64,000 nucleotides of DNA from positions 4,874 to 68,873 of the forward strand of contig JAFRQK010000046.1 of assembly GCA_017428635.1 (NCBI GenBank). Reading direction: 5' to 3'. This document shows positions 1 to 64,000 of the stretch, piece after piece. How positions within the stretch are numbered: the first letter of the stretch is position 1; each line of letters begins with the position of its first letter. Source of the stretch: Clostridia bacterium (lineage in GTDB: Bacteria > Bacillota > Clostridia > Oscillospirales > CAG-272). The position numbers and the translations under genes are program-made. The notes beneath the pieces were generated by a model, which saw only the letters and a list, made by a program, of their open reading frames with translations, ran no database searches and was not told the DNA's origin.

Positions 1-1206
1 CTGTCTGTCGCCCTCGAGCGTCGCGGCGAATTCGGGTTCGAACTCGCGTGCCCAGTCGAGGTATCCGTCGAGGACGTCCTCCGCCGTCATCACCGATATG
101 ACGTTCTTCGACACGTCGGTGAGTTTGGCGTAATCGAACAGCGCGCCTGCGGGATTGAGTTTCTTATACGAGAATTTGAAATCACCGATATCCGCCGTCG
201 GTTCCGCTCTGCGCCAGTCCTCGAAATTCGAGTTGAGGACGCCCATGAGGTATTCCTTGACGCTCGCGCGCGGGAAACCCGCCTCGCGGTAATAGGAGAG
301 CGAAAGCTCCGGGTCTTTTCTCTTCGAGAGTTTTCTCTTGGACGCGCCGTCCATCTTCATCAGCGGACCGATGTGCAGGTATTTCGGCGGCCGGAATCCG
401 AGCGCGCGGAAAAGCTGCAGGTGGAACGGCAGGGACGGAAGCCACTCGTCGCCCCGGACGACGTGCGTCGTGCGCATCAGGTGATCGTCGACGGCGTGAG
501 CGAAGTGATAGGTAGGGATCCCGTCGCTCTTCAAGAGAACGTGGTCGATATCGTTCTCCGTCAGGTCAAGTTTGCCCTTTACCAGATCGGTAAACGGTAT
601 TTTGTTTTCGATATTGCCTTCCGAGCGGAAGCGCAGCACCCACGGCTTGCCCGCGTCGATCGCCGATCTTATATCCTCGATCGGTCGGTCGCGCCAGATC
701 GCCCACTTGCCGAAATAGCCGAAATTCGCTTTTTCGGATTCCTGCTCGGCGTGGATCTGCGCGAGTTCATCCTCCGTGCAGAAGCAGGGGTAAGCCATGC
801 CTTCGAGGACGAGCTTTTTGGCGTATACGTGATAGATCGACGCCCTCTGACGCTGTCGGTACGGGCCGTAGTTCCCTTTTTCTCCGTCGGCGGTCACGCC
901 CTCGTCGAAGCCGATGCCGTATTCGCCGAGCCCCTGAAGGAGCATCTCGACGGCGCCCGGGACTTCTCTTTTGGCGTCGGTGTCTTCTATTCGCAGAAAA
1001 TGGACGCCTCCGCTCTGCGCGCACATCCTCTCGGAGATCGTTCCCTGAACGAGGTTCCCGAGATGCACGAAGCCGGTCGGAGACGGCGCCATACGCGAAA
1101 CGACGGCGCCCTCGGGCAGCTCTCTCGGCGGAAAACGCTCCTCGAGATCCTCGGGCGTGTCGCTCACGTTCGGAAACAAAAGGTCGGCAAGTACTGAATA
1201 GTCCAT
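1..1206 (-). CDS. gltX: Glutamate--tRNA ligase (partial; 3' end runs off the window)
   Basis: Manual minus-strand translation from ATG at 1206 gives MDYSVLADLLFPNVSDTPEDLEERFPPRELPEGAVVSRMAPSPTGFVHLGN, which contains the class I HIGH motif typical of GltX. The frame stays open to position 1. It is absent from the ORF track because it has no stop in the window. Confidence 0.85.
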   Translation of the reverse strand, partial: MDYSVLADLLFPNVSDTPEDLEERFPPRELPEGAVVSRMAPSPTGFVHLGNLVQGTISERMCAQSGGVHFLRIEDTDAKREVPGAVEMLLQGLGEYGIGFDEGVTADGEKGNYGPYRQRQRASIYHVYAKKLVLEGMAYPCFCTEDELAQIHAEQESEKANFGYFGKWAIWRDRPIEDIRSAIDAGKPWVLRFRSEGNIENKIPFTDLVKGKLDLTENDIDHVLLKSDGIPTYHFAHAVDDHLMRTTHVVRGDEWLPSLPFHLQLFRALGFRPPKYLHIGPLMKMDGASKRKLSKRKDPELSLSYYREAGFPRASVKEYLMGVLNSNFEDWRRAEPTADIGDFKFSYKKLNPAGALFDYAKLTDVSKNVISVMTAEDVLDGYLDWAREFEPEFAATLEGDRQ

Positions 1207-1823
1207 TACAGTTCTCCGTTCATATATGGATTGAATTTTAATACGTTTTCAAGAGTGTCCGAACCCTCGTGACCCGGATATACGGTCAGGGACGGGTCGA
1301 GTTTTTTCAGTATTTCGAGCGAGCGGAACAGCGCGGCGCGGTCGCCGCCCGGGAAGTCGCTCCTTCCGATCGAATCCGCGAAGAGCGTGTCGCCCGTGAC
1401 GACGAACGTATCGGCGAGGAAGCAGACCGAGCCCGGAGTGTGTCCGGGCGTCGAGATCACACGGACCGACTCTCCGCCGAGCGGGATCCCGTCGCCGTCT
1501 TTCAGCAGACGTTCGGCGGGAGCAAACTTTTTGCCCATTCCGAAAAATGTACGGAAAAGGCTCCTTTTGGGATCGGAAAGCGCGTCCGCTTCGTCTTCGT
1601 GTACGAGGAGCGGCGCGGAAAACGCGCGGCGCGTCTCGTCGAGCGTGAGGACGTGGTCGAAATGGCAATGGGTGAGAAGGATATACCGGACGTGCGCGCC
1701 GCCGAGCAGTTTTTCGACTTCTCTTACGGGCGCGGAGGGGTCGACTATCGCCGCCTCGTTCCCCGAGACGAGCAGATAGGAGTTTGCCGCCATCCCCTTC
1801 GTCGGGATCCGCTTTATTTCCAT
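1206..1823 (-). CDS. MBL-fold metallo-hydrolase (hydroxyacylglutathione hydrolase-like)
   Basis: 205 aa with the HCHFDH metal motif and a later PGHTPGS motif. Its stop overlaps the gltX start (TAATG). Confidence 0.85.
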   Translation of the reverse strand: MEIKRIPTKGMAANSYLLVSGNEAAIVDPSAPVREVEKLLGGAHVRYILLTHCHFDHVLTLDETRRAFSAPLLVHEDEADALSDPKRSLFRTFFGMGKKFAPAERLLKDGDGIPLGGESVRVISTPGHTPGSVCFLADTFVVTGDTLFADSIGRSDFPGGDRAALFRSLEILKKLDPSLTVYPGHEGSDTLENVLKFNPYMNGEL

Positions 1824-1909
1824 TTTCCGCCTCTTTATCCGTAATATACATATAGTAATACAGAATAAAGTATATCACAATACCCGCCCGGTGTCCATAG
1901 GAGATAACG

Positions 1910-2506
1910 ATGAAGACGCTTTTTTTGAAAAGGGCCGGAAGGAAGAGGCGGCTGAGGGTAAGGGCGGTCCTCGTCATCCTCGCCGCCGTTTTCATCCTCG
2001 GCGTGATCCTTTACGAAAGACTGTTCGACGGAAAGATCGAGGGGCCCGCTACGAATCTCGCCGTGACGACCGTCGAGAGGATGATCGCGGAAGCGGCGGC
2101 ACAGATCAGGGGGGACGGCGCGCAGGGCGGGGTCGGCGATTCCGTCGAGATCGATTCAGCCGAACTCAACGAAAAGCGAGAGACGTTCGAGGCGTCGCTT
2201 GAGGAGAAAATGAGGGAAAACGGAACGGTCAAAGTCAGAATACCGCTCGGAACGCTTATCGGAGGGCGGTTTTTGTCAGGTAAGGGTCCGAGGGTGCCGA
2301 CAAAAGTGTACTGCGACTACAAAACGGAGTGCGAGGTGAAGAGCGACCTGCTCTCGGTCGGGATAAATCAGACGATGTACACGGCGACGCTGACGGTCAG
2401 CGTTGACTGTACGCTCTATCTCGATACGGGCGTCAGGACGGTCACGGTGAAGGATGAGATCATACTCGAACAGATGATGTTCATCGGGGGCGTTCCTTTG
2501 GGATAA
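1910..2506 (+). CDS. yunB: Sporulation protein YunB-like
   Basis: 198 aa with an N-terminal TM segment. The C-terminal pattern (VKVRIPLGTLIGG...KSDLLSVGINQT...VPLG) is typical of YunB. AGGAGA SD upstream. Confidence 0.6.
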   Translation: MKTLFLKRAGRKRRLRVRAVLVILAAVFILGVILYERLFDGKIEGPATNLAVTTVERMIAEAAAQIRGDGAQGGVGDSVEIDSAELNEKRETFEASLEEKMRENGTVKVRIPLGTLIGGRFLSGKGPRVPTKVYCDYKTECEVKSDLLSVGINQTMYTATLTVSVDCTLYLDTGVRTVTVKDEIILEQMMFIGGVPLG

Positions 2507-2579
2507 AAATCAGGCAGGTTGATTTTGTCTTTTATATATGCTAAAATAAAAGGCGAAATCGATCGACCGGAGGCGCATA

Positions 2580-3122
2580 ATGGCTGAAAGGATAAAAAAG
2601 ACGTTCAGAGGATCGGTCCGCGGGTTCAAAAAGAAGGACGTAAACGGATATATCCTCGAGCTGTCGAGAAAATATACCGAAGTCGAAAACGAATACCGCG
2701 AGAGGATAGCGGAACTCGAAGAACGGAACGAAAAGCTCTCCGCACAGCTTAAAGAAGCACAGGCGCGCGCCGAGGAGGCCGAGGCGAGAGCGGACGCGGC
2801 GACCGAAGGCAAAGCCGCGCCGAAAGACGCCGAAAAAGCCGCGGAAGCGCTCTCTGAGATAAAAAAGATGCGTTCGCAGCTCAAAAAACGGGTCCGCGAA
2901 TTCGAGGACAAATATCACGACGTGCTTCCCGCGCCGAAGAAAGCAGAAAGCAAGCCCGCCGCGGCGGCCGAGGTCAAAAGCGCGCCGAGGCCGGAAAAGC
3001 CCGCGGTTCCTATCGGCGATTTCGATTCGTATCTCAAAGAATTCAGATCTTCCACGTCGGCGCTGTTCGAGGAGTTCGATAAAAAATACGGAACGAAGAT
3101 CTCGGGCGGTAGCGGAAAATGA
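2580..3122 (+). CDS. DivIVA-domain protein
   Basis: The N-terminus RGFKKKDVNGYILEL resembles the DivIVA GYxxxEVDxFL motif, followed by a coiled-coil, Ala/Glu/Lys-rich region. Confidence 0.6.
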   Translation: MAERIKKTFRGSVRGFKKKDVNGYILELSRKYTEVENEYRERIAELEERNEKLSAQLKEAQARAEEAEARADAATEGKAAPKDAEKAAEALSEIKKMRSQLKKRVREFEDKYHDVLPAPKKAESKPAAAAEVKSAPRPEKPAVPIGDFDSYLKEFRSSTSALFEEFDKKYGTKISGGSGK

Positions 3123-3655
3123 CGGGAAGTCTTCACGTTACGACAGACAGTTTCGCGGTGTGGTCGTCCTCCGTCAAAGCGGGCGATATGATCTTTCTTT
3201 CCGGGACGGTATTCACGGCTCGCGACGCCGCGCATAAAAGGATCTTCGCGGCGATCGAAGACGGCGACCCCCTTCCCTTCGACGTCAAGGGCGCATTCGT
3301 TTACTACGCGGGTCCGACGCCCGCAAAGGCGGGAATGCCCGTCGGGTCGTGCGGCCCCACGACGTCCTCGAGAATGGACGGATACGCGCCGACCCTTTAC
3401 CGCATGGGGCTTTCCGCAACGATAGGCAAGGGTCCGAGGAGCGAGGAAGTCAGGGAGGCGATAAGGGAGACCGGGGCGCTTTACCTCTGCGCCGTAGGCG
3501 GCGCGGGCGCGCTCGCGGCGAAGTGCATCACGTCCGTCGAGGTGATCGCGTACGACGATCTCGGATGCGAGTCTGTCAAAAAAATGACGGTCGCGGATCT
3601 GCCCCTGATCGTCGGGATAGACGCCGCCGGCAATTCCGCGTTTGCGGAGATATAA
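3119..3655 (+). CDS. Fe-S hydro-lyase beta-type subunit (class I fumarate hydratase / tartrate dehydratase beta)
   Basis: 178 aa containing LSGTVFTARDAAHKRI...GPTTSSRMD...IGKG, the characteristic beta-subunit signature. ATGA overlap with the upstream gene. No alpha subunit lies adjacent. Confidence 0.8.
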   Translation: MTGSLHVTTDSFAVWSSSVKAGDMIFLSGTVFTARDAAHKRIFAAIEDGDPLPFDVKGAFVYYAGPTPAKAGMPVGSCGPTTSSRMDGYAPTLYRMGLSATIGKGPRSEEVREAIRETGALYLCAVGGAGALAAKCITSVEVIAYDDLGCESVKKMTVADLPLIVGIDAAGNSAFAEI

Positions 3656-3681
3656 AAAACGTATAAAGTTTCAGCGAATAC

Positions 3682-3711
3682 AAAAAGGGCTGTCGGACGA
3701 CAGCCCTTTTT
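3682..3711. terminator. Bidirectional intrinsic terminator between convergent genes
   Basis: AAAAAGGGCTGTCGGACGACAGCCCTTTTT: a GC-rich hairpin flanked by A and T runs. Confidence 0.6.
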
Positions 3712-4294
3712 ATCCTCCGAACGAATAACCGTCGTTCGGTTTCGTTTTTATAAGCGGAAAGCCCGTCAGGGTTTTCGCTTTTTTGTTGATCCCGTAAACC
3801 GCGGTACGCACCGCGCCGTCGGAGACGGGACCGGGGAAACACGCGGCGGCGATCGCACCGGCCGGAAGATACCGGCCCGGATATACCGACAGAAGGCGGA
3901 CGATCAGTCGTTCCCTTTCGGTCAGCGGGAGCCGCCCGCCGAGGAAGACGCTGACGCCGTTTCTCTCGGCGTACGTCTTTGTGACGAAGTTGTCGAACCG
4001 GACGCCGCTTTTGATCTCGAGGACCTCGTCGATCCGCTCTTTTACCCTCAGCGATTCGCGCGCGGCGGCGCCGGGCGCGTCCGAGGCGAGCGCGGAACGG
4101 TCGGCGAGGACCGCGCGCTCGGGATCGGCGATCGGCGGGATCTCCCCGCCGTCGAAGACGACCGCCGCGAGAGCAGACGAGGACGCCTCACGGTCGGTCG
4201 GCGCGGCATAAAAAGCCGGGTATCCGAGCATAAGCAGAGATCCGCGCAGGACGCGGATCTCTTTTTCGTCTTTGTTGCCTATCAGGGCGATCAT
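3710..4294 (-). CDS. Winged-helix (OmpR/PhoB C-terminal type) DNA-binding protein with a degenerate receiver-like N-terminus
   Basis: The C-terminal part LTERERLIVRLL...AVRTAVYGINKK...GYSF resembles trans_reg_C. The start overlaps the stop of the upstream decarboxylase gene (ATGA). Confidence 0.5.
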   Translation of the reverse strand: MIALIGNKDEKEIRVLRGSLLMLGYPAFYAAPTDREASSSALAAVVFDGGEIPPIADPERAVLADRSALASDAPGAAARESLRVKERIDEVLEIKSGVRFDNFVTKTYAERNGVSVFLGGRLPLTERERLIVRLLSVYPGRYLPAGAIAAACFPGPVSDGAVRTAVYGINKKAKTLTGFPLIKTKPNDGYSFGG

Positions 4295-5688
4295 ACGGTA
4301 TGGACGGCGTTTTCGGGATCGCCGTGTTCGGCGTCGAGACCGTATTTCTTCGCTTTTCTGTACTCGAAGAACTTGAGCGCGACCTGATCGAACAGAGCGT
4401 ACGTCAGAACGTCCTCGTCCTGTTCGAGATACGGTCGAACCTCCTCGCTGAGGCGGTCAAGTTCGGGCTCTATCTTATCGGCGGGGCGATAGTCGATCGG
4501 CTCGGCGTCGCCGATGATCGAGCGGCGGAAGCCCTCGTCTATCTTTACGGGAGTTTTTCCGTACTCGCCCTTGACGAGACCGCGGAACTCCTTGGTGACC
4601 ATCTTGTACCTCTCGCCGGAGACGACGTTGAGGACCGCCTGCGTTCCGACGATCTGCGACGTCGGGGTGACGAGCGGCGGGAAACCCGCGTCCTCTCTGA
4701 CCTTCGGGACCTCGGCGAGCACTTCCTCGAGTTTTTCGCTCTGCCCCGCCTGTTTGAGCTGCGAGACGAGGTTAGAGAGCATACCGCCCGGGACCTGATA
4801 CATCAGACCTCTGACGTCGACCTTGAGGACCTTGGGATCGAGCTGACCGCTCTTGATATATTTCTCTCTTATCGGGGTGAAATACGACGCTATCCCGTTC
4901 AGCGCGTTGAGATCGAGCCCCGTGTCGTACTCCGTCCCTGCGAGGGACGCGACGATCGGCTCTGTCGGCGGCTGAGACGTGCCCATGGCGAACGGAGAGA
5001 TCGCCGTGTCGATGATATCGGCGCCCGCCTCCACGGACTTCAAAACCGTCATTGACGCGAGGCCGGTCGTGTAGTGGGTATGGACCTGGATCGGCACCTT
5101 GACGGTCTCTTTGAGCGCTTTTACGAGTTCGTACGCGGTGTACGGGGTGAGAAGACCCGCCATATCCTTGATACAGACGGAATCGGCGCCCATCTCTTCG
5201 AGTTCCTTCGCGTACGCGGCGAACGATTCGACCGAGTGGACCGGAGAGAGCGTGTAGCTCATCGCCGCCTGAACGTGGCCGCCCTCTTTCTTCGTCGCGT
5301 CGATCGCCGTTCTTAGGTTGCGGGCGTCGTTCAGCGCGTCGAAGATACGGATGACGTCGATACCGTTCGCGATCGACTTCTGAACGAAGTATCTCACGAC
5401 GTCGTCGGCGTAGTGGCGGTAGCCGAGGATATTCTGTCCGCGGAAGAGCATCTGAAGTTTCGTGTTCTTCACGCGGTCTCTTATTTTGCGAAGACGTTCC
5501 CACGGGTCCTCGTTGAGGAAGCGGATGCAGGCGTCGAAAGTTGCGCCCCCCCACGCCTCGAGGGAGTGGTATCCGATCTTATCCATCTTCTCGAGGATCG
5601 GGAGCATCTCGTCCGTCCTCATTCTCGTCGCGATAAGGGACTGGTGGGAGTCTCTCAATACCGTTTCGGTTATCTTTACTTTAGCCAT
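4291..5688 (-). CDS. Oxaloacetate decarboxylase alpha / 5S-type carboxyltransferase (no biotinyl domain)
   Basis: MAKVKITETVLRDSHQSLIATRMRT...EAWGGATFD is the classic HMGL-like carboxyltransferase N-terminus. At 465 aa it ends before any AMKM biotin domain. Confidence 0.85.
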   Translation of the reverse strand: MAKVKITETVLRDSHQSLIATRMRTDEMLPILEKMDKIGYHSLEAWGGATFDACIRFLNEDPWERLRKIRDRVKNTKLQMLFRGQNILGYRHYADDVVRYFVQKSIANGIDVIRIFDALNDARNLRTAIDATKKEGGHVQAAMSYTLSPVHSVESFAAYAKELEEMGADSVCIKDMAGLLTPYTAYELVKALKETVKVPIQVHTHYTTGLASMTVLKSVEAGADIIDTAISPFAMGTSQPPTEPIVASLAGTEYDTGLDLNALNGIASYFTPIREKYIKSGQLDPKVLKVDVRGLMYQVPGGMLSNLVSQLKQAGQSEKLEEVLAEVPKVREDAGFPPLVTPTSQIVGTQAVLNVVSGERYKMVTKEFRGLVKGEYGKTPVKIDEGFRRSIIGDAEPIDYRPADKIEPELDRLSEEVRPYLEQDEDVLTYALFDQVALKFFEYRKAKKYGLDAEHGDPENAVHTV

Positions 5689-5707
5689 AGTGTGACTCCT
5701 TTCGGTC

Positions 5708-6886
5708 TCACGCGAAGAACGTGAGGAATACGCCCGCGGCGACCGCGGATCCGATAACGCCCGCGACGTTCGGTCCCATCGCGTGCATCAAGAGGAAGTT
5801 CGACGGGTTTTCCTTCTGTCCCACGACCTGCGAGACGCGCGCCGCCATCGGAACGGCGGAAACGCCGGCCGACCCGATAAGCGGATTGATCTTGCCCTTC
5901 GTGAGCACGTACATGAGTTTGCCGAGGAGCAGTCCGCCGCACGTGGAGATCGCAAACGCGCAAAGGCCGAGAACGATGATGTAAAGAGTCGTCGGAGACA
6001 GGAAGTTCTCCGCGTTGGCGGTCGCTCCGACGGAGACGCCGAGAAAGATCGTGACGATGTTGATCAGTTCGTTCTGCGCCGTCTTCGACAGACGGTCCGT
6101 AACTCCGCACACGTTGAAAAGGTTTCCGAGCATCAAAAAGCCGACGAGCGGCGCGGCGCTCGGGACGATCAGGGTCACGACGAGCGTGACGAGGATCGGG
6201 AATACGACCTTTTCAAGCTTGGAGACGGGGCGCAGAGTCTTCATCACGACCGAGCGCTCTTTCTTCGTCGTGAGAAGTTTCATGAGCGGCGGCTGGATTA
6301 TCGGTATCAGCGCCATATAACTGTACGCCGCTATCGCTATCGCGCCGAGCAAGACGGGAGCGAGGATCTTCGTGACGAGGATCGCGGTCGGTCCGTCCGC
6401 GCCGCCTATGATGCCGATCGAAGCCGCGGCGTTGGGCGTGAAGCCGATGAAGATCGCGCCGGTGAAGGCGACGAAAACGCCGAGCTGCGCCGCCGCCCCG
6501 AGGAAGAGCGACTTGGGATTCGCTATCAGCGGCGAGAAGTCGGTCATCGCGCCGACGCCCATAAAGATCAGCGACGGATAGATGCCGAGTTTTACGCCGA
6601 GATAAAGGAAATCAAGCAGCGAGCCCTCGCTTATGACTGCCACGATGTCGACGTGATCCGCAAGGAAGAACTTTTCCATGTGGAACAGGTCGGCGCCGGG
6701 AAGGTTTGCGAGCAGCATTCCGAACGCGATCGGGAGCAGGAGCAGCGGCTCGAACCCCTTTTTGATCGCGAGGAAGAACAGCACGCCGATGATGACGTAC
6801 ATTATCAGAGTCTTTATCAGGTGCGCGGGATCGGAAACAAGCTGCGCTATGCCCGTAGACTCGAAAAAATCATATATAAACTGCAA
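5708..6886 (-). CDS. Na+-translocating decarboxylase beta subunit
   Basis: 392 aa polytopic membrane protein with OadB/GcdB/MmdB-like sequence throughout. Confidence 0.9.
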   Translation of the reverse strand: MQFIYDFFESTGIAQLVSDPAHLIKTLIMYVIIGVLFFLAIKKGFEPLLLLPIAFGMLLANLPGADLFHMEKFFLADHVDIVAVISEGSLLDFLYLGVKLGIYPSLIFMGVGAMTDFSPLIANPKSLFLGAAAQLGVFVAFTGAIFIGFTPNAAASIGIIGGADGPTAILVTKILAPVLLGAIAIAAYSYMALIPIIQPPLMKLLTTKKERSVVMKTLRPVSKLEKVVFPILVTLVVTLIVPSAAPLVGFLMLGNLFNVCGVTDRLSKTAQNELINIVTIFLGVSVGATANAENFLSPTTLYIIVLGLCAFAISTCGGLLLGKLMYVLTKGKINPLIGSAGVSAVPMAARVSQVVGQKENPSNFLLMHAMGPNVAGVIGSAVAAGVFLTFFA

Positions 6887-6916
6887 AGCAAAAACTCCTT
6901 TGAACAGTTTTCCCCG

Positions 6917-7282
6917 TTATGCGAGGGTGACGATCGCGTCTCCGGCGTTCACGGTCGCGCCCTGAGGCGCGTTGATCGCGACGACGGTGCCGCCTTCGGG
7001 CGCGAAGATCTCGTTTTCCATCTTCATCGCCTCAAGGATGCAGACGAGCGAATTCTTTTCGATCTTGTCGCCGACTTTGACGTTCATTTTGAGAACGGTA
7101 CCGGGCATCGGCGCCTTGACGGCGACGCCGCCGGCGGGCGCTTCCGCTTTCTTTTCGGGCGCGGGAGCGGGGGAGGCCGCGGGAGCGGACTCGGGCTTCG
7201 CTTCGACCGGAGCGGACCCCCGGATCTCTTCGACTTCTACTTCGTAAACGGTTCCGTTGACTTTAACGCTGTACTTTTTCAT
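6917..7282 (-). CDS. Biotin carboxyl carrier subunit
   Basis: 121 aa with an Ala/Pro linker and the biotinylation motif EAMKMENEI. Confidence 0.9.
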   Translation of the reverse strand: MKKYSVKVNGTVYEVEVEEIRGSAPVEAKPESAPAASPAPAPEKKAEAPAGGVAVKAPMPGTVLKMNVKVGDKIEKNSLVCILEAMKMENEIFAPEGGTVVAINAPQGATVNAGDAIVTLA

Positions 7283-7300
7283 ATCTGCTGATTCCTTTCG

Positions 7301-7696
7301 TTATCTGTTCTTCTTCCACGGGCGCGATACGCCGCGTTTTTCAAACGAGACGACCCTGAACGAGGACGGGGCAAAAGAGCCCTCCTCTTCCCTGTACGCC
7401 GTGATCGCGGCGGTGATCGCCGCCGCGAGCGCGCCGCCGTCTTCCGCCTCATCCTGCCCTTCGACGGGAGCGGGAGCGGCGGGGGCCGGCGCTTTTTTCT
7501 TTTTCGCCCTGTCCATGACAAGACGGAATACCGTGAGGAAAAACCAAATAATGAACAGGACGGCAAAGACCGTTCCCATTCCAATGAGGATCATTTTGAT
7601 TGAGAGCGACGCTTTCTCGGAGAACGACAGACCGTTGTTCAGAACGGAGTTGATGTCGCTCTCGGCGATGACCGCCGCGTTTATAAGCGCGTTCAT
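7301..7696 (-). CDS. OadG-family small membrane subunit
   Basis: 131 aa with a single TM helix followed by an Ala/Pro-rich tail, positioned between the carboxyltransferase and the carrier gene. Confidence 0.65.
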   Translation of the reverse strand: MNALINAAVIAESDINSVLNNGLSFSEKASLSIKMILIGMGTVFAVLFIIWFFLTVFRLVMDRAKKKKAPAPAAPAPVEGQDEAEDGGALAAAITAAITAYREEEGSFAPSSFRVVSFEKRGVSRPWKKNR

Positions 7697-7712
7697 TCCG
7701 TGCCCTCCGATC

Positions 7713-9218
7713 TCAGAGCGACGGGGTCGGGTGACGGCGCGCGTTCCACGCGCCGGACTTGCCGGACGTCATATAGATCGCGGAGCAGATACGCTGACGG
7801 ATCTCGCTCGGGGCTATGATCTCGTCGATCTCGCCGGAGGACGCCGCCTCGGCGGGGTTCGCCACGGTTTCGTCCCAGATCTTTTCAAGCTCCTCGCGGC
7901 TGACCTCCGCGGTGATATCTTTGTTTCTGAGGAACGCGACGGCGGCGGGCGCGGGCATCGCCGCGATCTTCGCCGATCCAAGCGCCATCACGACGTCGGC
8001 TCCGATCGCTTTGGAGGCGAGGACCGCGAACGCGGTGCCGTACGCCTCGCCCGTTATAAGCGTGACGAGAGGCGTCGACGCCGACGCGTAGGCGGCGGCG
8101 AGTTTCGCGAGACTCGACGCGTAAGGAGCGCTCTCCGCGTCGGCGGACTTTTCAAGGCCCGAGGAGTCGACGACGGTGAGGACGGGGATATTGAGCCCGT
8201 CGAAGAAGGACACGACGCGCGCCGCTTTCCTCGCGGCGTCCGATGTGAGAAGTCCTCCGCCCGCCGAGCCGTTCGACGCGACGACGCCGGTCGGCACTCC
8301 GCCGAACGAGCAGAGGCCCGTGACGATCTCGGGGGCGCACTCAGCGTAAAGCTCTATGAACTTGCCGTCGTCCGCGACGGAAGAAAGGAGCTCTTTCGGA
8401 TCGCGCGAGGCAAGATACGACGAGACGTCGACCGTTCTGTTCGCATCGTCGGGAGTGTCGATAAGAAGACCGCCGGACTCGTTGTTGTCGGGCAGGTACG
8501 GAAGAAGAGAACGAATCGCTTTCACGGCCGCGCCGTCGTCCGCGACCCTGCCGCAGACAGCGCCGGACGATGCGGAGAACTCCGCGCCGCCCGCTCCGTC
8601 CGTCAGGAACGGAGGAGAAACGGAGATCGAACCGTCCCCGTCGACGATGAGGGAGATATCGAACATGGAGGCGATCACCGCAGAAGCACCGGAGCAGTAA
8701 CCGGGAATGACGGCGATCTGCGGGACGACGCCCGACGCGCGGGAGGACGCCCTCATGATCCTGCCGTATCCGGCGAGCGCTCTGACGCCCTCGGGGATGA
8801 ACGCCCCGGAGCTGTCGAAGAAACCGACGACGGGAGCGCCGTTCTCGGCCGCGAGACGGTAGATCTCGCAGATCTTCTTGGCGTGCGCCTCGCTGACCGC
8901 GCCGCCCGTGCGGGAGAGGTCCTGCGAGAAGGCGAAGACGAGGCGGCCGCCGACGGAACCCCATCCGGTGATCACGCCCTCGAATTCGTCGGGTTTCTCC
9001 CCGTCGAACTCGCTCATCCTGCGTCTGACGAACGCGCCCGTTTCGGTAAACGTGCCCGCGTCGAAGAGCGCGGTGAGACGCTCTTTCGCCGAGAGTTTGC
9101 CCTCGGTGGGCGTAAATTCGTTTTCGGTCTGCGAGAGGAAATCACGGAACGCCCCGATCGTCATTCTGCCCGTTTTTTTCAGGGCGGACACGAGGCCGTT
9201 CAGATCGAAATTATCCAT
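7713..9218 (-). CDS. Acyl-CoA carboxyltransferase (methylmalonyl-/glutaconyl-CoA decarboxylase alpha type, 12S-like)
   Basis: 501 aa carboxyl_trans-domain sequence (GKLSAKERL...GVITGWGSVGGR...FSQDLSRTGGA...). Confidence 0.85.
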   Translation of the reverse strand: MDNFDLNGLVSALKKTGRMTIGAFRDFLSQTENEFTPTEGKLSAKERLTALFDAGTFTETGAFVRRRMSEFDGEKPDEFEGVITGWGSVGGRLVFAFSQDLSRTGGAVSEAHAKKICEIYRLAAENGAPVVGFFDSSGAFIPEGVRALAGYGRIMRASSRASGVVPQIAVIPGYCSGASAVIASMFDISLIVDGDGSISVSPPFLTDGAGGAEFSASSGAVCGRVADDGAAVKAIRSLLPYLPDNNESGGLLIDTPDDANRTVDVSSYLASRDPKELLSSVADDGKFIELYAECAPEIVTGLCSFGGVPTGVVASNGSAGGGLLTSDAARKAARVVSFFDGLNIPVLTVVDSSGLEKSADAESAPYASSLAKLAAAYASASTPLVTLITGEAYGTAFAVLASKAIGADVVMALGSAKIAAMPAPAAVAFLRNKDITAEVSREELEKIWDETVANPAEAASSGEIDEIIAPSEIRQRICSAIYMTSGKSGAWNARRHPTPSL

Positions 9219-9261
9219 TTGTTCTCTCTGCCTCCGTTTTTTGCGTTTATTATAATATTAT

Positions 9262-9290
9262 ATTATACATCGTAATGATGTTATTTGCAA
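9262..9290 (-). promoter_or_regulatory. Putative sigma-A promoter of the decarboxylase operon
   Basis: Minus strand reads TTGCAA-17 nt-TATAAT, about 45 nt upstream of the ATG at 9218. Confidence 0.4.
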
Positions 9291-9340
9291 GATTCAAAAG
9301 GAGCAAAAAAAAGCGCAAGCCCGAAAGCACGGTTTCGGGC

Positions 9341-9386
9341 AAAAAAAGACCTCTTATGCTGTTAAACATAAGAGGTCTTTTTTTTA
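9341..9386. terminator. Bidirectional intrinsic terminator downstream of cadA
   Basis: AAAAAAAGACCTCTTATG-loop-CATAAGAGGTCTTTTTTTT. Confidence 0.6.
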
Positions 9387-9483
9387 TTTTATGGAAGCCT
9401 TCTTCTCTTCTTTTTCCCGTTATAAAACGATCTGCGTTTAATATGTTATTTCACTTTCTTCAGCTATTGTCTGACCAACAAAC

Positions 9484-11355
9484 TTAGTTTATACGTTTAT
9501 TTTTGACCGTCAGAGCACGGGCGGAGTTCAGGACGGCGAGGATCATAACGCCGACGTCGGCGAAGATCGCGACCCACATACCGGCGATACCGAGCGCGCC
9601 GAGGATAAGGCACGCCGCCTTGACCGCGAGGGAAAAGACGACGTTCTCTTTCGCGATACGGACCGTCTTTCGGGCGATCCTCACGGCGAGCGGAAGCCGT
9701 CTCACGTCGTCGTCCATTATCACGACGTCCGCCGCTTCGATCGCGGCGTCCGAGCCGAGCGCGCCCATAGCGACGCCGACGTCGGCGCGCGCGAGGACGG
9801 GCGCGTCGTTGATGCCGTCGCCCGCGTAAACGAGAGGCGACGTTTCCTTCATTATCGTTTCGAGTTCGCCGACCTTGTCGGCGGGGAGGAGACCCGCGCG
9901 GACGGAGCCGACGCCTACGGCGTCGCCGACGATGCGTGCGGATACCTCACGGTCGCCCGTGAGCATATACGTCTTTTTCACGCCGAGCGCGCCGAGGGCG
10001 GCGAGCGCGTCTTTCGCGCTCTCTTTTACCGTGTCGGAAGCTGTTATAGTCCCCTCTTCAACCCCGTCGATCACGACGGAGACGGTGACGCCCGGGGAAT
10101 CCTGCGGGGCGGCGGACTCACTCTTGCCGACGAACACGCGCCTGCCGAGGACGAGCGCCTCGACGCCGCGGCCGGGTATCTCCGTGAGCTCCGACACGTC
10201 GCCGGAAGCGGGAGTTTCGGGACATTCGGCTCGGATGCAGACGCCGACGGGGTGAGTGCTGACGGATTCCGCAAACGCGGCGTATTTTATAAGTTCTTCC
10301 CTGCCGATCCCGCCTTTCGTTTCAACGTTCGTCACGCGGAATTTGCCCTCGGTCAGCGTACCGGTCTTGTCGAAGACCGCGCCTTCGGCTTTCGCGAGAA
10401 GTTCAAGGTAATTTGCGCCTTTGACCAGAATACCGTTCTTTGAAGCGCATCCGATACCGCCGAAAAACGCCATCGGGACGGACAGAACGAGCGCGCAGGG
10501 ACAGGAGACGACGAGGAAAGTGAGCGCGCGGCCGATCCATTCCCGCCAGGCGGGATCGCCGCGTGAGATCAGCGACGCGAGCGGCGGGATCAGCGCGAGC
10601 GCGAGAGCCGTGCCGCAGACGGCGGGAGTGTAGTATTTCGCGAAGCGGGTGATGAACGCCTCGGGGCGCGATTTGCGCGAAGCGGAGTCCTCGACGAGTT
10701 CGAGGATGCGCGTCACGGTCGAGTCGGTGAACTCTTTGGTCGTTCTGACCTTGATCGCGCCGGTCACGTTGACGCATCCGCTGATCACCTGATCGCCTTC
10801 TCCCGCCTCGACGGGGATCGCCTCTCCGGTAAGAGCGACGGCGTCGAGCGTCGTTTTCCCTTCGATTATTACGCCGTCAAGCGGAATCCGCTCGCCGGGA
10901 TATACGGCTATGACAGAACCTAAGGCGACGTCCTCCGGGTCGACCACCGTCACGCCGTTCTCGCCTACGAGGTTCGCCGTGTCGGGTCTGATCTCGGTCA
11001 GCGCGGCGACGCTCTTTCTGCTCTTGCCGACGGCGACGCTCTGGAAAAGTTCGCCCGTCTGGTAGAAGATCATTACCGCCGCCGCCTCGGAGAACTCGGT
11101 CAGCGCCATCGCCCCGAGGGAGGCTATCGCCATAAGGAAATTCTCGTCGAAGATCCGTCCGCGGACGACGCCGAGCGCGGCTTTGCGCAGAACGTCGTAA
11201 CCCGCGACGATATACGAGGCGATAAGGATACCGCGTCCGATCCACGGCAGCGACGGGGAAAGGAAGAGCGCGCCGACGCCGACGGCGAAAACGGTCGCGG
11301 AGAGGATGATACGGATCAGGAGCCGTTTTTGCTTTTTCGTGAACTTATATTTCAT
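9484..11355 (-). CDS. cadA: Heavy-metal (Cd/Zn-type) P1B-type ATPase
   Basis: 623 aa with the CPC transmembrane metal motif (VVSCPCALV), DKTGTLT phosphorylation site and GDGINDAP hinge. Confidence 0.9.
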   Translation of the reverse strand: MKYKFTKKQKRLLIRIILSATVFAVGVGALFLSPSLPWIGRGILIASYIVAGYDVLRKAALGVVRGRIFDENFLMAIASLGAMALTEFSEAAAVMIFYQTGELFQSVAVGKSRKSVAALTEIRPDTANLVGENGVTVVDPEDVALGSVIAVYPGERIPLDGVIIEGKTTLDAVALTGEAIPVEAGEGDQVISGCVNVTGAIKVRTTKEFTDSTVTRILELVEDSASRKSRPEAFITRFAKYYTPAVCGTALALALIPPLASLISRGDPAWREWIGRALTFLVVSCPCALVLSVPMAFFGGIGCASKNGILVKGANYLELLAKAEGAVFDKTGTLTEGKFRVTNVETKGGIGREELIKYAAFAESVSTHPVGVCIRAECPETPASGDVSELTEIPGRGVEALVLGRRVFVGKSESAAPQDSPGVTVSVVIDGVEEGTITASDTVKESAKDALAALGALGVKKTYMLTGDREVSARIVGDAVGVGSVRAGLLPADKVGELETIMKETSPLVYAGDGINDAPVLARADVGVAMGALGSDAAIEAADVVIMDDDVRRLPLAVRIARKTVRIAKENVVFSLAVKAACLILGALGIAGMWVAIFADVGVMILAVLNSARALTVKNKRIN

Positions 11356-11358
11356 AGA

Positions 11359-11577
11359 TCAAAAGATAATCTCGCAGTCGCTTTCCACTTTTTTGCAGCG
11401 TTTCAGCGCTTCTTTCATGACGGCGGATTCGTCCGCGCCTTCTACGAATTCGACTTTGAGTTTGAGCGTCATAAAGTTGAGGGTCGCCGAGGCGACGCCG
11501 GGCGTGCCCTTAACAGCCTCTTCCATTTTAGCCGCGCAGTTCGCGCAGTCGACCTCGACGGGATACGTTTTTTTCAT
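11359..11577 (-). CDS. Heavy-metal-associated (HMA) domain protein
   Basis: I use the internal Met of track ORF 11359..11763. This gives MKKTYPVEVDCANCAAKMEEAV... (72 aa) with a CxxC metal-binding motif. The longer ORF would overlap the ArsR gene. Confidence 0.8.
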   Translation of the reverse strand: MKKTYPVEVDCANCAAKMEEAVKGTPGVASATLNFMTLKLKVEFVEGADESAVMKEALKRCKKVESDCEIIF

Positions 11578-11593
11578 AGTTCTTCGTCCTTTC

Positions 11594-11965
11594 TCATTCC
11601 TCGACGTGTTCCATACCCATCGAGAGTATCGTCCTGACGTGATCGTCGTCAAGCGAGTAGAAGATGATCTTTCCCTCGCGTCTGAACCTGACGAGTTTGG
11701 CGTCTTTGAGTATTTTGAGCTGATGGCTGACGGCGGACGGACTGAGCGCGAGGATGCCCGCAAGGTCGCCGACGCACAGTTCGCTCTCGAAAAGCGCGTA
11801 GAGGATGCGTATCCTCGTAGAGTCGCCGAACACCTTGAACAGTTCGGCGAGGTCGTAAAGATATTCGTCCGCCGGCTGGCGATCGAGCACCCTTTTCACG
11901 ACGTCTTCGTGAACGGCGAGATAATCGGTCTCCCTCGCGGCGTTATCGGGCTGAGCGTTCGTCAT
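11594..11965 (-). CDS. ArsR/SmtB-family metalloregulator
   Basis: LFKVFGDSTRIRILYAL...CVGDLAGILALSPSAVSHQLKILK is the canonical ArsR wHTH. Confidence 0.9.
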   Translation of the reverse strand: MTNAQPDNAARETDYLAVHEDVVKRVLDRQPADEYLYDLAELFKVFGDSTRIRILYALFESELCVGDLAGILALSPSAVSHQLKILKDAKLVRFRREGKIIFYSLDDDHVRTILSMGMEHVEE

Positions 11966-11989
11966 TTTCGTGTTCCTCCCGGTTTCGTT

Positions 11990-12031
11990 TGTTCATTTGA
12001 ACATTTTTACATCTGTTCATATGTTATTATA
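11990..12031 (-). promoter_or_regulatory. Putative ArsR/SmtB operator palindrome plus -10 box
   Basis: TGTTCATTTGAACA (a perfect 6-2-6 palindrome, 11990-12003) and a further TGTTCA (12014-12019). A minus-strand TATAAT lies at 12026-12031. Confidence 0.45.
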
Positions 12032-12139
12032 TTCCCTCCCGGGACGCTTGTCAACTGTTTTTTGAAATTTCCGCGTATTTTTTTCGAAAAACATGAGAAT
12101 ACTACGAAACGACGATAAGTCACCGAAAGGATCATAACA

Positions 12140-12322
12140 ATGAACGATTGTAAGAAAAACCACTGTATCGAATGTTCCGTCAAGCAGTGCGCGAACCACG
12201 CGGGGAGCGAGGACTACTGCGCGCTCGATAAAGTAAGGATCGGCACGCACGAGGCGAATCCGACCGTTTCGCAGTGCGTCGACTGCGAGTCTTTCGTGCT
12301 CGGAACGGCGAAGAAAGACTAA
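12140..12322 (+). CDS. DUF1540-like cysteine-rich small protein
   Basis: 60 aa with two Cx2C...C...C repeats (CIECSVKQCANH / CVDCESF). Confidence 0.7.
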   Translation: MNDCKKNHCIECSVKQCANHAGSEDYCALDKVRIGTHEANPTVSQCVDCESFVLGTAKKD

Positions 12323-12533
12323 CGAACGCGGAGCGTTCAATTCACGACGGCATTTGCCGTCAATTCATGAGCCCCGCTTTTCAGCGGGGCTCAATTCATG
12401 CGCGAAGCGCAATTCGATTATTTGAATGAATTGTCTCTTTCAAGAAAGAGACGTGAATTGGTTTTTCGCTGTCGCTCAAAACCGTGAATTGCCGTTTTTT
12501 CAAAACGGCATAAATTGTCCCTTCGGGACATGA
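12323..12533. repeat. Mirror-symmetric array of 8 different hairpins, each abutting a CAATTCAYG-type motif
   Basis: It fills the whole intergenic space between the convergent DUF1540 and purA genes. There are four forward motif copies (12339, 12361, 12392, 12411) and four reverse-complement copies (12425, 12452, 12483, 12509). See findings. Confidence 0.7.
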
Positions 12534-13811
12534 TCACATATAAATTATCGCGTCGCGTGCGGCGCCGACGGAGACGTATTTTATCGGGACGCCGACGGCT
12601 TTTTCGATGTAGCGGACGTACTTTCTCGCGTTCTCCGGAAGATCGTCGAACTTGCGGCATCCGGAGATATCGCAGCCCCAGCCGTCAAAATACTCGGTGA
12701 CGGGCTTCGCCCTGTTAAGGCGCGATCCGTGCGGGAAGAAGTCGCACTCTTCCCCGTCGATCAGGTATTTGACCGTCACGGGGATCCGATCGAGGTACGA
12801 GAGAACGTCGAGTTTGGTCAGAGCGATCGAGTCGGCTCCCTGCATCATCGCGCCGTATTTCGACGCGACGACATCGAACCCGCCTACGCGGCGGGGTCTG
12901 CCGGTAGCCGCGCCGTATTCGCCGCCCGCCTCGCGGAGGGCGTCGCCCTCCTCGCCGAAGAGTTCGCAGGTGAACGGGCCCGCGCCGACGCAGCTCGAAT
13001 ACGCTTTCATTATGCCGACCGTCTCGGTGAGAGAGACGAACGGGACGCCCGCCCCGATTGGCGCGTACGACGCGATCGTTGACGAGGACGAGGTGAACGG
13101 ATAGATGCCGAAGTCGATGTCGCGGAGCGCGCCGAGCTGCGCCTCGAACATTATCGATTTACCTTCTTTGACGGCACCCGAGAGGTACGCGGTGGTATCC
13201 GTGATGAACTCTTTGAGCGGCGAGCCGAACTCGTCGAGCCATTTCTTCATCGCGCCCACGTCGACCGCGGGAGCGCGGTAGCCGTCGCGGACCGTGATGT
13301 TCTTCCACTCGACGATCGCGTCGATGCGCTCGTCGATATACCCGGGATCGAGAAGATCGCCGAGACGGAACGCCTTTTTCATATATTTGTCGGCGTACAC
13401 CGGCGCGATGCCGCGGCGGGTGGAGCCGAATCCGCCCGCTCCGAGGCGGTCCTCCTCGAGACAGTCGAGGAGTTTGTGATACGGCATGCAGACCGTCGCT
13501 CTGTCGCTGATTTTCAGATTTTCGGGAGTGACTTTAACTCCCCTCTCGCGGAGGCGTCCGATCTCGCCGCAGAGATGCTCGAGGTCGACGACCATGCCGG
13601 GTCCCATCACGTTGACGCAGTCCTCTCTGAGGATGCCGGACGGGAGCAGGTTGAGGATGAACTGTCCTCTGTCGTTGACGACGGTGTGTCCGGCGTTGTT
13701 TCCTCCCTGATACCTGACTACGACGTCGAACTCGCCCGCGAAGAGGTCGACCATACGGCCCTTGCCCTCGTCGCCCCAGTTTACGCCGACTACGGCGGTT
13801 ATTCTGCCCAT
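12534..13811 (-). CDS. purA: Adenylosuccinate synthase
   Basis: GVNWGDEGKGRMVDL...QGGNNAGHTV N-terminal signature; 425 aa. Confidence 0.95.
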   Translation of the reverse strand: MGRITAVVGVNWGDEGKGRMVDLFAGEFDVVVRYQGGNNAGHTVVNDRGQFILNLLPSGILREDCVNVMGPGMVVDLEHLCGEIGRLRERGVKVTPENLKISDRATVCMPYHKLLDCLEEDRLGAGGFGSTRRGIAPVYADKYMKKAFRLGDLLDPGYIDERIDAIVEWKNITVRDGYRAPAVDVGAMKKWLDEFGSPLKEFITDTTAYLSGAVKEGKSIMFEAQLGALRDIDFGIYPFTSSSSTIASYAPIGAGVPFVSLTETVGIMKAYSSCVGAGPFTCELFGEEGDALREAGGEYGAATGRPRRVGGFDVVASKYGAMMQGADSIALTKLDVLSYLDRIPVTVKYLIDGEECDFFPHGSRLNRAKPVTEYFDGWGCDISGCRKFDDLPENARKYVRYIEKAVGVPIKYVSVGAARDAIIYM

Positions 13812-13827
13812 TTTCGTTTCCTTTCCG

Positions 13828-15264
13828 TTATACGTTTATCTCTATCTCTTCGGTCTCTTCCGCGCCGTATTTTTCAAGCAGCGGGTCGACGACTTCGGAT
13901 AAATATTCCCTCGTCTGTTCCGGGGCTCTGCCGACGAACGATCTGACGTCGCAAAGACGGTCGAGTTCCTCCCGCGTGATACCGAAGCGCGGGTCCGCCT
14001 CGATGCGGTCGAGCAGGTCGTTTTTCGCGCCGGTCTGTTTTATCTCTTTCGCGCAGGCGACGGAGTGCTCCCTGATCGCCTCGTGAAGCTCCTGTCTGTT
14101 GCCGCCCTTCTTAGTACAGTACATAAGGACGTTTTCGGTCGCGATGAACGGGATCTCGTCGTCGAGATGGCGCTTCATCACTCCGGGGTAGACCGTGCCG
14201 CCCGAGACCACGTTCGTCAGCAGACGCAGGATCGCGTCCGTCGCGAGGAACGCCTCGGGAACGGAGATCCTCTTGTTGGCGGAGTCGTCGAGCGTTCTCT
14301 CGAACCACTGGGACGCCGCGGTGAAGGCGGGATTCAAAAGGTCGGTCATCACGTAGCGGGCGAGCGACATGATGCGCTCGCTTCTCATTGGGTTGCGTTT
14401 GTAAGCCATAGCCGAAGAGCCGATCTGCCCTTTCTCAAACGGCTCGTCGAACTCCTTGAGATGAGACAGAAGACGGATATCGTTCGAGAATTTCGCCGCG
14501 CTCTGCGCTATACCCGCGAGAACGGAGAGAACGTCGAAATCGACCTTGCGGGAGTACGTTTGGCACGAGACCGGATAGCACCCGGGAAAGTTCATTTTCT
14601 CGGCGATAAGAGCGTCGAGTTTTTTGACTTTTTCGTGGTCGCCCTCGAAGAGTTTGAGGAAGCTCGCGCCCGTTCCGGTCGTTCCCTTGCACCCGAGCAG
14701 GCGGAGGCCCGAAAGACGGAATTCAAGGGAGTTAAGGTCGGAGACGAGATCCTGTATCCAGAGGACGGCGCGTTTGCCGACGGTCGTCGGCTGAGCCGCC
14801 TGAAAGTGCGTATAAGCGAGCGTCGGGGTATCGGCCTGCTCGCGAGCGAACTTCGCAGCGGCGCGGATCGCCGTGACGAGCAGTTTCCTGATCTCAAGGA
14901 GCGCGTCGCGCATGAGGATAAGGTCGGTGTTGTCGCCGACGTAGCACGACGTTGCGCCGAGATGGATGATGCCCGCGGCGTTCGGGCATACGTCGCCGTA
15001 CGCCTTCACGTGAGCCATAACGTCGTGGCGGACTTCTTTTTCGTAGCGCGCCGCAGCGTCGTAGTCGATATTATATATATTTTCTCGCAGTTCTTCGATC
15101 TGCTCATTCGTGATCGGGATGCCGAGTTCAGCCTCCGCCTCGGCGAGAGCGACCCAGAGTTTTCTCCACGTCGAGAACTTGCGGTCGGGCGAGAAGATCC
15201 TTTTCATCTCGTCCCCGGCGTAGCGGGAGCAGAGCGGGCTTTCGTAAAATTCTTTTTTATCCAT
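13828..15264 (-). CDS. purB: Adenylosuccinate lyase
   Basis: 478 aa lyase_1 family with the GSSAMAYKRNP signature. Confidence 0.95.
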   Translation of the reverse strand: MDKKEFYESPLCSRYAGDEMKRIFSPDRKFSTWRKLWVALAEAEAELGIPITNEQIEELRENIYNIDYDAAARYEKEVRHDVMAHVKAYGDVCPNAAGIIHLGATSCYVGDNTDLILMRDALLEIRKLLVTAIRAAAKFAREQADTPTLAYTHFQAAQPTTVGKRAVLWIQDLVSDLNSLEFRLSGLRLLGCKGTTGTGASFLKLFEGDHEKVKKLDALIAEKMNFPGCYPVSCQTYSRKVDFDVLSVLAGIAQSAAKFSNDIRLLSHLKEFDEPFEKGQIGSSAMAYKRNPMRSERIMSLARYVMTDLLNPAFTAASQWFERTLDDSANKRISVPEAFLATDAILRLLTNVVSGGTVYPGVMKRHLDDEIPFIATENVLMYCTKKGGNRQELHEAIREHSVACAKEIKQTGAKNDLLDRIEADPRFGITREELDRLCDVRSFVGRAPEQTREYLSEVVDPLLEKYGAEETEEIEINV

Positions 15265-16645
15265 TTTCCTTACCTTTCTGCGACTTCGCGAGAAGCGTCA
15301 GGGCGTCGTAAATGCCCGCCATGCCGTAAAGATCGCATCCCTCGGCTTTTTGCACTCCGTTTTTGCCTCCGACCTGCTTTTTAGGCAGGGCGATCTTGCC
15401 GAAGCCGAGCCGCTTCGCCTCGGCGACGCGCTGCGGGACGGACGGGACCGATCTGAACTCGCCCGCGAGTCCTATCTCGCCTACGGCGATCAGATCGTCG
15501 GGAACGGGGATATCCTTGAGCGAGGAGATGAGCGCGAGGACGATCGCCGCGTCGGCGGCGGTGTCGTCGATCCTCATTCCTCCGACGACGTTCAGAAAGA
15601 CGTCATGATTTGAAAACCGCAGCCCGAGCCGTTTTTCGATCACGGCGAGCAGCAGGCACATCCTGTTGTAGTCGATCCCGTCAGCCGTTCTGCGCGGCGT
15701 GGGATAGACGGTCGGCGTGACGAGCGCCTGAACTTCGGCGATCAGCGGTCTGGTCCCCTCGAGAATGCAGGCGGCGCAGCTGCCGGGCACGCCCTCGGGT
15801 CTGCCTTCAAGGAGCATCGAGGAGGGGTTGTCCACCGAGACGAGCCCTTCGCCCGTCATATCGAAAACGCCGATCTCGTTCGTGCTTCCGTATCTGTTCT
15901 TGACCGCGCGGACGATGCGGTGCGGCGCGCCGCGGTCGCCCTCGAAGGAGATCACCGCGTCGACCATGTGCTCGAGCACTTTGGGCCCCGCGATGCCGCC
16001 CTCCTTGTTGACGTGGCCGACGATCAGGAGCGACGCGCCGTCCGTTTTGACCCTCGAGATGAGGGCAGCGGCGCACTCTCTGACCTGAGTCACGCTTCCC
16101 TGCGCCGATCCTACGGCGGAGGAGTTGAGGGTCTGTATCGAGTCGATAATGAGGATATCGGGGTTTATTCGCGTATATTCGGACAGTATCTCTTCAAGGG
16201 AGATCTCGTTCTGAACGAAGAGTTTCTCGGGGTCGACCGAGAGGCGGTCGGCGCGAAGACGGAGCTGCGCGCGGCTTTCCTCTCCGGAAACGTATAGGAT
16301 CTTCAGCCTGTCGCCGAGTTTGCCGCAAAGCTGCATGAGGAGCGTCGACTTGCCGATGCCCGGCTCGCCCGCGACGAGGACGGCGGATCCGACGACGAGG
16401 CCGCCGCCGAGAACGCGGTCGAACTCAGCGATGCCCGTCTCAACCCTCATGTACTCGGGGATCCGCATCTCGCGGAACGGCTCGGCGCGGTCGCCCGTCG
16501 CCTTGCCCGCCGACTGTTCTTTTTTCTCTTCGTACGTTTCCTCGGCAAAAGAATTCCAAGCGCCGCATCCGGGACATCTGCCGAGCCACTTCGGGCTCTG
16601 GTACCCGCATTCGGTACACGAGAATACTGTCTTCGGTGCTTTCAT
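15257..16645 (-). CDS. radA: DNA repair protein RadA/Sms
   Basis: N-terminal zinc ribbon CTECGYQSPKWLGRCPGCGAWN, Walker A GEPGIGKST, and a Lon-like C-terminus. Confidence 0.95.
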   Translation of the reverse strand: MKAPKTVFSCTECGYQSPKWLGRCPGCGAWNSFAEETYEEKKEQSAGKATGDRAEPFREMRIPEYMRVETGIAEFDRVLGGGLVVGSAVLVAGEPGIGKSTLLMQLCGKLGDRLKILYVSGEESRAQLRLRADRLSVDPEKLFVQNEISLEEILSEYTRINPDILIIDSIQTLNSSAVGSAQGSVTQVRECAAALISRVKTDGASLLIVGHVNKEGGIAGPKVLEHMVDAVISFEGDRGAPHRIVRAVKNRYGSTNEIGVFDMTGEGLVSVDNPSSMLLEGRPEGVPGSCAACILEGTRPLIAEVQALVTPTVYPTPRRTADGIDYNRMCLLLAVIEKRLGLRFSNHDVFLNVVGGMRIDDTAADAAIVLALISSLKDIPVPDDLIAVGEIGLAGEFRSVPSVPQRVAEAKRLGFGKIALPKKQVGGKNGVQKAEGCDLYGMAGIYDALTLLAKSQKGKENG

Positions 16646-16649
16646 TTCT

Positions 16650-17396
16650 CTATCCTTTACTGTTCATATATTCTCCGACCGCGGCGAAAATAACGCACGC
16701 GACTGACGCCCTGTATTCGGGCGTTTTGAGAGCGTCAAGCTCGTCGCCGTTCGAGATGAATCCGCATTCGGCGAGAAGGGCGGGCATTTTCGCTCTGTTC
16801 AGAAGGTATATCGAAGAATTCGCTTTTTTGGATTCTTTCCGGTTGTCCGGCTGAAGATTTTCGTTCACGTACTCCTGTACGAGAGACGCCGCGGCGCGGC
16901 TTTCCTCTCCGTTCGGGGAATAAAAGACGTGAATGCCGTGAACGGAGGGGTCGGGGAACTTGTTTGCGTGGACCGAGAGCAGAAGCGCGGCGTCCGCCTC
17001 TTCGGCGACGCGCAGACGCGCCCGAAGGTCGCGCGCTTTTCTGCCGCCCGCGGTATCGTCCGGAAAACGGTCGGCGAGCGATTCGTCGGAGTCTCTGGTC
17101 ATCACGGACGGTACGCCGAACAAAAGACAGAGGGCGTCGATATCCTTCGCTATCGCGAGGTCGATATCCGCTTCTTTCGTGCCGTCCGCCGCCGCGGCTC
17201 CTCCGTCCTCCCCGCCGTGACCGGGGTCGATGACGAGGACGCGCGCGGGCGACGCTCCGTCCGCTTCCGCCGACGTTTTTACGACGGAGACCGGAGCCTT
17301 CGCGCCGCGGACGAACGAATAGACCGTACCCGAGAACGTGAGAAGGATCGCTCCCACGAGGACGATCCCGACGATGCCGGAAAAATCTTTTTTCAA
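16650..17396 (-). CDS. cwlD: N-acetylmuramoyl-L-alanine amidase (CwlD-like)
   Basis: TM anchor followed by VIDPGHGGEDGGA...SVHANKF, Amidase_3 motifs. Confidence 0.8.
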   Translation of the reverse strand: MKKDFSGIVGIVLVGAILLTFSGTVYSFVRGAKAPVSVVKTSAEADGASPARVLVIDPGHGGEDGGAAAADGTKEADIDLAIAKDIDALCLLFGVPSVMTRDSDESLADRFPDDTAGGRKARDLRARLRVAEEADAALLLSVHANKFPDPSVHGIHVFYSPNGEESRAAASLVQEYVNENLQPDNRKESKKANSSIYLLNRAKMPALLAECGFISNGDELDALKTPEYRASVACVIFAAVGEYMNSKG

Positions 17397-17466
17397 ATCA
17401 CAGCCTTCCTTTCGGGGGAGGTTTCCCCGAGAGGATGGTATGAAAAACGCTTATTATCTATTACTG

Positions 17467-17940
17467 TCAGCGAACGAACTCGTCCCGCAGGATCGCCGCT
17501 ACGCCGACGGAGGCGTAATCGCCCTTGACGAAAATGAAATCGCGGAGGATACCCTCGAACTTCATCCCGACTTTCTGCATGACGCGCAGGCTCTTCTCGT
17601 TGCCGACCATATAGTGCGCCTCGATTCGGTGAAGACCGAGATAACCGAACCCGAACCGCAAAACTGCGCGGAGCGCCTCGGGCGCGAGCTCTTCGCCCCA
17701 GCGGGAGCGGTTGAGCACGTAGCCGACCTCGGCGGAGTTCGCGGCGAGGTTGAACGAGGTAAAGCCGCACGTGCCGATCATCTTTCCCGTCGATTTTTCA
17801 ACGACCGCCCAGTCGTAGTAATCGCCGCTTTTGTATCGCGGAAGAGCGTACGCGAGGAACTTGAGCGCGTCGCGCTCGTCTTCGTAGTACGACCACGTCA
17901 GGTACTTCGTGACCTCGGGATCACGGGCGTATTCGTACAA
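17467..17940 (-). CDS. GNAT N-acetyltransferase (RimJ/RimL-like); true start probably upstream
   Basis: The track ORF starts at TTG. The in-frame upstream sequence encodes ...TLETRRLTLRKLKKSDRAD, the conserved first strand of this family, but no ATG/GTG/TTG precedes it (see findings). Confidence 0.8.
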   Translation of the reverse strand: MYEYARDPEVTKYLTWSYYEDERDALKFLAYALPRYKSGDYYDWAVVEKSTGKMIGTCGFTSFNLAANSAEVGYVLNRSRWGEELAPEALRAVLRFGFGYLGLHRIEAHYMVGNEKSLRVMQKVGMKFEGILRDFIFVKGDYASVGVAAILRDEFVR

Positions 17941-18111
17941 GTCGGCGCGGTCGCTCTTTTTGAGTTTGCGGAGCGTCAGCCGTCTCGTCTCGAGGGTCGG
18001 AGGGTCCCTGAAAACGCGTTTGAGTTCTTCTTTGTCCGTACGCCGTCCCTCCCCTCTCTATATCCAATCTATTTTACCATAAAGGGAGCGTTTACACAAC
18101 ATTTTTTTGAG

Positions 18112-18140
18112 TTGACAAACAATAACTTTCAGTATATAAT
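18112..18140 (+). promoter_or_regulatory. Putative sigma-A promoter of hydG-hydF
   Basis: TTGACA-17 nt-TATAAT. Confidence 0.5.
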
Positions 18141-18260
18141 TATCGTGACGGTACGTCTGATGGCAAAGATTTTCTGAGCCCGAAGATGCTTATATCTGAT
18201 CTTTATCCACCGACAGCCGCGCCGTCGGTTTTTTTTATTGGTCTGACAGGAGGAGAAAGA

Positions 18261-19706
18261 ATGTTCAAATACGACCCGAAATCGCTCGTCGCGGACGAGT
18301 TCATCAACCACGAGGAGATCCTCGAAACGCTGAAATACGCGGACGAGAACAAAAACAATCTTCCTCTCATAGAGGAGATCCTCGACAAGGCGAGACCGCA
18401 GTATACCGATCACGGAACGTTCTGCCGGGGCCTTTCTCACCGCGAGGCGTCCGTTCTGCTCGCGTGCGAGGATCGTGACGTCATCGAGAAGACCTACGAG
18501 CTGTCGCGCGAGATCAAGCAGGCGTTCTACGGAAACAGGATCGTCATGTTCGCGCCTCTGTATCTCTCCAACTACTGCGTCAACGGGTGCGTCTACTGCC
18601 CTTACCACAAGGGAAACGACGGCATCGTGCGCAAAAAGCTTTCGCAGGAAGAGATAAAACAGGAAGTGATCGCGCTTCAGGATATGGGCCATAAAAGGCT
18701 CGCGATCGAGGCGGGCGAGGACCCGGTCAACAACCCGATCGAGTACATCCTCGATTCGATAAAGACGATCTATTCGATCAAGCACAAGAACGGGGCGATA
18801 AGACGCGTCAACGTCAACATCGCCGCGACCACCGTTGAGAATTACAGAAAACTCAAGGAAGCCGGGATCGGAACGTATATCCTCTTCCAGGAGACGTACC
18901 ACAAGGAGAGTTACGAAAAACTCCATCCGAAGGGGCCTAAACATAACTACAACTACCACACCGAGGCGATGGACCGCGCGATGGAGGGCGGCATCGACGA
19001 CGTGGGGCTCGGCGTTCTGTTCGGACTCGAACTGTACAGATACGAGTTCGCGGGGCTCCTGATGCACGCGGAGCACCTGGAGGCAGTCCACGGCGTCGGC
19101 CCGCACACGATCAGCGTACCGAGGATCAAACGGGCGGAGGGGATCGACCCCAACGTGTTCGACAACGGGATCTCGGACGAGACTTTCGCCCGCATCTGCG
19201 CCTTGATAAGGATCGCCGTTCCCTACACCGGAATGATCATCTCGACCAGAGAATCGCAGAAAGTCAGAGAGGCGGTCCTGCCTCTCGGCGTGTCGCAGAT
19301 CAGCGGCGCGTCGCGCACGTCCGTCGGCGGATACGCCGAAGAAGAACGGCCGACGGACACGGAGCAGTTCGACGTATCCGATCAGCGGACGCTCGACGAG
19401 GTCGTCAGATGGCTTATGGAAAACGGCCACATCCCGTCGTTCTGCACCGCCTGCTATCGCGAGGGACGGACGGGCGACCGCTTCATGGCGCTTTGCAAAT
19501 CGGGACAGATACAGAACTGCTGCCACCCGAACGCGCTCATGACGCTGAAAGAATATCTCACCGACTACGCGAGCGAGGAAACGCGCCGCGTCGGAGAAAA
19601 GTTGATCGCCGAGGAAGTCGAAAAGGTCCCGAACGAAAAAGTGAGACGGATCTGCAAGGAACGCCTTTACGAGATCGAGAACGGGACGCGCGACTTCAGA
19701 TTCTAA
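18261..19706 (+). CDS. hydG: [FeFe]-hydrogenase maturase HydG (radical SAM tyrosine lyase)
   Basis: I place the start at the ATG preceded by AGGAGAAAGA (MFKYDPKSLVADEFINHEEI). Radical SAM CVNGCVYCPY motif and a C-terminal Cys cluster (CTACYREGRTG...CHPN). Confidence 0.9.
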   Translation: MFKYDPKSLVADEFINHEEILETLKYADENKNNLPLIEEILDKARPQYTDHGTFCRGLSHREASVLLACEDRDVIEKTYELSREIKQAFYGNRIVMFAPLYLSNYCVNGCVYCPYHKGNDGIVRKKLSQEEIKQEVIALQDMGHKRLAIEAGEDPVNNPIEYILDSIKTIYSIKHKNGAIRRVNVNIAATTVENYRKLKEAGIGTYILFQETYHKESYEKLHPKGPKHNYNYHTEAMDRAMEGGIDDVGLGVLFGLELYRYEFAGLLMHAEHLEAVHGVGPHTISVPRIKRAEGIDPNVFDNGISDETFARICALIRIAVPYTGMIISTRESQKVREAVLPLGVSQISGASRTSVGGYAEEERPTDTEQFDVSDQRTLDEVVRWLMENGHIPSFCTACYREGRTGDRFMALCKSGQIQNCCHPNALMTLKEYLTDYASEETRRVGEKLIAEEVEKVPNEKVRRICKERLYEIENGTRDFRF

Positions 19707-19715
19707 GGAGGTCTT

Positions 19716-20906
19716 ATGAGCCTTAATTCCACACCGTCCGCCGACCGCGTCCACATCGCGTTTTTCGGACGCAGGAACGCGGGGAAATCGAGTCTTGTCA
19801 ACGCCGTGACGGGACAGGATCTCGCCGTTGTGTCGCCCGTGAGCGGGACGACGACCGACCCCGTCTTCAAAGCGATGGAACTTCTGCCGCTCGGTCCGGT
19901 CATGATCATCGACACGCCGGGATACGACGACGAGGGAGAACTCGGCGAGAAGCGCGTTGAGAAGACGAAACAAATACTCCGTAAGACCGACATAGCCGTC
20001 GTCGTGACGGACGCGAAAACCGGGATCGGTCCGACGGAGCGCGAACTGATCGCGCTCTTCGAGGAGCGCGGAGCGCCGTTTATTACGGTTTATACGAAAT
20101 CGGATCTTTACGGAGCGGGGGGCGAGACCGCCGTCAGTTCCGTGACGGGCGATGGGATCGAGGATCTGAAAAACCGTCTCGCCGCGCTCGGCGGGAAAGC
20201 GGCAGAGCCGTTTCCGATCGTTTCCGATCTGCTCGCCCCGGGCGACGTCGCCGCGCTCGTTATCCCGATCGACAAGGCCGCGCCTAAGGGTAGACTGATC
20301 CTGCCGCAGCAGCAGACGATCAGGGAGATACTCGACGCGGGCTGTTCCGCCCTCTGCGTGAGAGATACGGAGTTCGCGGATGCGATGAATAAGGTCACCC
20401 CTTCGATCGTGATATGCGACAGTCAGGTCTTCGCGAAAGTCGACGAGCTGACGCCGGAGGACGTACGGATGACTTCGTTCTCCGTTCTCATGGCGCGTCA
20501 CAAAGGAATTCTCGAGACGGCGACGCGCGGCGTCCTCGCGCTCGATACGCTGAAGGACGGCGACCGCGTGCTGATCTCGGAGGGATGCACGCACCACAGA
20601 CAATGCGACGACATCGGCTCGGTCAAACTGCCGCGGCTGATTCGGAAATATACGGGGGTCGAACCCGCGTTTGAGTTCACGTCGGGCGGGGAGTACCCAG
20701 ACGACGTTTCCGGCTATTCTCTCGTGATCCACTGCGGCGGATGCATGCTGAACGGCCGCGAGATGGCGTGGCGAATGAAGAACACGGACGAACAGAACGT
20801 GCCGTTCACAAACTACGGCGTCGCGATCGCGTACATGAACGGGATCCTGAAACGCGCGATCTCGGTTTTTCCCGATCTGAAAGAAACGGCAGAAAAGATG
20901 AAATAA
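19716..20906 (+). CDS. hydF: [FeFe]-hydrogenase maturation GTPase HydF
   Basis: GRRNAGKSSLVNAVTG P-loop, DTPG motif, and C-terminal CTHH...C cluster ligands. Confidence 0.9.
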   Translation: MSLNSTPSADRVHIAFFGRRNAGKSSLVNAVTGQDLAVVSPVSGTTTDPVFKAMELLPLGPVMIIDTPGYDDEGELGEKRVEKTKQILRKTDIAVVVTDAKTGIGPTERELIALFEERGAPFITVYTKSDLYGAGGETAVSSVTGDGIEDLKNRLAALGGKAAEPFPIVSDLLAPGDVAALVIPIDKAAPKGRLILPQQQTIREILDAGCSALCVRDTEFADAMNKVTPSIVICDSQVFAKVDELTPEDVRMTSFSVLMARHKGILETATRGVLALDTLKDGDRVLISEGCTHHRQCDDIGSVKLPRLIRKYTGVEPAFEFTSGGEYPDDVSGYSLVIHCGGCMLNGREMAWRMKNTDEQNVPFTNYGVAIAYMNGILKRAISVFPDLKETAEKMK

Positions 20907-20916
20907 TCGGATCACC

Positions 20917-20958
20917 GAAAAAAAGTTCCGCGGGGCTTTCGCCCCGCGGATCTTTTTT
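20917..20958. terminator. Bidirectional intrinsic terminator (hydF / trpB2)
   Basis: AAAAAAAGTTCCGCGGGGC-TTTC-GCCCCGCGGATCTTTTTT. Confidence 0.6.
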
Positions 20959-22333
20959 ATTTGTTTACCGGAGGAATGGTCGCGAAGCCCTTCGCGAGGT
21001 CTTCGTCGGTCGGGATGTAGTCGCTCATCACGCCGTCGTTGTACTTCTGGTACGCGACGAGGTCGAAGTAGCCGGTCCCGGTGAGGCCGAAGACGATGTT
21101 CTTGGGCTCGCCCGTCTCTTTGCACTTCAGCGCTTCGTCGACGGCGACTCTGATCGCGTGGCTGCTCTCGGGAGCCGGGAGGATGCCCTCGACACGGGCG
21201 AACTGTACCGCCGCGTCGAACACGTTCGTCTGCTCAACGCTCTTGGCTTCAATATAACCGTCTTCGTAAAGCTGGGAGATGATCGAGCTCATGCCGTGGT
21301 AGCGCAGACCGCCCGCGTGGTTCGGGGACGGGATGAAGTCGTGGCCGAGCGTGTACATCTTCGCGAGCGGACAGACCATGCCGGTGTCGCAGAAGTCGTA
21401 TACGTATTTGCCTCTGGTGAGCGACGGGCAGGACGCCGGTTCGACTGCGATGATGCGGTAGTCGTTCTCTCCGCGGAGCATCTCGCCCGCGAACGGAGAG
21501 ATGAGACCGCCGAGGTTGGAACCGCCGCCCGCGCATCCGATAATGATATCGGGTTTGACGCCGATCTTGTCGAACGCAGCCTTCGTCTCAAGACCGATCA
21601 CGGACTGGTGAAGGAGGACCTGGGCGAGAACGGAACCGAGGACGTATCTGTAGCCGTCGCTCGAGACCGCTTTTTCAACCGCCTCGGAGATCGCGCAGCC
21701 GAGAGAGCCGCCCGTTCCCGGGAATTCCTCATTGATCTTTCTGCCGATGTTCGTTTCCATCGACGGGGAGGGGGTGACGTCGGCGCCGTAGGTCCTCATG
21801 ACCTCGCGTCTGAACGGTTTCTGCTCGTAGGAGACCTTGACCATGTAGACCTTGCAGTCGAGGTCAAAGTACGAGCAAGCCATCGAAAGAGCCGTGCCCC
21901 ACTGACCCGCGCCGGTCTCGGTCGTGACGCCCTTGAGACCCTGCTTCTTTGCGTAGTAGGCCTGAGCGATCGCCGAGTTGAGTTTGTGGGAACCGGAGGT
22001 GTTGTTGCCCTCGAACTTGTAGTAGATGTGCGCCGGGGTGCCGAGCGCTTTTTCGAGGAAGTACGCTCTGACGAGCGGAGACGGACGGTACATCCTGTAA
22101 AAGTCTCTGATCTCGTCCGGAATGTCAAAATACGGGGTCACGTCGTCGAGTTCCTGCTCGGCGAGTTCACGGCAGAAAACTCCGGAGAGTTCCTCGACCG
22201 TCATCGGCTCAAGCGTGCCGGGGTTGAGCAGGGGCGCCGGCTTGTTTTTCATATCGGCGCGGACGTTATACCACTGCTTGGGCATCTCGCTCTCTTCCAA
22301 ATAGACTTTGTACGGGATCTTTTCGGTGCTCAT
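20957..22333 (-). CDS. trpB: TrpB-like PLP enzyme (tryptophan synthase beta, type 2)
   Basis: I use the internal ATG at 22333 (MSTEKIPYKVYLEESEMPKQWYNVRADM, the typical TrpB2 N-terminus). PLP lysine context GSHKLNSA. Confidence 0.9.
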   Translation of the reverse strand: MSTEKIPYKVYLEESEMPKQWYNVRADMKNKPAPLLNPGTLEPMTVEELSGVFCRELAEQELDDVTPYFDIPDEIRDFYRMYRPSPLVRAYFLEKALGTPAHIYYKFEGNNTSGSHKLNSAIAQAYYAKKQGLKGVTTETGAGQWGTALSMACSYFDLDCKVYMVKVSYEQKPFRREVMRTYGADVTPSPSMETNIGRKINEEFPGTGGSLGCAISEAVEKAVSSDGYRYVLGSVLAQVLLHQSVIGLETKAAFDKIGVKPDIIIGCAGGGSNLGGLISPFAGEMLRGENDYRIIAVEPASCPSLTRGKYVYDFCDTGMVCPLAKMYTLGHDFIPSPNHAGGLRYHGMSSIISQLYEDGYIEAKSVEQTNVFDAAVQFARVEGILPAPESSHAIRVAVDEALKCKETGEPKNIVFGLTGTGYFDLVAYQKYNDGVMSDYIPTDEDLAKGFATIPPVNK

Positions 22334-22424
22334 AGTAGTTCCTTTCCGCGGTATTACGCCGCTTTGACCGGGTTTTGAATTTCGGCTGCGCCGTACCCGG
22401 TTATTGACTTGTGATCGGGGTACC

Positions 22425-22690
22425 AAAAATAAAACCCTGTCCTGATAATCAGGACAGGGATCGAAATCTCTGCGGTACCACCTGAATTCATCCGGGATCG
22501 CCGGATGCTCTCTTCCGCGTACATACTATACGCTGTCCGCTGTAACGCGCGGCGCGCGTCTTCCCTACCCCCTTCCGGGATCGGGTCGCCCTCACGGGTC
22601 CATTCGTCCGGCATCCGTCACCGCCTCGCACTGACCGGCGGCTCCCTTGAGACGTCACGCTGGATTACTACTCCCGCTCATCGGTTTACG
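22425..22690 (-). promoter_or_regulatory. T-box leader, probable Trp specifier (UGG)
   Basis: Minus strand carries the T-box sequence AATTCAGGTGGTACCGCAG, followed by terminator CCCTGTCCTGATTATCAGGACAGGGTTTTATTTTT. A GAA-UGG-A specifier-like triplet sits at 22602..22600. Confidence 0.75.
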
Positions 22691-22695
22691 GCTTT

Positions 22696-22724
22696 ATTAT
22701 AAACCCGCGTTTTTTATTTGTCAA
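22696..22724 (-). promoter_or_regulatory. Putative sigma-A promoter of the T-box/trpB2 unit
   Basis: Minus strand reads TTGACA-17 nt-TATAAT. The -35 box overlaps the last codons of aroQ. Confidence 0.5.
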
Positions 22725-23172
22725 GCGCAGTTTGCGATTTTTTATTCAGCAAATCGTATAAAAATCTCATCGCTTCGGCGTATCCTTCAAGTCCAAGTCC
22801 GACAAAAGAGGTCTCACACGCCGCCCTGACGTAGGAGATCTGTCTGAAAGATTCGCGCTTGCTGACGTCGGAGATATGGACCTCGACCGCGGGCAATCCG
22901 ACAGCTTTCAAAGCATCGAGGATCGCGACTGACGTGTGCGTGTACGCCGCGGGATTTATGACTATCCCGTCGGCATCGTAATATGCCTCACCTATTTTAT
23001 CGACGATATCGCCCTCGTGGTTCGACTGGAAGACCTCGACTTCGACGCCGAGTTCTCCGCCCGTTTCGTTTATCAGATCGACGAGGTCGGCGTACGTTTT
23101 TTTGCCGTATATCTCCGGCTCACGTATGCCGAGCAGGTTGAGGTTCGGTCCGTTTATGACGAGTATTTTCAT
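22714..23172 (-). CDS. aroQ: Type II 3-dehydroquinate dehydratase
   Basis: MKILVINGPNLNLLGIREPEIYG...; 152 aa. Confidence 0.95.
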   Translation of the reverse strand: MKILVINGPNLNLLGIREPEIYGKKTYADLVDLINETGGELGVEVEVFQSNHEGDIVDKIGEAYYDADGIVINPAAYTHTSVAILDALKAVGLPAVEVHISDVSKRESFRQISYVRAACETSFVGLGLEGYAEAMRFLYDLLNKKSQTALDK

Positions 23173-23173
23173 C

Positions 23174-24400
23174 TTATCCTCCGAGTTTTTCGATTATCAG
23201 ATCCGCGGTTTTTTGGGGATCTCCGTCGTTCGGAACGGCGAAGTCGCTTATCGCTTCGTAAAGAGGAGCGCGCTCGGCGAGCATTTTTTCAAGGTCGGCG
23301 TCCGCCGAGAGCGGTCTTCCCTCTCTCGCGAGGTTTTCGGTCTTTCGAGTGAGGTAAACGACCGTGCCGTTCTGGCGGAGCGGATCGAAGTTGTCGGCGC
23401 GCTTTACGATCCCGCCGCCCGTCGTTACGACGGTCGAGGTGAGTTTGCCGGCGGCTTTCGCGGCGTCCGTTTCGAGTTCGCGGAACTTATCTTCTCCGTA
23501 TTTTTCAAAAATCGCGGGAATGCTCTGCCCTGCGGTCTTTTCGATCGTCTCGTCCGTATCGACAAGCTTTTTTCCGAGCTTGCCCGCAAGGATCGCCCCG
23601 ACAGTCGTTTTACCGCAGCCGGGCATACCGACGAGGACGACGTTTCCGACTTCTCTTTTAAGCGCGCCGTATACTTCGTCGATCACGGCGTCGTCTTTTT
23701 CTGCCCCGAGGAAAAGGTCGGAGCTCTTTTTCGCCTGTGCGACGAGCATATAAAGCCCGCCGGCGCAAGGGACCGAAAGGCGTTCCGCGTCGAGGAGAAG
23801 TTTCGTCCTCAGCGGATTGAAAATGAGGTCGAACACGCCTGAAAGGCGCGGGAAAAGCGAAAGATCGACCGGCGAGACGCCGTTGCCGGGGTACATTCCG
23901 ATGGGCGTCGCGTTGACGATTATTTCAGCATCGGCGTGGAGGCCTAAGTTCCCGTAATTGTTTTCTCCGCGGCGCGATACCGTGACGATATCACGCGCCC
24001 CGAGGTCGGAGAGGACCGCGCGGACGGCTCCCGCCGCTCCGCCGTCTCCGAGAACGAGACATTTCTTTTGCCGGAGCGCGATACCGCTTTTCAGAACGGT
24101 TTTGAGAAAGCCGTAATAATCGGTGTTGTCGCCGTATATCTTCCCGTTCCGATGAACGAGCGTGTTCACCGAACCGCACTTTTCAGCGGTCGCGGAGACC
24201 TCGTCGGCGAGACGGTAAGCCGTTTTTTTGTACGGGATCGTTACGTTGAGTCCGTCCCATTCGCCCGAGAGAATGAATTTTTCCGCTTCATCCGGTCCTC
24301 TTTCAAAAAGCGAGTAGCCGTAACCGCCGAGAAGGCGGTGGATCTTCGGAGAGTGGCTGTGAGAAAGCGTTCTTCCGAGCAGACCGAAACGATAAGTCAT
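23174..24400 (-). CDS. aroE/aroK: Fused shikimate dehydrogenase / shikimate kinase
   Basis: I use the ATG at 24400 (MTYRFGLLGRTLSHSHSPKIH, an AroE signature). The C-terminal half has the GMPGCGKTTVG P-loop of AroK. ATGA overlap with chorismate mutase. Confidence 0.9.
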   Translation of the reverse strand: MTYRFGLLGRTLSHSHSPKIHRLLGGYGYSLFERGPDEAEKFILSGEWDGLNVTIPYKKTAYRLADEVSATAEKCGSVNTLVHRNGKIYGDNTDYYGFLKTVLKSGIALRQKKCLVLGDGGAAGAVRAVLSDLGARDIVTVSRRGENNYGNLGLHADAEIIVNATPIGMYPGNGVSPVDLSLFPRLSGVFDLIFNPLRTKLLLDAERLSVPCAGGLYMLVAQAKKSSDLFLGAEKDDAVIDEVYGALKREVGNVVLVGMPGCGKTTVGAILAGKLGKKLVDTDETIEKTAGQSIPAIFEKYGEDKFRELETDAAKAAGKLTSTVVTTGGGIVKRADNFDPLRQNGTVVYLTRKTENLAREGRPLSADADLEKMLAERAPLYEAISDFAVPNDGDPQKTADLIIEKLGG

Positions 24401-24675
24401 TGGTTCGGGTCCCCCTCGATCAGCGACTGCTGATAGGATCTGCTTATCTCGAAAATGCGTGCGTACAGTTCCGTCACGTAACGCCCGAGTCCGGGACCGC
24501 ACATCTCGGCGATCTCTGCGAGCTTTTGACTTTCGCGGAGCGGATCGCAGACCGGGACGCAGTTTTCTTTCTTATATTCCGCGATCTCTGAAGCGATCCT
24601 CAGCCTTTTCTCGAACAGGGGGACGAGTTCCCCGTCGATCGCGTCGATCTTTTCTCTCAGTTCGTTAATATCCAT
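24397..24675 (-). CDS. Chorismate mutase (AroQ class, CM_2)
   Basis: 92 aa starting MDINELREKIDAIDGELVPLFEKRLRIASEIAEYK. Confidence 0.85.
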   Translation of the reverse strand: MDINELREKIDAIDGELVPLFEKRLRIASEIAEYKKENCVPVCDPLRESQKLAEIAEMCGPGLGRYVTELYARIFEISRSYQQSLIEGDPNQ

Positions 24676-24678
24676 ATC

Positions 24679-25698
24679 TTACTCCGTTTTGAGAATTCGC
24701 CCCTCGGTCAAAAGAGCGTCGAGAATTGCGATCGCGCACGCGGCCTCGACCGCGGGGACCGCGCGGAGGACGACGCACGGGTCGTGGCGTCCTTTGACGG
24801 TCAGTTTCACGTTCTCGAGAGTCGAAAGGTCGACGCTGTCCTGTTCTTTTGCTATCGACGGCGTCGGCTTGAACGCCGCCCTGAACACGAGAGGCGCGCC
24901 GGACGTGATCCCGCCGAGGATCCCGCCGTGATCGTTCTTTGTCGTTACTACCATGCCGTTTTCCACGGCAAACGGATCGTTGTTTTCGGAACCGCGCATC
25001 CTCGCCGCGGCGAAACCCGCGCCGAATTCGATCCCTTTAACCGCGGGGATCGCGAAAACGGCTGAGGAAATAAGTCCTTCCATTCCGCCGAAAAGCGGTC
25101 CTCCGACGCCTGCGGGCATTCCTTCGACCGTGCATTCGACGACGCCGCCGACGGAGTCGCCGTCCGCTTTCGCTTTGGCTATTTCTTCTTTCATCGCGTC
25201 GACGTCGCCCGCGACGCCTCCGATCTCGACCGGCTTTGCGTGAACGGAGATACCGTTCTTTGAAAGAAGTCCGATCGCGAGGGCGCCCGCGACGCAGAGC
25301 GGAGCGGTCATCCTGCCCGAAAACGGTCCGCCGCCCGCCATATCGTATCCGTCGCCGTATTTTACGCGCGCCGCGTAGTCGGCGTGGCCGGGACGGGGCA
25401 CGTTTTTCACGTTATCGTAGTCGGACGGGCGTATATCGCGGTTCTTTATTTCCGCTTTTATCACGCCGCCGGTAGTGACGCCGTTTTCGACGCCCGAGAG
25501 GAATTCGGGAATATCGTCCTCGCGGCGAGCGGTCGAGAGCGGGTCTTTTCCGGGCGCGCGGCGGCTCATAAATTCTGCAAGAGCGTCCGCGTCGATCCGG
25601 TATCCCGCGGGGAATCCGTCGATATCGGTCCCGACAGACGGCGCGTGGGACTGCCCCCACACCGTCACCCGGAGCGTCTGTCCGAAAGAACTCTTCAT
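24679..25698 (-). CDS. aroC: Chorismate synthase
   Basis: FGQTLRVTVWGQSHAPSVG...RPGHADY signatures. Confidence 0.95.
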   Translation of the reverse strand: MKSSFGQTLRVTVWGQSHAPSVGTDIDGFPAGYRIDADALAEFMSRRAPGKDPLSTARREDDIPEFLSGVENGVTTGGVIKAEIKNRDIRPSDYDNVKNVPRPGHADYAARVKYGDGYDMAGGGPFSGRMTAPLCVAGALAIGLLSKNGISVHAKPVEIGGVAGDVDAMKEEIAKAKADGDSVGGVVECTVEGMPAGVGGPLFGGMEGLISSAVFAIPAVKGIEFGAGFAAARMRGSENNDPFAVENGMVVTTKNDHGGILGGITSGAPLVFRAAFKPTPSIAKEQDSVDLSTLENVKLTVKGRHDPCVVLRAVPAVEAACAIAILDALLTEGRILKTE

Positions 25699-26957
25699 CT
25701 TAAATCCTCCGTTATCTTCACGTCGCCGCGGAGTTTTTGAAAGTCGTCCCAGAATCCGGGATACGATTTTGCGACCGACTCCGCCCCGGAAAGCGTGATC
25801 TTCCCAGAGCGGACCGAAGCAACGGCGACAGCCATCGCTATGCGGTGATCGGAAAACGAATCGGCCGCGCCGCCGGGAAGTTTTTCTTTGCCGTGAATGA
25901 GAAGACCGTCTTCGGTCTCTTTGATGTCCGCGCCGAGCGCGCCGAGCGAAGAGGCGAGCGCCGCGAGGCGGTCGGATTCCTTTGCCCTGAGGCGCGACGC
26001 GCCTCGGACGACCGTCACGCCTTTCGATACCGCCGCGAGCGCGGCGACCGGCGGGACGAGATCGGGAATATCAGCCGCGTCGAGTTCAATACCGTGAAGA
26101 TCGCAGCCCGAGGCGGTAACGGCGCCGTCTTTGATCTCAACGGACGCCCCCATCCTGCGAAGAATATCGACGATCGCGCGGTCGCCCTGACGCGACGACG
26201 GCGACAGCCCGTCGATGGTTATCCCGCCGCACGCTGCACCTGCGCAGAGCCAGAACGCCGCTCCCGACCAGTCGCCTTCGACGCTGACCGAGCCGGGACT
26301 TTTGAGTTTTCCGGAAACGGAGATCGTCCCGTCTTTGAATTCCGTGCCGATACCGAAACGCGAGAGCGTGTCGAGCGTCATTTCAATATAACCCGCGGAC
26401 TCGGTTTTGCCGGTAAGACGGACGTATCCGCCGCCCGTGACGGCGAGAGCAAAGAGAATGCCGGAAATATACTGTGAGGAGACGTCCGCGCGGATCGCGT
26501 ATTCGTTCCCCGTGAGTTTTCCGCCGACGCGCAGGACACCTTTTTTCGGAGTTTCAAACTTCGCGCCGTGAGCCGCGAGCGCCTCGATCAGCGGCTCCAT
26601 CGGACGGCTTCCCAGCCGTCCCTCCGTTATGAAATCCGCCGTGACGCCGAGCGACGCCGCAACGGGTACGAGAAAGCGGAAAGTCGAACCGCTCTGCCCG
26701 ACGAAAAGTTCCGTCCTATCGGGAGTTGACTTTGCGGGAGTGACGGTGACGCCGTCATCATTTCGCTCGATACCGACGCCGAGCGCGGAAAGGCAGCGGA
26801 GCGTCGCTCCGACGTCGTCGGGCAGTTCTCCGCAAGCCGAGATCCGCGTCGGCCCGTCGGCAAACGCCGAGCAGATCATGACGCGGTGCATATCCGATTT
26901 TGACGGTACGGCGGAGACGGCCCCCGAGAGCGGTCCGCCTTTGATCATGACTGTCAT
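25695..26957 (-). CDS. aroA: 3-phosphoshikimate 1-carboxyvinyltransferase (EPSP synthase)
   Basis: 420 aa with PSKSDMHR, LFVGQSGSTFRF and DHRIAMA motifs. Confidence 0.95.
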   Translation of the reverse strand: MTVMIKGGPLSGAVSAVPSKSDMHRVMICSAFADGPTRISACGELPDDVGATLRCLSALGVGIERNDDGVTVTPAKSTPDRTELFVGQSGSTFRFLVPVAASLGVTADFITEGRLGSRPMEPLIEALAAHGAKFETPKKGVLRVGGKLTGNEYAIRADVSSQYISGILFALAVTGGGYVRLTGKTESAGYIEMTLDTLSRFGIGTEFKDGTISVSGKLKSPGSVSVEGDWSGAAFWLCAGAACGGITIDGLSPSSRQGDRAIVDILRRMGASVEIKDGAVTASGCDLHGIELDAADIPDLVPPVAALAAVSKGVTVVRGASRLRAKESDRLAALASSLGALGADIKETEDGLLIHGKEKLPGGAADSFSDHRIAMAVAVASVRSGKITLSGAESVAKSYPGFWDDFQKLRGDVKITEDLR

Positions 26958-26973
26958 ATCGTTCTCCGGCAGG

Positions 26974-28029
26974 TCACACGCCCGCCCTCATAAGTTCGTA
27001 CAGTTTTTCTTTGCTCATCGGGACGAGTCTGCACTTCCCGATCTTCTCGGGAATAACGACGGTCGTTTCGTCGCCGCGTCTTTTTTTGTCGTGCGTCATC
27101 GCGTCGAAAACCGCGTCGGGGTCGAGCGGCGCGGGGCACGCGACGGGCAGGGACAACCTTTCAAGAGCCGATACGATCGCGGCGGCGGTCCCTTTTTCGC
27201 AAAGACCGAGTTTCCCCGCGCCGCGTGCGACCGTCGCCGTACCGATAGCTACGGCGGCTCCGTGTGAGATACTGAAACCGCTCGCCCTCTCTACGCCGTG
27301 GCCGAACGTGTGGCCGAGGTTCAAAAGGGCGCGTTCGCCGAGATCGAACTCGTCGCGGCGGACGATATCCGCCTTGATCGAGATACATTCGGATATCACG
27401 TATTCCCTGTCGAATCCTTTTCCTTTTTCGTTTATGTGGGAAAACAGTTCGGGCGAGGTGATAATACCGTATTTGAGCGCCTCGGCGCATCCCTCCGAGA
27501 AGACTTCCGGCGTCAGCGTATCGAGCGCGTCGGGATCGCAGACGACTGCGGCGGGCTGGTGAAAAGCGCCCGCGAGGTTTTTGCCCGCTTCAAGATCGAT
27601 CGCGCATTTTCCTCCGACGGACGAATCGACCGCCGAGAGGAGCGTGGTCGGTATCTGCGCGTACTTTATCCCGCGAAGATACGACGCGGCGGCGAAGCCT
27701 GTGATATCGCCGACCACCCCGCCGCCCAGCGCGATCGCGATATCGGATCGGCACAGCGAGCGTGAGGCGAAAAATTCGAGTATTTCAAGGAACGTTTTTC
27801 CGTTTTTCGACCTTTCGCCGTGAGGAAAAGTAAAGGATACGACGCGCAGACCCGTACTTTCGAGCGATCTGACGACTCTTTGTCCGTAAAGCGAAAAGAC
27901 CGTGTCGTCGGAAACGACGGCGGCGATCTTCGCGCCGCGCGCCGGGATGAATTCACCCGCGCGGTCGAGAATACCGCGCCCGATCACGACGTCGTACGGA
28001 GCCGACGCCTCAACTCTTACCGTCTTCAT
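26974..28029 (-). CDS. aroB: 3-dehydroquinate synthase
   Basis: 351 aa with GGGVVGDITGFAAASYLRGI and LNLGHTFGH motifs. Confidence 0.95.
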   Translation of the reverse strand: MKTVRVEASAPYDVVIGRGILDRAGEFIPARGAKIAAVVSDDTVFSLYGQRVVRSLESTGLRVVSFTFPHGERSKNGKTFLEILEFFASRSLCRSDIAIALGGGVVGDITGFAAASYLRGIKYAQIPTTLLSAVDSSVGGKCAIDLEAGKNLAGAFHQPAAVVCDPDALDTLTPEVFSEGCAEALKYGIITSPELFSHINEKGKGFDREYVISECISIKADIVRRDEFDLGERALLNLGHTFGHGVERASGFSISHGAAVAIGTATVARGAGKLGLCEKGTAAAIVSALERLSLPVACPAPLDPDAVFDAMTHDKKRRGDETTVVIPEKIGKCRLVPMSKEKLYELMRAGV

Positions 28030-28880
28030 CCGTCGACCTCCTCTTTTCTCTTTCTTCCCTCTTCGAGAAGCGTCTCGAGCGCTTCTTTGTCCTCTTTTTC
28101 GAGGGCGTCCTTATATTTTCCGAGTTCCACGAGAAAAGACTCTATCTCGGGGAGCAGATTATCTTTGTTCTCAATGAAAAGCTGCGCCCACATCGCGGGA
28201 TTCAGCCAGGCGACGCGCGTCATATCGCGGTAGCTGCCCGCAGAAAAGCCCTTGTGAGCGGCGGCGGTCGGGCTCTTGATATACGCGCTCGAGATGACGT
28301 GAGCCATCTGCGAGGTGAACGCTATGAGTTTATCGTGTTCTTCCGCCGTCGTGACGGAAAATCGCTTCATACCGAGCGGAGAGAGCGCTTTTTTTGCGCG
28401 GTCGAGGAGCGCCGGATCGTCGAACACCGGAGGTACGATCACGAACGGCGCGCCGCGGAACATATCCGCGTCCGAATATTTGAATCCGGAATTGTGCGTT
28501 CCCGCCATGGGGTGGCCGCCGACAAACGTGAAGCCGCTCTTTTCCGCCTCTTCGAAACCCGCGAGACAGACGTCTTTTTTCGTCCCGCAGAAGTCGATCA
28601 CGAGTTTGCCCGCAAGTTTTTTTGAGTTTTCACGAAGATATTTAACGGCGTCCGAGGGATAAAGAGCGATCAGGACGAGGCCGCATGAGGAAAGCGTCCC
28701 CTCGTCGAGTTCGCCGTCGATCGCGCCGGACAGCTCCGCGAATCCGAGAACGGCGCGGTCGCGGTCCGCGCCGTAGGTGCGCCAACCGGCTCTTTTGTAC
28801 GCTTTCGCGGCGGACCCTCCGATTAGACCGAGGCCGACTACGCCGACAGCGCCCGTTTTTTCTGTCTTTTCTTCACTCAT
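28026..28880 (-). CDS. tyrA: Prephenate dehydrogenase
   Basis: GVVGLGLIGGS Rossmann motif and a GGHPMAG catalytic region. Confidence 0.9.
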   Translation of the reverse strand: MSEEKTEKTGAVGVVGLGLIGGSAAKAYKRAGWRTYGADRDRAVLGFAELSGAIDGELDEGTLSSCGLVLIALYPSDAVKYLRENSKKLAGKLVIDFCGTKKDVCLAGFEEAEKSGFTFVGGHPMAGTHNSGFKYSDADMFRGAPFVIVPPVFDDPALLDRAKKALSPLGMKRFSVTTAEEHDKLIAFTSQMAHVISSAYIKSPTAAAHKGFSAGSYRDMTRVAWLNPAMWAQLFIENKDNLLPEIESFLVELGKYKDALEKEDKEALETLLEEGRKRKEEVDG

Positions 28881-29881
28881 TTTTGAAATATCTCTCTGAT
28901 ACCGGCGATCTTTCCGGCGACTCTGTCAAACTGCTCGGGAGTGAGCGACTGCGCGCCGTCGCAGAGCGCGTGCGGGGGATCGTTGTGGACTTCGATCATG
29001 ATCCCGTCCGCGCCGCACGCCGCAGCAGCCATAGCCATGGGCTCGACGAGGCGGTTGAGGCCCGTCGCGTGGCTCGGGTCGACGATCACGGGCAGGTGGG
29101 TCAGTTCGTGGAGCATCGGAACGGCTGATATGTCGAGCGTGTTTCTCGTGTACGTTTCGAACGTGCGGATGCCGCGCTCGCAGAGGATTATCTTGTCGTT
29201 GCCGCCCGCCATAATGTACTCCGCGCTCATGAGAAGCTCTTTCAGAGTATTGGCGAGTCCGCGTTTGAGAAGGATCGGGCGGTCAGTCTTTCCGAGTTCC
29301 TTGAGAAGCTCGAAATTCTGCATATTTCTCGCGCCGACCTGGATCAGATCGACGTCCTCGAAAAGAGGCAGATGGTTCGCGTTCATGATCTCGGTGACGA
29401 TCGGCAGACCCGTCTCTTTCTTCGCCTCGAGCAGCAGTTCGATGCCGTCCGCCTTCAGCCCCTGAAAATCGTAGGGAGAGGTGCGCGGCTTGAACGCGCC
29501 GCCCCGCAGGAGCGTCGCTCCGGACGCCTTGACCGCCTTCGCGACGGCGATTATCTGTTCTTCGCTCTCGACGGAACAGGGTCCCGCGATCACGGCGAAA
29601 TTACCGCCGCCGATCTTTACGCCGCCGACGTCGACGACCGTGTCCTCGGGGTGGAACTTCCTGCTGCACTGTTTATACGGCTCCGTAACTCTTTTTACGG
29701 ATTCGACGATGTCGAGAGAACCGATGAGGTCCATATCGACGTGCGAAGTGTCGCCTATAAGGCCGAGAACGGTGTAATCGCTTCCTTCGGAAACGTGGAC
29801 GTCAAGTCCCTGCTCTCTCAGCCAAACGATAAGTTGGTCTCTCTGCGCCTGAGACGTGCCCGGCTTCAATACCGTGATCAT
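28877..29881 (-). CDS. aroF: 3-deoxy-7-phosphoheptulonate (DAHP) synthase, type I-beta with N-terminal regulatory domain
   Basis: I place the start at ATG 29881 behind GGAGGAG (MITVLKPG...). The N-terminal domain is ferredoxin-like, followed by a KDO8P/DAHP I-beta core (GPCSVES...KPRTSPY...DPSH). Confidence 0.9.
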   Translation of the reverse strand: MITVLKPGTSQAQRDQLIVWLREQGLDVHVSEGSDYTVLGLIGDTSHVDMDLIGSLDIVESVKRVTEPYKQCSRKFHPEDTVVDVGGVKIGGGNFAVIAGPCSVESEEQIIAVAKAVKASGATLLRGGAFKPRTSPYDFQGLKADGIELLLEAKKETGLPIVTEIMNANHLPLFEDVDLIQVGARNMQNFELLKELGKTDRPILLKRGLANTLKELLMSAEYIMAGGNDKIILCERGIRTFETYTRNTLDISAVPMLHELTHLPVIVDPSHATGLNRLVEPMAMAAAACGADGIMIEVHNDPPHALCDGAQSLTPEQFDRVAGKIAGIREIFQK

Positions 29882-29894
29882 ATTTTCTCCTCCC

Positions 29895-29940
29895 AAAATG
29901 AAAACAGGAACCGCGTGCGGAAGTGACCGTGCGGCTCCTG
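29895..29940 (-). terminator. Leader (attenuator) terminator upstream of aroF
   Basis: Minus strand reads CAGGAGCCGC-16 nt-GCGGTTCCTG followed by TTTTCATTTT, ending about 14 nt before the aroF SD. Confidence 0.6.
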
Positions 29941-29990
29941 CTTGATCGTCTTATTTTACAATCCTGTTCCGACAGCAGCACAAATCACTA

Positions 29991-30050
29991 TTACCCGGTA
30001 AAGCGGTAATAGAAATAATAATATGCTGAAAATCGACCGGTAAGGATCAT
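29991..30050 (-). CDS. Putative 19-aa aromatic leader peptide MILTGRFSAYYYFYYRFTG
   Basis: ATG sits 7 nt after GGGAGG, and 8 of 19 codons are Tyr/Phe (YYYFYY run). It lies between the promoter and the leader terminator of the aromatic operon. Confidence 0.55.
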   Translation of the reverse strand: MILTGRFSAYYYFYYRFTG

Positions 30051-30089
30051 TTTTGCCTCCCGACGGGCGAACCCGTCCCTTCTCCGGTA

Positions 30090-30118
30090 ATTGTATCACC
30101 GGCAGTACGATTTGTCAA
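30090..30118 (-). promoter_or_regulatory. Putative sigma-A promoter of the aromatic operon leader
   Basis: Minus strand reads TTGACA-17 nt-TACAAT. Confidence 0.5.
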
Positions 30119-30128
30119 TAAGTTTTTG

Positions 30129-33089
30129 TCATTCGGTCCTCAGCGCCTCGACCGGATCCTTGCGCGCCGCGATCTTCGAGGGGATCTGACCCGCTATCAG
30201 AGTCAGAAGAACGCTGACGGCGATGAGGATGACCGCTCCGAGCAGCGGAAGCTGCGCGCTGAGCGAGGTTATGCCCGTAAGAGAGTGGATCACGATATTG
30301 ATCGGTACCGTCAGAAGGAGCGTAACGAGGATGCCGAAAACGCCCGCAAAGAACCCGACGATGACCGTCTCGGCGTTGAATACGCGGGAAACGTCCTTTT
30401 TAGACGCGCCGATGGCGCGGAGTATGCCGATCTCCTTCGTTCTTTCGAGAACGGAGACGTAGGTTATGATCCCGATCATGATCGACGAAACGACGAGCGA
30501 GATCGCAACGAACGCGATCAGCACGTACGTTATCGCGTTGATGACGGTCGAGACCGAAGACATGATCAGAGCGACGTAATCGGTGTACGTTATTTTGTCT
30601 TCGTCCCGTTCGGCTTTTTCATTGTATTCGTCAATGAGTTCGGAGACCTTGTCTTTATCCGCAAACCTGTCGGAAAACAGTTCGATCGTATCGGGGCTTT
30701 CCTTGTCAACGTAGCCCAGGATCTTCAGGTTGTCTTCATACGTTGACGAAGAGTATCTGTCCGGCATATACCTCTCGCCGTACGCTATCAGAACGTCGTC
30801 GGGCAGCGTATTGAGATCGATCGACGCGATTATCTGATCCATCGTCATCGAGCCCAGTTTTTTACCGACCTCCGCGGCGAATTCGGACGTGAGCGCCTGC
30901 TCCGTCATGGCGCGGAAAGTGTTTTTGATCTCTTCGTCGCTCATTTTCGAAAGATACTCTTTGACCGACTCGAGATCCGTAACGCCCATTCTCGCCGAGT
31001 ACGCTTCCGTAAGCGTCGCCTCTATCTGTTCCCGCGAATAGTTCTCAAGCATCGACGCGACAGCCGATTCAAGATACTCGCGTGACGGGATCGACATAAG
31101 CGCCGCGTATGCCGCCGCGCGCTCCGTATCGCCTAGTCCCTCAAGGAACTCTTTCACCGCAGCGACGGTCTCTTCCGCGTCGTCTCCGTCCTTTTTGAAC
31201 GGAAGACCGGTTATCGCATCCGTTTCGGGGTCTGAAAGCTGCGATCTGAGCAGTTCTTTTTCATTCGTCTTTTCTATGACGTAATCGGTGAGCGCGGAAG
31301 TGTAAAGGACGGTCGCCCCGCGCATAGAGGACATCCCGCTCTCTCCCGATCTGACGATACCGACGATGCGAAGCGGCGTCATCAGATCTTCGTTCCCGTA
31401 GAGGAACGAAAGACCCGTCTCCGTTTCTGTAAGGTCTACCCACGTGCCGTCTTCCTGCTTTGCGTATCTGTCGGGCAAAAGGACCATGTGGAATTCTCTC
31501 CCGATGATCTCGTCGTAGCCCCAGTCGGAGACGGAATCGGTCTCTACGGTCTCGCCTGCGACGGACGCCTCGACGATCTTTACCATTTCGGAAAAAGGCT
31601 TGAATCCGAGAGAGTAAAGAACGTAGTCGCTTATCCGGTCTTTACGGTCCACGACGAGAACGACCTCGTCGAATTTTTCGGGCCATTTACCGCTCAAAAG
31701 CTCGTATCCCGCCTTGACCGATCCGCTGACCGCCTCTCCGTCCTCTCCGGGCAGCATTTCAGCCCACGGGTCGAAGCCCGCCATGGACGTGTACATAGAC
31801 GAGGAATAAACGGAGCTCAACTCGTCCGAAGCGCCCATCTCCTTCATGACCGCTTCCATCAGCTCGTTCATATCCGAGGAGACTATCACTCCGTCCGGAT
31901 CTTTCGAATACACTTTGAGCCCGACGTCGTACCCGTACCTGATCGCGCTCGTATATTTTTTGAATTCTTCGTTCTCTTCGATATACTTCTTGAAAAGCGA
32001 GAGATCGTTCACTTCCGTTTTGACGGAGGCGAGAGAATTCGTCATATCGTAAAGGACGTTTCCGGAGAAAACGCGGTCGCCGCCGCTCTCTTCCCTCTGC
32101 TCGTCCGATACGGAACCGGCGCCCATCAGCGACGAGATAAGGCCCGACATATCGACGGACTCGGCGCGGATCGTGATCGGATATTCCGTGAGAGTGTCCT
32201 CCTGAACTTTGTTGATATATCTGTTCGTCCCGGTTGAAACGGCGAGGATCAGGGCGATGCCGATTATTCCTATCGAACCCGCAAACGCCGTCATGAACGT
32301 ACGGCCCTTTTTCGTGAGCAGGTTTTTCAGCGACAGGGACAGCGCGGTGCGAGGCGACATCGACGGCTTTTTCGAATTCTGCGCCTGTTCCTCCTGCCCG
32401 TCTCCGATCCCGTCGAACGGGTCGCTGTCGTCGGTCACTTTGCCGTCGAGCAGGCGGATGATGCGCGTCGAATAGTCGCGCGCGAGATCCGGGTTGTGCG
32501 TGACCATAACGACGAGACGGTCGGCGGAGATCTCTTTCAGGATCTCCATTATCTGCACGCTCGTTTCCGAGTCGAGCGCCCCGGTCGGCTCGTCGGCGAG
32601 TACGATATCCGGATCGTTGACGATGGCGCGGGCGATCGCTACGCGCTGCATCTGCCCGCCGGAAAGCTGATTCGGTTTTTTTCTGAGCTGGTCGGAGAGA
32701 CCGACGCGGCAGAGCGCATCCTGAGCTCTTTTTCTTCTTTCTTTTTTTGAAATGCCGGACAAAGTAAGGGAAAGCTCGACGTTTTCGAGGACCGTCTGAT
32801 GAGGGATAAGATTATAATTCTGAAAAACGAATCCGACGGAATGGTTGCGGTATGCGTTCCAGTCCGCCTCCGTGAACTTCTCGGTCGTTTTCCCCCGAAC
32901 GGTCAGAGTTCCCGCGTCGTAGCGGTCGAGCCCGCCGAGAATATTGAGAAGAGTCGTTTTGCCGCATCCGGAAGGTCCGAGGATCGACACGAACTCGTTT
33001 TTTCTGAAACCGACGGTGACGCCGTCAAGAGCGCGGATCCTCTCGTCTCCGAGACGGTATTCCTTTACTATCCCTTCAAGTTTTATCAT
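30129..33089 (-). CDS. Fused ABC ATPase / FtsX-type permease (MacB-like) with a very large periplasmic/extracellular region
   Basis: [11 protein letters not shown]...GPSGCGKTT...[14 protein letters not shown] at the N-terminus and four FtsX-like TM helices at the C-terminus. The track ORF begins 21 nt further upstream, at 33110. Confidence 0.85.
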
Positions 33090-33204
33090 TTCGGGTCCCC
33101 CCCTGCTCATTTACGGTCACGTTCTATTATACCCCGCCGAGGCCGATAGTCAATAGAAACGGGTAAATCTTAACAAACGGTTCATCCCGGGATCAGGGCC
33201 GATC

Positions 33205-33244
33205 CGAAAAAAGCCCCTGAACGGGCAAAAACCCGTTCAGGGGC
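33205..33244 (-). terminator. Intrinsic terminator after the E1 gene
   Basis: Minus strand reads GCCCCTGAACGGG-TTTTTG-CCCGTTCAGGGGCTTTTTT. Confidence 0.65.
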
Positions 33245-33260
33245 GAAAGACGTTTCGTGA

Positions 33261-35744
33261 TCAGACGCCTTTCTTGGAACGCTCGATGTGTTCAAGCTCC
33301 GTCTCGTTGTAGGTCGGAACTCTTCCCGGAAGCGGAAGGAGTTTCTCGCTGATGACGTCGACGATGCCCTCGGCCTGCGGGAAATAGAATTTCTCGAGTT
33401 CGAAAGCGGGAGTGATCCAGTTGCGGGATCCGAAGACGACCGGCGGCGCGTCGAGATAATCGAACGCCATCTCGGCGATGTTGGAAGCCATGTCGCGCAT
33501 TACGGAGTTGCGGTCGACGGCGTCGCCGACGATGATGATGCGTCCGGTCTTCTTGACGGACTCGATGACCTTCTCATAGTTGAACGGAACGATCGAGCGG
33601 GCGTCGATGATCTCCGCGGAAACGCCGTATTTCTCCTCGAGGATCTTCGCGGCGTCGAGCGCGCGGTAGAGGACCGCGCCGATCGAGAGGATGGTGACGT
33701 CGGAACCCGTCTTCTTGACGTCGGGATCGCCGAAGTCGACCTCGTAGTAATCGGTGGGAACGCCGCCCTCGTGGAACTGTTCGCCTACGTCGTAAATACG
33801 CTGGGACTCGAAGAAGACGACCGGGTCGGTGCCGTTGAGCGCCTGGTTCATGAGGCCCTTGGCGTCGTACGGAGTAGCCGGGAAGCAGACCTTGAGTCCG
33901 GGGATATGAGCGGTGAGAGCCGTCCAGTCCTGGCTATGCTGCGCGCCGTACTTGGAACCGACGGAAACGCGGAGCACGACGGGCATCTTGAGGATGCCTG
34001 CGGACATCGACTGCCACTTTGAAAGCTGGTTGAAGATCTCGTCTCCGGCGCAGCCGATGAAGTCCGCGTACATAAGCTCGACGATGGCGCGGCCGCCCGC
34101 CATGGCGTATCCGACGGCGGAACCGACGATCGCGGACTCGGAGATCGGAGCGTTGAAGAAACGGTGATACGGGAGCGCCTCGGTCAGACCGCGGTAGACG
34201 GCGAACGCGCCGCCCCAGTCGCGGTTGTCCTCACCGTAGGCGATCGTGGTGGGATCTTCGTAGAACTTGTCGATGATAGCCTCGAACAGACCGTCGCGCA
34301 GACCGAAGACCTTCATCTTCGGAACGGGTTTGCCGTCCGCGTCGAACGCATAGCGGGATTTGCCCGCGATCTGCTTGACTCTCGGGCTCTCTTCCTTCGG
34401 GATGAGTACTTCGGGCTTTCTGCTCTCGTCCATGCTCTTGACGTGGTTGTTCGAGTACATGATGGAGGAGATCATGTCGGGCTCGGCGGCGAGATCCATT
34501 CTCGGGGAGACCTCGTCGTTGATGGCGAGTTTGATGACCTCGACCATTCTCTCGATGATCGCCTCGTCGATGGCGTCGAACTCGGCGTTCGTCGCGACTC
34601 TCGCCTTGACGAGTTTTTCGCGGTAAGCCTTGATCGGGCAAGCCTCGCGCCACGCCTCGATCTCCTCGGCGGTACGGTAGGTGGAAGCGTCGGACGGGGA
34701 GTGACCCGAGACGCGGTAGGTAGCGACTTCGAGGAGAGCCGGGCCCTCTCCGCGGAGGAGCAGGTCGCGTTTCCTCGTCGTTGCCTCGATGACCGCGAGC
34801 GGATCGTAGCCGTTTACCTTCTCGGCGTGGAGCTGTGTCGGGGAGAATCCCGCCGCAAGACGCGCGGGGTTGCCGAAGCCCATGGTCTCGCCCATGGTCT
34901 GACCGCCCATTCCGTAGAAGTTGTTGAATACGTTGAAGAGGATCGGCATACCGCCGTTCGAGTACTTGCCGTCCATGCCCCAGAGTTTGGTGATCTGGTC
35001 CATCGCGGCGAAGTTCAGGCTCTCGAGAACGGGGCCGCGGCCGAGCGCGCCGTCGCCGGAGTTAGCCACGACGATGCCGGGCTTGCCGTTGCTTCTCTTG
35101 TAAAGAGCCGCGCCGAGCGCGATGGGAGCGGAACCGCCGACGATCGCGTTGTTCGGGAAGATACCGAACGGGATGAAGAACGCGTGCATCGAACCGCCGA
35201 GACCGCGGTTGAAGCCGGTCTTTCTCGCGAAGATCTCCGCGAGCGCCCCGTAGAGCAGGAAGTCTTTGGCGAGTTCTTTGACGTTGTCGGTCTTGAAGTT
35301 CTTCTCAACGACGCCGAGGATCGTGCCGCCGAGGAATTCCTTCATAATCGCGTAAAGCTCGTCCTCGGTGAGTTTGTTGATCGAAGAGAGACCTTTCGCG
35401 AGGATCTCGCCGTGGCTTCTGTGCGAACCGAACGTGAAGTCGTTGATGTCGAGGCAGTATGCCTGACCGACCGCGGACGCCTCCTGACCGATGGACAGGT
35501 GGGCGGGACCGGGGTTGTGATATTCGACGCCGCGGTATTCGCTCTTGACTTTGATCTCGTTGAGCATCGTCTCGAACTCGCGGATCGTTCTCATATCGTG
35601 GTAGATGCGGAGGAAGTCTTCTTTTTTATAATTGGCTTTCTCGTCTTTTATCGTTTTGTTGTAGGTGCAGAGTGGGATCTTTTCGAACTCGGCGTAACCG
35701 GGCTGAAATACCTTACCGGGATCTACGTATTGACTCTTAGGCAT
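33261..35744 (-). CDS. 2-oxoacid dehydrogenase E1 component, fused alpha-beta
   Basis: 827 aa with a TPP-binding alpha part (GDGALGRG...) followed by a transketolase-like beta part. Confidence 0.9.
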   Translation of the reverse strand: MPKSQYVDPGKVFQPGYAEFEKIPLCTYNKTIKDEKANYKKEDFLRIYHDMRTIREFETMLNEIKVKSEYRGVEYHNPGPAHLSIGQEASAVGQAYCLDINDFTFGSHRSHGEILAKGLSSINKLTEDELYAIMKEFLGGTILGVVEKNFKTDNVKELAKDFLLYGALAEIFARKTGFNRGLGGSMHAFFIPFGIFPNNAIVGGSAPIALGAALYKRSNGKPGIVVANSGDGALGRGPVLESLNFAAMDQITKLWGMDGKYSNGGMPILFNVFNNFYGMGGQTMGETMGFGNPARLAAGFSPTQLHAEKVNGYDPLAVIEATTRKRDLLLRGEGPALLEVATYRVSGHSPSDASTYRTAEEIEAWREACPIKAYREKLVKARVATNAEFDAIDEAIIERMVEVIKLAINDEVSPRMDLAAEPDMISSIMYSNNHVKSMDESRKPEVLIPKEESPRVKQIAGKSRYAFDADGKPVPKMKVFGLRDGLFEAIIDKFYEDPTTIAYGEDNRDWGGAFAVYRGLTEALPYHRFFNAPISESAIVGSAVGYAMAGGRAIVELMYADFIGCAGDEIFNQLSKWQSMSAGILKMPVVLRVSVGSKYGAQHSQDWTALTAHIPGLKVCFPATPYDAKGLMNQALNGTDPVVFFESQRIYDVGEQFHEGGVPTDYYEVDFGDPDVKKTGSDVTILSIGAVLYRALDAAKILEEKYGVSAEIIDARSIVPFNYEKVIESVKKTGRIIIVGDAVDRNSVMRDMASNIAEMAFDYLDAPPVVFGSRNWITPAFELEKFYFPQAEGIVDVISEKLLPLPGRVPTYNETELEHIERSKKGV

Positions 35745-35771
35745 TTTTTATATCTCCTTTTAATAATTATT

Positions 35772-37160
35772 TCAGTTTATCGAGAACATAGCCTCGCGGA
35801 TCGCCTCGCACACGCTGGGGTGCGGGAACACGAGACGGCGGACGTCGTCCACTCTCATCTCGCGGGCGACCATCGCGGCGGCGCCGTATATGATCTCGGA
35901 GGCGTAGGAGCCGATCATGTGGACGCCGAGTATATTCTTATGCGCTTTGCCGACGACGATCTTGACGATCCCGTCGCCTCCCTCGTTCTCCGCGACGTAT
36001 CTGCCGCTGTATCTGAGGGAAAGGGTGTGCTCTTCCGCGTCGATGCCTGCGCGCTTCGCGCTCTCGGCGGTCTCGCCTACCGAACCGACCTCGGGGTTCG
36101 TGTAGATGACGGAGGGGATGGAACGGTAGTCGACGCGGTCGGCCTTGCCGACCATATCGGCGACGGCGACCTCGCCCTCTCTGTACGCGGTGTGAGCGAG
36201 CATTATCCGTCCGTTGACGTCGCCCGCCGCCCAGATGCCGGGCACGGAAGTGCGGCATCTCTCGTCGGTCTTGATCGCGCCGCGCTCGGTGAGAACGCCG
36301 ACGGACTCCAGACCGATGTTCGCAGTGCGGGCGCGGCGGCCGGTCGAGACGAGGATCAGGTCGCAGTCGACTTTCTCCGTCTTGCCGCCCATCTCGTAGG
36401 TGACGGCGCCTTTGCCTTTCTTGCCGCTGACCGCGGTGACTTTCGCGCCGAGTTTGAACTCGACTCCGCGCTTTGCGTAGTTGTTCTGGAGGATCTTCGA
36501 GATCTCCGCGTCGGTCGGACCTGCGATCTTGTCGAGCATCTCGATGACCGTGACCTTCGAGCCGACGGAGTTGAAATACGAAGCCATTTCGAGGCCGATG
36601 ACGCCGCCGCCGATGACGACGATCGACTTCGGGATCTCGCGGATATCGAGGATCTCGCGGTTCGTTACCGCAAGCCCCTCGGGAACGGCCTCGCGCAGAC
36701 CGGTCACGGGCGGCACGACCGCTTCGGAACCGGTGCTGATAAGAAGTTTGGAGCCGGTGAACGTCTCGTCGCCCGAGACGACGGTAAAGCCGTCCGCGCT
36801 CTTACCCTTTATAACGCCCGTACCGCGGTGAACGGCGACGCCCGCGCCTTTCATCTTGGCGCCGACGCCTGAAACAAGCGTCTTGACTACGCGGTTCTTG
36901 CGGTCGACGACCTTCGAGTGGTCGAGCGACGCGCCCGTCACGGTGACGCCGTATTTGTCTCCGTGGTGAGCGTAGTCGAGGATCTTGGCGGAGTACAGGA
37001 ACGTCTTTGTCGGGATGCAGCCCTCGTTGAGGCACACGCCGCCGAGTTCCCTCTCCTCTATCACGAGCATTTTCATACCCTCGTGCGCGGCGCGCTCCGC
37101 CGCGTTGTAACCGGCGGGACCTCCGCCGAGTACGATCAGATCGAATTTGTTGTCAGCCAT
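35772..37160 (-). CDS. lpdA: Dihydrolipoyl dehydrogenase (E3)
   Basis: GGGPAGY FAD motif and redox disulfide GGVCLNEGCIPTK. Confidence 0.95.
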   Translation of the reverse strand: MADNKFDLIVLGGGPAGYNAAERAAHEGMKMLVIEERELGGVCLNEGCIPTKTFLYSAKILDYAHHGDKYGVTVTGASLDHSKVVDRKNRVVKTLVSGVGAKMKGAGVAVHRGTGVIKGKSADGFTVVSGDETFTGSKLLISTGSEAVVPPVTGLREAVPEGLAVTNREILDIREIPKSIVVIGGGVIGLEMASYFNSVGSKVTVIEMLDKIAGPTDAEISKILQNNYAKRGVEFKLGAKVTAVSGKKGKGAVTYEMGGKTEKVDCDLILVSTGRRARTANIGLESVGVLTERGAIKTDERCRTSVPGIWAAGDVNGRIMLAHTAYREGEVAVADMVGKADRVDYRSIPSVIYTNPEVGSVGETAESAKRAGIDAEEHTLSLRYSGRYVAENEGGDGIVKIVVGKAHKNILGVHMIGSYASEIIYGAAAMVAREMRVDDVRRLVFPHPSVCEAIREAMFSIN

Positions 37161-37169
37161 TCCCGCACC

Positions 37170-38477
37170 TCATTTCGCGAGGAGCAGATCGAAGGACTCG
37201 AGCGCCGCGCAGAGTTCTTTCAGGAACTTAGCGGCGGGAGCTCCGTCGACCGCTCTGTGGTCAAACGTGAGGGAAAGTCCCATCGCGGGATAGACAGTAC
37301 CGTCCGCTTTAAGACGGTTCGTGGTGCAGCAGACTCCGAGGATCGCCGTCTGCGGCGGATTGATGACGGGAGTGAAGCTCTCGACGCCGAGGGAACCGAG
37401 GTTCGTAACGGTGAAGGAGCCGCCGCTCATCTCGTCGGGCGACAGTTTGCCCTCGCGCGCGCCGCCCGCGAGCCGTTTGGCGTCCGCGGAGACTTCCGCG
37501 AGCGTCTTCTTTTCGGCGCAGGTGATGACGGGAACGAGAAGTCCTCTGTCCGTGTCGACGGCGCATCCGACGTTGGCGTGAGCGAAACGTCTGATCTTGC
37601 CGTCAACGAGATTCGCGTTGATATCCGGGAAGTTCGGGAGGATGCGGCCTACCGCGAAGAGGACCATATCGTTGATGGTGACCTTCGAAAGGCCCATTTC
37701 CTCTCCCTTCTCCTTGAGGAGTTTGCGGTACGCGAGAAGGCGGGTCGCGTCGAACGATGCGTTCAGCGTGAGCTGAGCCATCTCGGAGAGCGACGCGTGC
37801 ATCGACTTCGCGATCACGCGGCGTACGTTCGACATCGGGACCTCTTCGTAAGCGTATACGTCCGCGGAGGGAGCCGCAGCAGCGGGGGCCGCCGCCGGCG
37901 CTTCTGCCTCTTCTTTCTTTTCGGGGACGATACCGCGGAGGAAATCCTCGACCGCGGCGGTAGTGCCTGTCTTGCCCGCGTCGAGCGCGGCGTTGACGTC
38001 GCGTTCGATGATCCTGCCGTGAGGACCGGTCGGGGTGACGGCGGAGAGATCGACGCCGGTCTTGAGCGCGAGGTTCTTCGCGCGCGGGGAGATCCTCAGT
38101 CTGTCTCCCTCGACTTTAGTCGCTTCGGGAGCAGGAGCCGGTTCCGCTTTTCCGGCGGGAGCGGCCTCTTCCTTTTTGACTTCCTCTTTCTTTTCTTCCG
38201 CCGGAGCGGCTCCGCCGAGCAGAGAGGAGATATCCTCGCCCTCTTCGCCTATGATGCAGACGGGCGCGAGACAGTCGACCACGTCGCCCTCTTCCGCAAA
38301 GGTATGAAGGATCACGCCCGAAAACTGGGCGGGCTCGTCAAAGGCGGATTTATCAGTCTCGTAGGAGAAGATGATATCGCCCTCGTTCACACGGTCGCCT
38401 TTCTTCTTCTGCCACGTCGTGATGATACAGCTTTCGACGCTTTGCCCCTGACGGGGCATGATAACAAGATTAGCCAT
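37170..38477 (-). CDS. Dihydrolipoamide acyltransferase (E2)
   Basis: Lipoyl domain (YETDKSAFD), Ala/Pro linker, E3-binding domain, and a catalytic C-terminus with DHRAVDG. Confidence 0.9.
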   Translation of the reverse strand: MANLVIMPRQGQSVESCIITTWQKKKGDRVNEGDIIFSYETDKSAFDEPAQFSGVILHTFAEEGDVVDCLAPVCIIGEEGEDISSLLGGAAPAEEKKEEVKKEEAAPAGKAEPAPAPEATKVEGDRLRISPRAKNLALKTGVDLSAVTPTGPHGRIIERDVNAALDAGKTGTTAAVEDFLRGIVPEKKEEAEAPAAAPAAAAPSADVYAYEEVPMSNVRRVIAKSMHASLSEMAQLTLNASFDATRLLAYRKLLKEKGEEMGLSKVTINDMVLFAVGRILPNFPDINANLVDGKIRRFAHANVGCAVDTDRGLLVPVITCAEKKTLAEVSADAKRLAGGAREGKLSPDEMSGGSFTVTNLGSLGVESFTPVINPPQTAILGVCCTTNRLKADGTVYPAMGLSLTFDHRAVDGAPAAKFLKELCAALESFDLLLAK

Positions 38478-38510
38478 ATATATGTCCTTTCTTTAAAATA
38501 TTAAACGTTG

Positions 38511-39188
38511 TTATTCGCAGACGACGACCGCGGCGCCTACCGCGTCCGCCGCCCGCTCGAGTTCCGGCGGAAGCGGAGCGTCCGTGATCAGGACGTCGAC
38601 GTTTTCCACTCCGCAGAACGTATACGGGAGCGATTTGCCTATCTTAGAGCTGTCGACGAGGACGACGACGCGACGCGCCTTTTCGGCGACGATGCGCTTC
38701 AGTTCGCACTCGTTGAACGAACCGACGGTAAAGCCGTTTTCGAGCGACACGCCCGCCGGGGTCAGAAACGCGATGTCGACGTTGACGTCGTTCAGGAATC
38801 TCGTCGCCTGAAGGCCGGTAACGGTCTGATTGTCGCGCTCGAGCCTGCCGCCGACCATATTAACGACGGACGTTCCCGTCATCAGAAGATCGACCGCGAG
38901 TTTCGGGTCCGTCGTGGTGAATGAGAACCGTCCCTCGGGAACGTAAGCCGGAAGCTGACGGAGCGTCGAGCCGGAGTCGAGGAATATCGACCTGCCCGCC
39001 TCGAGGTAAGATGCCGCGCGCTGTGCAATACGCCGTTTGCCGTCTACGTTTTCTCCCTCTCTTTTCGTGATGGAGTCGACGCCCGTGCGCGGTATGAACT
39101 TGACCGAGCGCGCGCCTCCGCGGACGCGGATGACCTCGCCCGCCGCTTCGAGCGCCTCGACGTCGCGGCGCAGCGTCATCTCCGACAC
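38511..39188 (-). CDS. DeoR/GlpR-family transcriptional regulator; true start probably upstream
   Basis: The track ORF starts at a GTG inside the HTH (VSEMTLRRDVE). The in-frame upstream sequence encodes RSQRLEEIRKIFDVEPFVSLRELSLRFPD, the first half of the DeoR HTH (see findings). Confidence 0.85.
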   Translation of the reverse strand: MSEMTLRRDVEALEAAGEVIRVRGGARSVKFIPRTGVDSITKREGENVDGKRRIAQRAASYLEAGRSIFLDSGSTLRQLPAYVPEGRFSFTTTDPKLAVDLLMTGTSVVNMVGGRLERDNQTVTGLQATRFLNDVNVDIAFLTPAGVSLENGFTVGSFNECELKRIVAEKARRVVVLVDSSKIGKSLPYTFCGVENVDVLITDAPLPPELERAADAVGAAVVVCE

Positions 39189-39395
39189 GTCGGGGAATCG
39201 TAAGGAGAGTTCCCTCAGGGAAACGAACGGCTCGACGTCAAATATCTTTCTGATTTCCTCAAGTCTTTGCGATCTCGTAAGAGGACCTCCCTTCCATGTT
39301 ATGATCTGTGTTTATTTTAATGTAGATATGTGAATTTGTCAACCTTTCGTGTTAAAAAGTGTTAGAAATTTACAAAAATTAAATAAAAAAGGGGG

Positions 39396-39450
39396 TTGAC
39401 AGCCGGTTTTCGGCGTGGTATGATATAGGTGTTATAGTCCACATATAACA
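39396..39450 (+). promoter_or_regulatory. Putative promoter plus inverted-repeat operator of the GntR/ABC operon
   Basis: TTGACA-17 nt-TATGAT (39396-39424), followed by TGTTATA-7 nt-TATAACA (39430-39450). Confidence 0.5.
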
Positions 39451-39477
39451 GTTTGACCGAAAGGAGGACGAAAAAAG

Positions 39478-39867
39478 ATGTACACTATCGATCCGCTCGC
39501 CCGGAAACCGATATACGAACAGATCATCGACCAGCTTGAACTCTTCGTCGCGACGGGCGCTTTCAAGCCGGGAGACAGGATCCCCTCCGTCCGCGCAGTA
39601 TCGACTTCGTCGGGCGTTAACCCGATGACGATACTGAAAGCGTACGGCGAGCTCGACTCGCGCGGAGTCATCTGTTCGGTCCCGGGCCGCGGATATTTCG
39701 TGTCCGAGGGAGCGAAAGAGAAGATAGCCGAGGCGAAGATCAACGGACTCGGCGAACTGAGGGGACAGATAGCCGCACTGTGCCGGCTCGGCATACCCAA
39801 AAGCTCCGTTTACGCGCTCGTCGACGAGGCGTACGGAGAAATAACCGCAGGAGGTGATACTCTGTGA
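39478..39867 (+). CDS. GntR-family (YtrA-subfamily) transcriptional regulator
   Basis: 129 aa containing KPIYEQIIDQL...GDRIPSVRAVS...NPMTILKAY. Confidence 0.9.
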   Translation: MYTIDPLARKPIYEQIIDQLELFVATGAFKPGDRIPSVRAVSTSSGVNPMTILKAYGELDSRGVICSVPGRGYFVSEGAKEKIAEAKINGLGELRGQIAALCRLGIPKSSVYALVDEAYGEITAGGDTL

Positions 39868-40778
39868 TTAAGATCGAAGGAGTTACCAAGAAATTCGGTG
39901 AGGCGGTCGCGCTCGACCGTGTGACCTGCTCCGTCTCCGACGGCAGCATCCTCGGTATGATAGGTTCGAACGGAGCGGGCAAATCGACGCTGCTCCGTAT
40001 ACTCGCGGGCGTATATAAACAGGATGAAGGGACCGTGACGGTCGACGGCGAGACGCTTTGGGACAATCCGTCCGCGAAAAGCAGGATAGCGTTCGTTCCC
40101 GACGAGTCGTATTTTCTCGCGGGATCAAACCTCAGGAGGATGGAGCAGACGTACTCTTCCCTGTTCCCGCGGTTTGATAAAAAGAGATTCGCAGAGTTGA
40201 CGGCGGCGTTCGGTCTCAACCCTGCCGCTGCGATCAATACCTTCTCAAAAGGGATGAAGAGACAAGCGGCGACGATACTTGCGCTCGCGACGCGTTCCGA
40301 TTACATATTCTTTGACGAGACGTTCGACGGACTCGATCCCATCGTCAGGAACTACGTCAAAAGACTGATATGCGAGGACGTCATCGACCGCGGAGCGACC
40401 GCGATCATCACGTCACACTCCCTGCGTGAACTCGAGGATACGTGTGACCAGCTCGCGATGCTTCACCGCGGCGGTCTCGTATTCGAGAGCGACGTGCAGA
40501 ACCTGAGAACGTCGAAATTCAAAGTTCAGGTCGCGTTCCGTGAAGGACCGCCCGAGGGAGTTTTCGACGGGATCGACGTAAAGCACGAGAGCCGTCTCGG
40601 CTCCGTCTTCAACCTGATCGTGAACGGCGACAGAGACGAAACGGTCGGAAAGCTCAAAAAATTCGACCCGGTCGTCCTCGAAATCCTTCCTATGACCCTC
40701 GAGGAAGTATTCACGTACGAACTTGAAGCGCTCGGCTACTTCTGCGACGCCTCGGAAATGGAGGAGCTGATGAAATGA
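39864..40778 (+). CDS. ABC transporter ATP-binding protein
   Basis: GSNGAGKST Walker A; GTGA overlap with the GntR gene. Confidence 0.9.
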   Translation: MIKIEGVTKKFGEAVALDRVTCSVSDGSILGMIGSNGAGKSTLLRILAGVYKQDEGTVTVDGETLWDNPSAKSRIAFVPDESYFLAGSNLRRMEQTYSSLFPRFDKKRFAELTAAFGLNPAAAINTFSKGMKRQAATILALATRSDYIFFDETFDGLDPIVRNYVKRLICEDVIDRGATAIITSHSLRELEDTCDQLAMLHRGGLVFESDVQNLRTSKFKVQVAFREGPPEGVFDGIDVKHESRLGSVFNLIVNGDRDETVGKLKKFDPVVLEILPMTLEEVFTYELEALGYFCDASEMEELMK

Positions 40779-42865
40779 AAAACAAAATATTCTCATACCG
40801 CCTCTGGGTCGAAGGCCTGAGACGTCTGCGCATCCCCGGTTTCATCGCGCTCGGTTTTATCGGGATAAGCGCGATCCTCGTCCCGGCGTCTGTCTTCGTT
40901 GAATCGCGTCTTGCGTACGCGGGTTCGATACGCGACAGTTTTATAACGCCGGAAACGGCAACCCACCCGGGCCTCGTTCTTCTGACGTTCATCGTCGCGC
41001 CCGCGATGGCGCTGACGTTGTTCTCGTTCCTCAACAGACGCAGATCGTCGGATTTCTTCCACGCTCTGCCCTACTCGAGAATTTGCATTTTCACGAGTTT
41101 CTTCCTCTCGATCGCCGCGTGGATCTGCTTTATCGCCGTCTCGACGTCGGCGCTAAATCTCGCCGCGTACGCCGTGTTCGGCTTCAAGGGCGCTTTCTTG
41201 CCGATCCTGAGGGTGCTCCCTCAGGTACTGATCGGCTCGATCCTCGCGAGCGCTTCGGTGACGCTTGCGATGACGCTTACGGGGACGCTCTTCTCGAACC
41301 TGACGGTATCCGCACTGATCCTCTATTTCCCGAAGATCTGCGCGGGTCTGTTCGCGACCGGCGTCACGGAATCCGCGCGCATCGTGCCGCTTGAATACTT
41401 CCCTGTCTGGAGATTTCTCAGATACAATCTCGCAACGTCGGCGTCCGCCTTTTCGACCGATCCGGTCGACGGGAAGGAGCTGACGGTCGCGCTCGTCTAT
41501 TCGGCGGTCCTGGCGATCGTGTATTTCACTCTGTCGTGTATTCTTTTCGTGAAACGCAAGAGTGAGACCGCGGAGCGCTCCGCGCCTAACAGAGCGGTCC
41601 AGACGGTGTTCCGCATAGCGGTCACGATGGTGATCTGCATGCCCGTCTGCACGATGCTTCTGTTCAACGTTACCGACGATTCGTACGTCGTTCTGATCCC
41701 CGTTCTGTTCCTCTACTCCGTTGCGCTTACGGTGTGGGTACTGTGGGAACTCATCACGACGAAACGCTGGATCAACGTGCTGAAAAGTTTGCCTTATCTC
41801 GGTATCGTAGTCGTCCTGAACGTGGCGGTCGTCCTCGGGATGAACGCGGCGAAGAACGAGGCGCTTGATTTCACGCCCGCGCCGGAGGAGATAAAGAGCG
41901 TCACGATCCTCGCGGACAGACAAAGCGGATACTATACGACTTACGATATGGTCGAATACGCCGACAGCCTGAAGGGTGATAAAGTAATAACGAACGCAAA
42001 TTCCGTCAAGACCGTTTCCGAGGTACTTTCCAAAACTGCAAAGTCGATCAAAAGCGCCGGCGGGTATTCATACGATACGGGAATCGATTATTATAACGCG
42101 ACTCTTCGCATAGAATCGACGCGAGGTGTACGGTACAGAGAACTGTCGTTCACGTCAATGCAGTACCGGAGTCTGGCCGAAGGGATCGAAGACGGCTCGA
42201 CCGGCGAAGAGACGAAGATCCCCGAGGAGATCGTCGGAAGGGTCAACGTGCCGTCAATGCCCGAGTTCATGGGCGAAGACGCATGCTACAGGATCCTGTC
42301 GACGATGAGAGACGAACTCAAAGGGGCGGACGCGGGCGAGTGGCGCGACTATCTTCTCACCGTTGATTACGATAATACGGTGAACGTCGAGTTCAGCACG
42401 GTCGTCAACGGTTCTTATATGAATATCCGCGTTCCGCTGAACCGCAAGTTCGCCCCGAAGGCGGCGGACGAGTTCCTCTCCGCGGTCGGAAAGGCGAAGA
42501 ATATCGATCGCGACTACGCGATGAAAGAGGTCGAAAAGATCACAAAATTTCATCTCGCTTACGATCCGGAAAAATCCTACAAGTACGGTGACTACGCCTT
42601 CACGAACGACTATAACGAATACGCGGTCATCCTCGACAAAGAGAGCGGACAGTACCTCGTCGTTTACAACCCCGATTTCACGAACGAAAGCCGAAAAGAG
42701 GTCGTCGACGGTTTGACGGACGAGGCGCCTACGGGCGAGGATTCGTTCTACGTCGTAACGTTATACTTATCCGACCTCGAAACGGGAGAAACGGCGGAGA
42801 AAACGTACGTATCCGCGCTCACGCCCGAAGCAGTCGATTATATTCTGAATAACTGGCATTATTAA
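40775..42865 (+). CDS. Polytopic membrane protein with large C-terminal extracytoplasmic domain (putative permease partner)
   Basis: 696 aa. The N-terminal roughly 350 aa hold multiple hydrophobic helices and the remainder is soluble-looking. ATGA overlap with the ATPase gene. Confidence 0.6.
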   Translation: MKNKIFSYRLWVEGLRRLRIPGFIALGFIGISAILVPASVFVESRLAYAGSIRDSFITPETATHPGLVLLTFIVAPAMALTLFSFLNRRRSSDFFHALPYSRICIFTSFFLSIAAWICFIAVSTSALNLAAYAVFGFKGAFLPILRVLPQVLIGSILASASVTLAMTLTGTLFSNLTVSALILYFPKICAGLFATGVTESARIVPLEYFPVWRFLRYNLATSASAFSTDPVDGKELTVALVYSAVLAIVYFTLSCILFVKRKSETAERSAPNRAVQTVFRIAVTMVICMPVCTMLLFNVTDDSYVVLIPVLFLYSVALTVWVLWELITTKRWINVLKSLPYLGIVVVLNVAVVLGMNAAKNEALDFTPAPEEIKSVTILADRQSGYYTTYDMVEYADSLKGDKVITNANSVKTVSEVLSKTAKSIKSAGGYSYDTGIDYYNATLRIESTRGVRYRELSFTSMQYRSLAEGIEDGSTGEETKIPEEIVGRVNVPSMPEFMGEDACYRILSTMRDELKGADAGEWRDYLLTVDYDNTVNVEFSTVVNGSYMNIRVPLNRKFAPKAADEFLSAVGKAKNIDRDYAMKEVEKITKFHLAYDPEKSYKYGDYAFTNDYNEYAVILDKESGQYLVVYNPDFTNESRKEVVDGLTDEAPTGEDSFYVVTLYLSDLETGETAEKTYVSALTPEAVDYILNNWHY

Positions 42866-42866
42866 A

Positions 42867-42898
42867 TAAAAAAAGACCGGCGGCAGCCGGTCTTTTTT
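42867..42898. terminator. Bidirectional intrinsic terminator
   Basis: AAAAAAAGACCGGC-GGCA-GCCGGTCTTTTTT. Confidence 0.6.
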
Positions 42899-42901
42899 CT
42901 T

Positions 42902-44623
42902 TTACATCGCTCCGTCCGTGACGGAGTGCCAGAGGTCGGCGTAGATGCCGCCTTTTTCGAGGAGTTCCTCGTGTCGTCCGCGTTCCGCGATCCCGTCGTC
43001 GGTGACGACTATGATCTCGTCCGCGCCCTTGACCGTCGTGAGACGGTGGGCGACCACTATCGTCGTGCGTCCGCGGCTGAGTTTTTCGAGGGATTCCTGG
43101 ATCATCACTTCCGTCGTGTTGTCAAGCGCGGAAGTCGCCTCGTCAAGGATCAGGATCGGCGGGTTTTTGAGGAACGCGCGCGCTATCGCGATGCGCTGTT
43201 TCTGACCGCCGGAGAGTTTGACGCCGCGTTCTCCCGTGACGGTGTCGAATCCCTCGGGAAGCGATTCGATGAAATCGTATATGTTCGCCATTTTGGCCGC
43301 TTCGACGACCTGTTCGTAAGTCGCGTCGGGAGCGCCGTAGGCGATATTGTCGTAGATCGAGGAATTGAAGAGAAAGACGTCTTGCGCGACGATGCCTACG
43401 TTCCGCCTGAGCGACGCGCGCGTCATTGAACGGATGTCGATACCGTCGATCGTTATAGCTCCGTCCGTTATCTCGTAAAAGCGCGGGATAAGATGACAGA
43501 TCGTCGTCTTGCCGCCGCCCGTCGGTCCGACGAGAGCGAGGGTATTCCCCGCTTTGACTTTGAGCGACAGGTCGTGAAGGACCTCGTGGCCGCGGTCGCC
43601 GTAAGTGAACGATACGGAGTCAAACTCGATGTCGCCTTTGAGGTCGCCGACGTCGACGGCGTCGGGAGAATCCGCCTCGGGTTCGCAGTCCATTATCTCG
43701 CAGAAGCGCTCAAAGCCGGTGATGCCGTTCTGATACTGCTCGACGAACGAGATCAGGCGGCGGACCGGGTTCATGAAGATACTGATGAACATGATGAACG
43801 CCGTGAAGTCTGCGAGGTCGATCTTGCCGAAGATGCAAAACAGACCGCCCGCAACGTACAGGATCACCTGGAGAACGTCGCCTATGAACGTCGTTCCGCT
43901 GATGAACCGCGCCATGACCTTGTAAGCGAGGGAGCGGACCTTGACGAAACGGCGGTTTCCCTCGTCGAAACGCGTGTTCTCGTAATCTCTGTTCGTGTAC
44001 GCCTTTGATACGCGGATGCCCGCGATACTGTTTTCAAGTCCCGCGTTTACTTCGCCGATCTCGACTCTCGTTTTCTTGAAAGCGTCGCTCATTGCGAGCC
44101 GGTTTTTCGCGGCGAAGACGAGCATTATCGGAAGAGATGCGAAAACGATCAGCGCGAGCGGCCAGTAAATGATCGCCATTATCGTGAACGCGCCGGCGAG
44201 CATAATGATCGAGAGGAAGAGATCCTCCGGGCCGTGGTGCGCCAGCTCGGAAATATCGAAAAGGTCGTTGATTATCCGGCTCATTATCGTTCCGGTCTTG
44301 TTGTCGTCGAAGTACTTCAGCGGAAGCGTCTGAAGGTGAGAAAAAACGTCGTGGCGCATATCCGCCTGCATCCGCACTCCGACTATGTGACCGTAATAAG
44401 CGACGAAATAGTTGAGCGCGAGTTTCAGGCAGTAGATCCCGGCGAGGATCGCGCCGAATATCAGAAGGAGCCTTACGTTGCCGTCGGGGATGAAATCGCG
44501 GATCATCGCGCGAGTGATGAGCGGATAGAAAAGATCCGCCACAGCGAGAATGAACGCGCATATCATATCCGCAATGAAGAGTTTCATATGCGGTTTGTAG
44601 TATTTTGCGAAGCGTCTTATCAT
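42902..44623 (-). CDS. ABC exporter, fused permease/ATPase (MsbA/LmrA-like)
   Basis: 573 aa with six N-terminal TM helices, then GPTGGGKTT, LSGGQKQRIAIARA and ILILDEATSALD. Confidence 0.9.
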   Translation of the reverse strand: MIRRFAKYYKPHMKLFIADMICAFILAVADLFYPLITRAMIRDFIPDGNVRLLLIFGAILAGIYCLKLALNYFVAYYGHIVGVRMQADMRHDVFSHLQTLPLKYFDDNKTGTIMSRIINDLFDISELAHHGPEDLFLSIIMLAGAFTIMAIIYWPLALIVFASLPIMLVFAAKNRLAMSDAFKKTRVEIGEVNAGLENSIAGIRVSKAYTNRDYENTRFDEGNRRFVKVRSLAYKVMARFISGTTFIGDVLQVILYVAGGLFCIFGKIDLADFTAFIMFISIFMNPVRRLISFVEQYQNGITGFERFCEIMDCEPEADSPDAVDVGDLKGDIEFDSVSFTYGDRGHEVLHDLSLKVKAGNTLALVGPTGGGKTTICHLIPRFYEITDGAITIDGIDIRSMTRASLRRNVGIVAQDVFLFNSSIYDNIAYGAPDATYEQVVEAAKMANIYDFIESLPEGFDTVTGERGVKLSGGQKQRIAIARAFLKNPPILILDEATSALDNTTEVMIQESLEKLSRGRTTIVVAHRLTTVKGADEIIVVTDDGIAERGRHEELLEKGGIYADLWHSVTDGAM

Positions 44624-44778
44624 AGGAACACCGTCCCCCGATCAAATTCACGTTATTGTATCACACCTTACGGGAAACATCAATAATTTAAATGTAAACA
44701 ATACATATGGTATAGATCGGTTGACAAAACACAGTGTTTTGTGGTATACTTAACTACGGAAAGGCGGTAATGTGATCT

Positions 44779-45237
44779 ATGAAATGTCCGTTTTGCGCAT
44801 CCCCCGAAAGCAAAGTCGTCGACTCCCGTCCGCTTGAGGAAAACAACAGTATCAGGAGACGGCGCGAATGCCTTGAATGCCACGGCAGATTCACCACCTA
44901 CGAGATCATCGAGGAGTTCCATCCGGTCGTGGTGAAGAAAAACGGCAGCAAGGAACTGTTCGACAGAAACAAGCTGCTCACCGGCCTTATGAAAGCGTGC
45001 CAGAAACGGCCCGTCGATCCGGAGGCGATCGCCAAGGAGGTCGAAGCGGAGATCCGCAACTCGCTGAAACAGGAAGTCACTTCGTCGCAGATCGGCGACA
45101 TGGTCATGGAACGCCTGCGCGAGGCAGACGACGTCGCGTACGTCCGTTTTGCGTCGGTCCACCGCGAGTTCAAGGACATCGACAAGTTCATGGAAGAGTT
45201 GACGAAGCTCAAATCCGAAAGGGACGCCGCTAAATAA
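44779..45237 (+). CDS. nrdR: Transcriptional repressor NrdR
   Basis: [18 protein letters not shown]...[17 protein letters not shown] zinc ribbon plus ATP-cone. Confidence 0.95.
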
Positions 45238-45349
45238 GAAAAACGGCGGGTTTTCAATAATAAATATTCCCCTCGCCACTTGACAAGGGGAAAACCTTTG
45301 TGGTAAAATATCATCCGTGGCTCGGGAGACCGCGCCACGGTGAATATTT

Positions 45350-45436
45350 GCGGATATGGCGGAATTGGCAGACGCGCTAGATTCAGGTTCTAGTCGGGGC
45401 AACTCGGTGAAGGTTCAAGTCCTTTTATCCGCACCA
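45350..45436 (+). tRNA. tRNA-Leu (anticodon CAG), CCA encoded
   Basis: Manual cloverleaf: acceptor GCGGATA/TATCCGC, anticodon arm CTAGA-TTCAGGT-TCTAG, long variable arm, T-loop GGTTCAAGTCC. Confidence 0.9.
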
Positions 45437-45557
45437 AACAGTACAAATCCGAACCCTAAGCCGGTTGGCGAAGGGTTCGGATTTGTTGTTTATTTCGACT
45501 ATCCGAATTTCAACTCCAAGCAAGACAAACAGAAAATGAAAAACGGAGGTCAAGAAA

Positions 45558-45854
45558 ATGAATCTGAACATTGGTAACATTGGAGTCTGGGGATTCCGGC
45601 ACTATGATTATCTCAAGCAAAACCGCCCGTCAACCGTCGGTGTGATGCGCATGAACGGAACGCTTGAAGGGTATCTCAAAGAGGTCAATCAAGAAGCAAC
45701 GGAAATGCTTGAAACGCTTATCCGGCAATATGCAAAGGCGGAAGGCGTCACGGAGGCACTTAAACGCACAGATCAACTCGGCTGGGTGCTAAAAATGAAC
45801 TCCATCCGCAACCGCGCCGAAGAGGTTATACTAAACGAAATCATATACCGGTAA
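45558..45854 (+). CDS. TnpV-like transposon protein (N-terminally short)
   Basis: 98 aa. ...YLKQNRP...GTLEGYLKEVNQEATEMLETLIRQYAKAEGVTEALKRTDQLGWVLKMNSIRNRAEEVILNEIIY matches, from memory, the C-terminal roughly 90 aa pattern of TnpV of Tn4451-type elements. Confidence 0.55.
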   Translation: MNLNIGNIGVWGFRHYDYLKQNRPSTVGVMRMNGTLEGYLKEVNQEATEMLETLIRQYAKAEGVTEALKRTDQLGWVLKMNSIRNRAEEVILNEIIYR

Positions 45855-45861
45855 AACGCAT

Positions 45862-45895
45862 GAGGCGGGGAGATCAACTCCCCGCCTCGTTTTTG
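45862..45895. terminator. Bidirectional intrinsic terminator
   Basis: GAGGCGGGGA-GATCAAC-TCCCCGCCTCGTTTTT. Confidence 0.6.
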
Positions 45896-46180
45896 CTATT
45901 CCTTAGTATCCTCTTTCTTTAATATAATATAACTGCAACTTTTTCCGTTTGCCATTCTTATTACCCGCGCTGTTGATATTTTCCTTCCATGCGCTGCATT
46001 CATTTGACGTTTCGCTACTCCGCTTCTGTAATGACTTTTTAATCTTGGGGTTGCATGTGCGGATCCCTTCGAATATTTTAGTCCTATAGAGTCCAAATAC
46101 CTAAATATTTCTTCTTTAGTCATTTTTGAAAACATTTCATCAATTGATGAAGATACATTCAACTTACTCATTAACATCAC
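45896..46180 (-). CDS. Hypothetical small basic protein, overlaps the 3' end of the upstream gene
   Basis: About 91-94 aa and AT-rich. Candidate starts are at 46177 and 46171, overlapping the stop of ORF 46164..46685. No recognisable motif. Confidence 0.5.
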   Translation of the reverse strand: MMLMSKLNVSSSIDEMFSKMTKEEIFRYLDSIGLKYSKGSAHATPRLKSHYRSGVAKRQMNAAHGRKISTARVIRMANGKSCSYIILKKEDTKE

Positions 46181-46685
46181 CTTTCTTTATCATATGTAAA
46201 TATTTTATTGGGGTGTTATTTCTTATGCAAAACTCTTTTCTTCGTTTCCGAGTATCTATAAGCGTTTTATGAGCACGCTTTGTTACTGCAAAACTTGCGG
46301 TCATCAATTCTAATTGAGGTTTTGAATCCCAAATAACCTTAGCGATAGAACACTGGTTTTGCTCAGCATCCTTATCAAGTGTTATATTTAGTTTTTTACA
46401 CAAATGGTTTTCAGCTTCACTAAGAGCTTCTTTCCCTTCATCCGTGTCAAGATCAAGAATACTCTTTTCATCAACACGTAGTATAGCCAATACTACTGCA
46501 TCTGAATCTCTCCAATTCCAAGCGTCATTAAAATTGTAATAAAAATATATACCGGGTCCAAGCCAATCGTTTTTAGAGTTTGAAAGAATAAATTTACGGC
46601 TAGACATAATTTCACTAGCAGAAGATATATTTGTTCCATGAAATCCTGAAAATAATACTTTGCCCACTGTTTTTCTCCTTAACAT
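46164..46685 (-). CDS. Hypothetical protein with possible ADP-ribosyltransferase-like (H-Y-E order) motifs
   Basis: 173 aa containing GFHGT...WLGPGIYFY...RKEFCIRNNTPIKYLHMI, which by eye resembles the PARP-type H..Y..E arrangement and is also reminiscent of DUF3990. The CDS itself is well supported (ATG, AAAGGA SD). Confidence 0.45.
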   Translation of the reverse strand: MLRRKTVGKVLFSGFHGTNISSASEIMSSRKFILSNSKNDWLGPGIYFYYNFNDAWNWRDSDAVVLAILRVDEKSILDLDTDEGKEALSEAENHLCKKLNITLDKDAEQNQCSIAKVIWDSKPQLELMTASFAVTKRAHKTLIDTRKRRKEFCIRNNTPIKYLHMIKKGDVNE

Positions 46686-46835
46686 AATCCTTTATTTATC
46701 CTTTATTTCAAAAAAACAAATGCTTTGGCGTCCTTGTCTATTCCATCAATCAGTTTTGCAGAAGATATTCTCCTTACAAATTAGAGCAAAGCAGATAGTC
46801 CAACAGTTTGATCTTCATAGTGTGCTACTAATTGT

Positions 46836-47249
46836 TTATTTCACGGCACTTGTTTTATCAGATTGTTTATTACGACTGCTTTTCCACTCTTCAAATTCGC
46901 GTTTTCCTTCTTCTGATTCAAAAAACGCGCGGATATCGGGGAGCATATCGTCCACTATAGCTTGCAGGACGTATTTCGGCACATTGCATTCAGCGCGACG
47001 CTCGCGGAATGTATATTTGAATTGTACACGCAGCCGTGCCCAGAAACCGCCGTGTTCATACTCCTGAATGTCCTTCCAGTACGGCTCCAATCGTTCGGCA
47101 ACAGCTTTTTTGAACTCCCGGTCGATCTCCGCAGCCCGACCCTCGCCGAGCATTTCCGCAACCCGCTTCCTGCCGTACTGCTTCTCCATTTCAGCCAGTT
47201 GGCGCTTCACTTCAAATATCGTGTATTTCTGTAATATCTCTTTTCCCAT
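46836..47249 (-). CDS. Hypothetical protein (mobile-element backbone gene?)
   Basis: 137 aa with higher G+C than its neighbours. It lies directly downstream of structured-repeat copy L, mirroring how the recombinase sits downstream of copy R. Confidence 0.6.
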   Translation of the reverse strand: MGKEILQKYTIFEVKRQLAEMEKQYGRKRVAEMLGEGRAAEIDREFKKAVAERLEPYWKDIQEYEHGGFWARLRVQFKYTFRERRAECNVPKYVLQAIVDDMLPDIRAFFESEEGKREFEEWKSSRNKQSDKTSAVK

Positions 47250-47261
47250 AAATGTCTCCGT

Positions 47262-47498
47262 TCCTGCGGGGTATTAGGGGTGCGGGTGTCCGGTGGACAC
47301 CTCTGCCGGAGGCAGAAGCACCGACCGAGGCGGCAGCCGAGACCTCGCTAACAAGCAGCTGACGAGGCAGGCGTTGTGTTTGCGCAAGCAAACGCGATGC
47401 TTGCCGAAGTAATGCCGGGTATTTGGCTATCCAATTACGTTGCTTGTGAAGGTGTGCCGCCGGATTTGTACGTACAAATCCAGTGCTTGCTAAAACAA
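47262..47498 (-). ncRNA. Structured repeat, copy L (candidate leader/ncRNA)
   Basis: Its reverse complement aligns with 53242-53540. Conserved blocks are separated by hairpins whose differences are compensatory. Confidence 0.5.
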
Positions 47499-47511
47499 AC
47501 ATATTATATTG

Positions 47512-48444
47512 TTAATTGTTATTGTTTTTTATGTTGTGCTCTTCAATGTATTTCAAAAGTTTTGGTTCAGTCATTACTTCGTCATATTGAGACAAGTGCA
47601 TTTGCATACCTTTAATATCGGAAACTGCATCTTTTACAAAGGTCTCGAAGTCTGTATTTGTTTCTACTAATCTATCAACAGTATCCCAATCTATTTTCTC
47701 TCTTTCTCTAGCAGAAAACAATATCTCGCTCTGCTCAATATTTTCAGCATTCAACTTAATGAACCCAATGCCAAATGCATTATTTAATCTAAGCATTTCT
47801 TCGTATAGTTCAGTATCATCCTCATATGATAAAGCAACGAGGTATCCTTCATTTGCCCAGCTTGAATTAGATACAGCCTGAAAGAAATATTCACGTAGAT
47901 TTGAAAAGCAAATTGTTTTTTTTAATTCAAACGAAAACAATTTGAATTTGCTGTCATTTAACGCTTCCAGTAAATTCGTCGTCTGTTGCGAATAGTCATT
48001 GAATGGAAAGTAAACTCCAACCATATCTGGATGAAGCCACTCGTTCTCCCCGCGTTTCTTCTTCTTAGATTTTTCGTGGAAAATCGTTTTCGTTACACAG
48101 TTAAAATGACCATCTGCATAAACAAAACTCGCTAACAAAGGGTGAAGGTCTCTTTCCTTAAAACTTAATTCATCATTGGTTACTTCCGATGTCTTTTTAG
48201 GAACAATGCTTAGATCTTTAATGTAAAAAGTTGCAGGCCTTTTACTGTATTGATATAACCTTGATTGAGGATTATCTCGTATATCAAGATAAACTCTGGC
48301 CGCAATAGTTTTTACTGGAGTTTTTCCAATTGATGATAGTTTATCCCTAAACCCGTATTCTCCAGCTTTCTTCCATATTTCTTCAATGGAAAGCGGAGAT
48401 TGATGCTTTTCGAGTGTCAAATATACTAAATCAAGAAAAGTCAT
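47512..48444 (-). CDS. HARE-HTH domain protein with C-terminal PD-(D/E)xK-like nuclease domain
   Basis: The N-terminus LSIEEIWKKAGEYG...GKTPVKTIAARVYLDIRDNP...FYIK looks HARE-HTH-like. The C-terminus has ERDLHP...WLHPDMVGV...FSFELK...QAVSNSSWA (D...ExK...Q). I use the ATG at 48444; the track ORF starts at GTG 48450. Confidence 0.6.
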   Translation of the reverse strand: MTFLDLVYLTLEKHQSPLSIEEIWKKAGEYGFRDKLSSIGKTPVKTIAARVYLDIRDNPQSRLYQYSKRPATFYIKDLSIVPKKTSEVTNDELSFKERDLHPLLASFVYADGHFNCVTKTIFHEKSKKKKRGENEWLHPDMVGVYFPFNDYSQQTTNLLEALNDSKFKLFSFELKKTICFSNLREYFFQAVSNSSWANEGYLVALSYEDDTELYEEMLRLNNAFGIGFIKLNAENIEQSEILFSAREREKIDWDTVDRLVETNTDFETFVKDAVSDIKGMQMHLSQYDEVMTEPKLLKYIEEHNIKNNNN

Positions 48445-48454
48445 TTCCACACCC

Positions 48455-48931
48455 CTAAATCTTAGGTATCATTGTCGATGCTTCGGGAGCATTTTTAGTG
48501 ATGCTCCAAACAGCAACCTTCATCTTTTTGATACGCTTTCCGTCGCCGAAATCAAGCAAGTCTTCTCTTTTATAAACATTGAGTATTTTGTTCAAGGTTC
48601 CAAGATCCGCTGAGGTCATTAAAAAAGCTTCTTCCGGATCTATCAATTTGCAATACGCCCATAACTGACCCAGATCTCTAAGCGTTAAACTTGTAATTTT
48701 AGCCTCGATGAAAAAGAGCTTAAATCCTTTAGCATTCCTGACAATACCAAGCACATCTATTTGGATATCAATTCCAGTAGCAACGTCGTGGACAATACCA
48801 TATCTGCGTAAGACTCTGTCGAGCCTTTCGCTATGCGCATCCACAACAATCACTTCGTCATTTTTATATTTGTCTTTTAAGTACGTTTCCAACCATTGAC
48901 ACATAGGTGGATATAAGTCAAATTCTTTCAT
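48455..48931 (-). CDS. Small PD-(D/E)xK-type nuclease-fold protein
   Basis: 158 aa containing GIDIQIDVLGIV...KLFFIEAKI (D-x-n-E-x-K), the restriction-endonuclease-like core pattern. Confidence 0.5.
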   Translation of the reverse strand: MKEFDLYPPMCQWLETYLKDKYKNDEVIVVDAHSERLDRVLRRYGIVHDVATGIDIQIDVLGIVRNAKGFKLFFIEAKITSLTLRDLGQLWAYCKLIDPEEAFLMTSADLGTLNKILNVYKREDLLDFGDGKRIKKMKVAVWSITKNAPEASTMIPKI

Positions 48932-48936
48932 TTAAT

Positions 48937-49824
48937 TTACTCTCCATACCCAAGCGCTGCCGCAATATCTTTCCAGGAATTATAGTGGTTTCCCTTGATT
49001 TCAACAGGCAGAAAATCGTCATTTTCTCCAGGATGTATCGGTTTAACTTTTGTTTTTCCCGCACCTTCCCAATAATACTTATGTGTTACATCCTCGACTC
49101 TTTTTCCTTCATCGGCAAGGCCGTTTTTCAATTCATTAGAAAACTGATCTAATGCTTCTCGTTTATGGATTACACCAAACCCGACCGGAACAAATTCATT
49201 AGCCCATATTTTGATCTGGTGCTCTTTTTTCCAAAAATCCGGCTTTCCTTCATTGTACTTTGATAAATTTCCATCGCGCATATTAGGATGTGCCCAATCT
49301 ATTGCTTGAACCGGAATGTCCACATCTTTCAGCAATTTGCAAACATCTACTACCAAATACCAATTATGCGGCACTTCAATGTACACTCTATGCATATATG
49401 GCTTAAAGAAATAGTTGCTTCTTCTAATGTAACCTGTAACATCAGCAAAACCTTGAAGGAAAGAAATCTTTTGATCTCTTGAGAATCGAAACACCTCGTT
49501 ATCAATCCTTATGTTTTCATGAGAAGCAGCATTTCCAACAAATCTAATTATTTCTCGCATTAAATAGTCATCATTTGGCTTAACAAACGAAATAATCGAA
49601 TAGTTATCCTGTTGCGTGAACGATAATCCCGTTCCAACAAGTGGCTCGATGATTGAACGTATATCAGTTATACTGGCTCGAACATAAATTCTGACATCGT
49701 TATTGTTTTCTGTAGCAAGTTTTTTGTGTGGAATTTCAATGGAAATTGTCGTCTCAAATTGTCCCCTTTTTATTTCGCCGTTTCCGCATATCATTCCAAG
49801 CAAATATGACATTTCTCTATTCAT
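48937..49824 (-). CDS. Hypothetical protein with two degenerate LAGLIDADG-like motifs
   Basis: 295 aa. SYLLGMICGNGEI (aa 6-18) and ISFLQGFADVTGYI (aa about 119-132) are spaced like a two-domain LAGLIDADG enzyme. The canonical acidic residues are replaced (N and T). Confidence 0.4.
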   Translation of the reverse strand: MNREMSYLLGMICGNGEIKRGQFETTISIEIPHKKLATENNNDVRIYVRASITDIRSIIEPLVGTGLSFTQQDNYSIISFVKPNDDYLMREIIRFVGNAASHENIRIDNEVFRFSRDQKISFLQGFADVTGYIRRSNYFFKPYMHRVYIEVPHNWYLVVDVCKLLKDVDIPVQAIDWAHPNMRDGNLSKYNEGKPDFWKKEHQIKIWANEFVPVGFGVIHKREALDQFSNELKNGLADEGKRVEDVTHKYYWEGAGKTKVKPIHPGENDDFLPVEIKGNHYNSWKDIAAALGYGE

Positions 49825-49841
49825 TAGCTATCTCCACTCTC

Positions 49842-50189
49842 TCAATTCAAACCGATTTTGTAACCAATTTTGAGTAATTCTGAAATCACCCCATTATCAT
49901 TTAAGCGATATTTATACTCGCTTCGATACACAGTATTGCGAGTAAACATCTTTAATAATGCAGTTGGTGGCGTTTCGGGAACATAAAGGCGTAATTCAAG
50001 TCCCCATTTATTAGCGTTGTTTTCAAGAAGTATGATTCCTTCACTTTGATCATCAATTCTTCCCCTATGAGTAGCGTTGTAATTAATAATAAAGTTGTTA
50101 ATTGCTCCCGGCTTTCCTTCGGCTTCAATAAAGAATGAATTACCTTTTGAAGAAATATCACGCAAAAAATCGATCAGTTTGTCTATCAT
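49842..50189 (-). CDS. Hypothetical protein (about 115 aa), weak paralogue of neighbouring ORFs
   Basis: I place the start at ATG 50189 behind AAAGGAG (MIDKLIDFLRDISSKGNSFFIE...). The LRLYV...RLNDNGVISELLKIGYKIG pattern resembles ORF 50203..50658. Confidence 0.55.
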   Translation of the reverse strand: MIDKLIDFLRDISSKGNSFFIEAEGKPGAINNFIINYNATHRGRIDDQSEGIILLENNANKWGLELRLYVPETPPTALLKMFTRNTVYRSEYKYRLNDNGVISELLKIGYKIGLN

Positions 50190-50202
50190 AAATAAAACTC
50201 CT

Positions 50203-50658
50203 TTACAAATTATAGCCTTTTTCAAATTCATCCATTAGATGTGGATGGTGTTTTCTTACTGCATCACGAATAGCAACAACATCCTGGTATTCTCCAAATG
50301 AAAAACCATAGTCACGAACCACTTTTTCAACAAATTTACCCTTATTTATGCGTTTAACATATGATCCTGTGCCCACTCCAAGAAAAGGAATAAGCACTTG
50401 TGGACAGTTTCGGATGTTATGGAAATATATACGCAATTGGCATCCTTGTTTCATAACATTCCCACCGGTTGTCTCGCCCTGTGTTATCGGGAAATATGGC
50501 GCATTGGGGAACTCTCTTTCAAAAATGAACCCCTTCTCTTCAGGGATTTGAGCTTCGATCAATCCTATACGACCCGGTGCCGCAAGGTATCCCAAGATTA
50601 AACATAGGTCTTTTTCAGGTACTGAAATATCTAAAGCACGATTGCTCAATAGTGACAT
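50203..50658 (-). CDS. Hypothetical protein (151 aa), weak paralogue of neighbouring ORFs
   Basis: LILGYLAAPGRIGLIE (LAGLIDADG-like helix). LRIYFHNIRNCPQVLIPFLGVGTGSY resembles VRIYVRASITDIRSIIEPLVGTGLSF of ORF 48937..49824. Confidence 0.55.
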   Translation of the reverse strand: MSLLSNRALDISVPEKDLCLILGYLAAPGRIGLIEAQIPEEKGFIFEREFPNAPYFPITQGETTGGNVMKQGCQLRIYFHNIRNCPQVLIPFLGVGTGSYVKRINKGKFVEKVVRDYGFSFGEYQDVVAIRDAVRKHHPHLMDEFEKGYNL

Positions 50659-50662
50659 GGAC

Positions 50663-51436
50663 TTACTCCTTTATGAATATCAAGAGATATTCGTGTATTT
50701 TATTGATTCTAAATTTATATGGATATCCTAACGGACGCATATTGTTATAATCTTGTTGTCTGTCCCAAATGATTAGGTCGTCATAGACAAAGCCTATGCT
50801 TTTAAGAGCAGACGCCAAATCACTATGCAATGGATAAAAAGAGCTCTTTTTTCTTATATCCATCACATTTACAATGCAGTAAGATCCTTTTTTCAGCACT
50901 CTATGAACAGATGAAAAAAGCGTCGTAAGCGATTGGATAAACTCATCGTAGTTTGGAATATTGCCAATATCGGTTTTTTTATCAGAATAATTTACAGAGT
51001 CTTTTTGATCGGCACTTCTTTTCATATTTAGAATATCCCAATACGGTGGCGAAGTGACGCAAATGTCAAAATAATCATTTGGAAGCGTTTTGAGAACAGA
51101 AAAACTGTCTCCGTTTATAATGCGAATTCCGTTAGTGTTGCCAATGCGATCCATGGCTACCTTACAAAAATCTTCTGATAAATCTATTCCAACCGCTTCA
51201 CGATTCTGCAATTTAGCAGCAACTGTCGTTGAACCAATACCATTGAATGGATCAAGCACCCGTCCGTCCGGTTTAGAAAAAGTACGAATGATCTTTTCAC
51301 ATAATTCTACAGGGTAAGAAGCCGGATGCTTCAATGCCTTTTCTTCTCTTGTTTTTGATATATCTCTCCAAATGCTAAATGAATTCTGGAGCCATTCTTT
51401 TCCAGAAAGGTCGTTACATTTTTTAGAGTTGTCCAT
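50663..51436 (-). CDS. DNA methyltransferase, N4-cytosine/N6-adenine type (PF01555-like)
   Basis: HPASYPVEL...VLDPFNGIGSTTVAA (AdoMet motif I) precedes TSPPYWD (catalytic motif IV). I use the ATG at 51436 behind AAGGTGG; the track ORF starts at TTG 51442. Confidence 0.85.
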   Translation of the reverse strand: MDNSKKCNDLSGKEWLQNSFSIWRDISKTREEKALKHPASYPVELCEKIIRTFSKPDGRVLDPFNGIGSTTVAAKLQNREAVGIDLSEDFCKVAMDRIGNTNGIRIINGDSFSVLKTLPNDYFDICVTSPPYWDILNMKRSADQKDSVNYSDKKTDIGNIPNYDEFIQSLTTLFSSVHRVLKKGSYCIVNVMDIRKKSSFYPLHSDLASALKSIGFVYDDLIIWDRQQDYNNMRPLGYPYKFRINKIHEYLLIFIKE

Positions 51437-52835
51437 CTGCAATCCACCTTTTTGATTGAATCCTTTTCATTTCAGAATCAATGAAATCCGATTCTTTTTT
51501 TGTAATATTATAAGCCGCATATACAATTTGATTTAATTGCTCTAAACTGTTAAACCAATCTTGGTTCATATAGTCATCAGATTCCAAACTGCCAACTAAC
51601 TTCAAGATTTGTTCAAAATACTGATCCTGAAGTTTTCTGCAGGGTAGAGGTATTTTCTTGAGGTATTTCGCATCGGTATGCATAGTCAACTTTGAGTAAT
51701 TGTAACAATACTTGTATAAGAACAAATTGCAAAGTCTGGAGTGTAGTATTCCGAGAATATAGTGACACATTTTCGGATCACCGTCAGTAAAAACCGTAAC
51801 GGTTTGTGAAGCTTCTAAATTCCCGCCGAACGCTGCTATTACACCAGCCTCAGCGCTATATATATTCTGTATAAATAACGTGTTTCCCTCTGTTGGCAAA
51901 TCGTGGTCTTTGTACCCGAATTTCCGAATGTCTTTGCCGGTAATTGCTTCTTTCGATGTTGACCTTCCGCGTCCAACGTATCCATTGCAAACATCATTCA
52001 ATGTTTTATATGAAGTTGATAACTTTTTGTAAATTGAAAAATCTTCAGAACAGTTAAAAATCAAAATTGTGTCATTATAAAAACTTTGTGGAATAGATGT
52101 CATCGTAACAAATCTATTACTTGAGTATTTTTTTATTTTGATTTTATGATTTTTATCAGCTTTAGCATTTTTAATGGTTAAAACAATCTGCTCACCGCGA
52201 ACATGCTTAAAATATGCTCCAAGATCAACAATTGAAACAATAGATTTTTCCTCAAGTAATTCACGCCTAAACAAACTATAAGAATGAACATGAAGAAAAT
52301 TCTTTGGGATAATATATGAAACCAATCCATTGGGCTTAACGAGGTCCAGCGCACGCATGAGAGCCGCAACAAAAAGATTGTTTCCGGAATCCGACACTCT
52401 ACGTCTAAACAAATAATCGGATTGTAATACGACTTCCGAAGTCAACGGGACATATGGCGGGTTTCCTATAATAATATCAGGATGAACGTCTAAACAAAGA
52501 TGCGAAAGAGTGACGGTTGCATCATTGCCAATTGAATCATCGGCCACAAAGAAAGCTCCGTGTATATTGTTGCGGCAAAAATCAATGGCGTTGTTGTCTT
52601 GATCAATTCCATAAACGTTTTCACACCCATGTTTAATTGCAGCATAAACAAATACGCCAGCGCCACAACATGGATCCAAGATCACAGATGATTTATCCGG
52701 ATTAAGTTCAAAAAGCATTTTTTCGGCAAGAGATAAGTCAGTATAATAAATGCCATTGTCCTTTTTAAAATCTGAATCAAGAGAGCTTTCATAAACATTC
52801 GAAGCATCAATATATGCATTCTGAGCAAGTGACAT
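51423..52835 (-). CDS. N6-adenine DNA methyltransferase, gamma class (Eco57I/TaqI-like) with C-terminal target-recognition domain
   Basis: GIYYTDLSLAEKM, ILDPCCGAGVFV (motif I) and IIGNPPYV (motif IV); 470 aa; AAGGAGGG SD. Confidence 0.9.
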   Translation of the reverse strand: MSLAQNAYIDASNVYESSLDSDFKKDNGIYYTDLSLAEKMLFELNPDKSSVILDPCCGAGVFVYAAIKHGCENVYGIDQDNNAIDFCRNNIHGAFFVADDSIGNDATVTLSHLCLDVHPDIIIGNPPYVPLTSEVVLQSDYLFRRRVSDSGNNLFVAALMRALDLVKPNGLVSYIIPKNFLHVHSYSLFRRELLEEKSIVSIVDLGAYFKHVRGEQIVLTIKNAKADKNHKIKIKKYSSNRFVTMTSIPQSFYNDTILIFNCSEDFSIYKKLSTSYKTLNDVCNGYVGRGRSTSKEAITGKDIRKFGYKDHDLPTEGNTLFIQNIYSAEAGVIAAFGGNLEASQTVTVFTDGDPKMCHYILGILHSRLCNLFLYKYCYNYSKLTMHTDAKYLKKIPLPCRKLQDQYFEQILKLVGSLESDDYMNQDWFNSLEQLNQIVYAAYNITKKESDFIDSEMKRIQSKRWIADGQL

Positions 52836-52852
52836 TGTAAGCCCTCCTTCAA

Positions 52853-53074
52853 TTAATTCTGGCTTTTTTCTGTAATGTCCATAATATCGCCGATATTACA
52901 TTCCAAAACACCACAAATCTTCATCATGACTTCCATAGATACCGGTTGATTTTTACTGAGTTTAGACAATGTAGTTGAACCAATTCCTGTAGCTTCTTTT
53001 AATTGCATTTTCTTCATGTTTTTGTCTATAAGCAATTTCCAAAGTTTGTTGTACGTAACAGCCAACAGTATCAC
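52853..53074 (-). CDS. XRE-family HTH protein (controller/C-protein-like)
   Basis: VTYNKLWKLLIDKNMKKMQLKEATGIGSTTLSKLSKNQPVSMEVMMKICGVLECNIGDIMD. It is the first gene of the operon. The true start may be the TTG at 53065, downstream of GAGGTG. Confidence 0.8.
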   Translation of the reverse strand: MILLAVTYNKLWKLLIDKNMKKMQLKEATGIGSTTLSKLSKNQPVSMEVMMKICGVLECNIGDIMDITEKSQN

Positions 53075-53094
53075 CTCATTTCAAATCTAATAGT

Positions 53095-53162
53095 ATTATA
53101 TCATATCTTCCGATAGAATGCAATATAAAATCGATAATAGAAAAGAAAATTTTCTATTATCG
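53095..53162 (-). promoter_or_regulatory. Operon promoter plus upstream 13-bp-arm palindrome (C-box-like operator)
   Basis: Minus strand reads TTGCAT-17 nt-TATAAT (53123..53095). CGATAATAGAAAA-5 nt-TTTTCTATTATCG (53132-53162) lies just upstream of the -35. Confidence 0.5.
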
Positions 53163-53241
53163 GCAATTATTTTTTCTTTACCTATGGGCAAATCGGCTGA
53201 AATATGATATACTTTTCTTCGCAGAAACAAAGACGCGGCGC

Positions 53242-53540
53242 TGTTTCAGCAAGCACTGGAAAATGTGTACATTTTCCGGCGGTGCTGTTTCGGCAAGCAT
53301 CGTGCTTTGACTCCACCGGAGCAAAACACCACGGCATTGCCTTCACAAGCAACGACTTTGGACTCCCACGTCCAAAGTCAGACTTGCTCGCAGCTCTGCA
53401 AGCATCGCGGAATGATATCATTCCGCACCCGCTTGCTTCGCCCGCCGCTTGTTAGGGAGGTCTCGGCTGCCGGCTCGGTCAGTGCTTCTGCCTACGGCAG
53501 AGGTCTCCACCGGAGACCCGCACCCCTAAAACCCCTGCGA
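53242..53540 (+). ncRNA. Structured repeat, copy R (candidate leader/ncRNA upstream of the recombinase)
   Basis: Homologous to the reverse complement of 47262-47498. A long-range helix pairs AAGCACTG (53251-58) with CAGTGCTT (53480-87), and several internal hairpins show covariation. Confidence 0.5.
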
Positions 53541-53575
53541 AACAATCTTGAGCAGAAGGAGGTGAGAAGAAGAAA

Positions 53576-55045
53576 ATGAAAGGCGTGATCTACGCAAGGT
53601 ATTCCAGCGACAATCAGCGTGAAGAGTCTATCGAAGGTCAGATCCGTGAATGTAAGGCTTTTGCCTACAAAAACGGAATCGACATTATTGAGATCTACAT
53701 CGACCGTGCGTTGTCAGCAAAAACGGATAACCGACCCGATTTTCAGCGGCTGATCAAGGAAAGCGGAAGCAAGAAGTTTGAAGTCTTGCTCGTATGGAAA
53801 CTCGACCGTTTCGCACTGAACAAGTTCGACTCGGCGCACTACAAACGGATCCTGAAAAACAACGGTGTTCGTGTTGTATCGGCAACCGAAGTGATATCGA
53901 CCGGTCCCGAAGGGATCTTGCTTGAATCAATGCTCGAGGGAATGGCGGAATACTATTCAGCCGATCTTTCGGAAAAGGTCATGCGCGGACAGACCGAAAA
54001 CGCACTGAAATGTATGTATAACGGCGGTACGCTCCCAATAGGGTACGTCATCGACAAGGAACAGCACTTTCAGATCGATCCGGTCGCGGCACCGCTGGTA
54101 TTGCAGGCGTTTACCGATTACTCAAACGGCAAGTCGATGCGTGAAGTAACGGACATGCTGAATCTTGCAGGAATCCGCACCAAGCGCGGCGGAAAGGTCA
54201 GCATCAACAGCGTGACGAGAATGCTGCATAACCGCAAGTACATTGGTGAGTATCAATACCGCGACATCGTTCATCCGCACGGAATCCCGGCGATCGTCCC
54301 GGAAGAACTGTTTGAACGCGTACAGGAACGATTGGCTAAAACAAAGAAAGCCCCTGCCAAGTTCAAGGCAGAAGACGAGTATCTGTTAACGACCAAACTG
54401 TTCTGCGGCAAATGCAACTGTTATATGGCGGGAGAATCCGGCACGAGCCACACGGGCATCGTTCATCGGTATTACAAATGCGTGAGCGTGAAGAACCATA
54501 AGGGCTGCGACAAAAAGTCTGTACAAAAAGAGTGGATCGAAAATCTCGTCATCGACCAGATCAAAAAGATCCTGTTCGACGATGAAATGATCGAAAAACT
54601 CGCGGATATGGGCATGGAACGTCAGCGCAAAGAAAACACGGTGCTTCCCATGCTGAAACGCCAGCTTGCCGAAACGGAAAAAGGCATCCGCAACTTCGTT
54701 GACGCGATCCAGCAAGGGATCATCACGGAATCGACGAAGGAGCGGCTTGAAGGGTTGGAAAGAACAAAGAAAGAGCTTTCTGCTCAAATCGCACGGGAAG
54801 AATTACTCCAACCGCCGGAATTCACACGGGATCAGTTCCTGTTCTGGTTCGAGCGGATGCGCAAGTACGACACCACGAAACTCGTTCACCGTCGCCGTCT
54901 GATCGACAGCTTTGTCAACGCGATATACCTTTACGACGACAGGATCACCCTCGTCTTCAATTTCAAAGACGGCACAAAAACGATAACTTTCGCCGAGCTT
55001 GAGGAATCAGGCTTGGGTTCGGATATAAATGCACTCGCTGCATAA
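53576..55045 (+). CDS. Large serine recombinase
   Basis: MKGVIYARYSSDNQ (catalytic Ser), resolvase domain, recombinase domain, zinc ribbon CGKCNCYM...YYKCVSVKNHKGC, and a coiled-coil C-terminus; 489 aa; AAGGAGGTG SD. Confidence 0.95.
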   Translation: MKGVIYARYSSDNQREESIEGQIRECKAFAYKNGIDIIEIYIDRALSAKTDNRPDFQRLIKESGSKKFEVLLVWKLDRFALNKFDSAHYKRILKNNGVRVVSATEVISTGPEGILLESMLEGMAEYYSADLSEKVMRGQTENALKCMYNGGTLPIGYVIDKEQHFQIDPVAAPLVLQAFTDYSNGKSMREVTDMLNLAGIRTKRGGKVSINSVTRMLHNRKYIGEYQYRDIVHPHGIPAIVPEELFERVQERLAKTKKAPAKFKAEDEYLLTTKLFCGKCNCYMAGESGTSHTGIVHRYYKCVSVKNHKGCDKKSVQKEWIENLVIDQIKKILFDDEMIEKLADMGMERQRKENTVLPMLKRQLAETEKGIRNFVDAIQQGIITESTKERLEGLERTKKELSAQIAREELLQPPEFTRDQFLFWFERMRKYDTTKLVHRRRLIDSFVNAIYLYDDRITLVFNFKDGTKTITFAELEESGLGSDINALAA

Positions 55046-55075
55046 AAACAGGGCTGTTTTACAGCCCTGTTTTTA
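55046..55075 (+). terminator. Intrinsic terminator after the recombinase
   Basis: ACAGGGCTGT-TTT-ACAGCCCTGT followed by TTTT. Confidence 0.7.
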
Positions 55076-55091
55076 TGCGGATCTTTAAGGA

Positions 55092-55215
55092 AGGACTTGA
55101 AGGGCGCGCGTGTCAGAAAACAGTCCGGGGGACTGTTTTCCCGCGCGCTGACCGAGGGAGCGTCATTTTTCGTATTTTGCGAAAAATGACTTCGCGCGAC
55201 CGAGAATCAAGTCCT
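55092..55215 (+). repeat. 124-bp three-helix repeat, copy A
   Basis: Termini AGGACTTGA...TCAAGTCCT are inverted, and there are two long internal hairpins. Homologous to 59093-59215. Confidence 0.7.
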
Positions 55216-55441
55216 CTGCCCGCTCCGCGGGCAGCCCTGCTCAACTTGCACTAACCTTCATTTTGACCATTAGAAACGCTCTCCGTTTCTCAACGTTTGA
55301 GTTCCGCTTTTGTTCCACGGTTGAATTTTCAACCCGCATTAGAATTCATCTCAAAAGCAAAGTTATTGCAATACAAAAACAAATCGGTATAATTGAATCA
55401 GGATCAGGCGCCGATCCAATAATAACTGAGAGGTAAAACAA

Positions 55442-56242
55442 ATGAATTTGGGTGAAAAGATCAAATCTCTGCGTAAAAAGCGCGGAGTGTCGCAGGAGTA
55501 TCTCGCCGAAAGGCTCGGGATCTCTTTTCAGGCGGTGAGCAAATGGGAGACAGGAACTACCCTTCCCGACGTCGCCCTGATTCCGGCTATCGCCTCCTTC
55601 TTCGGCGTCAGTACGGACGAGCTTTTCGATTTCGACGTTTACGGGATAGGCAAGAAAGTCGAGGCAGTCGTTGACGAATGGAAGAGATATCTCGATTCGG
55701 ACCCGGATAAAGCCGAAGAAATAATCAGGGATGCACTGAAAACGTATCCCGGGAACGAGGTGCTTCTCAACTGCCTTCTCTCTTCCCTGCCGCTCCCTGA
55801 AAGAGCCGAGGATGCGATCGAGATAGGTCGTCAACTCGCAGCGAATGCGGAAGACGACGCCGTGAGGATCGACGCGTACTGTTTAACAGCGGAAGCGTAT
55901 AGAGCGATCGGAGAAAAAACAATGTGCAGAGAGTACGTTGACAAGATACCTGAAACGTATAATTCATGTCTCTACGTAAAGGCGCTTCTGCTCGACGGCG
56001 AAGACAGTTTTGAGGCGGCGGTTAAGGAAAAATGTCTGTGCTACGAACATTTGGTGCGGATGCTCACTATCCTTGCGGATCGGTACGTCGAAAAAGGCGA
56101 AAAAGATAACGCGATCAAGTCGCTTGAAACGATCAAAAAACTCGCGGAGGCGTTCCGCGACGACCCCGCGACCGACTACACGACTTCGTGTTACGATCCC
56201 GAACTATCCGAGGCCGCTGAGCAAAAACTAAGAAGTCTTTGA
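55442..56242 (+). CDS. XRE-family HTH regulator with TPR-like C-terminal domain
   Basis: MNLGEKIKSLRKKRGVSQEYLAERLGISFQAVSKWETG, followed by a helical repeat region; 266 aa. Confidence 0.8.
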   Translation: MNLGEKIKSLRKKRGVSQEYLAERLGISFQAVSKWETGTTLPDVALIPAIASFFGVSTDELFDFDVYGIGKKVEAVVDEWKRYLDSDPDKAEEIIRDALKTYPGNEVLLNCLLSSLPLPERAEDAIEIGRQLAANAEDDAVRIDAYCLTAEAYRAIGEKTMCREYVDKIPETYNSCLYVKALLLDGEDSFEAAVKEKCLCYEHLVRMLTILADRYVEKGEKDNAIKSLETIKKLAEAFRDDPATDYTTSCYDPELSEAAEQKLRSL

Positions 56243-56407
56243 ACATAATACGCCGCCGGGTCATCCGACGGCGTATTTTTGTTTTCTCTTCACGCCACGC
56301 GTACAGACATTCTCGACATACTCCCCCCATCTTGACTTTTCAAGAAACGTATGTTATATTCAAAGTAAAGTATTCCCTATTTTTTTATCAAAGAAAGGTA
56401 CTCCGCC

Positions 56408-57520
56408 ATGAAAAAAAGATGGATAGGTTATCTCCTCGTTTTGTCTTTTGCGATCACGCTTTTTGCCGGATGCGCATCGGGCAGACCCGCATTCACTCCC
56501 CTTGATGACACAAAGGCAAATACTCCGGCGGATACGGAGGCCGGAAAAGTTGACGACAAGCAGGAAGATATCTTTAAGACACCGATAATCAACATCACTC
56601 CCTCGGAGACAAGCCAAATTAAATACGAAGAGTACGATAACGGTCTGGTCAGCTTTGACATCCCCGAGGGTTGGGAAGTAGACGTTCCCTCCTTCGGATA
56701 TGCGAGTTATTCGTTCAAGGTTTATGATCCGGACGACGAGGACTATATGTTCTTCTTCTGCCTGAAGGTGACAGGATTCCTGAAATCGGAGGATGCGCGC
56801 GCCGCGTTCGCGTCAATGTATCCGGACGCTGCTTTCGGAAAGCTGGCAGCCATTGACCCGCAGACGACGGAAGCGTTTTATAAAGTATGGACCCAAAACG
56901 CAAAACTTTCCAACGACGAGTCTGTCGGATATGACTACTTCCCGTATCTTGACAATTTCACCGTTGTTGAAAACCTCGGTCAGTTCCCTCTCGGCGGCGA
57001 CATACTGAGAGCCACCTTTACGAACGCGAGCGGAGATCTCATGCAGGGTTTGTTTACCGCATCGATCTACGACGCAGGATCGTACTATATGTACGGTTAT
57101 GATTTCGCTCCGCTGAGTTCATACCACAACGTTATGATGACCGCTCCGGACGACGACTTCAACAACTGGCAGCCGATCATGGATCACTGCCTGGGTACCG
57201 TACAGTTCAGCGAAGAATTCATGAACGGTTTTCGCAGAGAAGAAGAAATAATGGTCTCGACCGTTCAGGCAAATGCGAAGATCTACGACGAGATCTCCGA
57301 TATGATAATGGATTCGTGGGAGATGAGAAACAATTCCTACGATATAATCAGTCAGAAGCAGAGCGACGCGACGCTCGGCTATGAAAGAGTGTACGACACC
57401 GAAACGGGAGACGTCTACAGAGCGTATAACGGCTTTACCGACGATTATTCGGGAGACAGATATCAAAGCATTACGGACGATATGTACACCGAAGTCATAA
57501 GCGGATATATTGAAAGGTAA
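56408..57520 (+). CDS. Lipoprotein of unknown function
   Basis: Signal peptide with lipobox LFAGC (MKKRWIGYLLVLSFAITLFAGCASG); 370 aa. Confidence 0.75.
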   Translation: MKKRWIGYLLVLSFAITLFAGCASGRPAFTPLDDTKANTPADTEAGKVDDKQEDIFKTPIINITPSETSQIKYEEYDNGLVSFDIPEGWEVDVPSFGYASYSFKVYDPDDEDYMFFFCLKVTGFLKSEDARAAFASMYPDAAFGKLAAIDPQTTEAFYKVWTQNAKLSNDESVGYDYFPYLDNFTVVENLGQFPLGGDILRATFTNASGDLMQGLFTASIYDAGSYYMYGYDFAPLSSYHNVMMTAPDDDFNNWQPIMDHCLGTVQFSEEFMNGFRREEEIMVSTVQANAKIYDEISDMIMDSWEMRNNSYDIISQKQSDATLGYERVYDTETGDVYRAYNGFTDDYSGDRYQSITDDMYTEVISGYIER

Positions 57521-57675
57521 AGGATCCCTACAGAGAAACATCAAACCGCCTCCGTTCCGTTAAAGGTCCGGGGGCGGTCTTTTCATAAGAACCTGACGGT
57601 GTTCCGCTTGACAAACAACGCCAGTTTTTATATGATTAAATAGACCCCCATTCACTCTGACCCGAGGGAGAAAAA

Positions 57676-58884
57676 ATGAGATTCGACACTCTTGATAAAA
57701 AACCGAAAGTTTGGAATATCGCCGTGCTGACCGCGGTCGTCGCGGCCGCTGTCGCCGCTTTGGTCTTTCTCGGCGGGGACAAGTACGCGCTCGCGGCGTG
57801 CGCCGTCGTTACGGTTTATCTTGCCGCCGTCATTTTCCTCTTGATCAGAGCGTTTTTAAGACAGTTGAGGTATAACCTATACTCGTATAATACGATTTTT
57901 TATATCGGGTTCGCGATCTTTACGTATTCGATCCTCATCACGCACGTTATTCTTCTTGTGAAAATTATCAGGACGCCGGGGACGTACGGCGTCGAGCAGA
58001 TCGCATACGCCCTGCTCAATTCGGCGAGGGATTATATCCTTTACACTTTCCCCGTCGTTCTGATCTTTTCCGTCGGTCTGTGCGTCTCTAACGTATCGCT
58101 CATCAGACACGAGGGTTTCCGTCCCGTAAACCTGCTCGGGATCCTGCTTTCGTTCCTGCTCGTCGGTGGAGCGGTCTTTCTGTTCTTCTTCGATTACGCG
58201 GTATCCGGAAGCGTCGACGAGGTCAGGCTGCACGATCTTATCGGCTCTTTGATTCGAACGATATATCTGTACGTTGAGTGTATGCTGATCGGTACCGTCG
58301 TCGCCAATGCGATCGCCGCGCGCGCGGAACCCGCTCCTGACCGCGATTATCTCATCATTCTGGGCTGCGCGATCAGAAAGGACGGTACGCCTACGCCGCT
58401 GCTTGCGGGAAGGATCGACAGAGCGATAAAATTTTACGAAAAGCAGAAGAGCGAAACCGGGAAAGAACTCTTATTCGTCACGTCCGGAGGCAAGGGCTCC
58501 GACGAGACGTTATCCGAGAGCGCGGTCATGAAGAGATATCTCATCGAACACGGAATACCGGAGGACCGGATAGTCGAAGAGAACAAGTCGGTCGATACTT
58601 ACCAAAATATGAAGTTCTCGAAAGAGAAGATCGACGCGATAGATCCGAGCGGCAAGATCGCCTTTTCAACGACGAACTTTCACGTTTTCAGAAGCGGCAT
58701 ATTCGCGCGGCGTTTCAAGATGCGCGCAATAGGGATCGGCGCAAAAACGAAATGGTACTTCTGGCCCAACGCGTCGGTCAGGGAATTCGTCTGCCTGCTT
58801 ACGAAGCACAAATTGAAACAGGCGATAATTTTTACCGTTATGATCGCAGTCTTTACGGGACTGGTGCTGTTCGTATACAGATAA
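57676..58884 (+). CDS. YdcF/DUF218-family membrane protein
   Basis: N-terminal multi-TM region, then LIILGCAIRKDGTPTPLLAGRIDRAIKFY...TSGGKG...SESAVMKRYL, typical of DUF218. Confidence 0.8.
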   Translation: MRFDTLDKKPKVWNIAVLTAVVAAAVAALVFLGGDKYALAACAVVTVYLAAVIFLLIRAFLRQLRYNLYSYNTIFYIGFAIFTYSILITHVILLVKIIRTPGTYGVEQIAYALLNSARDYILYTFPVVLIFSVGLCVSNVSLIRHEGFRPVNLLGILLSFLLVGGAVFLFFFDYAVSGSVDEVRLHDLIGSLIRTIYLYVECMLIGTVVANAIAARAEPAPDRDYLIILGCAIRKDGTPTPLLAGRIDRAIKFYEKQKSETGKELLFVTSGGKGSDETLSESAVMKRYLIEHGIPEDRIVEENKSVDTYQNMKFSKEKIDAIDPSGKIAFSTTNFHVFRSGIFARRFKMRAIGIGAKTKWYFWPNASVREFVCLLTKHKLKQAIIFTVMIAVFTGLVLFVYR

Positions 58885-58973
58885 AGAATGCCGCCGGGGT
58901 GATCCGGCGGCTTTTTCAAACCGACAGTTCAATTGACAACACACGTTTTAAGTGTTAAAATTATACCGTTCGC

Positions 58974-59053
58974 GCGCCCGTGGCGGAACTGGCAGACGCG
59001 CCGGATTTAGGATCCGGTCCGAAAGGGTGCAGGTTCAAGTCCTGTCGGGCGCA
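58974..59053 (+). tRNA. tRNA-Leu (anticodon TAG), no encoded CCA
   Basis: Acceptor GCGCCCG/CGGGCGC, anticodon arm CCGGA-TTTAGGA-TCCGG, long variable arm, T-arm CAGGTTCAAGTCCTG. Confidence 0.85.
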
Positions 59054-59253
59054 AAAAAGGGGCTTCGGTCCCTTTTTTCGTCCATTGAAAACAGGACTTG
59101 AAGGCCACGCGTGTAAGAAAACAATCCGGGGGATTGTTTTCCCGCGGGGTGACCGAATGAGCGTCAATTTTCGTATTATGCGAAAATTGACCCGCGCGAA
59201 TGAGAATCAAGTCCTGTCGGGCGCAAAAAAGGGGCTTCGGTCCCTTTTTTCGT
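59035..59253 (+). repeat. 47-bp perfect direct repeat (59035-59081 and 59207-59253) bracketing a 125-bp insert
   Basis: Both copies read TCAAGTCCTGTCGGGCGCAAAAAAGGGGCTTCGGTCCCTTTTTTCGT, which is the tRNA-Leu 3' end plus its UUCG-loop terminator. Confidence 0.85.
59093..59215 (+). repeat. 124-bp three-helix repeat, copy B
   Basis: Aligns with 55092-55215. Differences inside both hairpins are compensatory. Confidence 0.7.
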
Positions 59254-59323
59254 TGGACTTTTTCTTCGTTCTGTGTTATACTTTTCAAGGCGGAAAAACT
59301 CTGACAGAAAGGATGATAACACT

Positions 59324-60193
59324 ATGAAAAAAGGAATCGCCGCATTAGTCGGCGCGGCTGTCGCCGCCTCCGCTTTGTTCACGGCATGCAGGTTCAACGT
59401 ATCGCCGGGAGATTACTTTTTCGACAACGACGAAGAATACACCGAATTCACGGGGCAGACCGTCGAACTCGACGAAAAGAACGTCACGAGCCTCGACCTC
59501 GACTGGGTAGCCGGTGAGATCGAGATCAGGGAAGGCGAAAAGCTCACCGTCGCGGAGGAAAACCTCAAAGGGACGTACTGCCCGCTTTACTTCGCCGTCA
59601 AGGACGGCGCCCTCTGCGTGAAGTTCTGCAAATCCGGGACGCTCGGCAGCGTGATCGGAAACTGTTCCAAAAAAGTCACCGTCACACTTCCCGAAGGAAT
59701 GAAAGAAATAAAAGTCAATTCCGTATCGGCGAAAATCGGGACGGATTATCAAAAGAAGCTCGAGTCCGTTACCGTCAATACCGTCAGCGGGGATTGCGCC
59801 GTGGCTTTTGATGCGCTCGAAAGTATCAAAACGGACGCGGTTTCCGCGAACGTCGATATCTCAGTGAACGGCGCCTCCTCGGTCGTCTGCAACTCCGTCA
59901 GCGGAAACGCGCAGATACTCGGCAGCGCGGGTGAGGTCTCGGCGCACAGCGTTTCCGGCGACTTCAAGATCATCGTCAACAACAAGGAACTGAGATCGGT
60001 CAAGATCGATACGATCTCGGGCGACGCGGAGATCGAACTCGACGGTTCGCGCGACTGCTCGCTTGAATACAACACCGTTTCCGGCAAACTCACGAACGAA
60101 GTCGGCGAGGTAAAGAACGCATCCGGCGACAAGATCGGGATCAAGGTCGATTCAGTGAGCGGAAACCTCAATATCGTTAAGAATCAGGACTGA
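59324..60193 (+). CDS. DUF4097-like repeat lipoprotein
   Basis: I use the ATG at 59324 (MKKGIAALVGAAVAASALFTAC lipobox). Repeated xVSG(D/N)xxI strands (TVSGDCAV, SVSGNAQI, SVSGDFKI, TISGDAEI, SVSGNLNI). Confidence 0.75.
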   Translation: MKKGIAALVGAAVAASALFTACRFNVSPGDYFFDNDEEYTEFTGQTVELDEKNVTSLDLDWVAGEIEIREGEKLTVAEENLKGTYCPLYFAVKDGALCVKFCKSGTLGSVIGNCSKKVTVTLPEGMKEIKVNSVSAKIGTDYQKKLESVTVNTVSGDCAVAFDALESIKTDAVSANVDISVNGASSVVCNSVSGNAQILGSAGEVSAHSVSGDFKIIVNNKELRSVKIDTISGDAEIELDGSRDCSLEYNTVSGKLTNEVGEVKNASGDKIGIKVDSVSGNLNIVKNQD

Positions 60194-60266
60194 CTTCTCA
60201 CTTGACAAAAAGAGCGTTTTAAGATAAAATATATCGGCGCGGGAATGCACTCCGCGCCGATGATTT

Positions 60267-60339
60267 CCGGGTGTAGCTCAGTTGGCAGAGCGCGTGGTTT
60301 GGGACCACGAGGCCGCTGGTTCGAGACCAGTCACTCGGA
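60267..60339 (+). tRNA. tRNA-Pro (anticodon TGG)
   Basis: Acceptor CCGGGTG/CACTCGG (one G-U pair), anticodon arm CGTGG-TTTGGGA-CCACG, T-arm GCTGGTTCGAGACCAGT. Confidence 0.9.
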
Positions 60340-60429
60340 CGGCGAAAACCCTGTTACGCAAGTGGCAGGGATTTTCGATTTACCGGACGCGCTCCGTTTC
60401 GGCAAACGTTAAAGAAAGGCAGGAAAAGT

Positions 60430-61797
60430 ATGGCAAAAAAAATCACGGCGTACTCTCTTCTCTTTTCCGCTTTTATGATTATACAGCTCGTTTTCCTCCG
60501 GCTCGGAAACAAAGCGGGGCTCGGTCTTCTTCCCGATGCGATCGCGGAAAACGTATATTACGCGATCCAGATCTTCGTTATCCTGGGTTTCGCCGTCTTT
60601 GCGCTTGTGAAAAGACTGTCCGCCGACGTCTGCGTGCGCATCGTTTCGCTCTGCTCGGTGATCGTTCTCGCATACTGCGCCCTGATGATGATCTTCGTCC
60701 CTTCCGATTCTTTCATGTCGCTGTTTATGACCGCGACGGGTTCCGTTCATCTCGGATTCGTCGGCGGGTTCGTATACCTGAAAATGGCTCAGGCGGCGCA
60801 TGGCGGCGTAAAAGTCGCGATCTGTCTTTCCTTCGGCTGTTCCGTCGCGATCCTGCTTCAGTACGTGCTTCAACTAAAATGGACCGTAACCCCGCTTCTC
60901 GCCATTCTGACAGTTGCGTCGGCAGTCTGCCTCGCACTTTACGCATTCGGAAAAAGCGCGCCGGAAGAGGATTCTGCCCGGGGCGCAGGAGGCCGAATAC
61001 ACGTCAAGACGATCGTACTTACCTCTCTTGTCGCGGCGGCGCTTCTGCTCTTCCCCTCGTTCTTCAACGGATATATCCATCATCTTCAGATAGCGTCCGG
61101 TTATACCGAATTCAACGTGTATACGTGGCCCCGTCTGATGATGATACCCGCTTATCTGCTTTTCGGGTTTTTAGGAACGGTAAAACGCGGAAAGTTTCTC
61201 CCCGTCGCCGCTCTGTGCGCGGCGATCGTCGCGCTTCTCAATTCGGTCCTGGGATGGAGCGGCGTCGGATACCTCGTCAATATGTGCCTTTTCTACGTTT
61301 CGATCGCCGCGTCGGTCGCGTACTACGATCTCTCATTCTGGAAGATCGCGATGCGTACGAGGCATCCCGAAATTTGGGCGTCGTTCGGACGGATCCTTGA
61401 TTCCGCGTGCGTCCTGATAGCGGGCGTCGTGCATATATCCGCGCTCCCGGCCGCCGCGGTCGTGTCCGTCGATATCGCCCTGCTCGCGTTGACTATTGTC
61501 CTTATGGCTCTGAACGGAGATTTCAATTTTCCGGCACCCGATCCCGCGCCGCGGGAAGAATCCGCCTCCGATCCGTTCGACGTCATCGGCGCACGGTACG
61601 GTTTTACGCAAAGTGAATCGCGCGTTTTCCGCGAACTCGTTCTGACCGAAGACAAGCAAACGGCAATTGCCGAAAATCTATCGATCAAGATCCGCACAGT
61701 CCAGGCGAACGTCACTTCGATCTACCGCAAGACCGGCGCTTCTACCCGATCCGGCCTCGTTCAGATCTACCACGATACCGTCTTTGAGAAAGAATAA
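60430..61797 (+). CDS. Membrane-anchored LuxR-family (GerE HTH) regulator
   Basis: About 10 hydrophobic segments, then C-terminal LTQSESRVFRELVLTEDKQTAIAENLSIKIRTVQANVTSIYRKTG. Confidence 0.8.
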   Translation: MAKKITAYSLLFSAFMIIQLVFLRLGNKAGLGLLPDAIAENVYYAIQIFVILGFAVFALVKRLSADVCVRIVSLCSVIVLAYCALMMIFVPSDSFMSLFMTATGSVHLGFVGGFVYLKMAQAAHGGVKVAICLSFGCSVAILLQYVLQLKWTVTPLLAILTVASAVCLALYAFGKSAPEEDSARGAGGRIHVKTIVLTSLVAAALLLFPSFFNGYIHHLQIASGYTEFNVYTWPRLMMIPAYLLFGFLGTVKRGKFLPVAALCAAIVALLNSVLGWSGVGYLVNMCLFYVSIAASVAYYDLSFWKIAMRTRHPEIWASFGRILDSACVLIAGVVHISALPAAAVVSVDIALLALTIVLMALNGDFNFPAPDPAPREESASDPFDVIGARYGFTQSESRVFRELVLTEDKQTAIAENLSIKIRTVQANVTSIYRKTGASTRSGLVQIYHDTVFEKE

Positions 61798-61935
61798 AAA
61801 CAGCCGATCTTTCCCCGTTTTCAAAAGAAAACGGGGCTTTTTTTTGCATTTTGCGGGAAACCGCAGTAGACAAAACGACTATTATATAGTATATTTAATT
61901 TGAAATATTATATATTTTCACGGGAGGACGACTTT

Positions 61936-64000
61936 ATGAAAAAAAGTTTCGGCAAACGAACGGGGGCGGCGCTGATCGCGCTGTTGATCATGATCACCGC
62001 TCTGCCTCTCAACGTACTCGCGGTGAATCCGGTGCTGACCCTGTCGTATGCGTCGGAGTTTACCGTCTACGAGTTCACCGGCGCGACAGACGACGCGCGA
62101 AACGGAACAAGGATAACCGATCACGTGATAGATCTCTCACAGGAGTTCTATTTCATGACCGGAAACAACGTTCGAATGAGCGGCTTCTGTCTCTGGCCCG
62201 TCGAGGAAGACGAACTGCCTCCTACGACGATAAGCAACTCCGGTTACGGAGACAAAGAATACTCGAGCGAGCTGCTCTCGCTTTGGTCGTTATCTTCCAC
62301 AAGCCTTATGTCCGGGACGATTCTCGGAGAAGACGTCGGGTACGACTGGGACAAGGGTCAGTTCTACGCGACCGAGGGCTACACCATGCAGTACGGCGCG
62401 GGCGGCCCGTATTACCCGGAGCCCGGCAAGTACCGTTTCCTTATGTTTTACGGCAACTACGTGTACTATTCCGACGTCTATACGATCACGGATAACACCG
62501 GCCTTGCCGCGAATCAGGGCGTTGCGGAAGCGGTCTGGGTGATAGACGACGCGCCGTCTTCCGTGATCCCCTACAACACCGACGAAAACAAGGCGACCTT
62601 CGATATGTCGATCCTCCTTCCCGCAGACGTCACGGGGATCTCCAGCGTCCGCCTTCTGCACGAAAGCAACGACGCGTTCCTGAGCGACAGTTATTACTGG
62701 TCCGGCGTCAACGTCCCCGGAACCGGTTTTCAGGTCGGAAAGCTAACGGACTACGGCGTTTTTGACGAGGGACACAGCTTCTACCTTGAAGACTGCGAAG
62801 TGAGCTACATGCAGCTCGGCTCGTACCGAGTCAAGGTCATCGCAGGCGACGGACGCGTCTTTATCGACAACACCGTCGTGGAAGTTAAAGAAGTGTCGAC
62901 AGACCCGCCGACGATCAATACGGCTTCGCTTCCGGGCGGGAAGGTCGAGGTGCCTTATTCGGCCCGGCTTGAAGCGACTCCCTGTCAGGGCGGGACCGTC
63001 ATGTGGTCCGTCATCTCGGGTAAGCTTCCGAACGGTCTTTCTATGAGCGCCGACGGAGAGATCTCCGGTACTCCCGAAAAAGACGGCGACTTCAGTTTTA
63101 CGGTCCGCGCGAGCGAGAGCGGAGCCGGATACGCCGATCAGAATTTCAACATCTCGGTCGCAGTCCCCGACCTCGCGATCGTCGGCGACGGCTATTTCTG
63201 GTACAACAGCGTCGACGAACAGATCAAATTCGGAAGTTCGTATTCGCTGGGAATGACCCTGAATCGCGCAGCTTTCTCCGACGAGACCGCTTCCGCGACC
63301 GTTTATTACAAAACGACGGGCGGTACGACAAAGAAGATCGACAACACGCTCGAAACGTACGGATGGACCGGAGCGAGCGGCTACGGTCAGCTTCCCGCGG
63401 ACGCGAAAAGCGTTGAGCGCGTCGAGTTTTTCATAAACGGCGAGCTGGTCGCGACCCATCCCGTCGGGAAGCCTGTCGCGCCGGCTCTTGAACTTAAAGT
63501 CACCGGGACCAGTCAGCAATATCTGTATCTTTCCATTTACGACGAGACCGGCGAATGCGTCAACGGATACGCAGTCGGCTACTCCGGCAAAACGTTCAAT
63601 ATCGATTCTCTGCCCTCCGGAACGTACCGGATCATGATGTCGGGGACCCTTTACGGTTTCGGATATCAGAATTACGGGGAAACTACGGTGACGCTCCGGG
63701 ACGGTATGAAAGAGAGCGTAACGCTTCCCATCGTCCCGCACTACGCGACGAATATCGCCCTCGAGTCGAATGCCGAAGGGTTAGGCTTCTGTTACGCAGC
63801 GTACGAATGGTACGCCGATCCCGAGGGGACGGAGCTGCTGCAGACCGGCGATTCGCGCACCCTTCTCGACGACGAAGCGGTCTACGTGCGCGCCGTGCCG
63901 AAATACAGTACGACGGAAACGAATCTCCCGTCCGAGTTGACCCGCATCGACCGCGGCGGCTCGACTGCGGGATACCGTAAGGTGACTCTCACGCTACCAA
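61936..64000 (+). CDS. Secreted large surface protein with putative Ig-like (He_PIG-type) repeat; partial, continues beyond the window
   Basis: Manual translation from ATG 61936 behind GGGAGGA gives MKKSFGKRTGAALIALLIMITALPLNVLA (signal peptide). The frame stays open to 64000 and contains LPGGKVEVPYSARLEA...GKLPNGLSMSADGEISGTPEKDGDFSFTV. It is absent from the ORF track because there is no stop in the window. Confidence 0.75.
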   Translation, partial: MKKSFGKRTGAALIALLIMITALPLNVLAVNPVLTLSYASEFTVYEFTGATDDARNGTRITDHVIDLSQEFYFMTGNNVRMSGFCLWPVEEDELPPTTISNSGYGDKEYSSELLSLWSLSSTSLMSGTILGEDVGYDWDKGQFYATEGYTMQYGAGGPYYPEPGKYRFLMFYGNYVYYSDVYTITDNTGLAANQGVAEAVWVIDDAPSSVIPYNTDENKATFDMSILLPADVTGISSVRLLHESNDAFLSDSYYWSGVNVPGTGFQVGKLTDYGVFDEGHSFYLEDCEVSYMQLGSYRVKVIAGDGRVFIDNTVVEVKEVSTDPPTINTASLPGGKVEVPYSARLEATPCQGGTVMWSVISGKLPNGLSMSADGEISGTPEKDGDFSFTVRASESGAGYADQNFNISVAVPDLAIVGDGYFWYNSVDEQIKFGSSYSLGMTLNRAAFSDETASATVYYKTTGGTTKKIDNTLETYGWTGASGYGQLPADAKSVERVEFFINGELVATHPVGKPVAPALELKVTGTSQQYLYLSIYDETGECVNGYAVGYSGKTFNIDSLPSGTYRIMMSGTLYGFGYQNYGETTVTLRDGMKESVTLPIVPHYATNIALESNAEGLGFCYAAYEWYADPEGTELLQTGDSRTLLDDEAVYVRAVPKYSTTETNLPSELTRIDRGGSTAGYRKVTLTLP

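Follow-up and report, generated by a model that had tools for sequence, protein, structure and literature searches.

A candidate tyrosine/phenylalanine leader-peptide attenuator upstream of the aroF operon in Clostridia

The leader that separates a promoter from aroF, the first gene of an aromatic biosynthesis operon, raises the question of which signal decides whether transcription continues into the operon. The window, i.e., the whole stretch of 64,000 nucleotides that was analyzed, carries the regulated operon on the minus strand (22714 to 29881), as do all features described below. NCBIfam and Pfam scans identified eight genes, the number given in the first-pass annotation, namely, aroF (29881-28877), tyrA (28880-28026), aroB (28029-26974), aroA (26957-25695), aroC (25698-24679), a type II chorismate mutase (CM_2) of 92 aa (24675-24397), an aroE-aroK fusion (ending at 23174, with the longest frame from GTG 24502), and aroQ (23172-22714). 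According to this gene content, the products of the operon are chorismate and Tyr. As judged from the sequence and its relatives, the element upstream is very probably a ribosome-mediated (leader-peptide) transcription attenuator reporting the supply of charged tRNA-Tyr and tRNA-Phe. It combines the features by which this class of attenuator is recognized: a short open reading frame (ORF) with its own ribosome-binding site, a cluster of cognate codons, an intrinsic terminator, and predicted, mutually exclusive 1:2, 2:3, and 3:4 helices.

The promoter, both Shine-Dalgarno (SD) sequences, the 19-codon ORF with five Tyr and three Phe, and the terminator were all found where the first-pass annotation had placed them. 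The sigma-70-type promoter consists of TTGACA (30118-30113), a 17-nt spacer, and TACAAT (30095-30090), agrees with the consensus at 11 of 12 positions, and carries a TG that extends the -10 element; a TTGACA...TAnAnT promoter occupies the equivalent relative position in the aroF upstream regions of most relatives. Transcription probably starts near 30083, about 7 nt past TACAAT. Folding placed a 5'-proximal stem-loop, GACGGG-UUCG-CCCGUC (30062 to 30077), directly against the leader SD GGGAGG (30056 to 30061), which lies 5 nt before the ATG (30050-30048). The closest relatives have a hairpin of other sequence before GGGAGG (GACGGA..UCCGUC in locus L003 and GGAACGCG..CGCGUUCC in L005), and the stem-loop is missing in more distant relatives; it may act as a stabilizer or provide SD context.

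The leader ORF as read from the sequence (29991 to 30050, 19 codons plus TAA) encodes MILTGRFSAYYYFYYRFTG, with the run YYYFYY at 30023-30006. Its stop codon TAA (29993-29991) is followed by in-frame TAG and TGA (29990-29985), and the ORF is presumably translated. Genome-wide (2.27 Mb), it was the sole short ORF with an SD and ATG and at least 7/8 aromatic codons. A second aromatic upstream ORF (uORF) candidate in the genome, on contig C14, was rejected as antisense to the start of a gene. The leader codons (30006-30032) are the minor synonyms of this genome, with four UAU to one UAC and two UUU to one UUC, compared to 75% UAC and 78% UUC use in ten neighboring genes. This minor-codon use is likely due to the conservation of the A/U-rich 1:2 helix at the nucleotide level.

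The intrinsic terminator (29895 to 29943) has a GC-rich stem of 13 bp, in which 29943-29931 pairs with 29914-29902, and then the U-tract UUUUCAUUUU to 29895. The terminator helix (3:4) had an energy of -25 to -26 kcal/mol, and the whole leader folded better than its shuffles (z = -3.1). A simple terminator scanner made no call on the aroF-leader terminator because the terminator loop is long and internally paired. The aroF SD (29894-29887) and ATG (29881) follow directly.

Three segments upstream of the terminator 3' arm can form alternative helices. Segment 1, CAGCAUAUUAUUAUUUCUAUUACC (30005 to 30028), encodes AYYYFYY, thus holding the Tyr/Phe codons, and pairs with segment 2 in the minimum free energy fold. 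Segment 2, GGUAAUAGUGAUUUGUGCUGCUG (29973 to 29995; core stretch GGUAAUAGUGAUUUGUGCUGC, 29995-29975), is the switch strand, which can pair with either segment 1 or segment 3; all three stop codons, UAA-UAG-UGA, fall within it, so that a ribosome positioned at the stop would cover it. Segment 3, GCAGGAGCCGCACGGUCACU (29922 to 29941), comprises the 5' arm and loop of the terminator and pairs either with segment 2, as an antiterminator, or with segment 4. The core of the antiterminator is GUGAUUUGUGC (29988-29978) with GCACGGUCAC (29932-29923), and its longer extent is GUGAUUUGUGC(UGC) (29988-29975) with the terminator 5' arm and loop (29941-29922). The duplex energies were -17.3 kcal/mol for 1:2, -19.6 kcal/mol for 2:3, and -26.2 kcal/mol for 3:4.

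The effect of ribosome position was followed in constrained folds of a nascent transcript ending just before the 3' arm, with a ribosome footprint of 29 nt. With no ribosome, 1:2 formed and segment 3 was free; placing the A site at Y11, F13, or Y15 led to the 2:3 antiterminator; and a ribosome at the stop codon covered segment 2, and no 2:3 helix formed. In full-length equilibrium folds, the terminator (-26 kcal/mol) always outcompeted the antiterminator (-20 kcal/mol), so the switch has to be kinetic, as in trp.

In the proposed mechanism, the leader of 19 codons would be translated while RNA polymerase moves on, with segment 2 as the switch. When Tyr/Phe are scarce, the ribosome would stall within YYYFYY and cover segment 1, and segment 2, once free, would pair with segment 3 as soon as the latter is made, blocking the terminator and allowing transcription of the eight-gene aroF-tyrA-aroBAC-CM-aroEK-aroQ operon. 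When Tyr/Phe are plentiful, the ribosome would reach UAA-UAG-UGA inside segment 2 and mask it, the 3:4 terminator would form, and transcription would end at the U-tract. If the leader is not translated, 1:2 would pair and 3:4 would terminate. On this model, read-through is expected to respond to Tyr/Phe.

Conservation of the element was analyzed in aroF loci gathered from 40 relatives and 80 named genomes, the latter including Oscillospiraceae, Acutalibacteraceae, Ruminococcus, Lachnospiraceae, Christensenellaceae, and Anaerovoracaceae; they include carriers in culture, namely, Hominicoprocola fusiformis CLA-AA-H269 (L035), Angelakisella massiliensis Marseille-P3217 (L072), and Pseudoflavonifractor sp. 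AF19-9AC (L069). A uORF with an SD, an ATG, and at least 5/8 aromatic codons was present in 82 of 104 distinct aroF upstream regions of related Clostridia, compared to 9 of 2080 dinucleotide shuffles (0.4%) and none of 1573 windows elsewhere in the same loci. An intrinsic terminator preceded aroF in 85 of the 88 leaders with an aromatic uORF. These counts and the helix co-variation reported below support leader-peptide attenuation sensing Tyr/Phe, as the first-pass annotation had proposed. Its suggested check on the conservation of the ORF came out in favor as well, with the SD, ATG, in-frame aromatic run, and downstream terminator kept before aroF orthologues in many genera.

The 86 distinct aromatic-rich leader peptides among the relatives contained 366 Tyr, 394 Phe, and 8 Trp residues. 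Their length (14 to 66 aa) and flanking residues varied, and aromatic composition alone was kept. Runs of Tyr/Phe, at times with Trp, persisted despite nucleotide change (MKTTVQFSAYYFYYYFYYFK, MKPNQTARYYYFYYFFWNK, MFINCVASKYYYSYYFRKK, and MKKNFFAVEYYYFYFFMHKK), which marks a translated sensor ORF and not an RNA with a structural role alone.

Co-variation among the relatives is seen in all three helices. Thirty leaders were aligned with MAFFT in an alignment (A1) that was not fitted to any structure, and segment 2 was the most conserved leader stretch in it. RNAalifold on A1 recovered the terminator alone and no 1:2 or 2:3 helix; because MAFFT misregisters region 1 and the terminator loop in some rows, the structures were entered by hand from the fold of the window. 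With the 1:2 and 3:4 structure, 82.6% of cells in A1 were paired, compared to 32 to 55% when it was slid, and the segment 1 (1:2) cells were 74 to 88% paired, compared to 32 to 55% when slid. For the 2:3 helix, 78.5% of cells were paired (34 to 50% when slid), and 13 double-change cells were counted against 4.3 in shuffles, with none of 500 shuffles reaching 13. The consensus stem of the terminator had compensatory changes in 8/8 pairs.

The 2:3 duplex formed in 30/30 aligned leaders at -10 to -21 kcal/mol, with compensatory changes: GUGAU/AUCAC in the genus of the window was replaced elsewhere by GUAAU with AUUAC or GUUAC, CUAAU/GUUAG, GCGAU/AUCGC, and GUUAAU/AUUAAC. As a non-cognate control, segment 2 of one locus was offered the terminator of another locus. 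Cognate 2:3 pairs averaged -15.0 kcal/mol compared to -11.0 kcal/mol for non-cognate pairs, with a residual below 0 in 78 of 84 loci (p = 6e-14, a type of value that overstates independence here, many of the 84 loci being related). Similarly, cognate 1:2 pairs averaged -18.4 kcal/mol compared to -14.1 kcal/mol, with a residual below 0 in 76 of 84 loci.

Less specific measures gave smaller differences. A generic test of pairing between the terminator 5' arm and upstream sequence in 84 leaders was marginal (0.59 versus 0.55 with shuffled spacers, p = 0.014). In a three-state folding score on 84 leaders, the stalled state exceeded the free state in 66 and the stop state in 58, with the shuffled-spacer control marginally lower. 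Given this near equality of the control, the generic score was set aside as evidence, and the cognate test and pair counts were used instead.

The element is not universal among close relatives. In a congener (G014), the aroF of locus L004 (G014:C97) is 90% identical and has no promoter, uORF, or terminator; it starts 26 nt past the stop of an upstream ABC-transporter permease gene. The leader is either lost or was never gained there, and its absence indicates that the element is dispensable in some lineages. On five contigs labeled Bacteroidaceae or Spirochaetales (L054, L076, L084, L092, and L105), aroF genes 69 to 74% identical had no aromatic leader, which could reflect lateral transfer of aroF without the leader or mis-binning.

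Other explanations of the same features were weighed. The conserved hairpins could be a protein- or ligand-binding RNA (riboswitch, TRAP/PyrR-like, or T-box-like) that controls the terminator, with the ORF being incidental. Such an RNA would account for the strong nucleotide conservation of segments 1 and 2 across genera and for the GUAAUAG box, which is not read as stops in some relatives and would therefore be kept for RNA reasons; the UAU/UAC/UUU triplet repeats could in principle bind a protein. However, it would have no need of an aromatic run that stays in frame despite nucleotide divergence or of the SD and in-frame ATG kept in 82 of 104 loci, and no Rfam family, T-box included, matched the leader even at E values up to 10. 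For TRAP-type control in particular, the leader has one UAG and one GAG, compared to nine to eleven (G/U)AG triplets spaced by 2 to 3 nt. This explanation was considered very unlikely. No more credence was given to a uORF that senses Tyr/Phe by another route, i.e., a Rho entry site, mRNA stability, or translational control of aroF. The terminator U-tract ends only about 1 nt from the aroF SD, as translational control might have it, but this SD lies outside the terminator stem, 85 of 88 leaders have a canonical GC-rich hairpin with a U-tract, and the terminator 5' arm co-varies with segment 2 exactly as competition between terminator and antiterminator requires. That the ORF encodes a functional small hydrophobic peptide and is no sensor agrees with its conservation and aromatic richness, but is exceedingly improbable in view of the variable length and flanks described above and of the position, which is always in the promoter-to-terminator interval before aroF.

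A further alternative concerns the switch itself. The first-pass annotation had proposed two antiterminator pairings, one between CGGAACAGGA (29971-29962) and the 3' arm of the terminator and the other between CUGCU and AGCAG. The CGGAACAGGA helix is present in the window at -12.6 kcal/mol and, in the two or three most closely related genomes, is kept as G-U pairs. It is, however, about 7 kcal/mol weaker than 2:3, it competes for the arm that is transcribed last, when the 5' arm is already in place, and the CGGAACAGGA segment forms small local hairpins in folds. Past the three closest genomes, the spacer that bears it is unrelated in all other relatives, whereas the parts relevant to regulation are conserved. 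These pairings are probably wrong as antiterminators, and we give a switch based on them hardly any weight. The antiterminator that is both conserved and co-varying is GUGAUUUGUGC/GCACGGUCAC.

Leader-peptide attenuation is a textbook mechanism, known from the enterobacterial pheL-pheA, pheM-pheST, and trpL systems. The Clostridia leader shares with pheL, pheM, and trpL the clustered codons in segment 1, the alternative 1:2, 2:3, and 3:4 helices, the stop codon masking segment 2, and the intrinsic terminator. In contrast, it has no sequence or covariance-model similarity to them, it would sense both Tyr and Phe (in some relatives, Trp too), and it would control the whole common pathway plus tyrA and not a single terminal branch. 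Within the Firmicutes, the Lactococcus leu/phe leader (Rfam) is a precedent for an amino acid leader peptide. Another is provided by the His leader peptides of Bacillus (hisS/hisZ), presented as the first "regular" Firmicute leader peptides (Naville and Gautheret 2010, PMC2965389). Both use leader-peptide attenuation in place of T-boxes in Firmicutes, as the Clostridia leader would, but they belong to other amino acids and operons and have no sequence relationship to it. The remark in the first-pass annotation that such control is unusual in Firmicutes was therefore overstated, with Firmicute leader peptides reported since 2010 (PMC2965389) and the present element being common in Clostridia, as reported below.

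Two described leaders precede the same gene. In Corynebacterium glutamicum, the aroF operon is preceded by the aroR leader, which has an F-Y-F motif (Neshat et al. 2014, as summarized in PMC11802643). According to that summary, aroR is likewise a short ORF with Phe/Tyr codons before a DAHP synthase gene, on which ribosome stalling raises transcription of the aroF operon. As far as its description goes, aroR differs from the Clostridia leader in belonging to the Actinobacteria and in having three regulatory codons compared to a run of six to eight; it is described there as responsive to Phe and not to Tyr, whereas the Clostridia leader is dominated by Tyr and drives tyrA. Brewer et al. (2021, PMC8632094) described the predicted motif uORFC-13-1, a Phe-codon uORF with a terminator, from Acholeplasma and environmental sequences, in which it is found exclusively upstream of aroF. 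As in the Clostridia leader, a promoter, a ribosome-binding site, a start codon, and Phe codons stand directly ahead of an intrinsic terminator (PMC8632094), but the motif comprises 24 sequences, from one Mollicutes genus and from environmental DNA without assignment, and its defining feature is a U-run that encodes one or more Phe. The Clostridia family has Tyr-rich runs and the conserved GUAAUAGUGAUUUGUGC switch strand; compared by description alone, the two may be the same motif.

Rfam cmscan of 29700-30300 with E values up to 10 returned only two chance-level matches on the opposite strand, and no match of the leader to the Phe, Trp, His, Leu, Thr, or leu/phe leader families or to the T-box (RF00230) was obtained. 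No description of the Clostridia aroF-leader family was found in the literature, a search with incomplete coverage that amounts to absence of evidence only.

A covariance model, R1, was built from the leaders, and genomes were searched with strict filters. R1 matched 58 of 401 genomes and 35 of 179 genera in the order sample, 51 of 400 genomes and 30 of 217 genera in the class sample, and 11 of 401 genomes and 6 of 278 genera in the phylum-wide sample. The prevalence was about 13 to 14% of sampled genomes, order and class alike, nearly always with one match per genome. Among the best matches outside the order, 16 of 16 lay directly upstream of an aroF orthologue (60 to 79% identity) and had an aromatic uORF. 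The true prevalence is higher, since the model misses leaders of the diverged type found at L021 and L022 (family f1, genera g2 and g3), and genus g3 remained without a match. Weak secondary matches in three genomes (G518, G665, and G1103) were rejected for having no uORF, one of them being an ordinary terminator.

A genuine second copy was found in another Clostridia family (L128, G757:C158, 258-470), consisting of a promoter, an SD, the Phe-dominated uORF MFLSVLFVFICLYFYFFAFLFCKSKSVLCCG, and a terminator. The gene downstream (503-1816) encodes a PaaK-type phenylacetate-CoA ligase (TIGR02155, E = 2e-168) and not aroF. On balance, we lean towards the view that the locus belongs to a large uncatalogued family of Tyr/Phe(/Trp) attenuators with a GUAAUAGUGAUUUGUGC-like switch strand. 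This family would be among the main regulators of the common aromatic pathway in Clostridia of the gut and rumen, would reach across many families of the class and into some lineages outside it, and would on at least one occasion have been recruited to a PaaK-type gene. If this is true, the recruitment would place the salvage of aromatics from phenylacetate under the same signal of tRNA charging.

The mechanism is an established one, and the value of the element lies mainly in annotation and in understanding amino acid control in gut anaerobes. A leader peptide of the Proteobacteria type appears to control entry into the entire shikimate operon in a considerable share of gut and rumen Clostridia, which corrects the assumption that Firmicutes control aromatic biosynthesis only via T-boxes, TRAP, or protein repressors. 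In metagenome-assembled genomes, hundreds of intergenic regions and mini-ORFs now labeled "hypothetical" could be annotated with the seed alignment and model. Premature termination was observed experimentally in the 5' untranslated region of aroF in Clostridioides difficile, with no mechanism assigned (Fuchs et al.), and the Clostridia leader offers a candidate mechanism for it. As a compact natural Tyr/Phe sensor, the leader could also serve as a reporter in anaerobes.

Downstream of the operon, the T-box noted in the first-pass annotation before trpB2 was recovered with an Rfam score of 98.9 bits (RF00230, 22447-22690), between aroQ and the stand-alone trpB2. It was the sole non-tRNA Rfam match in the whole window at gathering thresholds. 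With the T-box beside the leader-controlled operon, this gene string would contain two adjacent sensors of tRNA charge that differ in type. A search of the whole genome (G000, 96% complete) for prephenate dehydratase (PF00800) gave no match, while the control search hit 14/14 reference genomes; the operon under the leader has chorismate mutase and tyrA. By the usual route, this organism may produce Tyr and no Phe, and a leader dominated by Tyr would agree with that. Within the operon, the chorismate mutase ORF overlaps the longest aroE-aroK frame, in which the shikimate dehydrogenase domain begins at about residue 37 to 41; given this late domain start, the true start of aroE-aroK is probably downstream of the chorismate mutase stop.

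Follow-up and report, generated by a model that had tools for sequence, protein, structure and literature searches.

A candidate C-protein-controlled restriction-modification operon pairing a LAGLIDADG-fold protein with a putative PD-(D/E)XK nuclease in a Clostridia bacterium

We have analysed an operon within a 64,000-nt stretch of DNA (the window) from a Clostridia bacterium contig, JAFRQK010000046.1. The operon comprises eight tightly packed minus-strand ORFs with intergenic gaps of 4-17 nt and a single overlap, that of M1 and M2, and every gene has a GGAG-like Shine-Dalgarno (SD) sequence in support of its start call (Table 1). The products are a C-protein-like regulator (C), two DNA methyltransferases (M1 and M2) and five further proteins (p4 to p8). 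This packing, together with the SDs, the single promoter and a palindrome with 13-nt arms, had been predicted from the sequence and was verified in it. The predicted foreign composition and recombinase-bearing island were likewise borne out: the GC content of the operon is 35-38% versus 55-62% for the host, and the flanks carry a large serine recombinase and a TnpV homologue. An inverted repeat brackets the operon, with arm similarity reaching ~240 nt; this repeat was absent from the related loci with which it was compared. The setting is best explained if a serine-recombinase/TnpV mobile element adjoining tRNA-Leu carries the operon as cargo.

Table 1 Features of the operon and its flanks (positions in the window)
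Feature	Position	Strand	Remarks
TnpV homologue	45558-45854		flank
Inverted repeat, left arm	47268-47373	.	106 nt, 89% complementary to right arm
p8	47512-48444	-	310 aa; start backed by SD
p7	48455-48931	-	158 aa; start backed by SD
p6	48937-49824	-	295 aa; start backed by SD
p5	49842-50189	-	115 aa; ATG at 50189 after AAAGGAG SD
p4	50203-50658	-	151 aa; start backed by SD
M2	50663-51436	-	start backed by SD
M1	51423-52835	-	start backed by SD
C	52853-53065	-	start backed by SD
Promoter and upstream palindrome	53095-53162	-	presumed C-protein operator; read from sequence
13-nt-arm palindrome	53132-53162		perfect
Inverted repeat, right arm	53430-53535	.	directly ahead of serine recombinase gene
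Large serine recombinase	53576-55045		flank

The promoter is TTGCAT-17-TATAAT with an extended -10 element (TGnTATAAT). A generic promoter scan missed the TTGCAT box because only three of its six positions agree with TTGACA. The upstream palindrome, CGATAATAGAAAA-TTTTC-TTTTCTATTATCG, was found both by reading the sequence and in a second palindrome search, and the promoter spacer holds a third CTATCG half-site. TTGCA(A/T)-N17-TATAAT and CGATA/TATCG half-sites occur again upstream of the C gene in approximately 11 related loci, and the layout CGATAG..TATATCG, TTGCAA, CTATCG, TGnTATAAT is kept upstream of the C genes of loci L006-L017, L053 and L069. From its sequence, the palindrome and half-site region is presumed to be the operator of the C protein. 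C itself is about 70 aa long, starts with TTG after a GAGGTG SD and has a Cro/C1-type HTH (HTH_26, PF13443; E 8.6e-19), in agreement with the predicted XRE HTH at the head of the operon. C homologues with 77-91% identity lead the same operon in 12 loci, and those with 43-50% identity lead a few others. The C protein would hold back endonuclease expression until methylation is established.

M1 has the motifs of a gamma-class N6-adenine DNA methyltransferase (DPCCGAGVF ... NPPY) and a C-terminal TaqI_C-like recognition domain, with matches to Eco57I (PF07669; E 2.9e-16), N6_Mtase (PF02384; E 2e-14) and the PADLOC model MTase_II (E 6.6e-26); NPPY is found in 64/64 members of its family. M2 matches PF01555 over two permuted stretches (E 3.6e-35), with motif I ahead of motif IV, and the SPPY motif, present in all 52 members of its family, marks it as probably an N4-cytosine methyltransferase. 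The prediction of two methyltransferases of differing class therefore stood, and with it the implied asymmetric target. In other loci M2 is swapped for a C5-cytosine methyltransferase. Nearly all untruncated loci encode one adenine and one cytosine methyltransferase, in four interchangeable family combinations: gamma-N6A with an SPPY enzyme (50 loci), gamma-N6A with C5 (12 loci), EcoRI-like N6A with C5 (13 loci) and a fused EcoRI-like~C5 protein (6 loci). The sole untruncated exception is L052, where the M2 ORF was not called. This pairing across all four combinations indicates an asymmetric target, on which M1 and M2 would each modify one strand.

Related loci were gathered with p6 as bait, and the co-occurrence of p6 and p7 was counted from the p6 side. 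The p7 gene follows p6 directly in 85/85 loci with readable flanks, at a spacing of a few to ~35 nt and in many phyla. Natural p6~p7 fusions of about 539-557 aa with both domains were found among distant relatives (~22 cluster representatives at 50% identity). As a pair, p6 and p7 are inseparable and highly conserved, and they also exist as one polypeptide. The neighbourhood of p6 and p7 with a methyltransferase pair is conserved; that of p4, p5 and p8 is variable. The original prediction had treated the five extra proteins as one obligate system, but universal co-occurrence holds for p6 and p7 only. p4 and p5 are found in 0-2 copies per locus and shift position between loci, p4 occurring only in some and p5 homologues (111-119 aa) lying upstream or downstream of p6-p7 or missing; by ORF clustering, both are missing from ~14 loci, and elsewhere they are single or shifted downstream. 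p8 comes after p7 in just 8 of 86 loci. A 6.5-kb plasmid of L. plantarum bears a cassette made up of a fused methyltransferase, p6 and p7 alone. In a Lachnospiraceae phage these three genes are followed by hypothetical ORFs, and the absence of p4, p5 and p8 is read from the plasmid only. Only part of the operon is thus a conserved system, and an obligate eight-subunit machine is not supported. That all eight products form one multi-subunit defence complex requiring p4, p5 and p8 is accordingly very improbable, despite the translational packing behind one promoter and the p4-p5-p6-p7 order that is found again in roughly 20 close relatives, with redundant contigs counted. The same idea draws on a protein at the same operon position in another locus, c7, that fuses a P45 domain to a NOV_C nuclease-like domain.

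Searches of PADLOC, NCBIfam, Pfam and PDB sequences detected no classical restriction enzyme among p4 to p8, as had been predicted, and p4 to p7 had no significant match in Pfam, NCBIfam, PADLOC or PHROG. The AF2 model of p4, of the 'P45' family, is an alpha/beta fold (pLDDT 94.1, pTM 0.88) with nothing significant in Foldseek (best E 0.31 in PDB and 0.057 in BFVD). p4 and p5 are paralogues (hhalign probability 93%, E 3e-7), and p4 has a homologue in the N-terminal domain of c7 (hhalign 99.7%). Three related LAGLIDADG-like proteins had been proposed; the fold model and Foldseek confirm p6 as one, but any link of p4/p5 to p6 is insignificant (hhalign probability <10%) and p4 has no structural match. 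Two PD-(D/E)xK-like proteins had also been proposed. One is p7, considered below; the other, p8, contains a C-terminal PD...ELK motif spotted by eye, without HMM support, and the predicted HARE-HTH was found in it (PF05066; E 2e-9). p4/p5 and p8 would be optional add-ons rather than core subunits, perhaps modulators or an independent nuclease.

p6, with homologues in 1821 clusters at 90% identity, was modelled by AF2 as a monomeric double-LAGLIDADG fold (pLDDT 89.1, pTM 0.90). Its best Foldseek matches were I-AniI, bI3 maturase, I-DmoI, PI-SceI, I-OnuI and WhiA (E 1e-6 to 2e-4, probability 1.0), and the best 50 PDB matches were all LAGLIDADG proteins. Both canonical catalytic acids are missing: N15 and T130 occupy position 8 of the motifs without exception in 69 sequences, and none of 39 divergent relatives has D/E there. 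p6 is proposed to be the DNA-recognition (large) subunit of a restriction endonuclease, a double-LAGLIDADG scaffold with dead canonical active sites whose beta-sheet saddle would read the sequence. The beta-saddle residues are identical across all four methyltransferase classes, implying the same target. LAGLIDADG proteins usually recognise 14-40 bp, which is uncommon for a restriction enzyme and counts against this reading of p6.

p7 has homologues in 2931 clusters and a PD-(D/E)XK-type motif (D59 ... E76-A-K78) whose three residues are invariant in 43 sequences, 15 of which match YhcG_C PDDEXK below threshold. On this short motif and these sub-threshold Pfam matches, p7 is proposed to be the catalytic (small) subunit; brought in by p6, it would cleave unmethylated DNA. 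The p6~p7 fusions of L086 and L087 each adjoin a PF01555 methyltransferase and another p7-like gene that stands free (E 5e-22 and 9e-20, respectively). L086 adds an N6_Mtase/Eco57I methyltransferase; the L087 contig stops in a truncated ORF. Because fused relatives carry this second gene, p7 probably works as two copies.

The p6 superfamily retains a polar cluster that is not of LAGLIDADG type (D128, R146, H179-P-N181, E201-H202, K221) and, judged by its residues, could be a non-canonical active site. It is possible, though unlikely, that the pair is a heterodimer of the class III kind in which p6 both recognises DNA and nicks through D128, H179, N181, E201 and H202 while p7 cuts only the other strand, in the manner of BtsI, BsrDI and BspD6I. 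The cluster survives below 50% identity, where DNA specificity surely differs, and the beta-beta-alpha element that holds it (beta3, beta4, then A-N-E-F) recalls His-Me fingers; the subunits, at 34 and 18 kDa, are similar in size to the 38 and 18 kDa of BtsI (PMC3017599). However, the fused relatives already hold both a fused and a free PD-(D/E)XK-type module, and hence one site per strand. Moreover, p6 is matched by no nuclease family HMM, and the predicted secondary structure from H179 to E201 varies or is deleted among relatives.

We consider it fairly probable that the operon is a type II restriction-modification module under C-protein control and directed at an asymmetric site, with a heteromeric p6+p7 endonuclease and optional accessory genes. 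Alternatively, p6-p7 might be no restriction enzyme at all: it could serve in repair or in methylation-coupled regulation, or be a selfish module, of homing or addiction type, that travels alongside the methyltransferases. WhiA and maturases, for example, are catalytically dead LAGLIDADG proteins that act as regulators or RNA chaperones (PMC3384342); WhiA (3hyi) is one of the p6 matches, and conservation of 60-91% across phyla is higher than usual in restriction enzymes. Against this, p6-p7 is strictly partnered in its operon by two strand-complementary methyltransferases under the control of a C protein, its carriers are plasmids, phages and transposons, and non-homologous methyltransferases have been exchanged around a constant p6-p7. 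These features are a restriction-modification signature, and we give the alternative very little credence and infer that p6+p7 is a restriction endonuclease. The predicted methylation-linked defence system of undescribed architecture is thus upheld in its restriction-type operon and endonuclease design, but not as an obligate multi-subunit assembly. A LAGLIDADG recognition subunit with a PD-(D/E)XK cutter would be a widespread two-part design for which we found no description in any restriction enzyme, and the endonuclease architecture appears undescribed.

p6 shares with monomeric LAGLIDADG homing endonucleases (I-AniI, I-DmoI, I-OnuI, PI-SceI) its two LAGLIDADG-type helices and conserved glycines. 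It differs in that the catalytic Asp/Glu at the helix ends is replaced, in relatives by R/K/N and T/A/G/C/S, and in a conserved insertion (WAHPNMRD...KKEHQIK) and a ~60-aa tail; its gene is never within an intron or intein, and is partnered by p7 and, nearly always, two methyltransferases. WhiA/DUF199 and LAGLIDADG maturases are similarly scaffolds without acidic catalytic residues, reused for binding (PMC3384342; bI3 maturase is 2ab5). Unlike WhiA, p6 has no C-terminal HTH, and unlike either group it belongs to a mobile restriction-modification operon rather than a housekeeping locus and has a predicted nuclease as its partner. As in C-controlled type II systems of the PvuII, AhdI and Esp1396I type, a small HTH gene comes first and palindromic C-boxes that overlap or abut the promoter are conserved among relatives; here, however, C lies ahead of both the methyltransferase and the endonuclease genes, and most relatives of the cassette have no C gene. 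The type IIS systems Eco31I, Esp3I and Alw26I reportedly encode adenine and C5-cytosine methyltransferases, separate or fused (Bitinaite et al. 1992), and the likeness would be that such a pair guards complementary strands from two genes or one fused gene. M1, however, scores 61.6 bits against TIGR02987 (cut-off 353.5), and the endonucleases of those systems are single-chain HNH enzymes, unlike p6+p7.

Another close parallel is offered by BtsI and BsrDI, heterodimeric type IIS/IIT enzymes that belong to class III in the scheme of Chan, Stoddard and Xu (2011). Ordinary membership of p6-p7 in the known BtsI/BsrDI/BsmI family is nevertheless scarcely credible, although that family too has two methyltransferases and subunits, one large and one small, of comparable size (PMC1950550, PMC3017599) and E76-X12-Q89 of p7 loosely resembles the family E-X12-QR motif. 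The large subunit of that family has an N-terminal EcoRI-like PD..E..QR nuclease domain and its own recognition domain, and an EcoRI-like, a central and a FokI-like domain are seen in the BsmI structures 9EZ5 and 9F38 (PMC11889245). The p6 model, a double-LAGLIDADG fold, lacks the EcoRI-like domain, and no sequence or fold similarity to BsmI was detected for the p6/p7 sequences or the p6 model; against PDB sequences at E<=10, p6, p7 and the p7 profile gave two chance matches and nothing else. Gene order also differs (M1-S-M2-L in BtsI, M-M-L-S here), and neither BtsI methyltransferase is described more specifically than as an amino-methyltransferase, whereas one here is predicted to be cytosine-specific. 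What the two would share is the overall plan: each strand of an asymmetric site would have its own methyltransferase, and a large subunit for recognition would work with a small catalytic one of ~18 kDa, for which no activity is expected in isolation. Both also have fused single-chain relatives, BsmI/Mva1269I there and the 540-557-aa p6~p7 proteins here.

The eight minus-strand ORFs of the original prediction were all present (see table), with gene starts chosen behind GGAG-type ribosome-binding sites, intergenic gaps of 4-17 nt and an overlap between the methyltransferase genes M1 and M2. Upstream of the operon lies TTGCAT-17-TATAAT with an extended -10, and a perfect palindrome with 13-nt arms adjoins the -35. 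The elements CGATAG...TATATCG, TTGCAA, a third CTATCG half-site and TGnTATAAT are also found 5' of the homologous C (controller) gene in about 11-12 related loci. Because the layout recurs in this way, it is regarded as a conserved putative operator/promoter and a chance match is excluded. Judged by its sequence, C is a small HTH regulator with a predicted palindromic operator at its own promoter, which is the arrangement of C-protein control.

Positions of the operon, its flanking features and the p6~p7 fusion loci
Feature	Position	Strand	Description
C	52853-53065	-	HTH_26, E 8.6e-19
M1	51423-52835	-	Eco57I/N6_Mtase, NPPY, Pfam E 2.9e-16
M2	50663-51436	-	PF01555, SPPY, Pfam E 3.6e-35
p4	50203-50658	-	P45 family
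p5	49842-50189	-	P45 family
p6	48937-49824	-	LAGLIDADG fold; 34.2 kDa
p7	48455-48931	-	D59...E76xK78; 18.2 kDa
p8	47512-48444	-	HARE-HTH
Promoter palindrome	53132-53162		13-nt arms
Large serine recombinase	53576-55045		
Inverted repeats	47268-47373 / 53430-53535		106 nt, 89%, imperfect
Weaker repeat similarity	about 47263-47500 and 53300-53540		reaches about 240 nt
Small ORF	46836-47249	-	137 aa
Small ORF	46164-46685	-	173 aa; PHROG 14664, E 2.9e-11
Small ORF	45896-46180	-	94 aa
TnpV homologue	45558-45854	+	
Hairpin	45443-45486		
tRNA-Leu(cag)	45350-45436		
p6~p7 fusion loci	L086:1187-3354, L087:592-2701		fusion 541-557 aa

GC content is 35-38% in the operon and 55-62% in the DNA around it, and the operon is flanked by a large serine recombinase and a TnpV homologue, the latter preceded by tRNA-Leu(cag) and a hairpin. 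This tRNA-Leu-adjacent island looks like a Tn4451-type mobilisable element, given its serine recombinase and TnpV; in about 10 related loci the cassette likewise has TnpV beside it. Three small minus-strand ORFs (45896-47249) between p8 and TnpV are AT-rich island cargo. The whole operon is also enclosed by imperfect inverted repeats, the right arm of which stops about 40 nt ahead of the recombinase gene. Such a bracketing repeat was found in none of 85 related loci, and an Rfam scan of the flanking repeats returned the tRNA as its single match. The repeats could mean that the segment is invertible, or they could be the scar left by an insertion.

Homologues of p6 form 1821 clusters at 90% identity; the best 120 of these share 65-91% identity with p6, and none carries a Pfam domain. 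Using p6 as bait, 85 loci were collected from metagenome contigs and species-representative genomes, spanning Clostridia, Lachnospiraceae, Bacteroidales, Treponema, Campylobacter and Endomicrobia as well as Synergistaceae, Desulfovibrionaceae, Anaerolineaceae and Alphaproteobacteria. In every one of the 85, the start of a p7 homologue (56-85% identity) lies a few to about 35 nt past the p6 stop. Cultured carriers include Lactiplantibacillus plantarum P9 (plasmid NZ_CP060181), Merdimmobilis hominis An559, Anaerotignum neopropionicum DSM 3847, Treponema socranskii ATCC 35536, Butyrivibrio sp. X503 and Hominisplanchenecus murintestinalis DSM 111139. Apart from this pair, all operon content differs between loci according to ORF clustering: the C gene occurs in just 16 ORF sets, p8 in 8 of 86 loci, and the P45 family (the paralogues p4 and p5) in 0, 1 or 2 copies placed on either side of p6-p7. 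On a 6.5-kb Lactiplantibacillus plantarum plasmid the cassette consists of just p6, p7 and a fused methyltransferase of 700 aa; in a Lachnospiraceae phage these three genes recur with additional hypothetical ORFs behind them. Optional cassette neighbours include an SfsA-like nuclease-domain gene (c9, PF03749; L008:3906-4583 and 10 other loci) and a 120-aa protein without a Pfam match (c12; L066:10122-10487 and 8 other loci). One gut-metagenome contig (L091:2162-4370) encodes a p6 identical to that of the window, with a shorter p7 of 149 aa, and gene calling left a gap at 2162-2636 with no p4 gene; this may reflect cassette decay in some strains.

M1 carries NPPY and an FxGxG-type DPCCGAGVF motif, and M2 carries SPPY and DPFNGIGS. 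These catalytic motifs are invariant across both families, and in this respect the operon holds what a type II restriction-modification system has, namely methyltransferases with intact catalytic motifs. In M2 the AdoMet motif (residue ~64) lies ahead of SPPY (~131), so that the PF01555 profile is matched as two swapped stretches, indicating a circularly permuted amino-methyltransferase. Four combinations were found among the related loci: M1 (gamma-N6A) with the SPPY enzyme M2 (50 loci), M1 with a C5 methyltransferase (12), an EcoRI-like N6A enzyme with a C5 enzyme (13), and a fused EcoRI-like~C5 protein (6). Nearly every untruncated locus encodes exactly one adenine-type enzyme, with NPPY or NPPF, and one cytosine-type enzyme, with SPPY or PCQ/ENV; the sole untruncated exception is L052, where gene calling gave no M2 ORF. 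The residues of the p6 beta-saddle are identical across all four methyltransferase classes, which suggests that methyltransferases with no homology to one another protect a common target. A 'GAAT-like' recognition sequence, an idea prompted by the EcoRI-like methyltransferase, is treated only as a lead.

The AlphaFold2 model of p6 (pLDDT 89.1, pTM 0.90) was compared with the PDB using Foldseek, and the 50 best matches were all LAGLIDADG proteins, including I-AniI, bI3 maturase, I-DmoI, PI-SceI, I-OnuI and WhiA (E 1e-6 to 2e-4, probability 1.0). The two LAGLIDADG helices read L-L-G-M-I-C-G-N15-G and L-Q-G-F-A-D-V-T130-G, with conserved glycines at G10/G16 and G125/G131. Motif position 8, where active enzymes have the metal-binding Asp/Glu, is occupied by N15 and T130, which are invariant in 69 close homologues, and the position is never D or E in 39 relatives below 50% identity. 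Judged by the WhiA criteria (PMC3384342), the canonical active sites of p6 are dead. A polar cluster comprising D128, R146, N154, H179-P-N181 (W-[GA]-H-P-N), E201-H202 and K221 is retained superfamily-wide, even below 50% identity, and might serve as a non-canonical active site, bind metal or provide a docking surface for p7. That p6 itself nicks one strand by means of this cluster is a possibility we consider improbable. The motif AHPNMRDGNL...EH can also be read as HNH / His-Me; this reading is kept only as a rival, as the spacer within the motif varies or is missing in relatives and no clean beta-beta-alpha-Me finger emerges from the secondary-structure prediction. We favor a LAGLIDADG-fold p6 that would serve as the recognition subunit, with p7 as the putative cutter.

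In p7, residues D59, E76 and K78 (E76-A-K78) are invariant in 43 sequences, a pattern corresponding to the D...(D/E)xK triad of the PD-(D/E)XK superfamily, in which p7 may be placed on the strength of this motif. Sub-threshold matches to YhcG_C (PDDEXK) were obtained for 15 of the 43 members (best E 0.011), and a family scan with the p7 consensus sequence was empty. Coupled to p6, p7 is a candidate endonuclease for the unmethylated target.

A p6 profile search over 1.84 billion cluster representatives yielded 306 relatives, about 22 of which (539-557 aa) have a C-terminal match to the p7 profile (E-values down to 2e-26) and are thus natural p6~p7 fusions. At both fusion loci inspected, the fusion is followed by a second, free-standing p7-like gene of 165 aa (E 5e-22 in L086, 9e-20 in L087) with a canonical PD...ELK motif; the L086 copy reads KPDVLGI...RELK. 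Because fused relatives retain this second p7-like gene, two p7 modules would probably act per site. L086 also encodes a PF01555 methyltransferase and an N6_Mtase/Eco57I/TaqI_C methyltransferase, and L087 a PF01555 methyltransferase followed by an ORF cut off by the contig end. Other neighbors of the fusions are a MarR-like gene and a PDDEXK_1 gene in L086 and an Mrr_N gene in L087. A p6-like dead-LAGLIDADG module was additionally observed at the C-terminus of proteins of about 1000-1300 aa (P0180, at L088:1211-4186, P0184, P0185, P0199 and P0246), which have no Pfam match outside that module. The L088 gene adjoins a PF01555 methyltransferase and a 1853-aa DEAD/RecQ-type helicase, and the module apparently also serves in other methylation-linked systems of larger size.

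Searches of Pfam, NCBIfam, PADLOC and PHROGs returned nothing significant for p4-p7, scans with consensus sequences were likewise empty, and p8 had no significant match in these collections beyond HARE-HTH. Against PDB sequences, p6 had no match at E<=10, p7 had two chance matches (E 1.5) and none with its profile, and p8 had none. The paralogues p4 and p5 are homologous (hhalign 93%, E 3e-7), and both share a significant profile-profile match with the N-terminal domain of c7, a P45 domain fused to the nuclease-like domain NOV_C (PF13020). The c7 gene was observed in 13 loci (including L037:6926-7999 and L028:3751-4776), where it lies between the methyltransferases and p6, at the place taken by p4/p5 in the window. 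An earlier description of p4 and p5 as LAGLIDADG-like was rejected: hhalign of p4 against p6 gave a probability of 4-8%, comparisons of p4/p5 with the p6 halves and tail were insignificant, and the p4 model (pLDDT 94.1) had no significant Foldseek match (best E 0.31 in PDB and 0.057 in BFVD), with LAGLIDADG entries appearing only at E>0.5. Lacking a significant fold match, p4 can be assigned neither to LAGLIDADG nor to any other fold. Profile-profile comparisons of p7 with p8, p7 with c7, and c12 with all others were insignificant. We regard p4, p5 and p8 as accessory.

The constant features of these loci are p6-p7 with one adenine and one cytosine methyltransferase, carriage by plasmids, phages and transposons and, sometimes, C-protein control, a combination characteristic of type II restriction-modification systems that recognise an asymmetric site. 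The original prediction of an eight-gene, methylation-linked defence system of undescribed architecture holds in part, in that the endonuclease architecture appears new; the eight-protein machine gives way to a two-protein core, with the other genes variable among loci. With belief and doubt in roughly equal measure, we propose that p6+p7 is the first LAGLIDADG-fold class of restriction endonuclease, widespread, in which a catalytically dead recognition subunit derived from homing endonucleases recruits a detachable PD-(D/E)XK cutter, and that P45 is a new fold modulating p6+p7. If so, the class would comprise thousands of sequence clusters in Bacillota, Bacteroidota, Spirochaetota, Campylobacterota, Elusimicrobiota, plasmids and phages, so far invisible to Pfam, NCBIfam and PADLOC, and would fill an evolutionary gap that separates homing endonucleases from restriction-modification systems. 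In gut and rumen genomes, it would also account for thousands of double-methyltransferase loci that look like orphans and are scored as methyltransferase-only by today's defence finders. A naturally split enzyme with reader and cutter subunits would be attractive for engineering nicking or reprogrammable enzymes. As most of the eight genes are optional decorations, fewer things need to be tested.

The folds known for restriction endonucleases are limited to a handful, namely PD-(D/E)XK, HNH, GIY-YIG, PLD and half-pipe. No LAGLIDADG-fold restriction enzyme was found in the literature searched, REBASE lying outside its scope, and a 2014 review of type II enzymes does not mention LAGLIDADG. Among the systems modelled in PADLOC, the non-methyltransferase signature proteins of BREX, MADS and DISARM are absent, p4-p8 have no match at E<1e-3, and the PglX/mad2 models are matched by methyltransferase domains only. 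Among known systems, BtsI and BsrDI, two heterodimeric type IIS enzymes, come functionally closest; they have subunits of 38/18 and 56/25 kDa and two methyltransferases (PMC1950550, PMC3017599). As in the BtsI/BsrDI/BsmI family, the present system would pair a large with a small subunit (34.2 and 18.2 kDa) and has two methyltransferases, here for adenine and cytosine. Membership of the BtsI/BsrDI family, suggested by these subunit sizes and the two methyltransferases, fails on fold and sequence: crystal structures of BsmI show EcoRI-like and FokI-like catalytic domains (PMC11889245), whereas sequence searches of the PDB, in which the BsmI structures were present, connected neither p6 nor p7 to EcoRI-like (PD..E..QR) or FokI-like (PD..EXK) domains, and the Foldseek search did not connect p6 to them. 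With LAGLIDADG homing endonucleases, p6 shares its fold and the conserved helix glycines, but its motif position 8 is non-acidic in both helices. Homing endonucleases reside in introns or inteins, or are free-standing by their homing site, whereas p6 lies in a methyltransferase operon together with p7 in 85 of 85 loci.

Follow-up and report, generated by a model that had tools for sequence, protein, structure and literature searches.

A LAGLIDADG-fold protein without its catalytic acids is a candidate DNA-recognition subunit in a restriction-modification operon of a Clostridia bacterium

In a 64,000-nucleotide stretch of DNA from a Clostridia bacterium (contig JAFRQK010000046.1 of assembly GCA_017428635.1, hereafter the window), a restriction-modification (R-M) type operon includes, as a constant part, a protein, p295, that is predicted to adopt a two-domain LAGLIDADG fold and has lost the acidic residues at both canonical catalytic positions. 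The explanation that we favour, with moderate confidence, is that the cassette C-M1-M2-p151-p115-p295-p158 constitutes a Type II R-M system for an asymmetric site, in which the dead LAGLIDADG protein p295 recognises the DNA and p158 cuts it. Since acidic residues are absent from both catalytic positions across the p295 superfamily and p158 has an intact PD-(D/E)xK motif, the novelty would probably be a recognition module rather than a sixth catalytic fold of restriction endonucleases. An earlier note on this DNA had described p295 and the two ORFs upstream of it as three consecutive genes for degenerate LAGLIDADG-like domains, forming a heteromeric module for DNA recognition or cleavage; its observation is partly confirmed and its interpretation partly supported by the present analysis.

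The AlphaFold2 model of p295 (pLDDT 89.5, pTM 0.90) consists of two alpha-beta-beta-alpha-beta-beta-alpha repeats. Comparison of this model with the PDB by Foldseek returned LAGLIDADG proteins as all 50 of the listed matches (best E 1.6e-6, probability 1.0), including I-AniI, I-DmoI, PI-SceI, I-SceI, the bI3 maturase (2ab5, E 6e-6) and WhiA (3hyi, E 2.1e-5). The two motifs pointed out previously, LLGMICGNG (G10, G16) and LQGFADVTG (G125, G131), have glycine as their third and ninth residues and form the most conserved portion of the large p295 family. An alignment of 43 sequences shows no variation at G10, G14, N15, G16, G125, D128 and T130, and at least 90% of its members keep G131. At sequence level the relationship escapes detection by the models used, as no Pfam LAGLIDADG model matches p295, its sole Pfam entry is a chance-level match to BPA_C (E 0.15), and both sequence and profile searches against PDB sequences gave no match, the latter at E values up to 10. 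A PROSITE-type match is suggested by only one source name in the p295 family, that of P0061 ('DOD-type homing endonuclease'). The C-terminal tail of p295 (residues ~265-294) resembles NUMOD1/I-TevI-type DNA-binding motifs, in that it matches the P0393 repeats, which themselves match the Pfam NUMOD1 and I-TevI_DNA-bd models.

The catalytic residue of each LAGLIDADG motif is expected at position 8, which is occupied in p295 by the non-acidic N15 and T130, as the earlier note had read from the single sequence. In the best 150 of the 313 representative clusters, the aligned members have R, N, K, G or S at position 15 and A, T, C, G, S, I, N or V at position 130, and D or E at neither. On the strength of the model and this survey, p295 is a genuine two-domain LAGLIDADG fold with dead canonical active sites, and the suggestion that LAGLIDADG might serve here as a catalytic fold finds no support in a superfamily that never shows the acidic residues and stands beside the PD-(D/E)xK protein p158. 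Other polar residues near the second domain, namely D128, WxHPNxRD (HPN-RD) and EHQxK (EHQ-K), are universal in the superfamily and could be catalytic. In the related loci p295 is located neither in an intron or intein nor in a free-standing homing element, but invariably shares an operon with p158 and, at most loci, with methyltransferase genes; its identity across phyla is at least 60%.

The genes for p295, p115 and p151 lie on the minus strand at the coordinates collected in Table 1, in agreement with the earlier note. Homologues of the middle ORF measure 111-119 aa, so that it most likely starts at Met15 and encodes 115 rather than 129 aa.

Table 1. Features of the cassette and its surroundings (positions in the window)
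Feature	Positions	Strand	Assignment	Evidence and remarks
C-M1-M2-p151-p115-p295-p158	48455-53074	-	cassette	
p312	47512..48450	-	HARE-HTH protein, optional neighbour downstream	PF05066, E 2e-9; HPD...FELKK by eye
p158	48455..48931	-	small PD-(D/E)xK nuclease, proposed catalytic subunit	D59, E76-A-K78, Q89; outside the coordinates of the earlier note
p295	48937..49824	-	double LAGLIDADG-fold protein, 295 aa, proposed DNA-recognition subunit	AlphaFold2 model, Foldseek and family invariants
p115	49842..50189	-	accessory small alpha/beta protein	ORF reaches 50231, probable start Met15; universal E22, K61, R67, Y69, R95
p151	50203..50658	-	accessory small protein, 151 aa, p115 paralogue	Q in place of p115 E24 and E65
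M2	50663..51442	-	259-aa N4/N6-type DNA methyltransferase, SPPY	PF01555, E 3.6e-35; MTase_II models; SPPY in translation
M1	51423..52835	-	470-aa gamma-type N6-adenine methyltransferase, NPPY	Eco57I/N6_Mtase; weak TaqI_C-like specificity domain
C	52853..53074	-	73-aa HTH_26 controller-type protein	PF13443, E 8.6e-19
Inverted repeat	53131..53163	.	13-14 bp arms (CGATAATAGAAAA / TTTTCTATTATCG)	immediately upstream of promoter-like site and C gene

Several features of the locus agree with the R-M assignment. The methyltransferases M1 and M2 have intact catalytic motifs and stand beside the nuclease genes, and the window carries a controller-type HTH protein together with an upstream palindrome, the inverted repeat, which we infer to be a probable C-box operator. 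The C gene is kept at the equivalent position in related loci. The modification introduced by M2 is probably m4C, as suggested by its SPPY motif. The optional neighbour p312, in which a PD...ExK-like motif was spotted by eye, comes after p158 at 8 of the 86 related loci. A search for flanking direct repeats that might serve as attachment sites of an island gave short, chance-level repeats only.

The partner of p295, p158, is tentatively assigned as a small PD-(D/E)xK nuclease from its motif and from weak Pfam matches. D59, E76, A77, K78 and Q89 are invariant in 29 sequences, nine of which show a weak, sub-threshold match to YhcG_C PDDEXK; its profile matches no PDB sequence at E values up to 10. 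The two genes are strictly linked and repeatedly fused, in association with methyltransferases. At every one of the 86 loci, which come from many phyla, p158 lies immediately downstream of p295, the gaps being mostly -11 to +7 nt (overlapping or abutting genes), and the identities between pairs of p295 sequences correlate with those between the corresponding p158 sequences (r = 0.73). In a sister clade, a p295-like region and a p158-like domain with intact D/E/K/Q residues are fused into proteins of 539-557 aa (at least 23 representative clusters); the loci of this clade also encode a free small subunit without the canonical ExK, and their methyltransferases are of SPPY type combined with NPPF/NPPY or DPPY type.

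Association with DNA methylation extends across most of the collection, methyltransferases being identified at the related loci with a few exceptions. M1 and M2 are present in most of the 86 related loci, other loci combine an EcoRI-type m6A methyltransferase with a C5 methyltransferase (m6A + m5C), separate or fused, and some have a single recognised methyltransferase. A 6.5-kb L. plantarum plasmid carries, beyond replication and toxin-antitoxin genes, only a fused methyltransferase gene and the p295-like and p158-like genes. Wherever a methyltransferase pair is recognised its two members differ in type, as would suit an asymmetric target read by a single-chain and likewise asymmetric LAGLIDADG protein. 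Neither the models of Pfam, NCBIfam and PADLOC nor the literature searched contained a description of a p295-type system; in that literature LAGLIDADG appears in connection with R-M systems in engineered fusions and general reviews only. PADLOC and NCBIfam restriction-endonuclease models gave no match, and in the annotations seen all copies of the p295, p158 and p115/p151 families are named 'hypothetical protein'.

The two small proteins p151 and p115 are distant paralogues of each other, as judged by family comparison (hhalign E 0.0014 over 91 columns), by 22 intermediate ORFs that match both HMMs, and by the shared invariants E22, K61, R67, Y69, R95 and N97. The block that the earlier note had seen in all three proteins is thus real between p151 and p115 and does not extend to p295; the VRIYV segment behind the resemblance is a helix in the p295 model and a strand in the p115 model. 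The p115 domain also occurs fused to M2 (one case, locus L020) and to NOV_C nuclease domains. Scans of p151, p115, p295 and p158 against Pfam, NCBIfam, PADLOC and PHROGs returned sub-threshold matches only, among them PADLOC 'HEase' for p151 (E 0.0022) and OloB for p115. The possibility that p115 is a cryptic PD-(D/E)xK nuclease (E/D57...E65-x-R67) was considered and rejected because position 57 varies, E65 is replaced by Q in p151-type and NOV_C-fused members, and Foldseek gave no nuclease. We tentatively regard p115/p151 as a new small fold with an accessory role, perhaps that of adaptors or modulators of cleavage.

From these observations we infer recognition by p295 and cutting by p158, together with the subunit stoichiometry and the functions of p151 and p115, as follows. 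The minus-strand cassette would reside on a small mobile island. Its p295 would be a monomeric, pseudo-dimeric LAGLIDADG scaffold from which both canonical metal-binding acidic residues have been lost; it would bind an asymmetric target via its beta-sheet saddle, possibly aided by the NUMOD1-like tail, and would position the minimal nuclease p158, of which a dimer or two copies probably take part, for cutting. M1 (m6A) would protect one strand and M2 (probably m4C) the other, expression of the nuclease would be delayed by the C protein together with the upstream inverted repeat, and the optional p151 and p115 would be accessory. Homing endonucleases read 14-22 bp, much longer than the usual methyltransferase sites, so that the recognition mode of p295 would have to differ, and in WhiA, likewise a dead LAGLIDADG protein, an additional HTH domain accounts for most of the specific DNA binding. 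Against this explanation it can further be said that a 158-aa PD-(D/E)xK protein could suffice alone as a homodimer like PvuII, that one PD-(D/E)xK site faces two DNA strands, that the free small subunit of the fusion clade has no canonical ExK, that the universal polar motifs of p295 could be catalytic, and that a single methyltransferase is recognised in some loci. We lean slightly towards a more general proposal, namely that these loci represent an uncharacterised and widespread class of restriction enzymes, in which a dead single-chain LAGLIDADG protein reads the sequence and a separate or fused PD-(D/E)xK domain cleaves. In a bolder version, the nuclease and the very small M2 may share p295 in the manner of a Type I specificity subunit, with p115/p151-type domains as adaptors; the M2::p115 fusion in L020 is the sole direct hint in this direction.

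The proposal that p151, p115 and p295 are three degenerate LAGLIDADG proteins forming a heteromeric saddle is largely refuted, and we regard it as very improbable. It can point to the N-terminal LILGYLAAPGRIG motif of p151, in which the glycines are spaced as in LAGLIDADG, and to the helix followed by a strand with which p151 and p115 each open; the best BFVD match of p115 is an intein-containing protein (E 0.59 over 52 columns), and nothing in that database is significant. However, the confident p115 model (pLDDT 94.4) has an a-b-a-b-b-a-b-b-a topology, unlike the a-b-b-a-b-b-a of LAGLIDADG, and its Foldseek comparison with the PDB gave nothing significant (best E 0.21, TM < 0.3) and no LAGLIDADG protein among the 50 listed matches. 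BLASTP finds no significant match of p151 or p115 to p295, hhalign probabilities of the p151 and p115 families against the p295 family are <1%, and the small genes are absent from 15 of the 86 loci and from all fusion-clade loci examined, their position being variable. Both small proteins are dispensable and have a fold unlike that of p295.

The remaining alternatives assign the cutting differently, and we consider both unlikely, to a similar degree. According to one, p295 itself nicks one strand by means of a non-canonical active site and leaves the second strand to p158, as in the heterodimeric BtsI/BsrDI or BspD6I, whose large subunit combines site recognition with nicking of one strand. 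The layout does resemble that of BtsI, with a B subunit of 328 aa, an A subunit of 164 aa and two amino-methyltransferases (PMC1950550), the universal D128, WxHPNxRD and EHQxK motifs lie near domain 2, and the single active site of p158 leaves a double-strand cut unaccounted for. On the other hand, p295 has no QR dipeptide and nothing like D58, E72 and Q85-R86 of BtsI B, the corresponding residues 58, 72, 85 and 86 being I, Q, D and D (PMC1950550), and the p295 and p158 profiles match no PDB sequence although BsmI, a relative of BtsI, has crystal structures (PMC11889245). Both canonical acidic residues are missing in every clade, and the addition of a PD-(D/E)xK domain to the LAGLIDADG part in the fusion clade suggests that the scaffold does not cut. 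According to the other alternative, p158 is a complete homodimeric restriction enzyme and p295 its regulator, chaperone or inhibitor. PD-(D/E)xK enzymes of ~157 aa, such as PvuII, are indeed self-sufficient, and dead LAGLIDADG proteins have turned into regulators (WhiA) or RNA chaperones (maturases), both of which are among the Foldseek matches. This alternative is difficult to reconcile with the adjacency in every locus, mostly as overlapping genes, with the covariation and repeated covalent fusion of the two proteins, with the differing types of the methyltransferases where two are recognised, contrary to a palindromic site cut by a homodimer, and with a conservation of p295 across phyla that exceeds what a mere regulator would have.

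Restriction enzymes and homing endonucleases are usually viewed as separate, only the HNH, GIY-YIG and PD-(D/E)xK folds being common to both, and to our knowledge LAGLIDADG is the sole major homing-endonuclease fold without a known role in R-M. If the favoured explanation is true, p295 would be the first LAGLIDADG fold at work in R-M and a natural analogue of meganuclease-restriction enzyme chimeras; it would probably be a new recognition module, not a new catalytic fold, within a type of restriction enzyme that seems not to have been described before. Should p295 read DNA, it would demonstrate that: i) domestication can turn a LAGLIDADG scaffold into a module that serves defence purely by its specificity, ii) the split and fused forms (p295 + p158, ~540-aa fusions) provide a series for studying the coupling of recognition and catalysis, and iii) enzymologists have a compact, possibly re-targetable platform for an asymmetric-site nuclease or nickase. 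The analysis also puts names to three sizeable families, p295, p158 and the p115/p151 domain.

Among known proteins, the canonical homing endonucleases I-DmoI, I-AniI and I-SceI share with p295 the fold as well as both helix motifs and their conserved glycines, whereas p295 has no catalytic Asp/Glu, no Pfam LAGLIDADG match and no intron or intein, and is always encoded next to a PD-(D/E)xK gene and, at most loci, methyltransferase genes. WhiA/DUF199 and the bI3 maturase are likewise monomeric double-LAGLIDADG proteins that lost the catalytic acids and were reused for nucleic-acid binding; they act in transcription regulation or intron splicing without a nuclease partner, in contrast to p295 in its R-M operon, and have no detectable sequence similarity to it. 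Similar in architecture are BtsI/BsrDI (and BspD6I), with a large subunit of ~300-500 aa, a small PD-(D/E)xK subunit of ~160-220 aa that is inactive alone, two methyltransferases (m6A + m4C, as identified in BsrDI) and an asymmetric site (PMC1950550). The fusion clade likewise distributes one canonical and one non-canonical PD-(D/E)xK-like unit over two polypeptides. Subunit sizes and methyltransferase types therefore prompted us to consider membership in the BtsI/BsrDI family, which was rejected: their large subunits have an N-terminal PD-Xn-E-X12-QR nuclease site and, behind it, a recognition region, whereas p295 is a LAGLIDADG fold without such a motif. It is set apart from BtsI/BsrDI by these published motifs and from BsmI by the PDB profile searches, which gave no BsmI match; the BsmI structure is described as having a central domain in addition to two PD-(D/E)xK nicking domains, with no mention of a LAGLIDADG fold (PMC11889245). 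An engineered parallel has the same design, an inactive I-SceI fused to PvuII that addresses an 18-bp site plus a PvuII site, which demonstrates that a dead LAGLIDADG DNA-binding module combined with a small PD-(D/E)xK cutter works (PMC3258161). That chimera is man-made, whereas the p295-p158 pair is natural and widespread, is accompanied by methyltransferases, and occurs both as separate subunits and as a fusion.

The AlphaFold2 model of p295, a protein encoded in a restriction-modification-type gene array (see table), is confident (pLDDT 89.5 and pTM 0.90, from an alignment of 43 sequences) and consists of two alpha-beta-beta-alpha-beta-beta-alpha repeats. The 50 best Foldseek matches of this model in the PDB are all LAGLIDADG proteins (E-values down to 1.6e-6, probability 1.0), including I-AniI, I-DmoI, bI3 maturase, WhiA, PI-SceI, PI-PfuI, I-OnuI and I-SceI. 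The LAGLIDADG likeness that an earlier note had proposed by eye is thus borne out for p295. The family is large and strongly conserved (1821 clusters at 90% identity), and its invariant residues include both LAGLIDADG-like motifs (G10, G14, N15, G16, G125, D128, T130), among them the Asn and Thr that the note had placed at the canonical catalytic positions. An exhaustive profile search extended the superfamily to 313 representative clusters; in the aligned members of the 150 best of these, position 15 is R, N, K, G or S and position 130 is A, T, C, G, S, I, N or V, acidic residues never occurring at either. The last ~30 residues of p295 resemble a repeat motif of a protein matching the Pfam models for NUMOD1 and I-TevI DNA-binding domains, a hint of an additional small element for DNA binding. 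Five proteins of 991-1299 aa (P0304, P0307, P0310, P0323 and P0370) also end in a p295-like dead LAGLIDADG domain; for the 700-1100 residues at their N-terminus, Pfam and PADLOC gave no match, and Walker A, DExx and NPPY motifs are absent.

Positions of the features discussed, in the window or, where an L-number is given, in a related locus
Feature	Position	Strand	Description
tRNA-Leu(cag)	45350-45436		edge of low-GC island
TnpV	45558-45854		within low-GC island
173-aa ORF	46164-46685	minus	within low-GC island
p312	47512-48450	minus	HARE-HTH
p158	48455-48931	minus	
p295	48937-49824	minus	
p115	49842-50189	minus	
p151	50203-50658	minus	
M2	50663-51442	minus	259 aa, SPPY, N6_N4_Mtase
M1	51423-52835	minus	470 aa, NPPY, Eco57I/N6_Mtase type
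C	52853-53074	minus	HTH_26
Inverted repeat	53131-53163		CGATAATAGAAAA...TTTTCTATTATCG
Large serine recombinase	53576-55045		within low-GC island
M2 fusion	L020:4837-5973		with p115/p151-type domain
NOV_C fusions	L029:3751-4776; L042, L045, L050, L052 and others		with p115/p151-type domain
Fusion clade	L087-L166, e.g. L100:6001-8125		metagenome loci

The two neighbouring small proteins, p151 and p115, which the note had counted as further LAGLIDADG-like genes, do not resemble it. Neither they nor p295 matched any family in Pfam or NCBIfam, and comparison of p151 and p115 with p295 gave no resemblance by BLASTP and a probability below 1% by profile-profile comparison. The block supposedly shared by all three is real between p151 and p115 only; the look-alike VRIYV of p295 is helical, whereas the matching residues of p115 form a strand. 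The two families align by hhalign (E 0.0014 over 91 columns), 22 intermediate ORFs of related loci match both HMMs, and E22, K61, R67, Y69, R95 and N97 are invariant in both families in the joint alignment. Homologues of p115 have 111-119 aa, so that translation probably starts at Met15 and yields 115 aa instead of 129. The p115 model is confident (pLDDT 94.4; topology a-b-a-b-b-a-b-b-a), and Foldseek found nothing significant for it in the PDB (best E 0.21) or BFVD (best E 0.59), with TM below 0.3. The two proteins are paralogues of one unassigned small fold. Genes of this type are absent from 15 of the 86 related loci collected, single in 45 and paired in 26, and lie either ahead of p295 or behind p158. 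Their domain is fused once to the M2 methyltransferase (in one MAG) and, directly upstream of p295 in ~13 loci, to a nuclease-like NOV_C domain (PF13020), a member of the PD-(D/E)xK clan. These fusions suggest an adaptor or DNA-binding module.

The constant companion of p295, missed in the note, is p158, a homologue of which directly follows it in all 86 loci, mostly overlapping or abutting (gaps of -11 to +7 nt). Eighty of these loci come from species-representative genomes of Clostridia, Bacteroidales, Spirochaetes, Campylobacter, Desulfovibrionaceae, Endomicrobia, Anaerolineae and others, all with p295 relatives of at least 60% identity. Pairwise identities of the two proteins are correlated (r = 0.73). 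The invariant D59...E76-A-K78...Q89 of p158 is a PD-(D/E)xK signature, and 9 of 29 family members show a weak YhcG PDDEXK match.

In a sister clade, at least 23 clusters of 539-557-aa proteins join a p295-like region, into which a Cys4 element is inserted, to a p158-like domain that retains D, E, K and Q. The layout of the metagenomic loci is conserved: the fusion gene is followed by a free p158-like gene (~165 aa), and both are faced from the opposite strand by an M2-like SPPY methyltransferase, beside which lies an NPPF/NPPY or DPPY methyltransferase. In the free paralogue PD...LNR(S/E) replaces ExK, and E replaces Q89. Because LNR(S/E) stands where ExK is expected, this small subunit is either an inactive pseudo-nuclease or an enzyme with a non-canonical active site.

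Pairs of adenine and cytosine (N4 or C5) methyltransferases, one enzyme per strand, are typical of asymmetric Type IIS/IIA sites. Some loci carry, in place of M1 and M2, an EcoRI-type m6A and a C5 methyltransferase, which are two proteins in some cases and a single fusion of 702-723 aa in others. The 6495-bp plasmid of Lactiplantibacillus plantarum P9 (NZ_CP060181.1) encodes a ~700-aa methyltransferase, annotated as cytosine-5 and by its size suggestive of the fused type, together with p295-like and p158-like genes and otherwise only replication and toxin-antitoxin genes. This cultured strain offers a convenient experimental entry point. A similar trio occurs in two gut phages (one being PV036410.1), so that plasmid and phages show the system in a minimal form; on the plasmid and the one phage inspected, both the p295-like and the p158-like gene bear the annotation 'hypothetical protein'. 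For two-methyltransferase systems with asymmetric sites, BsrDI and BtsI provide the comparison (PMC1950550).

We lean towards a scheme in which p295, as a dead LAGLIDADG scaffold, would most likely supply asymmetric DNA recognition and dock p158 as the cutter, while M1 and M2 would protect the two strands and C would time expression. The analysis shows the folds, the motifs, the strict linkage and fusion of p295 and p158 and their association with methyltransferases; that p295 reads the DNA and p158 cuts it, in what stoichiometry, and what p151 and p115 do is inferred. That p295 is itself a non-canonical nickase, in the fashion of BtsI, seems unlikely to us; the large subunits of BtsI and BsrDI have a PD-Xn-E-X12-QR site, whereas p295 lacks it. 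Carrying a nuclease signature of its own, p158 could also be self-sufficient and p295 a regulator, which for a pair so strictly linked we hold to be just as doubtful. The saddle of three LAGLIDADG proteins envisaged in the earlier note, two of which have another fold, is very improbable.

The array lies in an island at ~45.4-55.1 kb of low GC content (37-40% vs ~58%). With its restriction-modification cassette, the island (45350-55045) is probably a small integrative or mobilisable element; a search for flanking direct repeats found no clear ones. A near-perfect inverted repeat with arms of 13-14 bp precedes a promoter-like site and the controller gene C, as expected of a C-box operator, which it likely represents. 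Downstream of p158, p312 combines an N-terminal HARE-HTH domain with a PD...ExK-like motif seen by eye (HPDMVGVY...FSFELKK); its homologue follows p158 in 8 of 86 loci, and p312 is possibly an additional nuclease that the system can do without. The 173-aa ORF of the island matches phrog_14664 of unknown function (E 2.9e-11) and, weakly, PADLOC PD-T4-9_A (E 6e-4), and may be another defence-related gene.

Functionally, the p295-p158 system comes closest to BtsI and BsrDI, which are heterodimeric Type IIS enzymes. The BtsI subunits measure 328 aa (B) and 164 aa (A) and are accompanied by two amino-methyltransferases; in the related BsrDI system the methyltransferases were identified as m6A and m4C (PMC1950550). 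Their relative BsmI, with published crystal structures, is unmatched by the p295 and p158 profiles, and none of the PADLOC models for restriction endonucleases fits p295, p158 or the fusions. WhiA and bI3 maturase set a precedent for dead LAGLIDADG scaffolds, though their functions are unrelated, and inactive I-SceI fused to PvuII is a man-made form of the same idea. LAGLIDADG goes unmentioned in a comprehensive review of Type II enzymes from 2014, and targeted literature searches found no such dead-LAGLIDADG restriction system. The note's finding is partly correct: the feature is real and widespread but is not a new catalytic fold. Compared with the literature and the PADLOC models, what is probably new about these restriction enzymes is their recognition architecture.
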